From NCBI RefSeq assembly GCF_016432865.1, contig NC_067403.1:109988001-110052000 (forward strand): DNA of 64,000 nucleotides, in the 5' to 3' direction. Below are positions 1 through 64,000 of this stretch, one piece after another. The notes beneath the pieces are model-generated. The model was not told where the DNA came from and did not search any database. It saw only the letters and a list, made by a program, of their open reading frames with translations. The position numbers and the translations under genes were made by a program. The DNA is from Antechinus flavipes. Taxonomy: Eukaryota. Position 1 is the first letter of the stretch. Each line of letters opens with the position of its first letter.

Positions 1-143
1 CATGCTAAACATTCCTAATCTCTCTAATTGGCCAATCATATCATAATTGGGCTTAACATCCATAACTGTCTTGATCAGCTTGTCCTTGACATTCCCAGTA
101 CCTGGGATATAGAATGCTTTAATAAATGCTTTAAAATTTAATT

Positions 144-240
144 GAGCTAGGTGGCACAGTGGATAGAATACCAGCACTGGAGTCAGGACAGCCTGAATTC
201 AAATCTAGCTTCAGACATTCAACACTTATTAGTTTTATTA
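144..240 (+). mobile_element. 5' head fragment of a marsupial tRNA-derived CORE-SINE (WSINE1/MAR1-like)
   Basis: gagctaggtggcacagtggatagaataccagcactggagtcagga...gaattcaaatctagcttcagaca resembles the head of the full copies at 6124 and 17410; truncated. Confidence 0.75.
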
Positions 241-869
241 AAAAATTAAGTAAAATAAAGAAAAATAAAGAAAATAAAATTTGAGTTAAAATATATCTCA
301 ACCCTCAGGAACTAAATAAGTCTTTTTTAGATACTGTTAGTAAATTGCCTCGTTCAGAATAGCAGCGATACCTGGCATCTTGCACATAGAAGACACACAC
401 AGTTGAATAAATGAATGAATTTAAGGAGATTCTGTTTCTCCTCTCCACATTATAACTTGATGTTTGATTTTTATTTTCTATAAGTAAAAGAAAGCAAAAG
501 CATAGAATTATTCATTATAATGAGCTTGAACACACAGATGACTGGGGGCTGGTTTGTTTTTAGAAGCTCTATCCGTGTACAAATGTTGCCCAGCATGGGA
601 TCTGTATGGGAGCCCAACCCACGGCTCTCACACATTCTGATCAGATTTAGAATCCACAGGGAATTCTGGGGCAGGGACAAGCATGTCGGAACAAACATAC
701 CTAACATTCTCAATCATTGCTCTGCCAGAAAAAAATCAGCATACTGAAAACAAGGCAAGCTTATGTAGAGAAGACCTCATTTCAGGAGTTAAAATTCTGT
801 GGTTTTGGAATTGTGAGAGATGTCACTTCTATATTTCTCTTGCAGGAAATAATGTATCCAAATGTTCCC

Positions 870-1120
870 TCTATTTAACTGGTATGTTATTGTTCTTGCC
901 CTCTTCAACTGTTCATGAACCCATTTGGGGTTTTCTTGGCAAAGATTTTGGAGTTGTTTGCCATTTTCTTCTCCAGTTCATTTTCTAGATGAAGAAATGA
1001 AATAAACAGGGCTAAATGATCTTTGCCAGGGATCACACTATAAGTATTTGAGGTCATATTTGAACTCAGGAAGATAGATATCTTCCTCATTCTACCTACT
1101 GTGCCATTTAGCTGTCCATT
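870..1120 (-). mobile_element. MAR1-type marsupial SINE
   Basis: Diagnostic ttttcttggcaaagat...tttgccatt..cttctccag segment; reverse-complement tRNA head actgtgccatttagctgtcc at the right end. Confidence 0.8.
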
Positions 1121-1499
1121 TAATTGGTATAGATACATTTAATAGTTATGCTTTGTTTGCTGAATTATATTTGTCCCAAGTCAGCAGAGGATATAAAATG
1201 CAAATTTAATAGTGTCTTTGCTAGTTAAAGACAGGCAGATTTTCTCCAATCTGAATGACAATTATATAATCCACTTATTTTAAAACTATGATGGTTAACA
1301 TAAAACCTGTCACATTTGTCTATTAATTACTACATCAGTACAGCAGATGGAAATGTTCAGCAAAAATTTCATTGGAGAGATTCTGTAAAAAACTACTAAG
1401 GAAAGGGAATTATATCTTGGACCCACAAATGAAGGCTGTATTAACTTTAAATAGGAATTACAAGGAAAATTTTATTTATCACAATTTGACAATCATCTG

Positions 1500-1965
1500 G
1501 TGGTGCTCTCTACTGGTTAGATAGCATCTGGAGGATGATGTTCATTGCCGAGTGCCATATTTTAGGAAGGACCCTGAGAATCTGAAGAATGTCAAGAACA
1601 AGATGATCAAGACAGTTATGGGCTTAACAACCATGTAATATGAAGGCCAGTTAGAGAGACTAGGAATGTTTAGCATGGAGAAAAGAAAACTCAAGGCAAA
1701 AATGTTCTTAAAAGGTACTTAAAAGCTGTAATTTGGAAGAGGTATTAAATTAGTGTTATATTTAACCTCAAAAAAAAAAAAAAATCAGAGCCATAGTTAG
1801 AAATTGCAAAGAGGCAAATGGGGATGTTCCCTCCCATTTCTAATAGCTTCCTAAGAGTGGGAAGGACTACCATGGGAGGCAACAGGTTCCCCCTCACTGA
1901 AATTTTAATTCAAAGGTGGGATGGCCAATTATCAGGTATATTATAGCATAGATTCTTTTTGAGAA
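1500..1965 (+). mobile_element. L3/CR1 LINE 3' fragment with MIR3-like tail
   Basis: CR1-type 3' sequence (gtgccatattttaggaagg...ggaatgtttagcatggagaaaagaaaactcaagg...gttccccctcactgaa); decayed. Confidence 0.7.
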
Positions 1966-3899
1966 ACAGGCTAAAATCTGAAATTATAGTATTCAAAAAG
2001 GTACCTTGTCATGGAAATTATAATTTTTGTGCTTAACTCAGAGATTCATTTTGGGCTTAGATATGTAACTCATAACAACTGGGCAAACTTATGCAGTTTG
2101 GCAGGCACACACATATCCCACAAGCGAAAACAGCATTGCTGGGCCAAATTCCAAATCAGGTAGATGATTTAAAGATTGAGTTATACATTCAAAGTGAAAT
2201 CTAGGACAGGTAACAGAAATTTTAAAAATGCCAAACTGGTTTAGCCCCATGATGCTAGACTTTCCAATCTATCATATAGGTAATATTCTGGATAGCCCTG
2301 AAAAGATTTCTTTAACTTACATGTATTCATTTTTCCCTCTGCTAAATTACAAACATGTATTAATGGAGTAGCTTTAGGATGGGAGGAGCTCTGAAAGCAT
2401 TATGTTCCTTAAAAATATGTCTTTCCATAACAATATATTAATGTTATTTCAGCATTTGCAGAGATGGCATAGAAATAATTAATTTGTGATACCACTTGAA
2501 ATGCAAATCCAATAGAAGTCAGCAGTAAATCTTTGCTACTAGGGAATATAGAGGAGAATACTGTTATGTTTTTGTGGAGATTTGTGTAAAGATAAAAAAA
2601 TCTCCTCTTGGGTTGTTGTCAAAGCTATTTTCTAAGTCAAAAATGTAAATGAGCCCATTTTAATTAAGAACATTATTACTCTTGGCTAATTAGTAATACG
2701 ATGGTTAATATATAATTATGGTATAATGTTTCTACAATTGGGAATAACTGACATGTGTATAGAAAACAATTGTTCAATTCAGGAAAAACAATAGAAAGCA
2801 ACATAACGAAATATAATATACTTTAAATTTTTCTGATGAGAAAAAAAAGAATGAGAAAGGATAGTGTAGTGAAGGGTGAGGGAATGGGGAACATTCTTAA
2901 TAATCATCATTTAGGTAATCTTAATCCTATATATTCTACTAATTAGCTATATAATCATGAACAGGTCATTTATTTTTCTTAGGTATCTATATTATCTATA
3001 TTAGGTATTTTAGGTATCATCTATAAAATGAGAGGAAACATTTCTGCTCTAATGTTTTATGGCTCTCATGTTTCAATTCAATGCACCATTCATTTATTAA
3101 ATTTCTACAGTGTGCAAAGCATTGTGCTTGGTGTAGCAGTTATAAACAAATGGAATTTTAAGAGAATGTATATGATGCAGACTTTGAAGGGTTATAGAAA
3201 TGTTAGCTGTGGAGATTTTATAAATTATTATTTTCAAAGAATAAATGCCTAAATGTAGCTCATTGGTTGAATATGTAGTTCAAGATAAACTAGTGATCAA
3301 CACTTCTAAAAATGATAGATGAAACCATCACGGTAATGTATTCATATGTTTAGAAGAAAGGCTTGTTACCTGATATCTCATAGATATTAATAAATGTACC
3401 TTTATCATGTTAATATATCACTCGTGACATGCCATCATTGTTTAAAAATTTCCATACCACAGTTTTTAACATCAACACATGTTAGAGAATAATCCTCATT
3501 TCAATAAAATGAAAGATTAAATATGATGAGCAAATGTATTACTTCAGGATGGGTGGTAATAAAGTGCCAAAGAACAAGCTGCAAGCTGTTGGTGACTTAA
3601 GATACTCAAAGAATTAATTTTATGCTGGCATATACTGTAATTAGAAATGGCTCTGTGCATCATGATTAAACCAGTAACTATGGTAACCAAGGCAAGAAAG
3701 CATGAGTGCTAAATAAGATGGCCTGAATAAGCCAATGATACGCTTTTATTAATCTGTTTATTTTTAAAATCTTTGTCATAAGGATTTAGCTATAAAATAC
3801 ATTTTAATTACTACTTTTTGATCCTTGTCATTCATTTGAAATTTAATAAATTCCACCATTTGTTTTTTTTAAAGGAGATAGATTTTCATTTCAATTAAA

Positions 3900-4275
3900 A
3901 TTATAGGGTTTTCAGAGATCATTTTATCCGGCTTCCTTGTTTTATGGATAAGAAAGTGAGATTTAGAGAGGTTAGATAAATCTTCCAGGGTCAAACAGAT
4001 AATAACTCTCATTTATATAATGAGTTAAGCTTTGTAAAGCATGTTATACAAATTAAGTCATTTAATGCCCATTTTACTGATGGGAAGGCACTTCTCCAAA
4101 GTCAGTGTCTGATGGGCGACCTTGTTAGGTAGGTACTAATATCATTCCCACTTAAGTTACCAAAACTGAGGCTTAGAGAGTTAAATAACATCCCCCAGAG
4201 TCACACAGGAATACTATGTGTTCAATGCAGTATTTGAACTCTGTTCCTTTTATCTTGAAGTCTATAGTCTATCTA
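3900..4275 (-). mobile_element. MIR fragments
   Basis: CORE motifs such as aaactgaggcttagagagttaaataa..cccagagtcacacag and gtatttgaactc. Confidence 0.7.
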
Positions 4276-4809
4276 TACTCTCTCTCAGGTAGCAAAAAAA
4301 TCCAACTGGAATTTTAATGTAGATGTTCTATCTCCAAATCTAGGGGGTCTTTCCATTAGCCATGCCTTTCAAAATTTAAGGGGTAATATCACTCAATAAA
4401 TCTATGACAGCCCTCTAGTTTTTCTAGTTATTTCCGGAAAATGCCAAGTTCGGTATTTGAAATAAGAATTTTAAACATACAGAAGCATTTATGGCTTTAC
4501 TGCCATGCATTTACATAAATGTCACTCGTCTTAATAATGGGAGACAAAAGTTACAAATTATCAGGAAACACATCTGAGCAGGAAAAAAAAAAAAAAGAAA
4601 CCCAACCAATTGGTCTTTCCAGATGGCCAATTTCCACACCTATTGTAATAACACAAAACTGTACTAATAAAAAGAAGCTTACATTTATATCATTCTTTTG
4701 AAATAAAGGTAAAAGCCATAAAGTAATCTTCCATATTTAGTTCTTAATGGGTAACCATTGATTAGAATAGCTGTTCATATTGTCCTTGAAACTAAGCAAA
4801 GAAGGGAGC

Positions 4810-5050
4810 ATGATAATAATAATAGATTAAATTTATATAATTTTTAAAGTTTGCAAAGTGATTTACAGTCATTATTTCATTTGAGCTTTTTAATAACCTC
4901 ATCAGGTAGATTCTACAGCTTTTATTGTCCTCATCCTACTTTCTACAAATGAAGAAAATGAGTTATAGAAAAGTAAAATTAAGTGATTTCCCTACAGTCA
5001 CCTAGTAAGTGTGAGAGACAGGATTTGGACCAAAATATTTCTGATTCCAT
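4810..5050 (-). mobile_element. MIR
   Basis: ttttctacaaatgaagaaaatgag...aagtgatttccctacagtcacctagtaagtg...ggatttggacc CORE pattern. Confidence 0.7.
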
Positions 5051-5544
5051 GTACTAGATAACTCTTTCCACCAGGACACTCAATACATGCTATGTTCACT
5101 TCTTTTTTTCTGTTTTTTTTTTCATCTTTTCCATGGTTTTCCCTTTTGTTCTGATTTTTCTCTCCCACATAATTCATAAAGCAATGTGTATTTTTAAAAA
5201 TAAATGAAGTTACTAAAGAAAAACAAAAAAAAAAGAAATTATTAAAGGTTAGGGAAGCAAGGAAAAACTTAAGTAATTTCATTGATTTGGGTTATAAAAG
5301 AAAATACTGGACTTTCAGACAAAGATCAAATACATGCTGAGCTGTACTGTAGGTGATAAAAGAGCAGGTACTTGTTATCAATGAGATCAGGATGCCAGGA
5401 AGTAAAAAAAAAAAAAATAAAAAAAAAAATAGGTTTGAGTTATAAAAAAAAAAATTATTAATTAAATATTAAGAAAAACTTCCTGAATCTACAGGCTGCT
5501 TGACATTGAAAATTGTGGCCAGAATAGTTGTCAAGCCTTCCTCA

Positions 5545-6113
5545 AAGGTGGATCCAAGATGGTGGAATAAAGGCAAGAACTTGCTTAGCCTCTTCCCCAA
5601 ACTGCTCTAAATTCCTTTAAGTTACTTGTAACTTATTAGAACTTTCTCATTATTATGGAAGTTTGAAGGAATATATATAGACAGAGGGCACAGATAGGAA
5701 TTGAATATAAAGGAATAATTTTTTTAAATGATGAAATTAAGGGATGAGACAGGAACATACTGGGGAAAGGAAGAAGTTGAATGGTTTAAATTATTTGCCA
5801 TAAAAAAGAGGCAAGAAAAAGCTTTTGCAGTGGAAAGGAAGAGGGGGAACGGAGGGAGAGTAAGTGAATCTTACTCTCATCAGAAATGGTTCAAAGGGGA
5901 AATAACATACACACTCAATACAGGTATAGAAATCTATATTACTCTGCAGGAAAACAGGATGGAATATAGGAAAGGGGGGAGGGTTATATAACAGACGGCA
6001 TATTGGAGAAATGAGTACCAAAATACTTTTGAGGAGATACTTACTGGGTGAAAGGAGAGAGAGAATAGAATAAATGGGGGGGAAATACAGTTAGCAATAG
6101 TAATTGTAAAAAG
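5545..6113 (+). mobile_element. L1-derived fragment: 5'UTR head joined to post-ORF1 purine-rich region
   Basis: ccaagatggtggaataaagg head at ~5555 like the L1 5' ends at 9810 and 62961, followed at once by purine-rich L1 inter-ORF-like sequence ending gtaattgtaaaaa. Confidence 0.6.
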
Positions 6114-6123
6114 AGCAGCTCTA

Positions 6124-6254
6124 GGGACAGCTAGGTGGCACAGTGGATAGAGCACTAACCCTGAAGTCAGGAGGACCTAAGTTCAATCTATTCTCAGATA
6201 CTTAATACTTCCTAGCTGTGAGACCCTGGGCAAGTCACTTAACCCCAATTGCCT

Positions 6255-6303
<49 letters not shown>
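6124..6303 (+). mobile_element. Young WSINE1 SINE with 45-nt pure poly(A) tail
   Basis: gggacagctaggtggcacagtggatagag...aaccccaattgcctcagc plus A45; TSD agcagctcta at 6114-6123 and 6303-6312. Confidence 0.92.
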
Positions 6304-6304
<1 letters not shown>

Positions 6305-6879
6305 CAGCTCTAAATGTTTCCTTCTGAATGAATCTGACTAAATACTAAAAGATTTATGCTATATCAGCATCAGTTTCTCTGAATCTTTTCAAATCTACGC
6401 CATTCTCTGTTGGATGAAATAAATGAAGGTTGTTCCATATCCAATATTCACTTGTTACCTGAATCTTTATGGAGTAGTAAGGTATGCTGTTATCCACAAG
6501 TGTGACCTTAGCTAGAGATGGAGATTTCCCAGAGTAAAATCTGAGTAGGAACAATAAGCCAAAGATGGAATGTCTTGTTTTGAAGCAGCCGCAAGATCAG
6601 TACCGATCCATGTGAGCCAAATTTTGGGAAGCCTTGATCTATGTGTTACTTTTGTTAAAATAATCTATAATTTGTTACTATAATCTAAATTGTTACTATA
6701 AATTGAAATGTAAATAATACATCTATTTTATTCTGTGGTTATCTGGAATATTTCAGCTTGAAAATAAACATAAAAACTCAGAGATATTGTGAGATTCAAA
6801 TGAGGATATATATGTGTGTATACATATGTAATGTTTTGAATAAAAGTCCTATGTACATAATAACAAAAAATTATAAAAA

Positions 6880-7780
6880 GAATTGTTAAGCAAGCTTCTC
6901 TGAAAAGGCCTCATTTCTCAAACATAGAGGGAACTGAGTCAAATTTATAAAAAATAAGAGCCATGCCCCAAATGATAAATGATCAAAAGATATGATCCAT
7001 GCCCAAAGAGCTATAAATTCATGCATACTCTTTGACCCAAAAATACCACTGCTNNNNNNNNNNNNNNNNNNNNNNNNNNNNNNNNNNNNNNNNNNNNNNN
7101 NNNNNNNNNNNNNNNNNNNNNNNNNNNNNNNNNNNNNNNNNNNNNNNNNNNNNNNNNNNNNNNNNNNNNNNNNNNNNNNNNNAATTAGAGAACAGCTGAA
7201 TAAATTATAGCATATGATTATCATGAAATATTATTGTTCTGTGGGAAATGATGAACAGGATGTTCCTAGGGGAAAAAAATGGAAAGTCTTCCCTGAACTT
7301 TAGCAAAGTGATATGAATTATATACAAAGTAAGAGTAATGTTTTGGGATGACCAGCTATAAATGATTTTGCTATAATGATCCACGACTATTCTGAAGGAT
7401 TTATGATGAAAAGTCTTATTCATACTCAGAAATAAAACTGATTGTATCTGAATACAGATTGAAGAATTCTTTTTTTTTCCTCTTCCTCTCCTCCTCTATC
7501 TGTTTGTCTCTCTCTGTCTCTGTCTCTCTCTACCTCTGGTCTCTCTTTAACTATTTTTTTTCTTGAGACTTTTATTAATTATTTGTTATTTATTATTATT
7601 ATGTTTTCTTTAACAACATGACTTTTATGGAAATGTTTTGCATAATTTCAAATATGGTTTCTTAATGGAGGTTGGGGTTGAGGATAAGGGAAAGAATTTA
7701 GAACTTCAAAATTTTAAAAACAAAGGTTAAAAAATGTTTTGAACGTAACTGAGGGAAAATATTAAATAAATAAAATTTTA
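6880..7780 (+). mobile_element. Old L1 ORF2 3' end and 3'UTR (contains N gap)
   Basis: gataaatgatcaaaagatatg, catactctttgacccaaaaataccactg, 3'UTR ending aaatattaaataaataaaa. Confidence 0.8.
7054..7182. other. Assembly gap (N run)
   Basis: 129 consecutive N. Confidence 1.
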
Positions 7781-9091
7781 AGCAAAGTAATAAAGAAGAA
7801 TATCGAGCTTGGGTTTTCAAACAATCTGAATCCAATAGGAAATCGTGTGGAATGCCCTTGAAGGTTTTTTCACTGTTTAGCTTCTGCTCTTTGCAAGCTA
7901 AGAATCCCTCTGTGCTTCCTGGTATAGTTGGAGAAAGTCACAAAACTATGGAAATTTAAGTTATCTAAATTTTGCTAGGCTCTCCCAAGTTGGGAAATCC
8001 TTTCATTCACATCTCTACCAAATTTCCTACTATAGCTATTGCAAATCTATTCAACTATTTTCAAACATCTAACTCTTACTCCTTGAGGTCAGTAAATAAT
8101 CTTCTTCTCTCTTATTTTCAGGATTTAAAAAAAAATGTATTTTGCTAAATATATATGTGTGTGTGTGTCTGTATGTATGTGTCTATAAACACACATAAAC
8201 ATATATGGCAATTTAACAGCTCTTTAGTGTGTCTCCTATATGAGAATTTTTCTAATGTTTCCAATTGTTTGTTTTAATCCCATCCTGAATTTGAAAGTAT
8301 TTTTCATTTACTTATGTAACCCCTCTCCCAAAGCTCATTGGTATGAGATTATCTTCTTACTGGTAGAGATCAGCAGTGTGAGGTGTGAGGCGGGATTGGT
8401 GAGCACTAAAGATCTTTAGTCTTCTTTGAGGTCTCTTCAAGTTTCAAATTACTTTGAGCCCTGCAGCCATGCTTCTGGTTTTCAACATCAAGTAGGAAGA
8501 TGGAAGAGCCAAGCTGACTTCAGGTTGCTGAAGGGAAAAATTCTGGAAGAGGTTATTAGGAAGGAGATGGCTTTCTCTGTTTGGGAACTTTCCCTTTTAG
8601 GTGACACTTTCTCAACTGAATTACCTTGCAGCCAATACTCTATAATTCTCTAATATATGTTCTCATAGATATACCTTCTCTGATTTTACTACTAATCTAA
8701 ATAAATTAATTTTCGCTGATAATTGCTATGTGCATTCTTTGTGGAATGTGGGAGGAAAGGGATTTAGCTTTGGATATAAAGTTTGCTGTCCTCTTTCTCC
8801 CCAATAATGAAACAGCAATCAGAAATAGATTGAATGTGAAACTCGCCTCTCTTAGACTGATAATATTTGGAATAGTACCCCATCTCTCTAAGGACAGTGG
8901 AATGGCTTGTGAATTCAACTTCCTGATTCTTCTCTTGGCAGGAAGAGTTGGGGAAGAAGAGGCTAGAGATAGCTATTCTAACTCCTTTTAAGACACACAA
9001 TGATTCAACTACTTACATGTGGAGGTTGGAAGAACAGTGACTTTGCAATATGTGGGGCCTCTCTACATTTACCTTTATACAGATTATTTCC

Positions 9092-9640
9092 TGTTACGGG
9101 CCAAAACTCTGAACTTGAAACAAAGGATTCTTACAAGGTACTAAGTCAGTGGAATTGATAGAGACAACAGTTATTTAATTTAGCATGGTTCAGTAGGATT
9201 GATTTAATCTTACAAGGAGATGTTATGGGGCAGAACTTGAAAGAAGGTACTAAGTGGAATTGAGGAGACAATGGTTAAATCTAGTTTAGCATTGATTTAA
9301 TCCTACAACAAATAATAGTTTCCCAGAGATATAATGATTGGTTTGTACTCAGTGTGGGGCATATAAACTAGGAGCCTCAGTCAGGATTCAGTCGGGAAGA
9401 TTCAGAAGCCAGAGAAGGCAAGTGGGAGTTCAAGTTCTCGGAACAAGGAGAGAGATAGGCCTCCAGAAAAACTAGCCAAGTCCCAAGTGAAGGAGACAGG
9501 ACTTTGAAGGAGACAATAAAGGATTTGGACTTTAACACCTGGCTGCATTTGTGGTGATTACTGAACTGAAATGAAGGCTGCCTCCAGAGACCCCAAGAAA
9601 ACCTCAACAGAGAACATTACATTTTAAGGAGAATATTACA
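9092..9640 (+). mobile_element. Solo LTR of an endogenous retrovirus (family not identified)
   Basis: Begins TGTTAC and ends TTACA; 6-bp TSD atttcc/atttct; TATAAA 9362-9367; AATAAA 9515-9520; internally duplicated 5' (U3) part. Confidence 0.8.
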
Positions 9641-11474
9641 ATTTCTCTCCAAAAGACTGAAACTATTCTAGGGCAGGGATTGATCCATTTTTGTCTTTTT
9701 ACTTCTAGCATCTGACACTTAATAAAAGGTTTTTGAATTAAATTAAATTGGTAAAACTCTCCCATAAAGTGAAAAAGACTGGCAAAATGAATTATAAAAA
9801 GTAACCCAGGGGAAGATTCTGACAAGATGGAGGAGTAGTTTGGTAAATTTCAAGTTCTCCTGATTTCTCCCACAAATAAAACAAATTTGATCCTCAGGGA
9901 GAATACAGACTGGTGGAAAATCAAGAAGATTTGGGACAGAACAGGGGTCCTGAGGTACAACTAGAGAAAATCTGAAAAAAGAACGCAGGCCAGGATTAAC
10001 ACGTGCAAAGTGCAAATACCTCCAAGCTAGTTCTGAAGGAAAACGAAAGGGAGCCCCTGGGGCTAGCTGGGTCTGGCTACAGGTCTTTAAAGCCTCAGTA
10101 AGAACCTCAAAAACTTTCACCATGCTGGACCGCAAGAGGAATTGAAGAGTTTGAGTCAGGGAAGGATAAGTGAAGTTCTGCTAATTGGGAATGCCAAGCC
10201 TAGCTATACAGTAGAAACCCAGCCCTGAGTGAGAAGGAACCAGCACACTGGGAATGCAGAGACAGTAGGGCAGGGATGCTGTTGGCTGCAGGCACTTGCA
10301 GGAAGGGAGAGATTTTTGTTTAGAGTTTCTAGTCAGAGGAGAGAGCTGAAGTAAAGTCAGAGCCACCATACTCCCAACCCCAGTTTAGAGGAACTAATTT
10401 TTTTCAAACGAATTATCAAAGAAGAAAGAATCCCACCATAGAGACATACTATAGGAACAGGGAAGAACGACTTTAATCTTCAGAGAATACTGAAGTAAAA
10501 AAACCTTCTATCCCACAAAGAAATGTGAAATGTCTTCCTGCCCAGAGAGAATTTATAGAAGAACTCAAAAAAGAATTCAAAAATCAAATGAGAGACACTG
10601 AGGAAAAACTAAAACTTAAACTCAAACTAAAAACCATCTAAGAAAAACAAGAAGATTATTGGGGGGAGTTAATTAACTAGAAAGTAGATAGTCTCAAAGA
10701 TGAAAACAATTCTTTTAAAATTAGAATTGAGCAAGAGGATGCTAGTGAAGCTATAAGAGACCAAGAAATACAAAATAAATTATAAAGAATGAGAAAATAA
10801 AACAGAATATGAAACATCTCATTAGAAAAACAGACCTGGTCAACAGATCAAAAGAAAAAATATAAGAATAACTGGACTGCCTGAAAGTTGTGACTAAAAA
10901 AAAAGAATCTTGACACAATAATGCAAGAAATAATCCAAGAAAACTGTCCTGGAGGACATGAGGGGAAAAATAGAAATAGAAAAAAATCCATCAATCACCA
11001 CCTCAATGAGATTCTTTGTGGAAAATATACAGGAATATTATTTCCAAATTTCAAACCCCCCCAATCAAACAGAAAATTTTGTAAGAAATAAGAAAAAATA
11101 ATCAAATACTCTGGAGGTATAAATAGAATTGTACAAGATTTATCAGTAGTCACAATAAAAGGTCCTAGAATCTTATCTACCGACAATCGAAAGAAGTAGG
11201 CCTATAACCAAAAATAGCATATCCAGCAAAATTATCTATAATATTGAATGAGAAAAAAATGGACAATCAACAAACTTTCAGATTTATAGGACTTTCTATC
11301 AACCAAACTTCGTAGAAAATTTAACAACAGAAAATTTAACATAGAAGAGCCAATATCAAAGATCAAGTTCAAGGAACTCAACATAAACAAATTGTTTTTT
11401 TTTTTGTTTTTGTTTTTTTTTACATGGGAATTGTATAACTTAGGTTTAAGACTAACATCAACAATAGGACAGGT

Positions 11475-11988
11475 TGCACGATGGATACAGAGAGGCTTGG
11501 GAAGACTTACATGAACTGATGAGTAAAATGAGCAGAACCAGGAGATCATTATACACTTCAATAACAATACTGTATGATGATGTATTCTGATAGAAGTGGA
11601 TATCTTCGACAAAGAAATCTAATTCAATTCCAATTGATCAATGATGGACAGAAAAAGCTACACCCAGAGAAGGAACACTGAGAAATGAGTGTAAACTGTT
11701 TGCATTTTTGTTTTTCTTCCCAAGTTATTTTTAATTTCTGAATCCAATTCTTCTTGTGCAACAAGAACTATATGGTTCTGCACACATATATTGTATCTAG
11801 GATATACTATAACATATTTAACATGTATAAGACTGCCTACCATCTAGGGGAGGAGGTAGAGGGAGGGAAGAGAAAAATCGAAACAGAAGTGAGTGCAAGG
11901 GATGATATTGTAAAATATTACCCATGCATATGTATTGTCAATAAAAAGTTATATAATAAAAAAAAATTTTTTTAAAGAATTAAAAAAA
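11475..11988 (+). mobile_element. 5'-truncated younger L1 (3'UTR plus polyA) nested in the HAL1-like element
   Basis: Same 3' end family as 44415-45165 and 52706-53269; TSD aacaataggacaggt / aacaatagggcaggt. Confidence 0.85.
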
Positions 11989-12210
11989 AACAATAGGGCA
12001 GGTCAAAAGAAAGATCAGGGCAGAGTTAAGGTAAAAATAGTAATTATGTCAAAAAATAAGGTACAGAGGAAGAATAGACATAGAGGCATTAGAGGGGGGA
12101 GGAGGGTTCATAGTTATGAAAACCTACTCACATCCATAATGGGCTAATAGGCAACACTACATACATACAATAAAGGATATAATACCCTCAAAAATCTATT
12201 TTAAAAAATT

Positions 12211-12355
12211 GGGGGCAGCTAGATGGTGTAGTGGTTAGAGCATGAGACTTGAAGTCAGGAGGACCTAAATTCAAATCTGACCTCACACACTTAACACCTC
12301 CTAATGACTCTGGGCAAGTCACTTAACCCCAATTGCTTCAGCAAAAAAGAAAAGA
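12211..12355 (+). mobile_element. WSINE1 nested in the HAL1-like element
   Basis: ggggcagctagatggtgtagtgg...aaccccaattgcttcagcaaaaaagaaaag. Confidence 0.9.
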
Positions 12356-12497
12356 AATAATGGGGGAGGGATAGGTGGACAGGGAAGCAAGGGATGAGGG
12401 AAAAAGACAAGGGAGGGATACAAGGGTGGGGGGAAGTTAAGTAATAGCAAGGCAAGTTAGGAACAGAATTAAAGAAAAGGGTCAGCAGAGATAGATA

Positions 12498-12498
<1 letters not shown>

Positions 12499-12537
<39 letters not shown>
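12499..12537. repeat. (TG)n microsatellite
   Basis: Direct reading. Confidence 0.97.
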
Positions 12538-12539
<2 letters not shown>

Positions 12540-13802
12540 CCTTTCCTAACTATAACCTGCTTGGGAGTGGTATGGGGATGAAAGGGGGAAAAAAAGAATA
12601 AAGTAAAAAATGTGAGCAACAGAGAACAAAAGAACAACATACAAGGAACTAAAGAAAAGATGGACACTCATGAATATAATTTCTTCTATTAACGTAGATA
12701 CTTCCTTGAACAGGCATTTGTTGTTATATATTTTGAATATTCCCTGATGTTCTGCCGAGCACATGACTATGTTCTATTTTGTTTTGTTTTCCTTTTTTTT
12801 TTTTTTAATTCTGTTTCTTTAAATAAAATGAATTTGAAATAAATAAATAAAAGGTAATCCAGCAATTGGCTGTGTATATATAAAACATACCAAGCCTAAA
12901 GACTCATGTGCTTCAGGTGAAAACAAGATATGCAGAAGGCCATAACATTACAGACTTAGAAAGAAGTTTTGGAAGACAAGGGCTGTTTCATTTTTTTTTT
13001 CCTTTTGAATCCATAGAACCTAGTACAATACATTGCACAAAACAAGAACTTAATTGAATAGTATCTGGTTTAATGCCTTCATGTTATAGGTAAGAAAATA
13101 GAGGTGCAATAAGGTAAATGAAAGGGATTTGCCCATAAGCACATAGGGGACAATGTCAAAATTTGAGTGTAAACCCAAATGCTTCAATTTCAAATCAAAC
13201 ACTCCCTTCTGCTACACAATTCTGAATCACATCGTTTCAGGTAAGATAACTATACAAATAAATACCACCAAGGAAGACAAACAGGTAAACTATACTTCAA
13301 GGTACCACAGATATTTAAAACTATTAATATTAAATATATACAACAAATGGCACAGAAAAAAGCCAAATGAAATGCAGAAAAAGAACTTGAGAAGGTAACT
13401 ATAGACAACTTGATAAATATAATAAGCATGAAGAAAATTACAGATCTTAACATAATGTTGGAAAAAACCTCATTTGATAAAACTATGGCTACTATTTGCC
13501 CACTGAACAAATAATTCCTATTGAGTGTCCCATAGGTCCCATTAAAACTGAATATGTCCAAAATAGAAGTTGTGTCTTTTTTATAAAACCTACCCTTCTA
13601 TATATTCCCTATTTCTGTGTATCATTATACATTGAGAAATGGACCTTAAATGATAACATCTAAATTAACTAGTTGCTTAAAAAAATCATAGAAACAAATA
13701 AATTCTTAATCCTGAAAGGAAAACTGAGGACTCAAATGTGTTTATGTTATTAGACCTAGGAAATGAAAACTAGTTACTGTTCAGGATGTAAGCCTGTGTA
13801 AG

Positions 13803-13816
13803 CCACCAGATGGCAC
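13803..13816 (+). promoter_or_regulatory. Candidate CTCF binding site
   Basis: CCACCAGATGGCAC closely matches the CTCF core CCACNAGRKGGCRS; motif evidence only. Confidence 0.45.
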
Positions 13817-14275
13817 TTGGACCTTTTTTTTTTTTAATCAGCTCACTTCAAACTAGGCGCACACAGAAAGAACTTAGAATATCCAGCACCTCTCGAACCT
13901 TTTTTTCCCCCTAGTGCTCTCTGGGCTTGATGCTTGGTTCAAGGATATGGGTTTTCTCCAAAATTCATAATTTCCTTTCCATTCACGCCCCACCAACTTC
14001 AATGGCTCAGTTTTACTTCCCCCCTAAAGGATTAACTCAATAGGCAAATGAGCTTAAATACAGTCACTAAAATGAAGTTTCACAGTAACTTCCTAAATGA
14101 TAGTACCAGCCACTGATAAAGTTGAATTTTCAACTCCTCCTGCTGTTTCTGCTTCAGGTTCCTTTGCTCTTTAAGGTGAAAGAGAGACAGCTGTATTTAC
14201 AGGACTTGTTAGAGAAGCATTTTCAAGAACTTCCAGCACAGTGAGAAAGGCAAATTGTCTCATAGTGCTCTAATC

Positions 14276-14477
14276 TAGTAATGCTTAAGCTTTTGTTCTC
14301 CATATCCTTTTATACTACTAAAAATTATTGAGGATCTGTCCAAATAATTTTTATTCATGTGGGTTATATTTATAGATGTTTGCCACATTAAAATTAAAAA
14401 CCAATTTTGAATTTGTAGACCCTCTGAAAGTTTCAGAGACCCCCAGGATTCTCTGAATCGCACTTTGAGAACCACTA
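14276..14477. mobile_element. hAT-Charlie-type non-autonomous DNA transposon
   Basis: Degenerate TIRs tagtaatgcttaag / ctttgagaaccacta; 8-bp TSD ctctaatc (14268-14275) / ctctaacc (14478-14485). Confidence 0.8.
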
Positions 14478-15244
14478 CTCTAACCCACCTCTACTTCTCT
14501 TGTCTCATAGAAATTTCAATCAACTCCTAGCCAAATGCCAGGAGAATCTGTCACTCGGATCTGAGCCCCAGGAAACTGTCTGTTACTTCAGCAGGCTGAC
14601 AGTAAGCAAGTCTCGGCATACCCAGTTGGCACTATCCTCTGGGGAATGCACACAAATCAATGTTCTTTTCCAATTCTCATCCCAATGAGGGGTTGACTTG
14701 ACTGGAACCCGAGAAGGGCCATACAATCAGCACTTCCATGGGCTGGCCCCAAGTTCCCCTCTGCCAGGCAGCCCATATGTTCAGATGCTTGCCTCCTCTT
14801 TTCACTGTCACAGCTGAACCCTGGAAATGCCAGTCAGCAAAAAAACCAACAAATGTCAGAAAGTCTGAGTATGAATTCCACAAAACACTCCATGTGCCTT
14901 CTGAAAGGTCTTGAAGAATCATGTGATCAATTGTGACTCTGACCACTATTTGTTATGGTATCACTTCCCCACCAGGCACTCTTCAGCTCCATGTTTTCAT
15001 CCTGATGGTAGTGAAATGGAGGTAGGGTCTGGATCAGTGACATCATTGATTTAATGAGTAAAACACCAGAGGAGTAATCAAGCAATGTAGATCTAAACCA
15101 TCTCTGCACTTTCAGATGTGTATGGGGCACCGAAATTGAATTGCCCAGAGTCGAATAGCCAGAATGGCTCAGAGATACAGGCTTCAAAAGCCAGCTTTCT
15201 GTCCTCTCTCCTAGCAGTCTCTTATGAGATAGTGAAATAACATC

Positions 15245-16150
15245 AAAATAAATGGGATGCAATTAAAGCAATGCTTCGAGGAGAATATATCAATGAAATC
15301 TATTAACAGAAGAGAAAAAAAATTAATAATGAAGTATTCGATTTAAAAACTAGAAAATTAACAAATTAATTACACTAAAATATGCACAAAAGACCTTTTA
15401 AAAATCAAAGGAAAAACAAGTTGAAAACAAAAAAATTAAGTCAGCTATTTGGGGAAAGAGATTTTAAAAAATTAATTGAATTAAAAGAGAAAATAGAAAT
15501 CAAATGACCAAAATTCAAGTGAGAATGATGGTACAACAATGAATAGAGGGGGGGAAAGACAATCATTAGAAGTTAAAAAACCCAAATATATGATAGTGTA
15601 AAGAAAACATATAGATAGCTATAAAAACACAAAACGTCTAATTTGATAAAATATGAGAGATCCTAAATCTTTTGATCTCAGAAAGACAAAGTTAAAGTTG
15701 TCAATGAATGCCAAAAGGAAAAACAAGGACTCCAAACCAAGTAAAGCTTTACAAAAAAAAAAAAATAAGAAGAAGAAAAATATTATAAGAAAAAAACTCT
15801 TGTATCCAATATTTCTGATGAAACACTAATATACAAAACCAAGAGCAAAGTAATAAATCTATAAGACTTAAAAGTCATTCTCCAATAGATACAGTATTAA
15901 AAGATATAAACAAAATTTTTGAAAGAAATGTAAGCCATTAACATTAATAAAAAAAACTCAAAATCACTAATATTAAGAGAAATGCAAATTAAAACAATTT
16001 TGAGGTATTACCCTGATGAGTTTGGTTAAAAATGAAAAAAAAGTTATTGTTGTAAGGGCTACGAACAGATCAGGGTATTAATTGATTACTGATGTTGCTA
16101 TAAATAGGTGCAACAAAACTTGAAAACAACATCTCAAAATGTTTCAAAAA
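15245..16150 (+). mobile_element. Ancient, heavily deleted L1 ORF2 fragments
   Basis: tgggatgcaattaaagcaatgcttcgaggag (L1 WDAAKAVLRG motif) and gaaatgcaaattaaaacaattttgaggtatta; A-rich sense strand. Confidence 0.75.
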
Positions 16151-16156
16151 TCTCAA

Positions 16157-16890
16157 AATGTCCAATAGATATCTCAAATTTAATACATCCAAAACAGATG
16201 CCCTTAAATTCCCCCCGATTCTACTTTCTCTATTACTATAGAGTCCAACACTATCCTCCTACTCCCTCCTGGTACAAGATTTATGTGTCTATGTGTCATC
16301 CTCAACTCCTCACTATGTTGTACGCCTCATATCCAATCTATTGTCAAGGTCCTTTGCAACGTTTCTCAAAGACCTGTTTCCTCCTCTCCTCTGACACCAC
16401 TATCACTCTAGTGTTGGCCCTCATCATTTCATAACTGGATCATTATAATATCCGGTGCTGGATCTGCCTGCCTCAAGTCTTTCCCCACTGCAACTTAGCT
16501 TCTATTTAGCTGCCAAAATGATTTTTCTAAAGTACAAGTATGATCGTGACACTCTCCTACTCAAACTCTCTATCACCTCTAATAACAAAAACAAAATCTT
16601 CTGATCTCCTTGAAAAAGACGCCCCATCTCTCAACTCTGGGCATTTTCTCTGGTTGTCCCTATTTCTGCCTATTCCTTTCCTTGACTTCCTTTAAGTTCC
16701 AATTAAAACCCCATCTTCTGCAAGAAATCTTTCCCAACTCTTTCTAATTACAGTGCCTTCCTTCAGTGAATGTTTTCTATTAATCCTATATATATCATGG
16801 GTGTCCATATTTGTTTATTCCATTTCTCCCCTATTCAATTGTTAGCTCCTTGATTTAGCTTCTTTTTATGTCCCTAGCCCTTAGCACAGT
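16157..16890 (+). mobile_element. L2 LINE 3' portion
   Basis: C/T-rich L2 sequence tgtccaatagatatctcaaatttaa...gcccttagcacagtg. Confidence 0.8.
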
Positions 16891-16894
16891 GTTT

Positions 16895-17700
16895 AGACTG
16901 GATACTTGTAATACCAAAAATCTGGAGAAAAATTAAATACTTAAAAAATGGGGGAGGATAAACAAATTACGATATAAGAATTAATAGATTATCACTGCAT
17001 AATAAGGAGCATTGAACACGAAGGATTCAAAGAAATGTGAGAAGTCACACAAATTAATAATAGCTACTTAGCTTTTATATAACACTTTAAGATTTGCAAG
17101 CCCTTTGCAAATGTTATTTCATTTTATCCTTATGAAAATTCTGAGAGGTAGGTGTAATTATTAGCCCCATCTCACAGATGAGGAAACTGAGGCAAATAGG
17201 AAATAAGTGATTTGTCCAGGGTTTCACACAGGTAGTAATTAAAGTTGGTTGTGAACCTAAGTCTTCCTGCTTTAGATGCAATGTACTACTTAGCAGAAGC
17301 AAAAGAATAATATATATAAAGAATATGAATATAACATTAAAGGGCAAGAAAACTCAAGTCAAATACAATGGACAATGTTGTTTATAAATTGTTAGAATTA
17401 TATCATCCAGGGCAGCAAGTGGTGCAGTGGATAGAGCACCAGCCCTTAAGTCAGGAGGACCTGAGTTCAAAGGTCATCTCAAACACTTAACATGTCCTAG
17501 CTGTATGACCTTGGGCAAGTCACTTAACCCCAATTGCCTCAGCAAAAAAAAGAAAAAAAATGAATTATATCATTCAATCTTCTTTTTTGTTAACAAAAAG
17601 TCATCTATATAATGCAAAGTTACATGATCGAAATATGGATGTAAATGATTAAGTTATAATATGTACTATTAATCCTTAATAAATCGATATCAAGGACTTG
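16895..17700 (+). mobile_element. Continuation of the ancient L1 3' end, interrupted by a MIR (~17060-17290) and a WSINE1
   Basis: ttgtaataccaaaaatctggag...aaacaaattacgatat; resumes aaactcaagtcaaatacaatgg after the MIR. Confidence 0.6.
17410..17560 (+). mobile_element. WSINE1
   Basis: gggcagcaagtggtgcagtggatagagcacc...gcctcagcaaaaaaaagaaaaaaaa; TSD gaattatatcatcca / gaattatatcattca. Confidence 0.92.
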
Positions 17701-18771
17701 AATAGAAAGTAGCCTTTTTGGGGAGCAAAGAAAAGTGCTTTGGATGGAGAAGTATTATTAACATGTGACATATTTCAAAACAAAAGGTTTCATTTTTTAT
17801 TGCACTAGTTCTGATATGATAAAGAATAGAATTTGCATGAAATACAAATTTCTCTTCCAATTTTTAAAGTGTAGGGAATCACCCTCAACCATACTCTTTG
17901 AAGTATGAACTCTTCAAGAAGTTACTTTTAAAAAAGAAGTAAAGGCCTTATTCCAACAAATTATTTAGCTTCCTGATATAGAAGCAGAACAAACTTTGAA
18001 TTCAGCACTGAGTCATATAAAGCAGGACTTTTAAATCATAATTCTTGACTTATTTGAGTGTCCTGGCACCTGCTCAATGCAGCATCAGATGCATGGCTGG
18101 ACTACTGATTTCTGGGACCCCATGAACATTTTTAACAACCATCATCTAAAGCTCCAATTGTAAATCAATCACACTATCTGGAACTGGGGGGGTGGGAGGT
18201 GGGGGGTCTTACATGCCATCGAATTCAATCATTCTTTTTTTCTCGGTTGACAAAACAGATTGATATAGGTAAAGTAAGTTTCTCATGGGTACACAGATAT
18301 CAAATAGCAGAGCCAGAATATGAAACCTTATCCTCTGACTTCAAATTCAATGTTCTTCATAAGATAGGATGCTTTTCTCTGAAAAAAGAAAAAAAAAATT
18401 CCCTAATTTTCCAACATGTTGGATCACTGTACAATTACCTAAATGATATGAGTTAATCTCCCAATAACAAGGCAATCTTTTATTTGTTGACAATATTTTT
18501 GTTCCCTATTTGGTTAAAGCAATAATTTATTATATCATCTTGCTGTCATATTTCCATTTACCACTAGAGGGAAAACTTTTACTGAAACAAAGCAACATTC
18601 AAAAGTGGCATTTTATTTTTAAAACCTTAGTTTATGAAGATGGTAAATTAATGTTTCAGTTATGTTCACCTGTTACTCTCCAAATTCATAAAGTAGCAAA
18701 GACAGAATTTTTTAATGAAACATAACATCTTACCTGAATACATTAACATTAGTTTTAATAACTTTTCCAAA

Positions 18772-18772
<1 letters not shown>

Positions 18773-18847
<75 letters not shown>
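18773..18847. repeat. (TA)n microsatellite
   Basis: Direct reading; one interruption. Confidence 0.97.
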
Positions 18848-18849
<2 letters not shown>

Positions 18850-19789
18850 CAAAGAAGTTTTAGTCTGTCATCTCTTTTGATCCCCACAATTCTGTAAGTA
18901 GGTAAGGCAGATACTCTTTTACCTTTTTTTAGATGATGAAACAAAAGCACAGAATAGGCAAAATGAGTTAATTAGCAGAACTAAGATTTTGCTTCAGGTT
19001 TCCTAAATCATAGTCTGGAGCTCTTTGCATAAACTACACTGCTTCCCTATTTTTTTTTCAGGAAGAAAACAATAACACATAGTAATTTTATTATCATACA
19101 AAGCATAAGAATTATGTAAACAGTAGTAGAAGAAGGCTAAAAGCCTGTTTCCTGCTTTCTGATTTTTTTTTTTTTTACCATTATACTCTGAAAAGTTGAC
19201 ATGTTGCTTTCTATATACTATATGACATATATGTGTATATATTTATATACATATATCTTAAAAGTACACTAAAATATTTAAAATTCTCTCCATAAATGTA
19301 ATATATACATACATGTACATATATACATACATGTACATATATACATACATGCACATCTGTATATTTCTACACATAGATGTGTGTGCATTAAAATTATTAA
19401 AGCAATAATATGACTTAGCTTCTTGTGAGATTAGATTGGCCATCCTCATTGAAAATTAAAGAAAAAAATTAAAATCATATGACATCCTTCTCTGAATGTA
19501 CTGTCAACATACTGATATAATGATAATAGCTAACCTTTACACAGTCCTTTAAGGTTTGCCAAAAACTTTACATATATTATCTTATTTGATATAGCGTAAG
19601 ATGCACATTTGTAAAATAATAAAATTCTTGAAGTTTCTCTTTTGTATTTCCCTTAGTGTCAAACATAGCTCAGTGCACATTGTGAGCAGGTAAGCATGTT
19701 TATTCAATGAATGAATCATTGTTTGTGGTTTTGTGAAGTACGGAAAAAGCAGGTGGTAGGTAGTAATGATGATAAAAGAAAATGATTAT

Positions 19790-19983
19790 GGAGTTCTTAA
19801 CATGGGATTTGTGGATACATTTCTGGGGGCCTGTGAACTTGGATGGGAAAAATGACAACTATCTTCACTAACCTGTAACCGAAATTTAACACATCCTTTA
19901 ACTATTTAAAACCGTTTTGAGAAGAGGTCAAAGGGATCTATGTAAAAGAGAGGGGGGAATGGTTAAAAGGTTAAGAATCATTG
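19790..19983. mobile_element. hAT-Charlie-type MITE
   Basis: TIR-like ends ggagttcttaacatggg / aaaggttaagaatcattg. Confidence 0.6.
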
Positions 19984-20620
19984 CATTATATCTGGAATAG
20001 GCCCTAATCCTTCTGATCGCTGTACTTTTGCTGATGTTGATGCTTTTGCCACAACTTTACCTCCCCTCCCTCTCACCCCCATGATTGAATTCTTAACTTT
20101 AAAAACTCTTAAATCTTGCCTCTGACACTAACTAGCTGAGGAATCTTGACCAAGGTACTCTGCCTCTGAGAGTCTGAGTTTCATGTTTGTAAAATGAGAA
20201 ATAGAATATGTCTCTGTCAAACTCCCAGGGTGAGAGTCATATGGAATAGTGTTTGCGAAGTACGTCAGTTATTGCCATTATTTTTCCCTTATCTAACTTC
20301 ACATAACATTTTTCTTACACCTCTCTTATCTGCTATTATTCTGTAATACTGGTTTGTGTCAGATTTTCCTACTGTACATTTTTTAAAATTCAAGGAATGG
20401 GAATATTACCATAGACATAAATGCATGTACTCTGCATATCCTCATTTGAAGATAGGCACTTAATAAATATTTATTGATTGCTTGTTGCCACAGCACTTCA
20501 GTCCCCTGAAAAAGTCTATGTAAGTGCATACCTCGTTGCAGAGAGAAGGAAGAAGAAAGAAGTAGTTGAGTGGGCATGGATTTATCCCATTCAGGCTAAA
20601 TCTCATTTAAAGCTTCATTT

Positions 20621-22036
20621 TTAATAGTATAGTAGAAACTAGGCACTGAGCAACATCTAATATCCTATTCCAAGATAAGGTCAAAATGGTTCATGATTTA
20701 GACGCAAAGTGTGATAGATACTATAAGCAAATTATTTGTCAGATATTTGTCAGATATGTGGAGATAGGAGGAATTTATAGCCAAAGAAGAATAGAACATT
20801 AAGTGCAAAATGGATCATTTTGATTATAGTAAATTAAAAAGGTTTTGCACAAGCAAAACCAATGCATCCAAAATTAGAAGGGAAGCAGAAACCTGGGGAA
20901 AAAAAATTTACACCCACTGTTTCTGATAAAGGCCTTATCGCTAAATTATGTAGAAAATTGTTAGAATTATATCATCCAGGGCAGCAAGTGGTGCAGTGAA
21001 TAGATATCTAATGATAAATGATCAAAAGATATGAACAGATAATTTTCAGATGTATAAATTAAAGCCATTTCTTGGTCATATAAAAATATTCTAAATCACT
21101 ATTGATAAGAGAAATGCAAATTGAAACAATTCTGAGGTACTATTTCAACACCTCTCAGATTGATTAAAATGACAGGAAAAGATAATGATGTGGGAAAATT
21201 GGGATGCTTATGAATTATTTGTGGAATTGTGAAATGACCCAACCATTCTGCAAAGCAATTTGGAACTATGCCCAAAGGGCTATCAAAGTGCATATATCCT
21301 TTCAGCCAGCAATATCTCTATTGGGTTTGTATCCAAAAGAGAGCATAAAAAAGGAAAAGGATCCACATGTGCAAAAATGTTTATTGCAGCCTTTTTTGTA
21401 GCGGTAAGGAATTGGAAAGTGGAGTGGATGCCCATCAGTTGGATAATGGCTGAGTAAGTTATGGTTTATGAATATAATGGAATTTAACTGTCTTATAAGA
21501 AAAGATAAGCAGGCTGATTTCAGAAAAATCTGGAAAAACTTACATGAACTGATGTTAAGTGAAGTGAGCAGAATTAACTGTCATAGCAACAATAAGATTG
21601 TATGATGATCAACTGTGATGGACTTTGCTCTTTTCAACAATGTGGTGATACAAGGCAATACCAAAAGATTTGTGATAGAAAGTGTCATTTTCATCAAGAG
21701 AGAGACTATAGAAATTGAATGTGGATCAAAGCATAGTACTTTCACCTTCTGTTGTTGTTGTTGTTATCTTGGTTTTTTCTTTTTTATTTTTTTTCTCATT
21801 TGATCTGATTTTTCTTGCACAGCATGATAAATACAGAAATACGTTTAGAAGAATTGTACATCTTTAACCTATATCTTGGGAAAGAGGGAGAGAGGGAGAA
21901 AAGGAGAAAAGGGAGAGAGGAAGAAAAATTTCAAACACAAGGTTTTGCAAAGGTAAAATGTTGAAAACTATCTTTGCATGTATTTGGATTGAGTATTGAT
22001 TACTGGATTATTGGAGTATTGACAAGGAAAAAAAAT
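20621..22036 (+). mobile_element. 5'-truncated L1 (ORF2 C-terminus, 3'UTR, polyA)
   Basis: ORF2 C-terminal motifs (aaattaaaaaggttttgcacaagcaaaaccaatgcatcc; tggaactatgcccaaaggg); TSD aagcttcattt at 20610-20620 and 22037-22047. Confidence 0.9.
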
Positions 22037-22699
22037 AAGCTTCATTTCCACAATAAAATTGTTAGGAGCCAATTTCTGATCAGAAAAGAAATGTGATGCA
22101 GGGTACAAAGAGAGATATCTCCTTGATGAGTTCTGGAGTTTTTACAATAGTACTTTCTTGAGTTCTAAAGTAAGTATTAGCTTCATTGAAGACTTTCATT
22201 GGCACTTCATCTTAAAAATTTCCTACTATATAACTAATGTTTGAAGATTACAATAGAAAGTAAAAATTCACCATAAAAATAAAGTATAATGTGACCTCAG
22301 TATCACGTGGTTTTTAAACTTTATACTGCAATTCTGAACCTTCTGCTCTGGTCCTCCAGAAGTAAAAATAAGTGGTAGTAATATTTTTAAATTGAAGCTT
22401 TTAACATTTCACTTTTTTGCCTTTAAAATTTTAACTCTAATCCAGTGGGGGGAATGATAGAAACATGTACTATTATTAATACATGATCTTTTGAAAATGG
22501 AGTTCCAAAGATTCTACACAAAAGTGGATAATAGAAGTTTATATAATGTTTTTATAGATATTTGATATATGCAATAATGCCCCAAACTCAGCCATGACCT
22601 TTGTAGTAGTGTTTTCCATCACATCTGAAAATATTGCAGTAATATATTTAATTTAGTTTATAATATAATGATTTTATATTATATATATAATAATAATTA

Positions 22700-23080
22700 G
22701 TCAATAATATAATGATCCAAGACAATTCTAAAAGGTTCATGGTGGAAAATGCTATCCATAACCAGAGAAAAATGTGATGGGGCCTAAATACAGATTGAAG
22801 AGTACCATTTTCATTTTGTTTTTATTTTTTTCTTTTTGTTCTATTTATTCTTTTACAACATAATTAATGTGGAAATATATTTTACTTGATTGCACATGTA
22901 TAATCTATATCAGATTTCTTGCTGTCTTGGGGAGGGAAAAGAGAAGAGCAAAAGGAAGAAAAAACTTGGAATTCAAAATCTTCCAAAAAAAAAAAAAAAC
23001 AAACAAAACAACAAACTTATGTTGAAATTGTCTTTACATGTAATTGAGAAAAAAATAAAATACTATCAATTTTTTAAAGA
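22700..23080 (+). mobile_element. Old L1 3'UTR fragment
   Basis: aatgatccaagacaattctaaaagg..catggtggaaaatgctatcca...aaaactatctttacatgtaattg-like end and A tail. Confidence 0.75.
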
Positions 23081-25486
23081 AGAAAGTGGTAAAATTAATT
23101 ATATTTTTTCCTCTCTCAATTCCATAGTTAAGAGTGGTAATAATGCCTTCAAATTCTAAATTTATTTTTTGAAGCCAATCGCTTCATTTTGCAGGATCAG
23201 AAAGTACTTGTTTTTGGTCACACAGCTATTAAGGCATTGGGATATTACTAAATCCTTAGTCTTTGGACCCTTCGTTGCTCTTTTCTCAATACTTGCTACA
23301 TTTAGTTATGGAGATTTCATACCTCATGCCAAAATATTCACCAGTTACATCTGGAAAACATTTTATGTTATGAAAATAATGGATATTTTCTACCTTACCT
23401 AAAAGTAAAATGATTTATGATTATGCACTCAACGTTGTGCCTAGTACTGTATACCTTTTCTTATCAGAAGAGATAGCAGTCATTGATATTTTTTTGGAAC
23501 ACGGCAGTTGCAAAGACAGTTAGGATGTGGGCTTACTGTTTGTTGCTGATATATGCAGAACATCTGCATTTGCTAGAGTTTTGGACTGGAGAGTAAAATT
23601 CATCTTTGTAAAGTGCATTGACTGACTACACAGAATCTGTCTCATACTTCACATTTAATACATTCCATAAATGGGTGGCCCTGCAAAAATTTAATTTAAA
23701 ATTATTTTTATTAGATTTTTTAAATGATATTCCAAAAATTGGACAAATATTTATAACTACAAGAAGATGCTCAACAGGTTCATGAAATTCTTCCAATTAA
23801 TTCTAAATACCTTTGGGAGAAAGAAAGAAGAAATCCCTAGAAAAATTACCACGTACATCTGATACTGAATTAGAAATCGATTTATAAAGAACATCTTAAA
23901 GACACACTAATATTAATATTTTTTAAAACCTTGTTGCACAAAACTAAGTTAAACAAACTCGTTTGCAAAGTCAACTTCTCATATTCCATTTTGATAAAAA
24001 TACTTTCAAAGAATGTTGTCCCATAAACAAATCCATGCTCCCTCCATAACTTAATGCCATGGTTAAAATGAAGTCTATGCAACCTTATTTATTCTTGTTG
24101 TCATACAGAAAATAATTGGTAAAAATAATTAAGGCAAAGAAAAGCCAAGCTTAATAATTAAGAGGAATTATGTGTGATATTTGTAGGGTTCCACTACAGT
24201 GAATACCTGGGAACCACCAAAGTGTAAGAAAATGGGACACTATGTATTCAGCCCTAGAGGATTAGCTTTAGCATTCAATAAAATAGCAAGCTTGCAACCC
24301 CCAGGATCAGGGAAATCCACAAGATTTAAATAAAGGAATTTCAAAAAGTCTTATGGCTTCATAACACTTTAATCCTTTCTATTTTTAACATTAATGCATT
24401 CCAAGAAAAAAAAAGCTATTTGTCATAACTTCACTTTAAGCAATAAACTCTAAAGAACCTAGAACAGGTTGGTGCAATTAACAACTTGTCAGTTTCTGTT
24501 GATCAACTTTATTAGATTAATAATATTAATTACAAAGTTTTAATCTGCCAAAAAGATAACATAAGAGCATACTAGTATATTTTATTTAATTTTAAATAAA
24601 CTCTATTGCAAAATATTATTTCTTCAGCTAGCAAGTTTAAAAAAAAAAATTAGATTTTTATACTTGAAATTGTTGTGGCGCTTTTTATTTTGGAAAAAAA
24701 AATCATTCCTTTATAATACTTTAGGCTTCTGAAGTGATTGACAGCAATAATACGGTAATCATTACAAAAATGACCTAATCATAAAAATCAAGCATGCTAA
24801 TTTCTGAGCCATTAAAAATTTACCTTAAATATATTCACATCTAAAATTATATCATGTAAAGAAACTACCACTGTTAACATGGAACGTACTATTTTCTTTT
24901 CCATTAAAAGAAAAAGTGTTCCTTCATTGGTAGCCCAGAAAAATTAGAGAACTCTGTAAGGTTTCTATTGCAATAAAGGCTGAGCTTGTTCTGAAATTGT
25001 GATAGGACTGGAAATGTTTCACTATGGGTTTCATTGATTTGACCAACATTTCTTAAATAGTGCTCTGTGCAGAGCCCTGGGCTGGAATACAACATTTAGA
25101 CAAGGCACTGCACCTGTCCTCCATGAAATTCATAGTAACATATAAACACCATTCTCTATATTGGCAATCTGCAAATAGAGTTCTCTGAAGTCTGAAGAGA
25201 CTGGAGGGGACCTTACAAATGATTCTGTTCAACCCTCTTGTTCATAGATGAAGAAATTGAGGTCCATATAGCTCAGGTTGCTTGAACAAGTAGCAGTAGT
25301 AGTTCTGTAGCAGTTGTTTATTTTTTGTTTTCAAAAAGGACCATGGTGTGCAAGTGAGTTGGATTTAAGTAAGGACCGGCTGTGTCAAGTGATATCCTCA
25401 GTCTCTACTCCAGAGCCATCTGGGTCCAGTAGAGATTGTTTCTATTTTGGCCAGAAACCCTGAGAGTCTTTCTCTCTCAGAGTGGA

Positions 25487-25491
<5 letters not shown>

Positions 25492-25542
<51 letters not shown>
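25492..25542. repeat. (TG)n microsatellite within a marsupial SINE-like element (~25305-25640)
   Basis: Direct reading; flanks resemble marsupial RTE-related SINEs (ccagagccatctgggtccagt). Confidence 0.9.
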
Positions 25543-25543
<1 letters not shown>

Positions 25544-26511
25544 CTATAGGTAACTATACAGATACAGCGGTATGGAGATTATTCTTTGCCTCATTTCTTT
25601 CTTACCTAACTTTAATCACTGACTGAGTGTTGCCTCTATTGAAGTTGTACTAGTGTGTATAAAAGAGAAAGTACCAATGATGAGATTTAAACATAGGCCC
25701 ACTAATTCCAAATTCAATGTTTTCTTCACAGCTCCCTAGAGACTTGAGAATGTTTAGAGGGAAAAGAGGAGAAAGTGGTGGAGATAAATGGAAAACATGT
25801 GAGAAAGAAGAGACAATTGCTGAAAAATCATCCTGAAAGAAACTATAACTAAGGCTATTAAATTCTACGTCAAATGCTATGTGATTTTTTTAATGAAGCA
25901 AGAAAAGAGGAAGGAATGAATCCTTCAGAATTTTCTTCACCTTCAACCAAATATACAAACCATGGGAAAAAATGATATTCTCAAATGTTACATTAATAAC
26001 CCTCTTACCAACCTCTATTATAAGCAAATTCTCATCTAAAGTAAAAACTTTTCCTGTGGAAAGGAAGGATATGATTGAAAAGGTCACCCATTGAATTTTT
26101 TTGCTGACTACAGTAATGATTAACATGAGGATGAGATAAAAATTCATGCCAATACTAATTACTCCAGAAATTAGAGTTTGCTATATATTAAGAGGGTCAC
26201 CATTATCCTTGGGTTTATTTAGGGGGAACAGATGATGCCCCTATTCCAAGGTTGTGAGATGTAATGCAACTCTACTCCACTTTTAGCACTAAACACACAT
26301 TTTAATTAATTAAATATTAATATTAATTTAACATTAAAGGGAAAAGGACAAAGTTTAGCATTATTCACTGATTATCTAATCTGTTTATGTTTAATATTTA
26401 ATATGTTTGCAGTATTATATAAATACCTGAAATATAATACTGGAGGAACAACTTGACTAGGTCAGCAAGTAAAGTCAACAGGCATTTATTAAGTACCTAT
26501 TACATGCCAGC

Positions 26512-26727
26512 TCAACAGCTAGGTGACCCTAAAGTCAGGAAGATTCATCTGCCTGAGTTCAAATCCCTACACCCATCACTTAAGTCACTTAAACCTATTT
26601 ATCCCAGGTTCATCATCTATAAAATAAACTGGAGAAGGAAATGGCAAATGACTCCAGTATCTTTGCCAAGAAAACCCCAAAAGGCATCATAAAGAGTCCA
26701 ACATTTATGAAATGACTCAACAACAAT
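26512..26727 (+). mobile_element. MAR1-type SINE
   Basis: ctggagaaggaaatggcaaatgactccagtatctttgccaagaaaacccc...atgactcaacaacaa. Confidence 0.85.
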
Positions 26728-28919
26728 AAATGTACCCCTCAGCCACTAACTAGCTAAATGACTTTAGGAAAGTTGTTACATGCCTTGGGAGCTCTATTCT
26801 TCACCTATAAAGGGAGAAGATAGCATTGATTCTAGAGACAGAGGATCTGGTTTCATAAATAAACTCAGGTAAGTCATAATTCTTTGGGCCTCAACTTCCT
26901 CGTCTTTAAAATAAAGAGAAGCTAAACAGCTTCTGATCTCCCTTACAGCTCTGGATCCTTTTTTTCTAGCTGATAACTAGGCTTCTTCCATCTCAAACAA
27001 TCTGTGATTGGCAGTATCCATCAAGTCATCCTACACACAAGAAACTCTTAAGAGCAATCCTTTTTGCAGTCCAGTGAAAAGAGAAAACAAATTAATGGAA
27101 AAACTATCTGCTGGAGGGATGAGAAGCCTCATACAGTGAAAGCAGTGGGCATTTTCAAAGGCTACAGTTCGATTCTCTTGTTTAGGATGTCAACAAGTAG
27201 ATAAACATCAATCTGGACCAGGCTGTCTTCCGATCCCTAAAGTTCCCAGAATTCTACCTCATTTGCAGCTGAAAGGGCTATAAATACATTGTGTTGGAAC
27301 CAGCTCTCAGTCATGACAATTTTCCACAAAGAAGTATTCTAAGCGAATGATCATTTTGTGCAATAGATGGGGGAAAATGGTTTGGGAAATAGCTTTTTCA
27401 AAAACCTAAATTATATCCATTTTAAGATGGGAAGCACAAAGGTTTGAGAGAAGCCCACAATAGGCACAGCCAATTGCTTATACCCACATATTTGGAAGGA
27501 ATTTCACCCCTGTTTTCTTTCCCTGTTACTATTCTCTCATTTCTTAGCTCTTCCCTGCCTCCAAAGTTATCACATCACAGCTGCCTACATCTGATACTGG
27601 CTGACACCTGCCAGTTTACATTGAAATGGGAGATCTAGTCTCATCAGGAGGGTATTGAAAACACAGTTCTCAGGTACAAATTCAGCTGTTATTTAAATCT
27701 TTTTCTTTATTCATTATATAGACAAAGAACTACCAAGAAGTGAATGAGTTTATCCAATCACCTTTCCTCACACTCAATCCCACTACCATTATAAATGACT
27801 TCTTATCCAATGCCATTCATGTCTATGGACACAAAAGTGAACCTAGCCAATTCACTAGAGGCTTTTCTCTAAGTCTGGTTATATTCTGTGGTACCAGTAC
27901 AGTACTCCACTTTCTCCAAGGGGTCATTTATGTTCCAGCAAAAGAGAAGATGGGGGATGATTCTAGTTATCTAATTATGAAATACGCTATCTGACATATC
28001 TGGCATACCAGAAATATTCTGCCAGGAACCAAGACCACACCTTTCTTTTTACTCCTCTCTTTTTACTGTTAGGAGACACCTTATTTTCCAGAGTTAAGGC
28101 CCATCAAGAAGGCATGTTTTGAGCTTAGTTAACAACAATCCTTTGCATTCATACTCCAGCAGCTAAATCACAGAACTGATGGTCCCTGTGCTTTAGCAAG
28201 CATCAACAGACCCATACCTAAAAAATATATAAAATCAAGGTTTAGCCCCACTGCCTCAGGTCTCTGACACATATGTCTCATTTCTCTCCCCTAACAGAAT
28301 AAAGAAAGCTTTTTGCTTTTAACCTATGTGAGTTCGTTGGATTATTGTTTAAGTTGTTTTATTTGTTTATTTGGTTGGTTGGTTTTGTGTCATTGTTTTG
28401 GTTTTTTGGGTACTTAACAGTGGTTGTAAAACCTCTGTGACTCTGCCCATTTGTTACCAAAATTAATCCTTCTGACAAAGAAAGATGGTGACCTTAAGAT
28501 TCAGAATGAGAAATGGCCAATTTAGGTATTTGCCATGTTGGATTGTGCATAATTGTTCTAAAAGCTTTTAGTTTGGTTTTGTTTGCTGCTAGTAGGAGAA
28601 AGAAAAAATAGATATGTTAATTGAAAAAGTAATCACTTTTTAAAAAACTACAATGAAGATAAGGTTTTATCCAACTCCTCCTGAATTTTTCTTGGAAGGG
28701 CAAGCTATAAGAACAGGTTCTTTTCAGGTTGTTTGGCTTGTGGTAGGAGAGCTCTCCGGACATATGTACTTAAAAACTACAGGTCATTTGCTTATGAGCT
28801 CCCCCAGCTAAATCACTGAAATAAACCAAGGAATAGACAATTAGAAATCTTTAAATGACTAGGATGCAGTTCAGCCACTAAAATGATTTTCCTAAAACAA
28901 GCTGAATCATGTTACTGAA

Positions 28920-29408
28920 TTGCTTAATAAACACCAATGACTCTCTATTGCCTCCAAGATCAAATACAAAATGCTTTGGCATTCAAAATCCTTCATAACC
29001 TAGTCCCCTACTACATTTCCAGTGTTCTCATATCTTATTCTAGAGAAAACTAACATATATTCCTCAATTTAGCGATTGTTTCCTGGCTATTCCACGAACA
29101 AGATATTCCCTCTCTCCTTTCCCACTACTGATCTCCATGGCTTCCTATAGGTTGTAACTAAAAAAATCCATCTTTTGTTAAAAGCCTTCCCCAGATCTTC
29201 CTAATTCTAGTCCCTTCTCTCTGCTAATATTTCTTATTTCTTCCATTTATGCTATAGAGCCTTGCTTTGTATGTATATGTTTGTGTGCTATTTCCCCCAT
29301 TAAATTGTAAATTCCTTGAGGGCAGAGATTGCCTTTGACTTCTTTTGAATCTACAATCTTAGCACAGTGCCAGATACATAGTAGAAACTTAATAAATGTT
29401 GGTCAGTG
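28920..29408 (+). mobile_element. L2 3' end
   Basis: ctattgcctccaagatcaaatacaaaatg...agatacatagtagaaacttaataaatgtt. Confidence 0.8.
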
Positions 29409-29479
29409 TTAAAATACCAATATGATATTTTTATAAAGGAAAACCTATACTTATTTCTTTGTTTTCTGAACAGTGCTCC

Positions 29480-29990
29480 AAAAGGAGTACAAAAAAGGAT
29501 AGGTTATGCAGAGAGGCATTGGTCATTCATCCTTGCTAAAGAAGAATCCATGTCCCTTATCTCCTCTAGCTTAGAGCTGTGGATGATACTCCTAATAAAT
29601 AGGAGGAGTCTAGAATTGAGGATATTTAGTCTGAACAAGAGAAGACTTGGAATAGAGATAGCTGTCTTTATGCATTTAAAGGGATTTCATCCAGAAGAGG
29701 AGTTTGGTTATATGATTTCTGAGATGCATCCAACTCTGAGAGTCTGTGATCATATTTGCTCTGTTTGAGCCCAAAAGGAAGAACTAAAAGCACTGGATGG
29801 AAGTAAACAGGGGAAGCTCTGCTAAGAAATAACTTCCTAACAACTAGAGCTGTCCAGCTCTATCACAGGATGTGGTGAGTTCTCCATTACTTCATCTTAG
29901 TCTGGATGACCCTGTGTCAGATATGTTATAAAAGGAAGATTGATATGGACTAGATGGCTTCTGGAATGCCTTCCAAATGAGATTCTGTGA
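29480..29990 (+). mobile_element. L3/CR1 3' fragment
   Basis: gatatttagtctgaacaagagaagacttgg...ttgatatggactagatggcttctgg. Confidence 0.7.
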
Positions 29991-30751
29991 TTCTTAAGAA
30001 AAGACATTGTGAGAAATTAATCTTATATTTGATAAGTATCATATTGAGACCGAGATTTTTCCCATTTTCTACTTTATCCAAAAATTAAGTTGCGTGAGAA
30101 ATAGATCTTAGAGATTTATTCTGGTTAAGACCTTACAAGCAATAAAAGAAATCCTAAGTTTGAGCTAATAGGTATATTCCTGCTCAATGTGTTTGTGCCT
30201 ACCGGTCTGGGAAATACGGGTCCAAATACGGGTCCTCTCTTTTGTCTTAACAAGTAATATGGAAATTGATGTCTCTATTAACCAAGATTTGGATAATGAA
30301 GATCACAAGACTCTCATTTTAATCTATCTTACCTCTTATTGGGCTATCTAATCAGAATTGATTGCCTCTCAGGAACAACTACTCTTTGAAAGGTACATGA
30401 ACTGTGAGACCCTAGCCACAATTGTCTTTGTCTGAGAGAGATAATAAAATGACGATCTTTTTATTAATAACAACCTGGCCTTGTAAATAAAATTGTAAAT
30501 TGTCCAAAAACCATGTCTTTTGAATTTTTTTAATAACCACAACATGAAAAAATCCATTCCTTAGAAAATTTTAATATGGTTGGCTCATCAAAAAAGCCAA
30601 AGTGTTCCCACCAAGAAAGGTAGCCAAAAAAGACAAAGCTTTAAATCTGTTGATTGAGGGTAACAGCAAAGAGCCTAGACTGGGAGGCTAACAGAAAGGT
30701 TCTACTGCATAACAATACCAAGCAGTAAATGTAGTCTATTTCCATCACAAT

Positions 30752-30783
30752 AAAAACAACAACAACAACAACAACAACAACAA
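30752..30783. repeat. (AAC)n microsatellite
   Basis: Direct reading. Confidence 0.95.
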
Positions 30784-31149
30784 TTCACTTTTCTCACAAC
30801 CTCAAGAGGTAGCCAGATCAACAGGTCTTATTTTGCTAATGTGGAAACAGATTCAAAGAGGTTAATTGACTTGCTAATAAGTATCTGGAACAGGAATAAA
30901 TCTTAGAGCCAAAAACCAAGGTTTTGACCTAATCAAATAACAACTTGTACAGAAGTTAATGTACCAAAAGAGAGCAATGATATAAAATTACTAGAGAACT
31001 ATTACTAACTATAAAAGGGCATAGAAAGCATTGAAATAAATCAGACTAACACAGGACAGTAATAACTAAATGGTAATGGTGATAACTAAAATAACAAACT
31101 CAAAAGAGGTAAGGTAAGTAGGATAATGCTGACTGCCAAGTAGGATTTT

Positions 31150-31690
31150 TTTATATGCATTAATTGTCTGTTAAAAAGTCTGAAAACCCAGATTTATAAG
31201 TAATAGACATAAATATGTGACCAAGAATATTTTCCTATAAATGGGGGACAAAAGGACATTTGGAAACAAATGTTTTCAAAATAAGAATTATAAACTATCT
31301 ACTAGCATGTACAAATGTTCCAAATCATTAATAATAAAAGAAACATAAATCAAAACAACTCTGAGGTTTTAACTCATAGTGATCAGATTGTCAAAGATGA
31401 TAAAGAGTCAATGTTGGCAGAAATGTGGGAAGAAAGGCACACTCATACACTATTGGTGGAACTGTGAATTGGTCCAATAATTCTGGAAAGCAATTTGTAA
31501 TTTTTTGAGAAAAATTAGTATTCTAATCATATTTATTGACTCAGAGACCCCAGTACAGAGCATAATCACCAAAAAAGACAAAAACAAAAAGAACACCTCC
31601 ATGTATACAAAAATATTAAGCCCCAGTTTTTTTGTGGTAGAAATTCAAGCCAATTGGAATCTTACCACTCTGAAGAATAGGATTTTTTAA
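31150..31690 (+). mobile_element. Ancient L1 ORF2 C-terminal fragment
   Basis: aaagaaacataaatcaaaacaactctgagg; cactattggtggaactgtgaattggtccaa. Confidence 0.7.
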
Positions 31691-32379
31691 ATGCTGTCTC
31701 TGATGGATAAAAGTTACATTTAAAAAACTGTTCAATATTTCATTTTTGGTGAAAAAGGAAATACTGAAGTGAAAAATATCATATGAAAAGTCTACTGAAT
31801 GTGCTTACTGTTGAATGGAGTAATTTGTGCAAATTATATCTTAAGGAAACCTTTTCATATTTGTGGTGAAAAATTGTTTACCTAAAAAATGTCAAGTTTA
31901 AAAGCAGAAAATTTAGCAACTGAAAAATAAACATTAAAATGTAATTTTGTCTCCCCAGAACAATATTTATTATTTTCTCCCCCAACTAGGATAAAACTAG
32001 TTATGATTTAAGTTTTTTCACCCTTATATTTTGTGTAGACCCAAATCAGCAAGGAACATACTGGAGTTCCTTTGGATATGGCCATCTTTGAGAAAAGTTA
32101 AGAAAAATTGTATTGAAGAGAAGAGATTCTATTTATTGATATCATATTACCTGCTTAGTAAATCCACTAATTTAGATTTAGAACTAGAAGGCTCTTAGAG
32201 ATTATTCAATTTAACTTCCTCATAGTTATACATGAGGAAACAGACCTAGAGAGAGAATATGAAATACACAGGCTCACAAATACAGTGAAATTAAAGAGCT
32301 GAGATTTGAACCTGGATCCTCTGTAATACTATGATATTATATGTGTTTCTACCAAATATACTTTATTATTATATATCCC

Positions 32380-32860
32380 AAAGACTATAATAAGTTACCA
32401 TCTGCAAGTGAAGTTAGGTCACAAAAATCAATAGCAATGATATATTGAAGGAAATGTGATAAGAACTATTCATGTAGGAAGAACTCTGGGGATTTACATG
32501 AACTCTAAGTCATTAATGTCACATGATAGCCAAAAACAAACAAAAAATTAATATGATTTTAGACTCCATTCATATAATATAGACTACTCTGGTCAGACTT
32601 TATCTATTAGAACTACATTCAGTTCTGGGCACCATGATTTTGGAAGGATAACGACAATATCCTTGAAATTGGAGAGAGCAACCAGCATGATGAAGGTACT
32701 CCAAATTATGCTATAGAGGAATGGGATGAAATAACTATGAAATAGACAAGCTATTGAACTCTAAGCATCTTAAGTGTTGATATACAGAAGAAAAAATAGA
32801 TTTATTCTGCTTGACTTCATAGGAAAAAACAGAACCACTGAATGGAAGCTGAAGAGAGAG
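32380..32860 (+). mobile_element. L3/CR1 fragment
   Basis: ctctggtcagac..tattagaactacattcagttctgggcacc..ttttggaagga CR1 RT-end pattern. Confidence 0.65.
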
Positions 32861-33493
32861 CTCTAAGTTGCCATATGCTTGGTTAGATAAAACATTAGGA
32901 GGAATGCCTAAAACAACTGCTATTTAATTATGGGGCATGCACAAAACTCAAGAAAGAAAAAAAATTAAATCATAAGTAGTTATAGAATGTAAGGGTCCTT
33001 GCAATTATAGCATGGTGCAAAAGAACAATTGGGGGGGAAGAAGGTTCTTAGAGAAAAGATTAAATTATCATGACTTTTTTCAGCAGCCAAATTTATGTGA
33101 TAAAACTTGAAAATTTCCACAGATAAACAACTTGCAATCATTTTACCACAAATATATGAAAAGGTTTCTTTATTGGTTTCAATATAAGTGGAAAAATATT
33201 TAGGGAAGCAAACTGGCACTTGTTAAATTATCTACCATATGTCAGGCACTATATGAAACATTACAAATATTATCTGATTAAATCCTCACAACAATCCTGG
33301 GAGGCAGATATCATTATTATCCCCATTTTACAATTGAGGAAAATCAGGCAGAAAGAGGTTAAATGATATGCTCAAAGTTGTACATAAAAGAAATGTCTGA
33401 GATCATTTTTTGACCCCAAATTTTCTATCTACCTAACTGCCTTAGGGAATTTTCTTATGTAGGAATGTCCTACCACTGGACTATATATGGGTG

Positions 33494-33631
33494 NNNNNNN
33501 NNNNNNNNNNNNNNNNNNNNNNNNNNNNNNNNNNNNNNNNNNNNNNNNNNNNNNNNNNNNNNNNNNNNNNNNNNNNNNNNNNNNNNNNNNNNNNNNNNNN
33601 NNNNNNNNNNNNNNNNNNNNNNNNNNNNNNN
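33494..33631. other. Assembly gap (N run)
   Basis: 138 consecutive N. Confidence 1.
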
Positions 33632-34720
33632 GAAGAAATTAAAGAGGAAAGAACCTATATGTAATAAATATTCATAATAGCTCTTTTTTAGAACAAAAAG
33701 AATTGGAAATTAAGGGGATGTTCATTCATTGGAGAATGGCTAAACAAATTATGATAGTTAAGGTAATGGAGCATTATTGTGCCTTAAGAAATGACAAAAG
33801 TTAAGGTTTCAGAAAAAAAACTGGAAAGACTTTTATGAACTGATCAGAAATAAATGAGCAAAACAAGAAAAACAATTTCAAAAAGTGTAAGGTTACTGAT
33901 AAATGCAATTATCAATCTTGGTTTCTAAGGCTTGATAATGAAATATATTTGCCTCTATCAAAGAGAGAAGTAGTTTATTTGAAAACCAGGTTGATATTTA
34001 CTTTCACATATGGCCACTGTAATGATTTTTTTCTGCTGTTACAAGGAAAGGTGGTTTTGTTTTTAGTTGGGGTTAAAGGTCAGATTTAGGTGAGAAAGAA
34101 GGACAAGGACTGGAATACCAAAGATAAAGAAGAAAAAAAAAGTCTAACAATCTCTATGGTGAGGGTGAAGAGGAGGGAAAAAAAAGGTAAAAGAATAAAT
34201 TTACATGATAACTTTAATATATACATTAAAGAAATAGTAAGTTGGGGGGGAAAAGATGATTGTACGTGAAACTACAGATCTTTTATGTACATTATATTAT
34301 GGTATAGAAATACTTGTTTTATTCAATAAATTAATTAAAAAAAAAAAACAAGGCTTGCACACTATAGAATTTAGACTAAGACTACTATTGACTGAAATTT
34401 AAAAAAAAAATATTTGTGAATGCTAAGAAAAAAGGAGCATAATTGTAGCAATGTCTAAAATACACAGAAAAGAGAGAAGTCCAGAAGGAGACAGAGTCAA
34501 GCAAAGCAGCTTTAAAGCTAACATGCTGAATTTGTCACATCACTTTCTTTTAAAAAAAGAAAATAAAATTTAATTTTTTAAAAATTGCATATAATAGAGA
34601 TTTCATGTTTTCATGTACATTCCTCATTTTTTGTTATTTTGTTTCTATAGAACTGATCATGTTTGATGATGCTTGTTAATTACACTTGAAAACAAAACAA
34701 ACTTATAAATTAAAAAAATA
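33632..34720 (+). mobile_element. Old L1 3' end and long 3'UTR
   Basis: ggaaattaaggggatgttcattcattggagaatggctaaacaaattatg; A-rich end at ~34715. Confidence 0.75.
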
Positions 34721-37199
34721 ATAATTGTAGAATGGCCTGCATCTGTAGGTAATGAGCTACTTCACTGGAGGTCTTTGAGAAGCAGCTGAATGACTATTTG
34801 TCAAGACATTATAAAGAGGCCTAATCATTTAGGTGTGTATTGGATTAAATGATCCCTGAGATCCCTGGCAACTATAAGCCCTTTGGATTTTATTGTTTTC
34901 TTAATACTCACTCATTTTTAAAAATTGTTAGAAGATAGAAGATACTGACATGCAAAGTTCATTTTCATTCCAAGTCCTTCCTCCACCTCCCCCAAATCCC
35001 CAGGGTTCCAGCCTCATCCCAAGTAAGGCAGATGCCTTAAAAGCAGATCTGTTCCTTATTCATCTACCTATCACTGAAATAGACACCATAAGAAAACTGA
35101 CTCCATTTCTGAGCTACGGGATAGCATGATGCATGGACAACAATATAAAATCATTTATTCTGCACCAAAGGAAAATTTAGAAATATCACAATTTTCTGAT
35201 GAAACTATTTCTCTTATTATGCTGTCAGCAATTCTCTCCTAAGAGGGGGAGGAAGATGCAATGCTCCAGACTCCAGATTCTAGACTAAAAATAAAACTTG
35301 TCATGATACATCTGATAAATAATAATGCAAACCATCAGCAGAAGGAGATGGGAAAGTGATAAGGAGATAAGAAATCTCATTAACTGGATATTTATGAGAA
35401 TTTATATGTAACTAAGAAAGAGTAAATAGATAGCATGTCTATCATTCAATTCTATAATTGAAACCTTGGGCTAAAAACAGGAGTCTTAAAAAAAAAAAAA
35501 AATAGTTCATCAATTAAGCCCAAGCACCTTACAGCTTGTTCTAAGGCGGAAGTCACAGGACTCCTTTACAGGCAAGGGAAATGAGGCTGAGAAAGTTCAG
35601 ATTATTTGATAAAAATTACATACCTATATGTTTCCTGGACTGGATTTGAACTCAGTTTCTTGATTCCAGGTCCAGGATTCTATCCACTGTACCATCTTGA
35701 TTAGGATATATGTCAATTATAATTTTTATCATAGAGTATCAGTTTTAAAAATGGACAATTATCCTACTGAATTTTAAAATCTTATGTTAAATTGATTTGC
35801 CATCTTATTGAACTGGAAGCAATCTATTAAAAGTTTCAAACTCTTTGCATAAGCACAGAACTTTGCAGAGAAAATTTCCTCTTCATATTTTACCATATAC
35901 TTTAGAAAAAATTAATACTTAATGTTTGTTATAGAACTACAGAATCCCAAGGTTAGAAAGGATTTTAAATATCTGGGTCAAATTGTAGCCTATTTGAATT
36001 TCTTTTCAGGTAGCTTTGCTTAAAGACCTCCAATGAGAGGGAATTCAACAGCTCCACACTCCACAATCCATTTTATTCCATACCTCTAATTGTTCTGAAT
36101 TTTTTATGCTGATCTTTCACTTTTTAATCCTGGTTCTGTCCTTCCAGGACTGTTCCTTCTCCCACATAATAGCCCTTCAAATATTTGAAGAAAGTTAATG
36201 TTCCCTTACAATTACTCCAGATTGGCCATTCTAATTCCTTCCATTCTTACACTTAGAAGCCAAGTAATCTAATAGAAAGGATGTTGGAGTTGGAGTTGAA
36301 AGAATTAATTCATTCCCCCAGCCCTGAGACTTTGCTTGGACTAGATATACAACATATATATCCACCACCACCATTTATCCTGCAAGAACGCTGTAAGGAA
36401 AGACTTTTGTTGAGCTATAAACTATAAATTATCTTTTTATGACTTTTTTTTTCCTCCAGAAAAACTGTAGCTTTGGCCCTTGTGCACTTTGATGTCATGA
36501 AACCATATTTTTGACTATATCCATGTCCTGAATGATACCATTCAGCTTCAAAGTGCTTTATCACTTGTAGCCATTCAAAAGAATTCAATTCAGCAGCCTT
36601 TGGGAGCTCATTCTTCATTCCCAGGGCAATCACAAGGGATTATTCTGAATTAGGTTACAGATTTGTAAACCACAATATTAGTAGTGAAATGTTTAGGCCT
36701 CTGGCATCCGTGGAGAATTTCAAAGCAAAGTTTACTCTGAGCCTCAACATTCCTTTTCAGTGAGACCAAAGAGCAATATAACCTTGAACTGTGCTCTGAA
36801 TGTAAAAGGCACTTGAAAAAACTGGATTTAGAAGAAAAAGATTTCAAAGATACGGCTTTCTGGAGAACATCTTACCTACCCCCCTTAAGTATAAATTTTA
36901 GATCCATTAAACTCGGCTTGGATTTTATCTTCAAGGGAACTGTAGTTATTGTGGCATTCTATGCACAGCCATGAAGCCTGTATTTTGTTAAGTGAAGATA
37001 TTTCTTGGTTAGAAAAATTTTCACCTTTTCAAGCTGAGTACTAATGAGCTTCTCCTGCTCAGAAAGAGAAATGGATTGTACTGAAGCCCCGAGAAGTCTA
37101 GGGCTCCTCTCTACTTACCTTCCTTTTTGTTTTCCTACTATACTAGTACCTTTTTTCCACTATTTGTGGTGTCTTATGGCTCACCTGACCCTTGTTCCA

Positions 37200-37400
37200 C
37201 AAATGACATCATTCAAACCAATTCCTGGCTCTCCATTGGCTGAGATGTAAAAGACCCTAATTCGGGATTGGTTTCCCATGATTTCTGGTTTGCCCCCTCC
37301 ACCTGGGATCCTTAAAAAAAGAAAAGGCTGCTTCACTTCTAACTGGAGCAGATTCTAGCTCTGGTGCAAGGGAGGCTACTCTGTAGAGCTCCCAATCTTC
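37200..37400 (+). promoter_or_regulatory. Candidate proximal promoter of the perilipin retrogene (CRE-like site plus CCAAT boxes)
   Basis: TGACATCA 37204-37211; CCAAT 37218-37222; ATTGG 37235-37239 and 37267-37271 (32 bp apart); further CCAAT at ~37392-37396; repeat-free sequence; motif evidence only. Confidence 0.45.
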
Positions 37401-37437
37401 CTATTTCTCTTGGGGACTAGCGGGTGACTTTTACCCA

Positions 37438-38586
37438 ATGTCTTCCACTGAACCTAAATCTGATTCTAGTGCTCATGCAGCCGAGCCAGCAAGCCAGGGT
37501 GTACTGGCATCTGTGGGTAATGTTGTGCTTGTCAGTCCTACCAGTAACAAAGATTGGGCTACCTCTGCTTCACTGAAGAAAGAAAATCTTCAACTCCAGC
37601 CAACAGATGAAGCTCCCGAGGAGAACCTGCCAGTTTTTCTGCAAGCCTCGCCTTCCCAGGTTACAGCTATTCCAAGTTTGGCCTCCAGGGCCAAAAATGT
37701 TGTAGCCAGTATACGGATTCGGGATTTGTCTGTGGCTTTTCAGAGTGGGCTGGATATTACTAAATCAAAGTTTGCCATAGACACTAAAACAGCATCAGAT
37801 TTGGCCAAATTTGATCAGAGGATGTTGGATAGTACAGATGAGTCGCAGCAATCTGAAGAAGGGGATGCCCATTACCTGCCTATGACAGATGATGAGCTGG
37901 CTGAGATTGCTGAGATTCAGTCATCAGGGGAATGGAAAATACCATCCCTCCAACAGCAAAGAAAAACACAACGTTACTTTGTGCGTCTGGGATCCCTGCC
38001 TCTCAACCTCCACCAGCAGGCCATTGAGTACTCCGTTGTAAAACTAGAGCAAATCAAGCAGAATGTCTTTGAGACTCACCTGCAGCTTTCTCAGATCATC
38101 AGCTTAATTAATAATGTTAAACAGACTGGTACTCCATGGTGTGAGAGTCAAGAGAAACTTGACCAAATATGGGTTCACTGGAATCGATTATTTCCTACAA
38201 ATAATAAGCAAGATGCTGCAAAGATTGAGTCCCGTACTCTCCTCCTATTTATGAAGCTCTTCTACAAGCTTTTGAACATCATCTTACTGCTCTTGTCTAG
38301 CACACGAGGCCTTTACGATGACATTTGGAGAAAGATAAGGCAGAGTCTTTATTGTATAAGAGAGTATGAGGCTACCCTTGCCAACCTGAATTCCTTTCAG
38401 GATCTTTCTTGCAAGTTCATAAACCTAATCCAGGAGGAGAGCAGCAAGATCCTAGCATTCCTAGACCAAATACAAGACAATCTGGCTGAGGACAAACCTT
38501 TCACTTGGATCATGGGACCCTTTGTCCCATCCAACCAAGGTTCCCAAAAGGCTGAGAAAACTTTTGAGAAGGTTTCAGAAGACTAG
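37438..38586 (+). CDS. PLIN3: Intronless, highly diverged perilipin-3 (TIP47)-derived retrogene, 382 aa; a paralogous retrocopy, not the parental gene
   Basis: Only long ORF in the window. PLIN3-type motifs in order: EENLP, YLPMTDDELAEIA, QQQRKTQRYFVRLGSL, LQLSQIISL..VKQ, QEKLDQIWVHWN, ESRTL, SFQDLS, TWIMGPF. These match PLIN3 (QQQRQEQSYFVRLGSL, LQLSQVLSL, QEKLHQMWLSWN, SFQDLS, TWLVGPF) better than PLIN2. No introns, whereas perilipin genes are multi-exon. Confidence 0.88.
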   Translation: MSSTEPKSDSSAHAAEPASQGVLASVGNVVLVSPTSNKDWATSASLKKENLQLQPTDEAPEENLPVFLQASPSQVTAIPSLASRAKNVVASIRIRDLSVAFQSGLDITKSKFAIDTKTASDLAKFDQRMLDSTDESQQSEEGDAHYLPMTDDELAEIAEIQSSGEWKIPSLQQQRKTQRYFVRLGSLPLNLHQQAIEYSVVKLEQIKQNVFETHLQLSQIISLINNVKQTGTPWCESQEKLDQIWVHWNRLFPTNNKQDAAKIESRTLLLFMKLFYKLLNIILLLLSSTRGLYDDIWRKIRQSLYCIREYEATLANLNSFQDLSCKFINLIQEESSKILAFLDQIQDNLAEDKPFTWIMGPFVPSNQGSQKAEKTFEKVSED

Positions 38587-38609
38587 AAATGTCCTGGTTC
38601 AAAGGATCA

Positions 38610-38930
38610 AAGGTTAGCATATAATATTTTTACATATATTCTCATTTATTCCTCACAGCATCCCAAAGAGCTAAATCCTATTATTATCCCCTCTCCAGAA
38701 CCACAAGAGGAAACTAAAACTGAAAAGTTGCACAGGGTCATACAGGTAAACACCTGAAGGTAGTTTTGGGGATCCTCACAACATTCCAGTGAGGTTAATA
38801 GTATTACTGTCTTTTACAGATGAGACTGGGAGATGAAATTATTTAAGAGGTCATATCTAGTGAATGTCTAAGGCAAAATGTAAACTTTAAGGAGATTCCT
38901 GACTCCAAATCTAAAATTTGATGCTTCTTG
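38610..38930 (-). mobile_element. MIR fragments just downstream of the perilipin ORF
   Basis: atttattcctcacagcatccc...gaggaaactaaaactg...ttgcacagggtcatacag. Confidence 0.65.
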
Positions 38931-40469
38931 GCTATGTGATTTTACTAACACTTTCCTCCAAATTACCATTTCATGAAGGACACTTACTGGAAAGTGAATG
39001 TTTTCATCTTTAAAGACTACTTCTAGGCTAATTTGTTTTTACTTTCTCTCCTAGATTTCGGGAAGCCAAGTGTCCAGAATTCCTTATGGGTTGGTCTTTT
39101 TCCAGTTGCCCTGAGACCCAGAAGAACAAGCAATTAAGTAACTAAGCTGCCTCTAGTGAACTGGGGTATTAAGGGACAAACAACCAAGACCATCTCTCTA
39201 GCATGTCCCATAGCAATCATGTTCTGTTTCATTGGGCCTGTTAAGATGTAATCCATATCCAGGATGTTAGTAATAAGTAAGACATCCAATATCCTTGAAT
39301 TGTTTTTTTGTTTGTTTCTCCTCAGTGGAACAAGATAACTTTTGTTTTCTGTCAAATTTTAACTGCAGCTTAAAAATTATTAAAAAAAAAAAAAAACAAT
39401 GAAATATTTTTATCTGTTTTCCATTAAAATTGGACTTTTAAGCTGGGGGAAGGGACAGGAAGGAAACTCCTTCCAACCACTACCACTTACTGGTCATCAC
39501 TGAAAGTAGGAGAAAAAAAAAATTGTCCTGAAGGTGAATAGGAAAAACTCCCTCTTTCCAGAACCTTTGCATTATCCCCAGATGAATCGGGTTAGATTTT
39601 AGGTCACTACTTGGATTCAAATTAGAAGCACCTGAAATAAGATGAAATGATCAAAAATATAGTTTGACTGGGTCTATGCCCTGTCTTTAGGAAAATAAAG
39701 TAGTTCTGGTTATTTACTTTCCAAAAGCACAAAGGGAAGAAAGCTATTACTAAACAGGACTATTCTTTATTAATTAAAAAAAAAAAAAAAAAAAAACCTC
39801 AAGATTGGTGGGACTGCTGAATCCCAAAGCCTTTTTTTTTTTTTTCTTAATTGAGAAATTAGGCCCAATTCCTTTGAAACGCCTACTTCTTTTGATAACA
39901 GTGAGAGTCAGTTCTTGAGGAACTGATTCCTTTGTTCACAATGTGAAAATCATATGGCCAGCTTTATATGTTAGCTCTCATGCTAACACATCCTGAGTTA
40001 ATGCTCTCAGTATCACTAGGCTGAGAAGGTCAATGATTGGCTGCATCAGCTAGAAAGAACAAAGACAAAAAGCAACAATACACATGTCAGCTGTAAGTTG
40101 GAGGTTCCTGATGGTGAGGGAAGGAAAGGAGAGGGACTGGATATAGGTGAACTATTGGTGATCCTTCTAATTGTTTTAATTCTTATTATGAATTTGATCA
40201 TTACTTTAAAGCTTTCCTCTCTATCCACCCCACAGCTATGATAACCCCCAATTTCTCTAACTATGTTTAGAAAAGATTTTTCATATTTCCAGGTCCTTAA
40301 ACATCTAGCTAGTGTGCTTTGGGTAGTGGGAACTAAAGGCCAATATCAGAGATTCCTAATAGAATCCACCTGTGAAACTGGCTATCAAAAGTGGTAACAA
40401 GTAGAGAGTTGCATCAGAGAATATACCTGGAAATAATGATGTTTTCTTTCTAGATAGTACTTTATTATC

Positions 40470-40760
40470 GGGTAGTTAAGATGATATGGTAGACAAAGCT
40501 CTGGACCTGTAATCGGGAAGACCAGAATTCAAATGTGATCTCAAATACTAGCTGTGTAATCTTGGGTAAATTATTTAATTTTGGTCTGCCTCAATTTCTT
40601 CAATTATAAAATGGGGCTTATAATAATGGCACCTTCCTTCCAGGATTGTTTTGAGGATCAATTTGATAATATTTATAAATTGCTTACATGGTACCTAGCA
40701 CATACGTAGTAGGCACTATGTAATACTAATTAGTATTATTATCATCATTATTTTCAGGCA
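40470..40760 (+). mobile_element. MIR, near full length
   Basis: gaagaccagaattcaaatgtgatctc...ctgcctcaatttctcaattataaaatgggg...ttgttttgaggatcaa. Confidence 0.8.
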
Positions 40761-41889
40761 CTTAACCTTACAGCAGTGAGGAAGACTATATAATAAATCA
40801 AGGATCCCTGAATTCTTCAGATTCCTATGAATTCATGGTATTCTTTATCTTCAAGACAGATTGAACTTCCTGGTTTTAGTACCTGGTTTTCATGAGTTGC
40901 TTGTGGGCAAAATATTTATCATTTGTGGGCCAATGATGAGTCTCTCCTAACTTAAAGAGAATGACAAACACAATTTGTTACAAGATGCTTGAATTCTTCC
41001 TAGGATCTTCCAGACCTTGTCCTCCACTGGTCTTTAGAAACCAGGGGTCACCTGCACCATACATACAGTAAGGCACTGAAATAGATCTTGATTGTAAAAA
41101 CTGTTAACACATTAAGGACATGGAAATTCACTAGTGTAGAAACTCCCTCCACTGACAGATCGCAACTCATCTCTAACTTAGTCCTTGAGGATTGCCTGAG
41201 ACTCAGAGGTAAAGTAATTTATCCAAAAATAGCTAGAAAACATTGAAAGAAAGATTCAAATGGATCATCCAGGCTCCAAATCCAGAATTCTATCCATTAA
41301 ACCATATGCCCACTCATCACACAAAATATTAAAAATGAGATTAGATTATATCCATTTTCAGTACTAGCATTTTATTAGTAAATGACAGTATTGCATAGTC
41401 CTCAAAGTCATACTTAGATCACATCTACTGATGGCTTGTAGAGCTTAATTGTTGATAATAGTAGCATGTATATACTGACTTAAGGTTTTAAAGACCTTTG
41501 CCTATTTTATCTCATTTGATCAATAATCCTCTGAGCTAGATGCTATTATCCCCATTTTACAGTTGAGGAAAGAGAGTCAGATAGTAGATAAGAGACTTGC
41601 TTTTCTCTCCATTAACTGCTTGTATTTGTTATAATTCTTAATCTCTCAAAAGAGAGAATGTTCTCACTAAGAGTCCATTACATCAAAGAAATAATAGATC
41701 TAAAATATTCTCCCTATCCACTCAATTCCCAGCCCTTCATCCCCGCCTTCACCCTAATGAAACACACACATACACATCCCTTTGTTATGAAAGAAGATTG
41801 GGGAATCAATTATTCAACATGAGCAAAGCTGAGTTGCCATAGATACCATAGTTGGATTATTATTTTTTTTAATTTAAACATAATAGAAT

Positions 41890-43380
41890 ATTTGGCACTC
41901 AAACCAGCCTAAGTCAAGTTTACCCTTTCTTCCACATTGAAAGGGAACTTCAGGTTCTTACTGGTACCTGTCTGAACTCTACCTGGCCTCCTTTGCTGGA
42001 TTGTTATTCATATCCCACCTCCAACTGTGAATGTTTCCAAAGGTTCGATCCTAACCTTTCTTTTCTTTTCCCCTCAGCAGGTGATCTTGCTAGCTCTGGA
42101 AGGACTAATTCATCTGTAAGCAAATGATTCCCATAGCTACATATAAAGCTCTAATCCTTGATCAGCAACTTTTTGTAGCTTATATCAAACTAGATTTTCT
42201 AGAGTCATGTAAAAGCATCATGCTCCCAACTGAACTTATTGTATTCGCTTTAAAAAACCAACCCTCTTTTGAACTTCCCTATTCTGTCAAGTGCACAACT
42301 ATCCTTCTATAAATCTGGATTCTCAACCTTTGAGACATCCTTCTCACACTACTTTATTACACATAAAGTAAGACTTTCCAGTTGATTATTCCTTCATCCA
42401 CCACCATTTTTCTCATCTGTTCCCTTCTTTCTATTTACATGATTGTCTCTCTAGTTCAGGTCTTCATCATCTCTTGCCTGATGCAATTACCTCTTACAAT
42501 AACCTCCTAAGTGGTCTCTCTGCTTCCAGTCTCTCTCATTTCAGCTCATCTTCCACAAAGCTGCCAAAGTGATTTTTCAAAAATACAAATATGTCCATGT
42601 CACTCCCTTGCTTGAAAAATTCCAGAGTCTCCCTATTACCTTTACACTCAAATAAAAAGTCCTCTGGCACTTTAAAGACTGTCACCCCTGGCTCCAATCT
42701 ACTTTCCAATCTTATTATGTTTAAGTCCTGTAAATGTAGTCTATAGTCCAGCCAAAATGGCCTTCTCATAGTCCCTCACACAGGATACTCCATATTGCTG
42801 GCTTTCCCTGCCTTTTCAAAGGCTATTCTTCCTCCCTGGAATATTCTGCCTCAGCACATTTTGGGTATGACTGAATTCCTAAGGAAGTGAAAAACAAGCT
42901 TCATCCAAATCTCAAAACAAACATCACCTTCTACATGAAACCTTTCTCTGATATTCCCAGTCATTACTACCATTACTAAAATCGCCTTGTATATTCTTTG
43001 TGTTATACATATATGCATAAAGATATGCATACACACATATGTATGTATAATGTTTACCTCAATAATGAAAATAACATCATATAGCCCTTAAAAACTTGCA
43101 AAAAAGCTTTACAAATATCTCATTCGGTCTTCACAATCCTGGGAGGTAGGTGCTACTACTATCCCCATTTTACAGTTGAGAAAATTAAGGCATTCAGTGG
43201 GTAAGTGACTCATTTAAAGGTCACAGAACTAATAAGTAGGTAAAGCTGGATTTGAACTCGTTTTCCTGATTCCAGATCTAGCACTCTATCCACTGTGCCA
43301 ATTAGCTTTCTCTAATATTGATCAAAAGTATCTACATTGCCTGGTAGGTCCTTAATAAGTGCTTGCTAATTGACTGAATT
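41890..43380 (+). mobile_element. L2 relic with a MIR inserted at ~43070-43310
   Basis: C/T-rich L2 ORF2/3' sequence; terminal ggtaggtccttaataagtgcttgctaattgactgaa. Confidence 0.8.
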
Positions 43381-43804
43381 TTTAAATATGAACCTCAGTT
43401 TTCATTATATAGTCCAATAAGTTTCTATATACCTAATTTTATTATTTTATAAACTGGGAAGCATTATGATTGTATGAATACAAACAACTGCTTTTGCAAA
43501 AAATTCCACTGTCATAATAATAATTAGAAATTGACTTAAATCTATACTAGTCTCCCTGTGACCTGAATTATGAGTTGCTTTTTAAAATAAATCCCCAATA
43601 TTAGCTTATTTATCATTTTTAACATGCTCATAAATTAGCTGTATAATATAGGGAAAATCTATCTGAGTTTTCCAGGGAATTTGGAATCTAGATAAAGGGT
43701 GTTTGCTGACAAATGAAATTATTATTCTTTAAAGGTATGGAGAGGGGAGGGCATTATTATTTATCTTGTAATCTGTGAATATTTCCTTGTTAAAAAAAAG
43801 ATTC

Positions 43805-43952
43805 NNNNNNNNNNNNNNNNNNNNNNNNNNNNNNNNNNNNNNNNNNNNNNNNNNNNNNNNNNNNNNNNNNNNNNNNNNNNNNNNNNNNNNNNNNNNNNNN
43901 NNNNNNNNNNNNNNNNNNNNNNNNNNNNNNNNNNNNNNNNNNNNNNNNNNNN
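43805..43952. other. Assembly gap (N run)
   Basis: 148 consecutive N. Confidence 1.
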
Positions 43953-43954
43953 AT

Positions 43955-44385
43955 TTTGAATCAAATCCTGCCTCTGATACTAGCCATGTGACCATGGATG
44001 AGCCCTTAAACCCAACCTCAGTTTCCTTATCTATTTGGTTCAACTATTTCCATTGTACTAAACTCTTTGTGACCCTATTTTGGTGTTTTCTTGGCAAAGA
44101 CACTGGTATGATTTCCATTCACTTCTCCAATTCATTTTAAGAAACTGAGGCAAATGGCTAAGTGATTTGCTGAGGGTCACACAGCTTCTAAGAATCTGAG
44201 ACTGCATTTGAACTCATGAAAATAAGCCTTTCTAACTTCAGGCACAGTACTCTATCTGCTGAGCCATGTAGCTATAAATTGGGATTAATAATGCCTATGA
44301 TAGTTCCTTAGGATTGTTGTGAGGTTCGAGTAAAAGATATAAAATGCATCACAATCCTTAAAGTCTTATGTTAATGTCAATCATA
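43955..44385. mobile_element. MIR (+) interrupted by MAR1 (-, ~44035-44273)
   Basis: MIR halves flank ttttcttggcaaagacactgg...cttctccaattcatttt. Confidence 0.7.
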
Positions 44386-44414
44386 GTATTAGTATAAGTA
44401 ATTTCATAAAAATA

Positions 44415-45165
44415 CCGAGCAAACTGGGCTTATATCCCAAAGACATCTTAAAAAAGGAAAGGGACCTGTATGTGCAAGAACGATTGTGGCAACCCTCTTT
44501 GCAGGGGCCAGAAACTGGAAACTGAGTGGATGCCCATCAGTTGGAGAATGACTGGATAAATAGTGGTATATGAATATTATGGAATATTATTGTTCTGTAA
44601 GAAATGACCAGCAGGAGGATTTCAGAAAGGCCTGGAGAGACTTACATGAACTGATGCTGAGTGAACTGAGCAGGACCAGAAGATCATTATATACTTCAAC
44701 AATGATACTATATGATGATCAATTCTGATGGACGTGACCATCTTCAACAATGAGATAAGCCAAATCAGCTCCAATAAAACAGTAATGAATTGCACCAGCT
44801 ACACCCAGGGAAAGAACTCTGGGAGATGATTATGAACCACTACATAGAACTCCCAATCCCTCTATTTTGGTCCACCTGCATTTTTTGTTTCTTTCACAGG
44901 CTAATTTTACACGATTTCAAAGTCTGATTCTTTTTGTGCAGCAAAATAACTGTATGGATATGTATACATATATTGCATTTAACTTATACTTTAACATATT
45001 TAACATGTAATGGTCATCCTGCCATCTGGGGGAGGGGGTGAGGGAAAGGAGGGGAAAAATTTCAACAAAAGGTTTTGCAATTGTCGATGCTGAAAAATTA
45101 CCCATGTATATAACTTGTAAATAAAAAGCTATAATAAAAAGAAAAAATATAAAAAAATAAAAAAT
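44415..45165 (+). mobile_element. 5'-truncated young L1 3' end with polyA
   Basis: ctgggcttatatcccaaag...gaccagcaggaggatttcagaaaggcctggagagacttacatg...aataaaaagaaaaaatataaaaaaataaaaaa. Confidence 0.92.
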
Positions 45166-45351
45166 AGCAATAAGCAAGTATTAATTATCCATAGTTGGAA
45201 TACATTCGACAACCTATCAATCTAGAAGCAGAGAGATAGACGCTTATTGTCTTTTGGAAGTCTTAGATGTTGTATTCAACATCCACCAACCCAAATCACT
45301 ATTTTCACCAAAAGAATTCACATCCTTCAGATGAGATATCAATGATTAGGC

Positions 45352-45405
<54 letters not shown>
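45352..45405. repeat. (CA)n microsatellite
   Basis: Direct reading. Confidence 0.95.
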
Positions 45406-45406
<1 letters not shown>

Positions 45407-46689
45407 AAACACCAAGTGAAAAAGACCTTAGAATCATCTAGTCTGATACTTGGAAATTACAAATATAGAAACTGATGCCCAATAAGGTCAGATGATTTGC
45501 CCAGAATCACCCTTAGTGACTTTAAACAAGTATTTTTGGCCAGCAAGAAACAGAAGTAAATGAACTCTGTGCTGGTTAGCTGTTAACCAGAAAACACAAG
45601 CAGCCCATTATGTGTCTGCTTTGAGGCCAATTCAATACAGGTCTTCACATCTTCCTGTGCCCTGAAATACAAACATATTGAAATACTCCATTGTGTCCTT
45701 TCTAGCCTTTTTTCCCTCAATCATCAAAGAAAAGATTTCCCTACAGAAAGAACTGGCAAATTCTGTGGAAATAAAATCACTCTTTTTTTTGGCCAGTGTA
45801 TATTGCCACTTTTCAGTAAACAAGATTGTTTTTCACTGGGGGAGAAAAGCCCTAAAAAAAAAAAAAAAAATTCTGTGTCAGGGTTGGATTAAGGAAAAAA
45901 AAAAAAAAAAACACCAAACTGGAGCTTTCCAACAGTGAAGGAAACTGAAGGTTGAAGGTCGCTCTCTGGTTGCTGTGACACAGAGACTGTCTTGCAGCCA
46001 AATACTGTACAGTGTTCAAAGTCACAATGAGCGCTTGGAGAGGGAAAGAGGCTGGAGGTGGGAGATGAGGCAGGGGACAAAAGACTTAAAAGGGGACCAA
46101 GTAAATGAAAAAAAAATAAAGGACCACAAAGTAATCAAAACCACTTAGAGTGTAAGGCAGTGATTGTTTTTCTCTTCATTTATCCAGCAATTATGAATCC
46201 ATACAATAATAATAATCCCTTTGCATATTTTAACTTAATAAGCTTGATAAGCTTATTAAAGCTTCCATCTGCGCTATGCTTTTTGGGACATCCTACAGAG
46301 TACCATCATATTTTTTAAAACTCTTATTTTACAACATTGTCAGGAGATAAAATAGAAGGAAAGAAGAAAAGAAGCTTTTTTCAAGCAGCTACTCTTTGCC
46401 ATCCACAGTGCTAAGCACTTTACAAAAGTCATCTAGGTAGGTGGTGATTACCCCCATCAAGATAACACAAGTTAAATGACTTTGCCAGGATAACAACTTG
46501 TCATTTTCAACTCAAATCTTTCTGACTCTAGGCCCAGTACTCCCTAGATAGGCATTATTATTCCCATTTTATAGATCATACTATCAAAGGAATCATAGGA
46601 TCACAGTTTTAGAACTGGAAGAAACCACAGAGACCATCTAGATGGACTCCCTCATTTTACAGATGAGGAAACTGAGATCCAGAGAAAAG

Positions 46690-46980
46690 AGAGTGAAAAA
46701 GAAAGGAAGGAAAAAGAAAGAAANNNNNNNNNNNNNNNNNNNNNNNNNNNNNNNNNNNNNNNNNNNNNNNNNNNNNNNNNNNNNNNNNNNNNNNNNNNNN
46801 NNNNNNNNNNNNNNNNNNNNNNNNNNNNNNNNNNNNNNNNNNNNNNNNNNNNNNNNNNNNNNNNNNNNNNNNNNNNNNNNNNNNNNNNNNNNNNNNNNNN
46901 NNNNNNNNNNNNNNNNNNNNNNNNNNNNNNNNNNNNNNNNNNNNNNNACAGGAAAAGGAAGAAAGGAAAAGGAAGGTAAG
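46690..46980. repeat. Purine-rich (GGAA/GAAA)n tract spanning an assembly gap (N 46724-46947)
   Basis: GAAA/GGAA repeats on both sides of 224 N. Confidence 0.8.
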
Positions 46981-48507
46981 ATTATATTTTTCTCAAAGCC
47001 CCAAACACTAGCCCCAAGGCTAACCAAGAAATAAGAGCTGTACCATTGAAAAACTAGATTATATTTGTTTTTTTTTTTTTTTTTTGTCCCACTCTATTCA
47101 AGTGAGACAGGACTTTTTCAACACCAGCAGTTGTATCACCTGATATGGCTTATTGTGAGGGACACTGGGGGCAATAAGCCAAGTGCTGGGGTTAGGGGGA
47201 GGAGGTTATTTTGCTACTGATCAGCAGGCAAGATCTCTCCAGGGACCCTGTCAAAGTGACACAGCACAGTCTCAGTGAGGGAACAAGAGCATGCTAATCT
47301 CAGCAGGGGTCAGAACCCCAGAAGCCAGTATCCTCAGAGCATCAGTCACATCAAGAGGATTTTCCTCAATGGGATATGTCTTGCAGAAGAACCAAGGGAG
47401 GGGATGGAAGGGCACCACAGATTGATGTGTTTTACAATAATCTGAGGGATTCTAAACTCATGATGTCTCTTGGATAATCCACCAGAGGCCCTCTTGCGTT
47501 TGTTCCCTGACCCCAAAGGGTGAATGAAGGGGCCTTCTATTAGGATTATTCAAGACACTGCCAGGTTCATTCTGTGGACATCATCACCTACTGAATTCAT
47601 GATCCCAATCCAGTTCCTTCTACCAACATCAATACAAACTACTGTTTTCCAACAATAAACACATTTAAACCTGATCTAACCAAATACAATAATAAGAATT
47701 AAGAGCATTTTTAGAGACATAAGATGGGAAGAATATTGGATTTGAAACTGTGAAGCTCTGAGTTCAAATCTTGCCTCAGATACTTATTAACTGTGTGCTC
47801 TGAATCATTCTGTTCCTGAGACAACTCTCTAAAACAATCTGTGATTTACTGAACAAGGGATGTGATCAGATTTCAGGGGATATAGAAATAAGCATAAGGA
47901 AAAATTCATCTTCGTTTTCTCCTAAGCTCTGATGGAAGTTTAGTATTTACTTTAATTATTTTATGACATTAATTTCAAGAAGGTATCCACAGCCTTCACT
48001 AAAATGAAGGTAATTTTTAGCAAGGTATTTTTCTAATTTTAATACTGATAGCAGGTGTACCTTAACTGCTCAGAATATTAAAAGCAAATCTGTCTTAAAG
48101 ACCAGTTTAAGTAGTGATTTCTCTTTGTGTGTGTCTGTCTCTCTCCTTCCTCTCTGTCTCTCTGTCTCTGTCTCTCTCCCCCCCACCCCCCAGCTCCTAA
48201 TGTGGATCTATCTATATCTATATCTAAATTTCCTCCATCAGAGGATGATGCCTACAATTTTAAATTTAAGAGTTGACCTGGGACCCTCAACCTTGACCAC
48301 AAGCTAATATCTGTAAGAGGCAGCATCTGAACCCAGTTCATCTTGGCTCCAAAGCTCCCAGCTGACTCCATTTATGTAGGCATTCAAACATAGCACAGTG
48401 TAAGCATAATGAACAGAGGTTTTTGTTTGTTTTGGGTTTTGCCATAGTACTATTGACCCCAGCTACAGTACTTACTGGGCCCATTTTAGAAAGAATATGG
48501 ACAAGTG

Positions 48508-48750
48508 AGGGCATTTAGATGACATAGTGGATAGAGTACTAAGCCCAGAATTAGGTGTTCAAACCCAACCTTCAACACTTATGATCTGTGGACTCTAGGC
48601 AAGTCACTTAATCCTGTTTATCTCAACTTCTTCAACTGTAAAATGAGCTGGAGAAAGAAATAGCAAATTATTCCAGTATTTTTCTTAAAGAAAACTCCAA
48701 ATAGGGTCATGAAGAGTCAGACACAACTGAAAATGACTTAACAACAAAAT
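48508..48750 (+). mobile_element. MAR1-type SINE
   Basis: gggcatttagatgacatagtggatagag...gctggagaaagaaatagcaaa...aatgacttaacaacaa. Confidence 0.85.
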
Positions 48751-49038
48751 AGCCAAGTAGGTATTCACAACACTGCAAACACTGGGCTAATGTGTGATCA
48801 ATACCTTTTCACAGGTATATGAATCAAGAGTTAAAAGGGATCTCATCTAATCTAACTTCCTCATTTTATAGATGAGCAAACTCAGGTTCAGGGAGGTTAA
48901 ATTATTTGCCCAAAGTTAAACAGGAAAACAGAATTGGAACTCTGATCCTCTTAATCTGAAATAGAAGAGGTTCCTTCCAGTGTACTAAATTCTTTCAGTC
49001 AGACTAGAGTCACATGCATCATTTCAACCCCATCATAG

Positions 49039-49285
49039 GGTTGTTGTGTCATTTCAGTCATGTTTGACTCTTGGCGATCCCATTTGGGGGGTTTTCTGGC
49101 AAAGATACTAGAGTGGTTTGGCATTTCCCTTTTGGGCTCATTTTACAGATGAGGAAATGCAAGCAAATAGGGTTAAGGACTTGCCCATGGTCACACAGTG
49201 TGTCTGAGGCCTGATTAGAATTCAGGAAAAGAATCTTCCTAGCTCCAAGCCTGACATTCTATCCACTGCACCACCTAGTTGCCCT
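49039..49285 (-). mobile_element. MAR1-type SINE
   Basis: ttgttgtgtcatttcagtcatgtttgactc...actgcaccacctagttgccc. Confidence 0.85.
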
Positions 49286-50522
49286 TCATAATACAAAGTA
49301 AATTGAAAAACTTTCATTATTCTCATCTCATAAAAAGGCCACTAAGTATAAAAAAGAAGCAGTAGGTACTGATTTTTTCAAATCAAATTCTGCTGCTACT
49401 ATCATTACGCCCTGGAATTCTAGTTTTAAAGGATTACTCTGCTGGCAAGAGAATTACAAATAAAACTAATTTCAAGTATATACAAATATAAATATTCACA
49501 TCTGTGCTGCCTCAAAACTGTATTAAGTACTCTAGAAAACTAATAATTTGAGTATTATTTTAAGTCTTATCGATATTTTTTAAAGAAACCCATAAGTGGG
49601 TGATTGAAGAGATTCCCAAATCTATCGGTGGGGAAGCTGGCCCTAATTACAAACAATTCCACTCTTGTCCAGCATAGATGCTGGCTTTGTCCCCTTTCAT
49701 TTACTCTGAGAGAACAAAGATTATAATTGATTCCTAGCTCTGTATACTTTACTGCTGGATAGAATATTCTACCTGATGCTGCCATAACTTAAAAGGTAAT
49801 TTAGATCCATATTTACATTTTTAAAGAAACATGGCAATTTACTGGTTTAGTCCACATAACCCCTGAATCCCATTAACTACAAAGCTGGTAGTGTGAAAAT
49901 GAGATGCTTTCAGTACAGTGGACTTCTTCAGTATCCCCTTTGTTCCTCTAAAGGGAAGATGCTTCCCTATTTTCACACAAACCCCTTTCCTTAACTGGAT
50001 TAGTAATCAGCTGCTACAGAATCTAGCTAAAACTGAAATTTAATTTCAATCATTCCCATACCATCCTCAACTCCCATACAAAAAAAAAGATGAAAATAAT
50101 ATCATTCTACAAAATTATTATTTTAATAACATTATTTTAAGCTATTATATCAAAGAGTAATTAAATTTATTGGCTCATTTTATAAGAATTTATCAAGTGC
50201 CTACTCTGTGCCAGGCACTGTAGAATATCTGTCAAGCAAGGTTGGGGGAAAAAAGCAAAAACCAGCTCTGTCCCCAAACAGTTTACATTCTACTTAAAAC
50301 CTTTTTTTCTTAAAATCTTAGAACATTTTTCCAGAGAAGTTATAAATTTAAGTATACAAATCAATTTAACTGGGGAAAGATAGAATTGTTAAAGATACTA
50401 ACAAAATAGGATGGAATGCGTGGGACAAAGATAATAAAGGAAAGAAACAAGGTGGAACCTCTCCATTCCTACTTGGTTCTTGAGAGACAGCCTAACTTTC
50501 TGAGAAATGTTCAAGAGCCATA

Positions 50523-50600
50523 TATAGGGTGTCCCACAAATCTTAGTATAATTTAATGCTTATATACATATATTTTAAGACTTTTGGAATATCCCATATA
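50523..50600. mobile_element. Mariner-type MITE (~80-bp hairpin)
   Basis: tatagggtgtcccacaaatcttag ... taagacttttggaatatcccatata; inverted repeats with TA flanks. Confidence 0.7.
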
Positions 50601-52544
50601 ACTGTTTCACTTAATGAAAAGCACACTTTCTTTTCTCTGTCATTCTGGAATGTCTAGTACCCAATGGTTCTTAGGCTCCCAGAACAAGAACAGGAATGAT
50701 AAATTATAATCAGTGAAAGGAAATAAGCATTTATATAGTGTTTACTATATTCCAGGCACTATGCTAAACTCTTTAAAAAATCATCTCTTTTGATCCTCAA
50801 AACAACCCTGTAGGTAGGTACTGTTATTGTCATATTAACGGGGAAGGAATTCAAGCATACAGAGATTAAGTAGCTTGTTCAGGGTCTTCCTGACCCTAAA
50901 CCCACTTCACCACTTGGCTACTTCTACCAACAAAGGAGTGTTTCAACAAGAGTTGCTACTCTAGTAGAAATAACCTCAACCCTGGCTGAGCCAACCTCTA
51001 TATAATTGTCCATCTTTACAGAGATAGCCTTTATATACATATAGCCACAATTTTACAACAGGTCAAATGTGGGTGTCTTGTTCAGTAGGCAATGGTCAGT
51101 AGGTATTATGGAAAGTACTGGTGACATATGCTAATGATTAAGAAAATGTTTGGGGCTGAAGAGTGGGTAATCACTCTCAGAAAAATAGGAATAGGGTCAG
51201 AATTGGGATCTAAGCCAACACAAACCAAAGTTAGATCCAGCACCTGATTTTCCTTGCAGTGCCTAAATCCAAGCGTTTGAGATGAATGGGAAACCAGGGA
51301 GGTCATTAATAGATCAAGAGGAAGGAAACACAAAGTATTGGCAAACACTTATTGTTTAGTTAACTCAACCTATCTTCCCAAAGAATAGCCATTGTACACA
51401 TTCCTCACTCTTGTACTGATGTATGTGCGAGGAGGGAAGCGGGATGTGGAGAGAAGGGTCATGAGCCAGATACATCTTACCTCTTCCTGACTCAGCTCTG
51501 CCAGTAAGACTATAGACTAAGAACAGAGGAATCAGGAGAGGCTGCCCTGGAATTTGCAGTTTCTTTGACAGAGGAAATGAACTCTGCTGGAAGAGCTACT
51601 GAAAATTTAAGACCAAGTTTCTGGATGCTTAGATAGTATCTTTGTTTCAAACAAGATATAACTACAACCATTCTGGGATTTTTGACAGAGAAGAAACTTA
51701 TTTCTAGCCTATGTCAACAAGTTCCACAAATTTATAATAATCTTGAGGAGGTAACAAGTGGTTCTTGTTTGTGATTTTGTAATAAGTGCTTAAGGCCCCA
51801 TTTAGCAATATACCCTCTAGCCAAAAATTTATCAATCTGGATTGATATGACCTAGTACCTGATAGATAGCCAGGAGGACAGGAAGAAGTCAGATCAGAAA
51901 GAATATGGCAAGTCAAGATCATACCATAAAATAATCTAAACTGACTTTTCCAAAATTATCAGGATCAAGCTTGATGTGATTCACAAAGAGATGTGAAAAG
52001 ACATATTCCTGCTCCTTTGCAGAGTTGGAGATGATCCACAAGTGAGAAACACTGATTAAAACGCCACTTTCTTTCAGTATTTTGATTGGTTTTGCTAAAT
52101 TTTCTTCTAAAGATGATACTAACAGCCAGAGATACCCTTCTCTCAGATTATGACCCATTCTACGCTGAACAGGACTGGTGGTTACAATGTGAAAGTCGCA
52201 TTTTCCTGGCCTGCAGGTGGAGAGTAGAACTGATAAGAGGACTGAGGCCTCCAAGATATGATAAAGACATCTCTATTACTATATTTGAAAGTCAATTTAT
52301 CAAGGGACAAGAATACTATGTAGAAGGTGGAATGTAAGTTATGTGATGTCAAGTAACGCTTCACTTTTATGTTTGTATCCGCTAGTGCTTGATATACAAT
52401 AAGTGCTTGTTGATTTATTCACTGATGGGCACAAGACCTCAATATATTATATTGCTCAGAGTTTAGTCGTGATTAGCAGGCATTCTACTGAGAGAAATCT
52501 GACATGGAATGAGTGACTATATCTGAAAAAGAGTCTCCCATCCA

Positions 52545-53310
52545 TCAAGGTTTCTTAACTTTTTGAGGGGGTCAGCAGCTTTTCTACTTCAGCCTATGGA
52601 TCCTTTCTTAGAATAGTCTTTTTTTAAAAAATATGCCTAGGATTGCAAAGGAAGCCAATAATATTGATAGTGGTCAAAATATATATTTTTAAGTTTACAT
52701 ACCCTAAATTGTGGTATATGAATGTTATGGAATATTATTGTTCTGTAAGAAATGACCAACAGGATGAATACAGAGAGGCTTGGAGAGACCTACATGGACT
52801 GATGCTAAGTGAGATGAGCAGAACCAGGAGATCATTATACACTTCGACAACGATATTGTATGAGGATGTATTCTGATGGAAGTGGATTTCTATGACAAAG
52901 AGACCTAACTGAATTTCAATGGATAAATGATGGACAGAAACAGCTACACCCAAAGAAAGAACACTGGGACACGAATGTGAACTATTTGCATTTTTGATTT
53001 TCTTCCCGAGTTATTTTTACCTTCTGAATCCAATTCTCCCTGTGCAACAGGAGAACTGTTCGGTTCTGCAAATATGTATTATATCTAGGATATACTGCAA
53101 CATATTTAACATATATAGGACTGCTTGCCATCTTGGGGGGGGGGTGGAGGGAGGGAGGGGAAAAAGCGAAACATAAGCGAGTGCAAGGGATAATGTTGTA
53201 AAAAAAATTACCCTGGTATGGATTCTGTCAATACAAAGTTATTATTAAATAAAATTAAATTAAAAAAAAAAGTTTACATACCCTTAGGTTAAGAAGCTTT
53301 ACCTTAGAGG
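52545..53310. mobile_element. hAT-Charlie MITE split by an L1 insertion
   Basis: caaggtttcttaactttttt...aagtttacataccct [L1] aagtttacatacccttaggttaagaagc. Confidence 0.65.
52706..53269 (+). mobile_element. 5'-truncated young L1 3' end with polyA
   Basis: Perfect 15-bp TSD aagtttacataccct at 52691-52705 and 53270-53284; little decay. Confidence 0.95.
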
Positions 53311-53419
53311 AAAGTATATTGTAAGAAAAGTTAAAGGTGATCAGCATAGTCTTCAAAGGGTAGTTCCATGGCTTCTGGATCTCAGGAATTCCTGCCCTGA
53401 CTTAAATGCATGTTATTTG

Positions 53420-53650
53420 AAAGACAGTGTGGTATAGCAGAGATTTGCTAGATTTGCCATCAAGAAGAGCTTTGATCAAATCCTATCACATATATTTCCT
53501 GCTTATGAAATCTTGAATAATTCACCTAACTTCTTAGTCTTAGCTTCTTCATCTGTAAAATGGGGATAATAAGAACACTTATTTCACAAAGTTGTTATAA
53601 GGATCAAATAAAATAATATATATAAAGCTCTGTGAAAGAATTAGCTACCG
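53420..53650 (+). mobile_element. MIR
   Basis: gacagtgtggtatagcag...cttcatctgtaaaatggggataataag...gttgttataaggatcaaat. Confidence 0.8.
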
Positions 53651-53759
53651 TTATTATTTTGCTCTCCCTGAACCTAGCTCATAGAATCTAGACTTAATTC
53701 CCAATCACTGACAGTAATGATTGCAATGATGGTGAGGTCTCTTACTTTTTACAAAGCAC

Positions 53760-53958
53760 ATTGTATAAATCAATTGCCACCTAAAACTCAAGGAGTATCC
53801 CCAACCTGGATTAAAATGCAATTGGAAATGCTTAACAAAATAAAGGAAAATTTAATACAACATAATGTTAATTAATAATGTTAATAATTAATAATGTTTT
53901 GTGGTTTTCTAAATTAAATAGGGGACTTCCCTTTTCTATTTGAGTTTGACAACACTGA
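53760..53958. mobile_element. hAT-type MITE remnant
   Basis: Right end ttgagtttgacaacactg resembles a hAT TIR; left end degenerate. Confidence 0.5.
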
Positions 53959-56849
53959 ATAGATTATTTCAATTGAGACTAACAAGAACTTAATGAGGAA
54001 CGTAATTATAGGTGAGGAAGCTGAGGCTCAATGATGTTAAATGATTTATCCTACATCACAGTGGCCCAGACAGAAGTTTTATATATGCTTTCTGCCTCGC
54101 AGTCATAGACACTCTAACCACTGATTCCCTTCTCCATAAAGGAGAACTTATTGTTTGTTTGTTTATGTATTTGTTACTTTTACTGTAGATGGTTTTGAAA
54201 GCAAAGGGAGAAACAAAATGAATGAGAAAAGATAGAAAGTTGCCTAGTTCTGATTTGCTCAGGCAAGCTTGAATTTCTCTAGAGAAGAAAACCATTTTGG
54301 GAATGAAAGTGAAATTAGGGTAAGGAGGGGAATTGATTGGCCGCTAGAGCCTTCTCTAAGAGCACAGAAGTGGTAAAACTAGTGAAACTAGTTATAGGAA
54401 ACTAGTTAGAAAACTGAAAGAAAAAATTCCATCATATTAAAAAGTTATTACCATAAGAGCTCTCTTAGAAGACACACATCATTTCTTCATAGGTAAAGCA
54501 GAGCCCTTTATAAAGAGAGTAATTAAATGTCTTAATTCCTAGGAAAATTTCCCTGTGATGGTTTTTTGCCTGAGCACTGCAGAGTCCAAAGTATGTGCCT
54601 CAGCAGAAGAAGAGACAGAGGAAACCAAGAAGGGAAGATATGAAAGCCCTAAAAGAGTGGGTGCTGGAATATTAAACTAAATAATTAAATATTAAAAGTC
54701 ATTCTTGATTATGGATCTTTAAAATATAGTTCATATTTCAGAATACTATTACCTTCTAAATCAAGTACAAATTCCTCTCTTGGGCATAGAAAACCCATGA
54801 CTGTCTTTTTCTAAGCTACTTTTCCAGTTTTATTACCTCCTTTATGCATTCTATAGTCCAGCCAAACTGACTGACTTTACTACTTTACTATAACATTTCC
54901 TCTCCCATTTTCCTGCCTTTACAGGTAATGCTTGTGCCTGGGAATACACTTCCTCCTTATCTTTCATTCTTAAAACTTTATGTGCCTAAATTAGAGCCAA
55001 GAAAGTGAACTTCATTCGAAGCATTACAAGGAATAGACACACATGTGTAGGCATATACTAGTTGTTCCCCTTTGATAAAACATAAGGGCAGGGACTATTT
55101 CATTTTTGTCTTTAATATCTCCAATAACTAACATAGACCTTGGATGCTTGCAGATTAATGCTGAGGAATGAATAGTCTAGGTGTCAGTCATACCCAGAAA
55201 ATGATGGCTGATTTGACTATATTATTATCACATTATTACAAGCCTGAAAGAAATGGGGGAACTAAAAGTGATCTACTAGAAAGAAAATCAAGAGAATATA
55301 ACTATCCCTTTGCAACAACAATAAAAAATGAATATGGCTTTTGATGTGGGAAAAGACTGAAGAGGCAGAAGTTTCATTTTTACATAAAGAAGCATGAAAT
55401 CATGAATGGTAAGACCAATATACCTATGCATTTCAAGAGTCAATGAACACATTGGATTTTTTTACAGTCTTCTCTGAAAAATAATATTTGTGCTGATGAC
55501 CCAGAATCATAAAGGAAAGATTTAGTTCTCTGCATTCTAATAAGGCAGAAACAAGCATTATTTGATAGAAATTTTTTAATAAATATACACAAAATCAGGT
55601 TTTATTCTGATTGTTTTGAGAGAAAATCAAAAAAGCAGGTGGTAGTTGAAAAGTGGCAGGTTTCTGAATGTAAGGGGAAATTTCCTAGCAATTTAACATG
55701 CCTAAAAATGAAACGGATTTTTCTGATACATAGTGAACTTCCCATCCTTGCAGAACTACAAGCAAGATTGAAGTATCATTGAAAATACTGCAAAAGCAAT
55801 TCCTCTCTAGGAACAACTTAAAACAGATGGCTGTGGGAGCCCTTTCTAACTCTCAGATTCCAGGAGTTCATTTATTTGAAAAAGTGAGTAATGTGCAATA
55901 TCTCATATTTCTTAATGATGATAAATAAATGAGGCATTAAAGTTCTATGCATAAATTTAAATATTGGAAAGAATTTGGTTCACAACTCTAGAATTGTTTC
56001 TCCACTTTTAAAATTCACTAATGTGATTTTAACATGTGAAAAAAATCACTAAAACGATGTTTTGTCCTTTGAATATGGGATTGTCAGATCACAATACTGC
56101 ATTCTAAAAGAGCCTGAACAATTTATCACAAAAAGGAACTGCTGAGATATATAATATAACTATAATTCACTGAAATTAGTTTTCCAGTGTTGGTAATGGG
56201 AATTAATTTCACAAAGACATCCGGATTATTGACAACCTTAAATATTATTTAAAGATCTATAGAGACTGCTTCTGGCAATTGAGACAAAACTTTTTACTAG
56301 ACATGACCAAGCAAGAAGAAATCAATATTGCCTTATTGCATCTCTTTCCTCAATCAAAAAACTAGAGATGAAAAGTTTATTCCCAGAAATATTTTAGCAT
56401 TTCCATGACTGGTGAAATCAAACTCAAAGTAAACTAGTTCTACCTAGATTGACAATAAATATTAAAAGAGGATCAACGTGATTCAAGTTGTTATCATTCA
56501 ATAAACCTCTTGCATTGGACATAGCATGGTAGAATAGAGAGGGCATGCCTTGCAGTCAGGAGAACCCGGATTTTAGTCCCACACTGGTTGCAGTCTATTA
56601 TTCAAAAATGGGAAGCAACCTATTTTTTAAAATTTATTCAGACAACTCTTTAATACACTACATTTCAGATAAAATGCTAATCTGCATTGATGGCAGATGT
56701 TTCCATATCATTAGATGCCCACAGTGATGAAATCAATTGCCTGGGCCAAAACAAAAGCTTATAAGAAATCTCCATGTTAAATGGCAAACAATTTTTCAGC
56801 AAGCTCAAAGGCTCGGGAAAGTCTTATAACATCTATCGACCTTCCATTT

Positions 56850-59080
56850 CTTTCTGCTTTTTTATTACTAAATGCTACTCGTCTTCCAAGCTATGACTTC
56901 AATCCCTCAGTCGCTCAGTTCTCTTCCAGACCATCTTTTCTGCACTAGCCACTCTCTCCTTTTTTCCTCATCTTGACCCCTTACTGAACCAATTCACTTC
57001 TACATAATCCTCTTCTCCTGAGTTTTCAGGCCCCTTTATCATTCTGCCAAATGTTCCCTGCCAAGCCTCAGTCCCAGAACACTCCCACCCATCCCTCCTA
57101 AGCACAAGTTGCTGAACAAAGGCAGAGAAAAATCACAGAAATAGTCCACTACAAACTTATGCTATGCAAGCTCAACAGGACTCTCCCTGCTGCTAGACAC
57201 TCCTACTATATCTTACTTATCAACTCACTCTCCCACTCTTTACACTGACTCTTCCAAACCTTATCATTTCTCCTCAAATTTCCCATGACTTTCCTCCCTC
57301 CACCCTCTCAGCAAAGAACCTCGCTTCGTATTTTACAGGAAACACTAAGAACACTCCTCATGAGCTCCCTCTTCTCTCTTCCTCACCTAATTTCACTCAA
57401 TAAATATGCTTTCTGCCACTATATACTCCTTTGCCAGTGACCCACATAATGAGATAACCTTACTCTTTACCAAGCCTAATCCCAATCCTGCTCAAGCAAG
57501 CTCATTCTGGCCTATCTCCTCCAAGGGATTTCCTCTTCTTCAGCTTATTTTTAATTTCTATCTACTCATTTCCTACTTCCTATAAACATGCTCATGTCTC
57601 CTCTATTTTCAAAAAGCCCTCATTTGATCCTTCTATCTTTGCAATCATCTGAAATCACTTCTGTCTTTTATGTTTAAATTCTTTGAAAAGCCTTTTTCTA
57701 ATAAATGCTTCCACTGTCCTTTTCTTCCCATTTTCTTCTTAACCCCTTATAATCTGGCTTCTAATATTCCGCCAAAACTATTCTCTCCAAAGTTACCAGT
57801 GACTTTTTAATTGCCAGATCTAATGTCTTTTTTCAATCCTTGTTCTCCTCAACTTCTCTACAATCTTTATCACTGTTAATCATTCTCACTCCTTTAATAA
57901 GTTTCTTCTCTTTAGGTTTTCATGAAACTACTTCTGATTCTCCTTTTACTTATCTGTCCACTCCTCAGTTTTCTTTGCTGGATCCTCATCAACTGACATA
58001 TAAACATACATATACATATACATAAAAATATACATACATATTTATGTATATACACCCACACATACAATCACCAAGTGATTATATCAGTTCTAACTTGCCA
58101 TCTTTCTCCTGACCTCCTAACTTAATCTCCAATTTTTGGACATCTTGAACTGGATGACTGATAGAAATCTTAAATTCAGTGTCATCAAAGCTCATTTCCC
58201 CCTTAGCCCTCTCCCCCTCCTACCCTCTCTATTACTGTAGAACCCAACATCATCCTCACAGTCTCTCAGACACACCATCTAAGTGTCATTTGAGATTGCT
58301 CACTATCCCTCAGCCCTCAATATCCAATCTATTACCAATGTCTGTCCCCTTTTCACCATCTCTTTACATACCCCCTTCTCTACTCTGACACTGACACCAC
58401 CCTCATCATTGCATGTATGGATTATTGCAATAACCTGCTACAAGGTCTGCTAGTTTCAAGCCTCTCTCCCCTCCATGCTCTATTCAGCCTCCCAAGGGAT
58501 TTTTCTACAGAGCAGGTCTGTTCATACTATCTTCCCATCCCCTATTCTATAAACTCCCAGTAGCTCTCTATCACCTCCAAGACCAATTACAAAATCTTCT
58601 GATTTTTAAAATCCCTCATAATCTACCCCCTCTTTCCACCTTGCCAATCTTTTTACACTTTACTTCCTACCACTTATGCAGTTACACTGACCACCTGGCT
58701 ATTTCATGAACGAGACAACTATCTCTCTACCATAGGCATTTTCTCTCGCTATCCCCCATGCCTGGAAGGCTGGCTCATCTCTGATTACTGGCTTTGTTGG
58801 CTTCCATGAAGTCCCAAGTAAAATCCTATATTCTACAGGAAGTCTTCCTAACTACTTTACATTCTAGTGCCCTCCCTCTTTTATTCCCTATTTAGTCTAC
58901 ATATAACCTACTTGTACAAATTTGTTTGCCTGTTGTCTCTATCAGATTGTGAAATACTTGAGAGGAGGACTATCTTTTGCCTCTCTCTCTTTTTTTTTTT
59001 TTTTTTTTAATCCCCAGTGATTAGCAAAGAACCTGGTACATAGCTGACAGTTAAAAATGTTTACTGACTGAATACTGATT
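56850..59080 (+). mobile_element. Long (~2.2 kb) L2 relic
   Basis: Continuous C/T-rich L2 ORF2-like sequence ending acctggtacatagctgacagttaaaaatgtttactgactgaat; (CATA)-like low complexity at ~57995-58065. Confidence 0.85.
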
Positions 59081-61722
59081 AACACCCTAAATAAGCTCAT
59101 TTTAGTGGTTAGCAATCACTGATCATTGCCTAATGTTCTACTTTGTGCAACAAGTGTGGAAATTATAGCTGTAGCTCCTTTACATTCTATAATGAAAACA
59201 ATTAAGAGATGTATTGGTCTGATTAATTCTCTAAAATATTTTCTGTTCCAATGCTAAAGCTCCAGACTTTGTTTTCTTCTTTATAATTTATTTTATAATA
59301 ATAATAATATTAACAATATTATTGTTATATATTATATGTATAAATAAATTTATATATACATATAATATATAATCATGTTATATTATTGTTGTTATTATGG
59401 TCTTTATAATTTATTTTAAAGATCCCATTTAACCTCTTCAGGATGTAAGTTTTGCAAGGCTTTTAGCCAAAATCAACAGCAGTTGATTTTGATGATTCTT
59501 AGGAATTTACACAAAACATAATCGGGTAGATAGGATGTTTCATCATTCATATTTTCCTAGATAAGAGAGCCAAGTCTCATATTTGTAGAGAGAACCATCC
59601 TTTGGCCAAAAGAATTGCTATATTAATGAGTCCACTAAGGTAAGATCTTCTGATGAGTAAAGCACACTTTATGGTTTCTGATAGATCTCTTGAGTTTTGA
59701 CTGTGAATAGAGGACCTTCTCTCTTTCTCCCTAGAATCTATACAATAATTTTTGCAAATTCACTAAAGCAAACCTTATAATTATCTTCCTACTAACTAAG
59801 ACTTAGGGGACAATTGGAATGTATAGATCTTTGAATACTTAGCCCAATTTTGTTGAGTTGAGTTTACATTGACCTTTCTTTGAATAAAAGCTAAGTTAGG
59901 TGGCAAATTCCAGGAGGAAAAACCAAAGTAATATTGATAAGTTTTATAATTAAAATGGAAGCAAGAAATGAAAAATTATTTGGATTATAGGTTCATATAT
60001 TTGAAGATGGGAGGGGCCTTGGATGACACCGAGTCCAATGAGCTCATTTTACAAATGAGAAAACAAGAATGCACTTTAGAATACAAGTTAAAAAAAAAAA
60101 AGTTCACTAGGTCAAAGAACTGTGTGATAATCGGAACATATAACTGCCTTAAGAATAGACCACGGAGCTTGTACGACCTAAACAACAAAAAGCCTTTTGT
60201 AAGACTCATAGTTCACATATGTCGTTCAGATCATGAAACCTACCCATATAATCTGCACAAACATTGTCATTTTTAGTAGGAGATGTGCTTTGGGGAAAAA
60301 CAGATGTCCCTAGTAGTAAGGGATCTAGAATGTTACCATATGTCACAGCAAGTTAGTCACATAAAATGACAGGATGTTAGAATTGAAAGAGACCTTAGAA
60401 ATCATCTAGTACAACTTCCTCCCTTTAGAAATAAGCAAACTGAACCCAGAGATGGATTTTATCCAAAGACACATAGCTAGTTAGTAGAAGAGATACAATA
60501 TCAGAAACCAGGTGTCCTAACTGCCAGTGAAATCAATGAGGATGAGTTTAGAGAACTGATATAAGATGGGAGGGGGAGTTAATATTTTTTCCTTTCCTCT
60601 CTAAAGCCTCTGTATGTTATAGTAAATCCTATATTCAGTGTTGCATGAAACTTAACAGTCCAGTCTATCAAGCCTCAAGCCATTGAAAAATTCAGTATAA
60701 AATATTTTTCCTAGTACAGATAATTAAACTGATTTAATTAGTACTGAACCTAATACATCAAAAGCATGAAGTAAATCTAGCCTTCACTTAAAATAGAACT
60801 ATTTAAAGCTGACTAAATTTTTTGGAGTAATATCTAATATTGATCCCGTTATGACAACATTCACTTTAAAAAACATTTAGTCATTTAGATGAAATAGGTG
60901 AACTTTCAAGAGAAACATTTGGTTTTAGAGTTTCAACTGACTCAAGTCAATAAGAAATTAATCTTGGATCAAAGAATTATTGAAAAAATTTTGTTAAGAC
61001 TTCTAGAACTAGATCAGTAGTTCTAGCTTCATGACTAGATGCTGAATACTCGGAAAGCGTGGTATTTTCCCTGAAAAAAAAGAAAAAAGAAAATAATTGA
61101 TTTTCAAGAGTTGAACATCACAGCGATATCTCCATCCCAGACCACACATTCACTCTGGAGAATTTGCTGAGATTCAGAACTTAGGCTATGACATTTTTTT
61201 TAAATTTAAAATAAAAAAATAATAAAAATTTAAATTTAAAATTTAAAAATATTTATTTGCTTATTACTCTTTGTAATAAATTAGAAAACAGTACAAAAAT
61301 ATTACAAAATATCTTTCCATCAGATTTAAAGCAGGTGACATCATGGAATCAATAGACCAGTGGAGCAAGTTCCAATTCTACCACATCTGGGTCATTTTGG
61401 ACATTTTGAACCTTGGTTTCTGCATATATGAAATAAGAAAGATTGAACTAAATGACTTCTAAAAAGTCTCCTAACTGTTTCTATGATCCAGATCCAATGA
61501 TATTGTGAGATTTTGCCAATCTATTATGACAGTCAGATAAGATACTTTAGGAGAGAGCAGAGAAGAGGAAGAAGAGAAGGGGGTCCAGAAAGTTATATTT
61601 TTGGTTGATAGTAGAAAAAAATTTTCTCGTTACTGTTTATCTTTAATCACTTAAAAATAGCACTGAACTTAAAAAATTGTACCAAGTATGTGTTGACATC
61701 ATAGCACATTGTTTTATTCTCA

Positions 61723-61906
61723 CAGTGGTTCTTAACCCTTTTAGAATTGTGAATAGTTTACTGATATCTGTGAATCACTTCTTGGAACAATGTTTTTAAA
61801 TTCATAAAATAAAATGCATAGGATTACAAAGAAAACTATACTGAAATAGTTATCAAAATGAGTTTTAAAAATAACAAGTTAATGAACCTCCGGTTAAAAA
61901 CACTTG
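61723..61906. mobile_element. hAT-Charlie (MER5-like) MITE
   Basis: TIRs cagtggttcttaac / gttaaaaacacttg. Confidence 0.7.
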
Positions 61907-62394
61907 CTTTATAGAATTAGCATATTTCAAGAGAAAAAAAATAGTACATAATTGAATTTCAATCAATTACATCCCATTTTAAGTGCCTAATTTTTATTAT
62001 TTAAAAGATCATATGATATTTGATTAGAAATGAATATTGCATTGTAACAGCTGAGGAAAGGAAATAATTCAAAGAAACTCGGGATGATTCCTGTGAAATG
62101 ATAATGAGTGAAAGGAGTAGAATCGGGAAAACATTTCTGTGATTACAGTAACAACATTGTAAAGAAATGAATAAGGACAAGTCCTGGCGATATCACCAAT
62201 ATAAGAAACCTGAGCAAAGAAACTCATATATCCATGTTAAGTCAGTGCTTTCTCTACAACTTGTCACAGAAAACAGCCTAGAGCACTAAGAGATTAAATG
62301 ATTTGCCCAGAGTCATACAGATGGTATATGTCACATTCTATTAGAGGGAGATTACATTTATAGAAATTTCCTGCCTCAAATCAGATGGAAAGGT

Positions 62395-62880
62395 CCCACT
62401 GTCCTAAAGCAGATGGCACTGCCTTTTCTTTAATATCAATTCCACTAATGGAACTTCATTAGTTTCTGATATTGAGCCATTTGACAGTCCCAAGAACTTT
62501 GGTGGCAAAAATTTTTTCAGAATCTTCAGCAGTTGTGGCTGCATGTCCATCAGAGTTGCTTCCCAGGATGAATGCTTTGAGAGCAGATTGGGTTTGATTT
62601 AGGAGGAAAAGGATCTTTCAATGCTCTTGGGTTCGAAGTCCTGGGTTATGTCAATCTAGTTCCCAGGGGAAGTGGTAAGTGAGGTGATGGTGGGTAGTGG
62701 TTTGACTTGCCTGGCACATGCTATTCCCACTTCTCCTTGCTGCTTCAGTTGGATGATTTGCCTACCCCACAAGTACAATTTATTGCCATATGGTGGGGAT
62801 GACTGTATCCATGTATGCAACCTTCGTTTCCTTCTTCACCTCTGCCTGTTGTCTTCCCTAGTTACTTTTCAGTCCTAACT
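62395..62880 (-). pseudogene. YBX3: Y-box protein (YBX3-like) processed pseudogene fragment, 5' part
   Basis: Minus strand 62461-62530 reads AEDSEKIFATKVLGTVKWLNIRN, versus YBX3 SEDAEKKVLATKVLGTVKWFNVRN, followed by stop codons. Upstream ATG-like start (62717-62719) MCQASQTTT and QDFEPKS resemble the YBX3 N-terminus. Intronless, with frameshifts. Confidence 0.75.
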
Positions 62881-62960
62881 AAAAATCTCACCTTCTATCT
62901 GAAAACTTTCTCAATTCCTCTTAATTCTACAACTTTCTTGAGAGCCAAGAGAGACTTCTA

Positions 62961-63392
62961 GGGGAGGACCCAAGATGGCAGAGTGAAACCAAGGAGGTGC
63001 TCCAGTTCTCACAATTTCCCTCAAATACCATATGAAACCAAGCCTCTGAACAGAGTCTGATGGAATGAAAACACTCTCTAAAGAAAGATCAGTCTCACTG
63101 GGGTGCAAAGGGTGTTCAGCTTAGATCAGATAGAGGTTAGCTAGTGAGAGGGTCTAAATAATATCAAATCAGCAACTATGACTCTCAATCTTGACTCAGT
63201 AGAGCAGCAAATCAGTGGGGCACCTTCCAGTCCCAGCTCGAAGGCAAAATCTGGGATTTCAGGCTGAAAAGAGCAGGCAAAGCTACCCCCTGCAAACACA
63301 AGGGGCCCCTGTGCTCAAAGCCAAGGCTCAGAGATGCACAGAAAGTTTGGGACAACATCCCCTTTGCCCCAGAAGCAGAGTTCAACCATAAA

Positions 63393-63423
<31 letters not shown>

Positions 63424-64000
63424 GGAAAGAAAATAAGCAAGAAACAGAAAAGAACTTTATAGTAGAAAGCTACTATAGTTACAGAGAAAACCAAAACACC
63501 AACTTAAACACAGACAAAATGTCCACAGAGGAAATCTCAAAGAGTGATATGAATTAGTCTCAAGCTCAAATAGGCTTCTTGGAAGTGCTTATAAAAGTCT
63601 TTAAAAGACTTTATAAAAGTCTTTTCATTTCTTAATGAAAGAGGTAGAAGAAAAAATGAGAAAAGAAATGAGAGGTATGCAAGTGAGAGTTAACCTCTTG
63701 GAAAAGAAAGGCAGTTCCTTAAAAAAATACTATTGGCCAAATGCAAACAAAACAAAAAAATATCCACGGAAGAAAGCAATACCTTCAAAAATAGAATTAA
63801 CAAAATTGAAAAAGAGATACAAAAGCTAACTGATGAAATCACACATTAAAAACTAGAATGGGGCAAATGGAGACTAATGCTCTATGAGATAGCAAGAATC
63901 AGTCAAACAAACTAAAAAGTGTGACAGGATAACACACACTATGACCAAGTAAGAATTATACCAAGGATGCAGGGCTGGTTCAATTATCAGGAAAACTATT
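62961..64000 (+). mobile_element. L1 with intact-looking 5'UTR, decayed ORF1 and an abrupt jump to the ORF2 RT region; runs off the window
   Basis: ggggaggacccaagatggcagagtg head; ORF1 remnants 63430-63920; then sequence matching the RT motif [23 protein letters not shown] from ~63925. Confidence 0.85.

Follow-up and report, generated by a model that had tools for sequence, protein, structure and literature searches.

A probable protein-coding PLIN3 retrogene with a spliced 3′ UTR in Antechinus flavipes and other Australian marsupials

Known perilipins and the origin of the locus

Five perilipins are usually counted in mammals, and lineage-specific extra perilipins, such as PLIN6 of teleosts, exist besides the PLIN1–5 paralogues. 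PLIN6 and PLIN1–5 arose by duplication at the DNA level or of genomes, and introns, PAT regions and 11-mer regions were kept in them. For mammalian retrogenes, intron gain and intronization are described in excerpts of PMC3002245 and PMC3565874, and nesting within the introns of host genes in an excerpt of PMC3113556. Our literature search returned no description of a functional PLIN3 retrogene. Here we analysed a stretch of 64,000 nucleotides of A. flavipes (contig NC_067403.1, positions 109,988,001 to 110,052,000 of the forward strand; the window), in which a preliminary description had pointed to an intact 382-codon ORF of PLIN3 type and proposed an old retrocopy under selection. With a probability of about 0.8, we read this locus as a selected protein-coding PLIN3 retrogene that sits on the opposite strand within an intron of a Myelin_PLP-family gene, has its own promoter and a 3′ UTR intron, and is expressed in the germline. 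Its features are collected in Table 1.

The ORF listing of the window gives a lone ORF here, from ATG to TAG, and no other ORF of at least 80 aa lies within 36500–39500; both ATG and TAG fall on aligned positions in all four species compared. The encoded protein, which is present in NCBI and UniRef, matches the Pfam family Perilipin (PF03036) with an E-value of 2.5e-36 and 126 bits (cut-off 33), residues 82–365 corresponding to profile positions 112–402. Scores are 140–185 bits for four orthologues and 583 bits for parental PLIN3. Moreover, residues 141–365 match 1SZI, the crystal-structure sequence of the TIP47/PLIN3 C-terminus (phmmer E = 8.6e-36), and the family assignment of the preliminary description is borne out by these two matches.

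Table 1. Features of the PLIN3-derived locus (positions in the window)
Feature	Position	Strand	Basis or remark
Putative core promoter	37225..37351	+	Motifs: two inverted CCAAT boxes, TATA-like A-rich box
Inverted CCAAT boxes (ATTGG)	37235-37239 and 37267-37271		Second conserved in all four species with surrounding block; first altered in Notamacropus
TATA-like A-rich box	37312-37321		~30-40 nt upstream of first transcribed base seen
5′ UTR, no upstream ATG	37352..37437	+	RNA contigs start at 37352 and 37355; ends approximate
Single-exon CDS, 382 codons + TAG, PLIN3-derived perilipin-family protein	37438..38586	+	ORF and homology
Site of 40-residue in-frame deletion, between codons 58 and 59; parental PAT core gone	37609..37614	+	Protein alignments
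Predicted C-terminal alpha/beta + four-helix-bundle domain, residues 141-365, kept from PLIN3/TIP47	37858..38532	+	phmmer to 1SZI, AlphaFold2, Foldseek
Strongly hydrophobic 19-residue stretch in bundle helix, residues 268-286	38239..38295	+	Kyte-Doolittle
3′ UTR, first 24 nt, up to exon-exon junction	38587..38610	+	Joint 38610/39053 in RNA contigs
3′ UTR intron, GT..AG, 442 nt	38611..39052	+	442-nt skip in two RNA runs (X20, X21)
Second exon (3′ UTR)	39053..39396	+	Ends near ATTAAA 39379-39384 and genome-encoded A15 39382-39396; 3′ end approximate

Parental PLIN3 lies in the same genome on C1 (~660.60–660.61 Mb) and has seven coding exons with unique GT-AG junctions. Because this parent is on another chromosome and the ORF, on C6, passes uninterrupted through all six of its junction positions, the gene is a processed retrocopy of PLIN3, and the first reading of it as an intronless copy of a multi-exon gene was correct. 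As also noted at first, no poly(A) run stands directly at the ORF edge. The A15 run further downstream may be a relic of the tail or merely the 3′ end region; its position and that of the ATTAAA motif are conserved in three of the four species (A. flavipes, Sminthopsis and Trichosurus). No TSD was identified around the retrogene and no similarity to parental UTRs around the ORF, and similarity to the parent at the DNA level is left in only three coding patches. In the best protein tree, the retro clade stands beside all marsupial PLIN3 (support 86/81). AU tests rejected none of three alternative placements, namely retroposition later than the opossum divergence (p = 0.28), retroposition earlier than the therian divergence (p = 0.14) and a grouping with eutherians (p = 0.18), and dating of the retroposition by the protein tree was therefore dropped. 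The 'marsupial-lineage' origin first suggested fits the best tree, though the AU tests leave the origin undated.

Sminthopsis crassicaudata, Trichosurus vulpecula and Notamacropus eugenii have intact orthologues (83, 58 and 54% identity, respectively) whose loci are collinear with that of A. flavipes and whose flanks can be aligned over ±10 kb. Intact copies at this site thus occur in Dasyuridae, Phalangeridae and Macropodidae; the synteny check that had been called for found no disrupted copy among these three. A fifth intact retro protein, seen as protein only, comes from another species, probably a dasyurid, and the intact ORFs of the five species are 379–393 aa long. Isoform X1 proteins were used instead of isoform X2. 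A Myelin_PLP gene hosts the retrogene in antisense orientation in two of the three orthologous genomes, and in A. flavipes Myelin_PLP exons lie 0.31–0.39 Mb from it on the minus strand of C6. A protein word search, sensitive enough to pick up the orthologue of 54% identity and the parent of 40%, found no retro-like protein from koala, wombat, Petaurus, bilby, Dromiciops and two opossums, in which canonical PLIN3 is annotated; hence the gene may be lost or broken in several lineages. We propose that a retrocopy of PLIN3 mRNA would have inserted antisense in a long intron of a Myelin_PLP-family (PLP/GPM6-like) gene before the dasyurid/diprotodont split, and that it would have gained its own promoter and spliced 3′ UTR intron and then been kept as a protein-coding gene.

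Transcript, splicing and second-generation copies

The retrogene is transcribed and spliced. Contigs of 1.6 kb join 37352–38610 to 39053–39368 of the second exon in two small RNA runs of one study, their coverage being cut off there by a repeat that the read layout skips, and a DNA run (X18) is collinear with the genome across the intron, without the 442-nt skip. These are assembled contigs rather than raw reads, and the tissue of the study is undisclosed; transcription, for which the preliminary description had proposed a check, is seen in them. A further run search limited to RNA-Seq libraries brought no additional evidence. In the transcribed allele the ORF is intact. Two sampled alleles differ at R95Q, V200I, A18G and Y305H. 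A run labelled metatranscriptomic RNA (X1) was rejected as expression, its unspliced collinear contig of ~5% divergence representing a relative's DNA or pre-mRNA.

The preliminary description had placed repeat-derived sequence right after the stop codon. A dispersed-repeat fragment with at least 17 genomic copies does occur ~40 nt past the stop (~38628–38730), but it occupies the 5′ part of the 3′ UTR intron and the transcript continues beyond it. The donor AG/GTTAG is conserved in the four species, the stop codon lies 24–26 nt ahead of the junction in all of them, and the acceptor block at 39020–39059 shows 93–95% identity across the four, which is the 99th percentile of flank windows. Upstream of the gene, the 127-nt block has a four-way identity of 0.64 compared with a background of 0.61 and is not above background conservation overall; the candidate core promoter is therefore claimed as motifs only. 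The 5′ UTR is poorly conserved (four-way identity 0.29).

Two decayed processed copies elsewhere in the genome, L003 and L005, can be aligned on both sides of the exon junction and lack precisely the intron; the similarity of L003 reaches ~39383, and both copies nest within the retro clade in the tree. The spliced mRNA of the retrogene was thus itself retrocopied at least twice, which implies germline expression, now or repeatedly in the past. Such second-generation copies prove, from DNA alone, that a retrogene was once expressed in the germline, and show how old its gained intron is.

The conservation of this 3′ structure bears on what is selected. By the 50–55 nt rule of nonsense-mediated decay, with the junction 24–26 nt past the stop, a premature stop more than ~50 nt upstream of the junction would trigger decay of the mRNA. 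The selected product could then be an RNA, for example a transcript antisense to the host gene, or the act of translation, with an open frame that avoids decay and a protein sequence that is irrelevant. The conserved intron, splice sites and stop-to-junction distance in four species and the antisense location within the Myelin_PLP intron are in agreement with this, but loss of the intron or of the ATG would be an easier escape from decay.

Selection on the reading frame and on the codons

The reading frame of the retrogene is clearly held open by selection. On the crown tree, 22.4 stop-creating substitutions are expected under neutrality, giving an analytic probability of 2e-10 for none, and all four orthologous ORFs stayed open in none of 20 000 neutral simulations. 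All indels within the ORF are multiples of three (2/2, 11/11, 10/10 and 5/5) compared with 34 of 151 (~22%) in the upstream flank, and the codon alignment contains 15 indel blocks, all in frame. A natural control is provided by three further copies of this gene at other genomic sites, each of which contains 3–8 stops. The first impression of frame-keeping beyond neutral decay was therefore well founded. A neutrally decaying processed pseudogene that is open by chance, or an annotation artefact, would explain why mean omega is near 1 and why the ORF, with K2P divergences of 0.089/0.258/0.284, has diverged no less than the intron DNA on either side (0.086/0.226/0.234). However, the improbability of a stop-free frame on the crown tree alone, the in-frame indels, the stops in the unselected sister copies, and five intact orthologues together with a spliced transcript leave this explanation with hardly any credibility; the four sequences are not assembly copies of one another because they are 9–28% diverged and their flanks are collinear yet divergent.

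At the codon level the expectation of purifying selection on average was not borne out. The mean omega of the crown clade was 0.95–1.06 across five codon-frequency models and IQ-TREE, with 2dlnL versus omega = 1 below 0.2, compared with 0.18 for parental PLIN3; a dN/dS significantly below 1 was not found in the retro crown clade. The preliminary description had itself named a dN/dS near 1 as evidence against an old retrocopy under selection; age, orthology and the open frame stand, but constraint appears as site heterogeneity only. Pairwise NG86 estimates of 0.67–0.73 were set aside in favour of the value of ~1.0 from maximum likelihood (five frequency models) and IQ-TREE, because NG86 ignores transition bias (kappa ~3.3).

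Among sites, M1a was preferred over an all-neutral model (2dlnL 8.7, p = 0.013), with ~17% of codons at omega near 0, and M2a over M1a (p = 0.01), suggesting ~10% of sites at omega near 4; both tests use four sequences only. The stem branch has an omega of 0.69 (p = 0.03 versus 1). Moreover, 30% of PLIN3-invariant columns are variable within the clade compared with 65% of weakly conserved columns (Fisher p = 1e-5), and PLIN3-invariant residues are preferentially kept on the stem too. These results suggest that the protein is a mix of constrained sites and fast, possibly positively selected ones. Selection purges stops and frameshifts and would guard those residues on which the TIP47-type C-terminal fold depends, and the rest of the protein would change as fast as neutral DNA or faster, which brings mean dN/dS to ~1. 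The locus is a quantified case in which a mean dN/dS of ~1 stands alongside overwhelming evidence of selection on the ORF; 'dN/dS near 1' alone is therefore no proof of a dead retrocopy. The mean omega of ~1 and the flank-like divergence would also be expected if selection acted on the RNA or on translation as such, but the sparing of PLIN3-invariant residues, in the clade and on the stem, and the codons near omega 0 in M1a argue against that explanation.

The protein compared with PLIN3 and other described systems

The TIP47-type C-terminal fold is shown to be retained in the predicted structure of the retrogene protein. AlphaFold2 gives a pLDDT of 70–88 over approximately residues 146–367, and in a Foldseek comparison the model matches 1SZI with an E-value of 6.5e-10 and a TM score of 0.76 (normalised by target length). 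Within this domain, the maximal Kyte-Doolittle mean over 19 residues is 1.76–2.21 in four retro proteins versus −0.28 in the homologous parental helix. The hydrophobic bundle helix is a derived feature, common to all retro-orthologues; it is not a clean transmembrane segment, because it carries Lys, Asn or Asp. A fold that is still predicted and recognisable, and a common derived protein feature kept in four species, are hard to reconcile with an irrelevant protein sequence, and selection on the RNA or on the act of translation is accordingly a very unlikely account of the locus.

At the N-terminus, protein alignments place the PAT-core deletion in all five retro-orthologues, the Pfam match of all five starts only at profile positions 84–116, and the retrogene lacks a complete N-terminal PAT domain, just a short N-terminal remnant being alignable. 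Its 11-mer repeat region, in perilipins a run of amphipathic repeats for droplet targeting, is shorter by 23–40 residues, alignable in part, and broken by Pro and acidic residues. From a shallow alignment, AlphaFold2 predicts residues 1–145 to be nearly free of helix (121–125 only), with pLDDT below 40 through residue 140. Rapid evolution is common among testis retrogenes, and the product could be a functional perilipin that acts like PLIN3 as an exchangeable droplet coat in a restricted tissue such as testis, with subfunctionalisation and relaxed constraint. Such a role agrees with the retained C-terminal domain, with the N-terminal motif remnants and some 11-mer repeats that still align to the parent, and with the germline expression implied by the second-generation retrocopies. 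It is nevertheless unlikely, given the deletion shared by all orthologues, the cut 11-mer region, a Pfam profile blind to positions 1 to ~85–115, the nearly helix-free first 145 residues, the polar bundle helix turned hydrophobic in all species and the sites with omega near 4 in M2a.

The preliminary description had suggested an additional, possibly neofunctionalised lipid-droplet protein; it is the regions of canonical droplet targeting, the PAT core and most 11-mer repeats, that appear degraded. Under our reading of the locus as a selected protein-coding retrogene, the exchangeable mode may be lost because the amphipathic helices of the PAT and 11-mer regions are deleted or degraded. We tentatively suggest, at odds somewhat below even, that the protein is no longer an exchangeable cytosol-to-droplet coat and associates more stably with the lipid-droplet monolayer or ER membrane through its retained four-helix bundle, in which one helix is now almost entirely hydrophobic; promoter function, tissue and any lipid-droplet or membrane role are inferred. 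Slightly less likely is the wider proposal of a sixth, lineage-specific perilipin of Australian marsupials with an exchanged mode of membrane targeting, in which the PAT and 11-mer regions would have been discarded and a bundle helix would serve as a hydrophobic anchor. Expressed in germ cells and under recurrent positive selection on the bundle, this protein would have a new role in germ-cell lipid droplets or membranes rather than act as a backup for PLIN3.

The retrogene would add a marsupial-specific perilipin at least as old as the dasyurid/diprotodont split. It would also serve as a natural domain-deletion experiment, in which the TIP47 C-terminal fold is kept, the PAT core and, apparently, most 11-mer repeats are lost and one helix is hydrophobic, and would bear directly on the debate about which regions of perilipins are responsible for binding to droplets.

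Compared with PLIN3/TIP47, the retrogene shares PF03036, the C-terminal alpha/beta/four-helix-bundle domain of 1SZI and the family-invariant motifs around LPMTD.ELA, YFV.LGSL, SFQDLS and TW..GPF, and its best non-retro matches are marsupial and other tetrapod PLIN3. However, it is only 40% identical to PLIN3 of the related dasyurid Sminthopsis, has one coding exon instead of seven, lies on another chromosome within the intron of another gene, has lost the PAT core (40 aa) and part of the 11-mer region, has a hydrophobic bundle helix (19-residue mean up to 2.2 versus −0.28), and evolves at an omega of ~1.0 versus 0.18. The NCBI models named 'perilipin-3-like' in S. crassicaudata, T. vulpecula and N. 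eugenii are its orthologues, with a single coding exon and collinear flanks; these names are automatic and say nothing about an origin by retrocopying, the mode of selection, lost domains or expression, and a literature search found no paper on these models or this gene. Teleost PLIN6 is similar as an added family member confined to one vertebrate lineage, whereas the marsupial retrogene differs from PLIN6 and PLIN1–5 in being RNA-derived and in having lost the PAT core. Functional mammalian retrogenes, as far as the excerpts cited above describe them, are similar in their intronless coding region, new promoter, UTR intron, location in a host intron, fast evolution and inferred germline expression; the present locus differs from them in that its parent is PLIN3 and in that the spliced mRNA of the retrogene was itself retrocopied two or more times.

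Origin, locus and orthologues of the reading frame

The window (G000:C6:109988001-110052000 of the 3.19-Gb genome) contains, between 36500 and 39500, a single open ORF of at least 80 aa, and the uninterrupted frame of 382 codons read in the preliminary description is thus borne out. The encoded protein is a perilipin-family member: Pfam PF03036 matches its residues 82-365 (profile positions 112-402, E 2.5e-36), and 1SZI, the TIP47/PLIN3 crystal-structure sequence, aligns to its C-terminal 225 residues (E 8.6e-36). Canonical PLIN3 is present on C1 of the same genome; rebuilt from its seven exons, whose GT-AG junctions are unique, it codes for 464 aa, each exon being 94-100% identical to that of Sminthopsis PLIN3, and seven coding exons are likewise found in PLIN3 of Sminthopsis, Trichosurus and Notamacropus. 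All six parental intron positions are crossed uninterrupted in the alignment. Hence the ORF on C6 is a processed copy of PLIN3, intronless as had been proposed. Nucleotide similarity to the parent is left in three coding patches only, and in this comparison UTR origin, poly(A) tail and target-site duplications are no longer readable. Dasyurid PLIN3 (464 aa) has 22 more residues, two additional 11-mer repeats, than diprotodont PLIN3 (443 aa), and this expansion is absent from the retrogene.

A protein search with the window ORF returned its own protein and four close relatives, followed by canonical PLIN3 at 40%. P0002 (86% identity, 382 aa) is a UniParc entry only, probably from another dasyurid; the others are 'perilipin-3-like' proteins of Sminthopsis crassicaudata (P0003, 83%, 379 aa), Trichosurus vulpecula (P0004, 58%, 382 aa) and Notamacropus eugenii (P0005, 54%, 393 aa). 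The four relatives are all intact, and the genes of the latter three have one coding exon each. Collinearity with the window across ±10 kb identifies the loci of these three as true orthologues; the search for intact copies in related marsupials yielded these three collinear loci besides P0002. For wombat, koala, Petaurus, bilby, Dromiciops, Monodelphis and Gracilinanus, each with an annotated canonical PLIN3, the protein search returned no retro-like protein, and absence, loss and non-annotation are indistinguishable there.

The Sminthopsis and Notamacropus annotations place the retrogene within a Myelin_PLP-family gene, antisense to it, and the minus-strand Myelin_PLP exons of our genome fit a position inside the long 5′ intron. 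In four marsupials with a neutral divergence of ~0.23-0.28, several 40-nt blocks upstream of the retrogene are 93-97% identical, probably as conserved non-coding elements within the host intron. In the DNA run X18, contig depth rises from ~30 to 1300-2700 at two places with many loose ends, which are high-copy interspersed repeats, and downstream of the retrogene a long A-run and then a T-run look like the tails of inserted retroposons.

Coordinates of the retrogene, its surroundings and related loci
Feature	Position	Remark
Retrogene ORF	window 37438-38586 (+)	
Spliced contigs, first segment	window 37352/37355-38610	
Spliced contigs, second segment	window 39053-39368	
ATTAAA + A15 run	window 39379-39396	
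Unspliced X1 contig	window 36354-41000	4.9 kb
Upstream conserved blocks	window 34600-37200	e.g. 36464-36503, 35156-35195, 35318-35357
Depth jumps in X18	window 35640-35700, 40520-40610	
A-run, then T-run	window 39777-39797, 39832-39846	
Allelic sites	window 37490, 37721, 38035-38037, 38350	
Myelin_PLP exons	C6:109.60-109.68 Mb	minus strand
Parental PLIN3 (L013, L007, L004)	G000:C1:660603634-660613938	
		
Decayed copy L003/L006	G000:C5:215691354-215692299	
Decayed copy L005	G000:C1:420447357-420447718	
Decayed copy L002	G000:C2:30580676-30581065	

Transcript and decayed copies

Each of two small RNA runs (X20 and X21) of one study, whose organism is ~99.5% identical to the window, gave one 1.6-kb contig in which two segments are joined by a 442-nt GT..AG skip, and a DNA run from the same organism was collinear with the genome. 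The retrogene, whose transcription had been left to RNA data, is therefore transcribed, with an 86-nt 5′ UTR, a coding region in one exon and an intron in the 3′ UTR that starts 24 nt past the stop codon. The transcribed allele has an intact ORF and carries three synonymous changes besides R95Q and V200I. The ATG, TAG, donor, and branch and polypyrimidine tract with acceptor are kept in four species, and at 93-95% four-way identity the acceptor block reaches the 99th percentile among flank windows. The upstream region has two inverted CCAAT boxes and one TATA-like box, which may function as a promoter. The 5′ part of the intron is a dispersed repeat; the ATTAAA and A15 run likely mark the 3′ end or, possibly, a relic tail. 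Run X1, labelled metatranscriptomic RNA-Seq (organism A), holds an unspliced, collinear contig of ~95% identity, with no indel inside the ORF among those listed; it comes from a related species, as host DNA or pre-mRNA within the metatranscriptome.

Degraded perilipin-like pieces with 3-8 stops each were found on C2, C5 and C1:420 Mb. They show 72-81% nucleotide identity to the retrogene versus 68-69% to PLIN3 where detectable, the C1 copy having no match to the latter, and in a DNA tree all three fall inside the retro clade (100/100), with the C5 copy close to the base and the C2 and C1 copies on the dasyurid stem. All three decayed copies derive from the retrogene and not from PLIN3. Moreover, alignments of the C5 and C1 copies to the spliced mRNA run without a break through its exon1|exon2 junction, and relative to the genomic retrogene the 442-nt intron is exactly absent. 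Junction-spanning alignment and nesting thus mark them as processed copies of the spliced mRNA, which requires that the retrogene was expressed several times in germ line or early embryo and shows that the intron is old. The three decayed copies also form a neutral control, the fate of retrogene sequence without selection.

Selection on frame and codons

In unconstrained nucleotide alignments all ORF indels were multiples of three (2/2, 11/11, 10/10, 5/5), compared with 34/151 in the upstream flank, and the codon alignment holds 15 indel blocks, in frame. With fitted branch lengths, neutrality predicts 22.4 stop-creating substitutions on the crown tree (P for none, 2e-10), and all four ORFs stayed open in 0/20000 simulations. 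The reading frame is clearly protected, and the earlier argument that exclusively in-frame indels are hard to reconcile with neutral decay holds. These same results exclude a neutral pseudogene, for which the chance is negligible, although a crown omega of ~1 and an ORF no less diverged than upstream intron DNA (K2P to three species 0.089, 0.258 and 0.284, versus 0.086, 0.226 and 0.234) are what it would predict.

Omega by maximum likelihood on the four-species tree was 0.95-1.06 under Fequal, F1x4, F3x4, F61 and MG94, in no case significantly different from 1; IQ-TREE, which reproduces the likelihood and estimates of our own codon-model code, put the retrogene at 0.983 and the parent, in the same four species, at 0.184. 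The preliminary description had regarded a ratio near 1 as the mark of neutrality, and on dN/dS the retrogene has that value. In a three-ratio model the retrogene crown (1.01) did not differ from 1 (2dlnL 0.01), the parental crown was 0.185 (equality rejected, 2dlnL 68.8), and the stem between them was 0.69 (p 0.03 versus 1). Pairwise NG86 values of 0.67-0.73 within the retro clade were set aside because they ignore transition bias.

Protein-level constraint is nevertheless present. Of the columns at which 21 canonical tetrapod PLIN3 sequences are invariant, 30% vary within the retro clade, versus 65% of weakly conserved columns (Fisher p 1e-5), and the parental residue was lost on the stem in 20% versus 56% (p 5e-6). 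Site models in our own code (M0 likelihood validated against IQ-TREE) preferred M1a to an all-neutral model (2dlnL 8.7, p 0.013; omega near 0 at ~17% of codons) and M2a to M1a (2dlnL 9.2, p 0.01; ~10% with omega near 4; candidate residues 200, 235 and 316); with four sequences, this mosaic of selection is suggestive only. The bundle region alone had an omega of 1.45, not significantly above 1. Evolution thus appears mosaic, a constrained structural skeleton with the remainder changing fast, perhaps adaptively. Alleles sampled from the same or very close species comprise A18G, R95Q, V200I, Y305H and three synonymous changes, and codon 200 is both allelic and a candidate positively selected site.

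Predicted protein and standing of the gene

A 40-residue deletion that takes out the PAT core is common to 5/5 retro proteins, and the 11-mer region is 23-40 residues shorter, with lineage-specific in-frame indels. Their Pfam matches begin at profile position 84-116, nothing earlier, and score 126-185 bits (parent, 583). In an AlphaFold2 model built on 26 aligned sequences, residues 1-145 are predicted to be disordered (pLDDT <40 through residue 140) and residues 146-367 to form an alpha/beta and helical-bundle domain (pLDDT 70-88) that resembles 1SZI (TM 0.76 by target, E 6.5e-10). In helix 264-288, Leu, Ile or Phe replace parental polar residues in 4/4 species, and the 19-residue Kyte-Doolittle maximum is 1.76-2.21, versus -0.28 in the homologous parental helix.

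These domain losses make a plain, tissue-restricted PLIN3 backup unlikely. An RNA-level function, with the ORF open solely to escape nonsense-mediated decay, is quite improbable given the near-zero-omega codons, the shared hydrophobic helix and the spared PLIN3-invariant columns. We favour, with a probability of about 0.8, a genuine PLIN3 retrogene that is transcribed and codes for protein, evolves very fast and has been kept since at least the dasyurid-diprotodont ancestor. As its classical reversible droplet-targeting module appears degraded and one bundle helix is now hydrophobic, the C-terminal domain might instead associate stably with droplet monolayers or ER membrane in germ cells, a tentative mechanism. 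No publication on the retrogene was found in the literature searched. NCBI already models it as 'perilipin-3-like', and it adds a member with unusual features to the perilipin family and to functional retrogenes.
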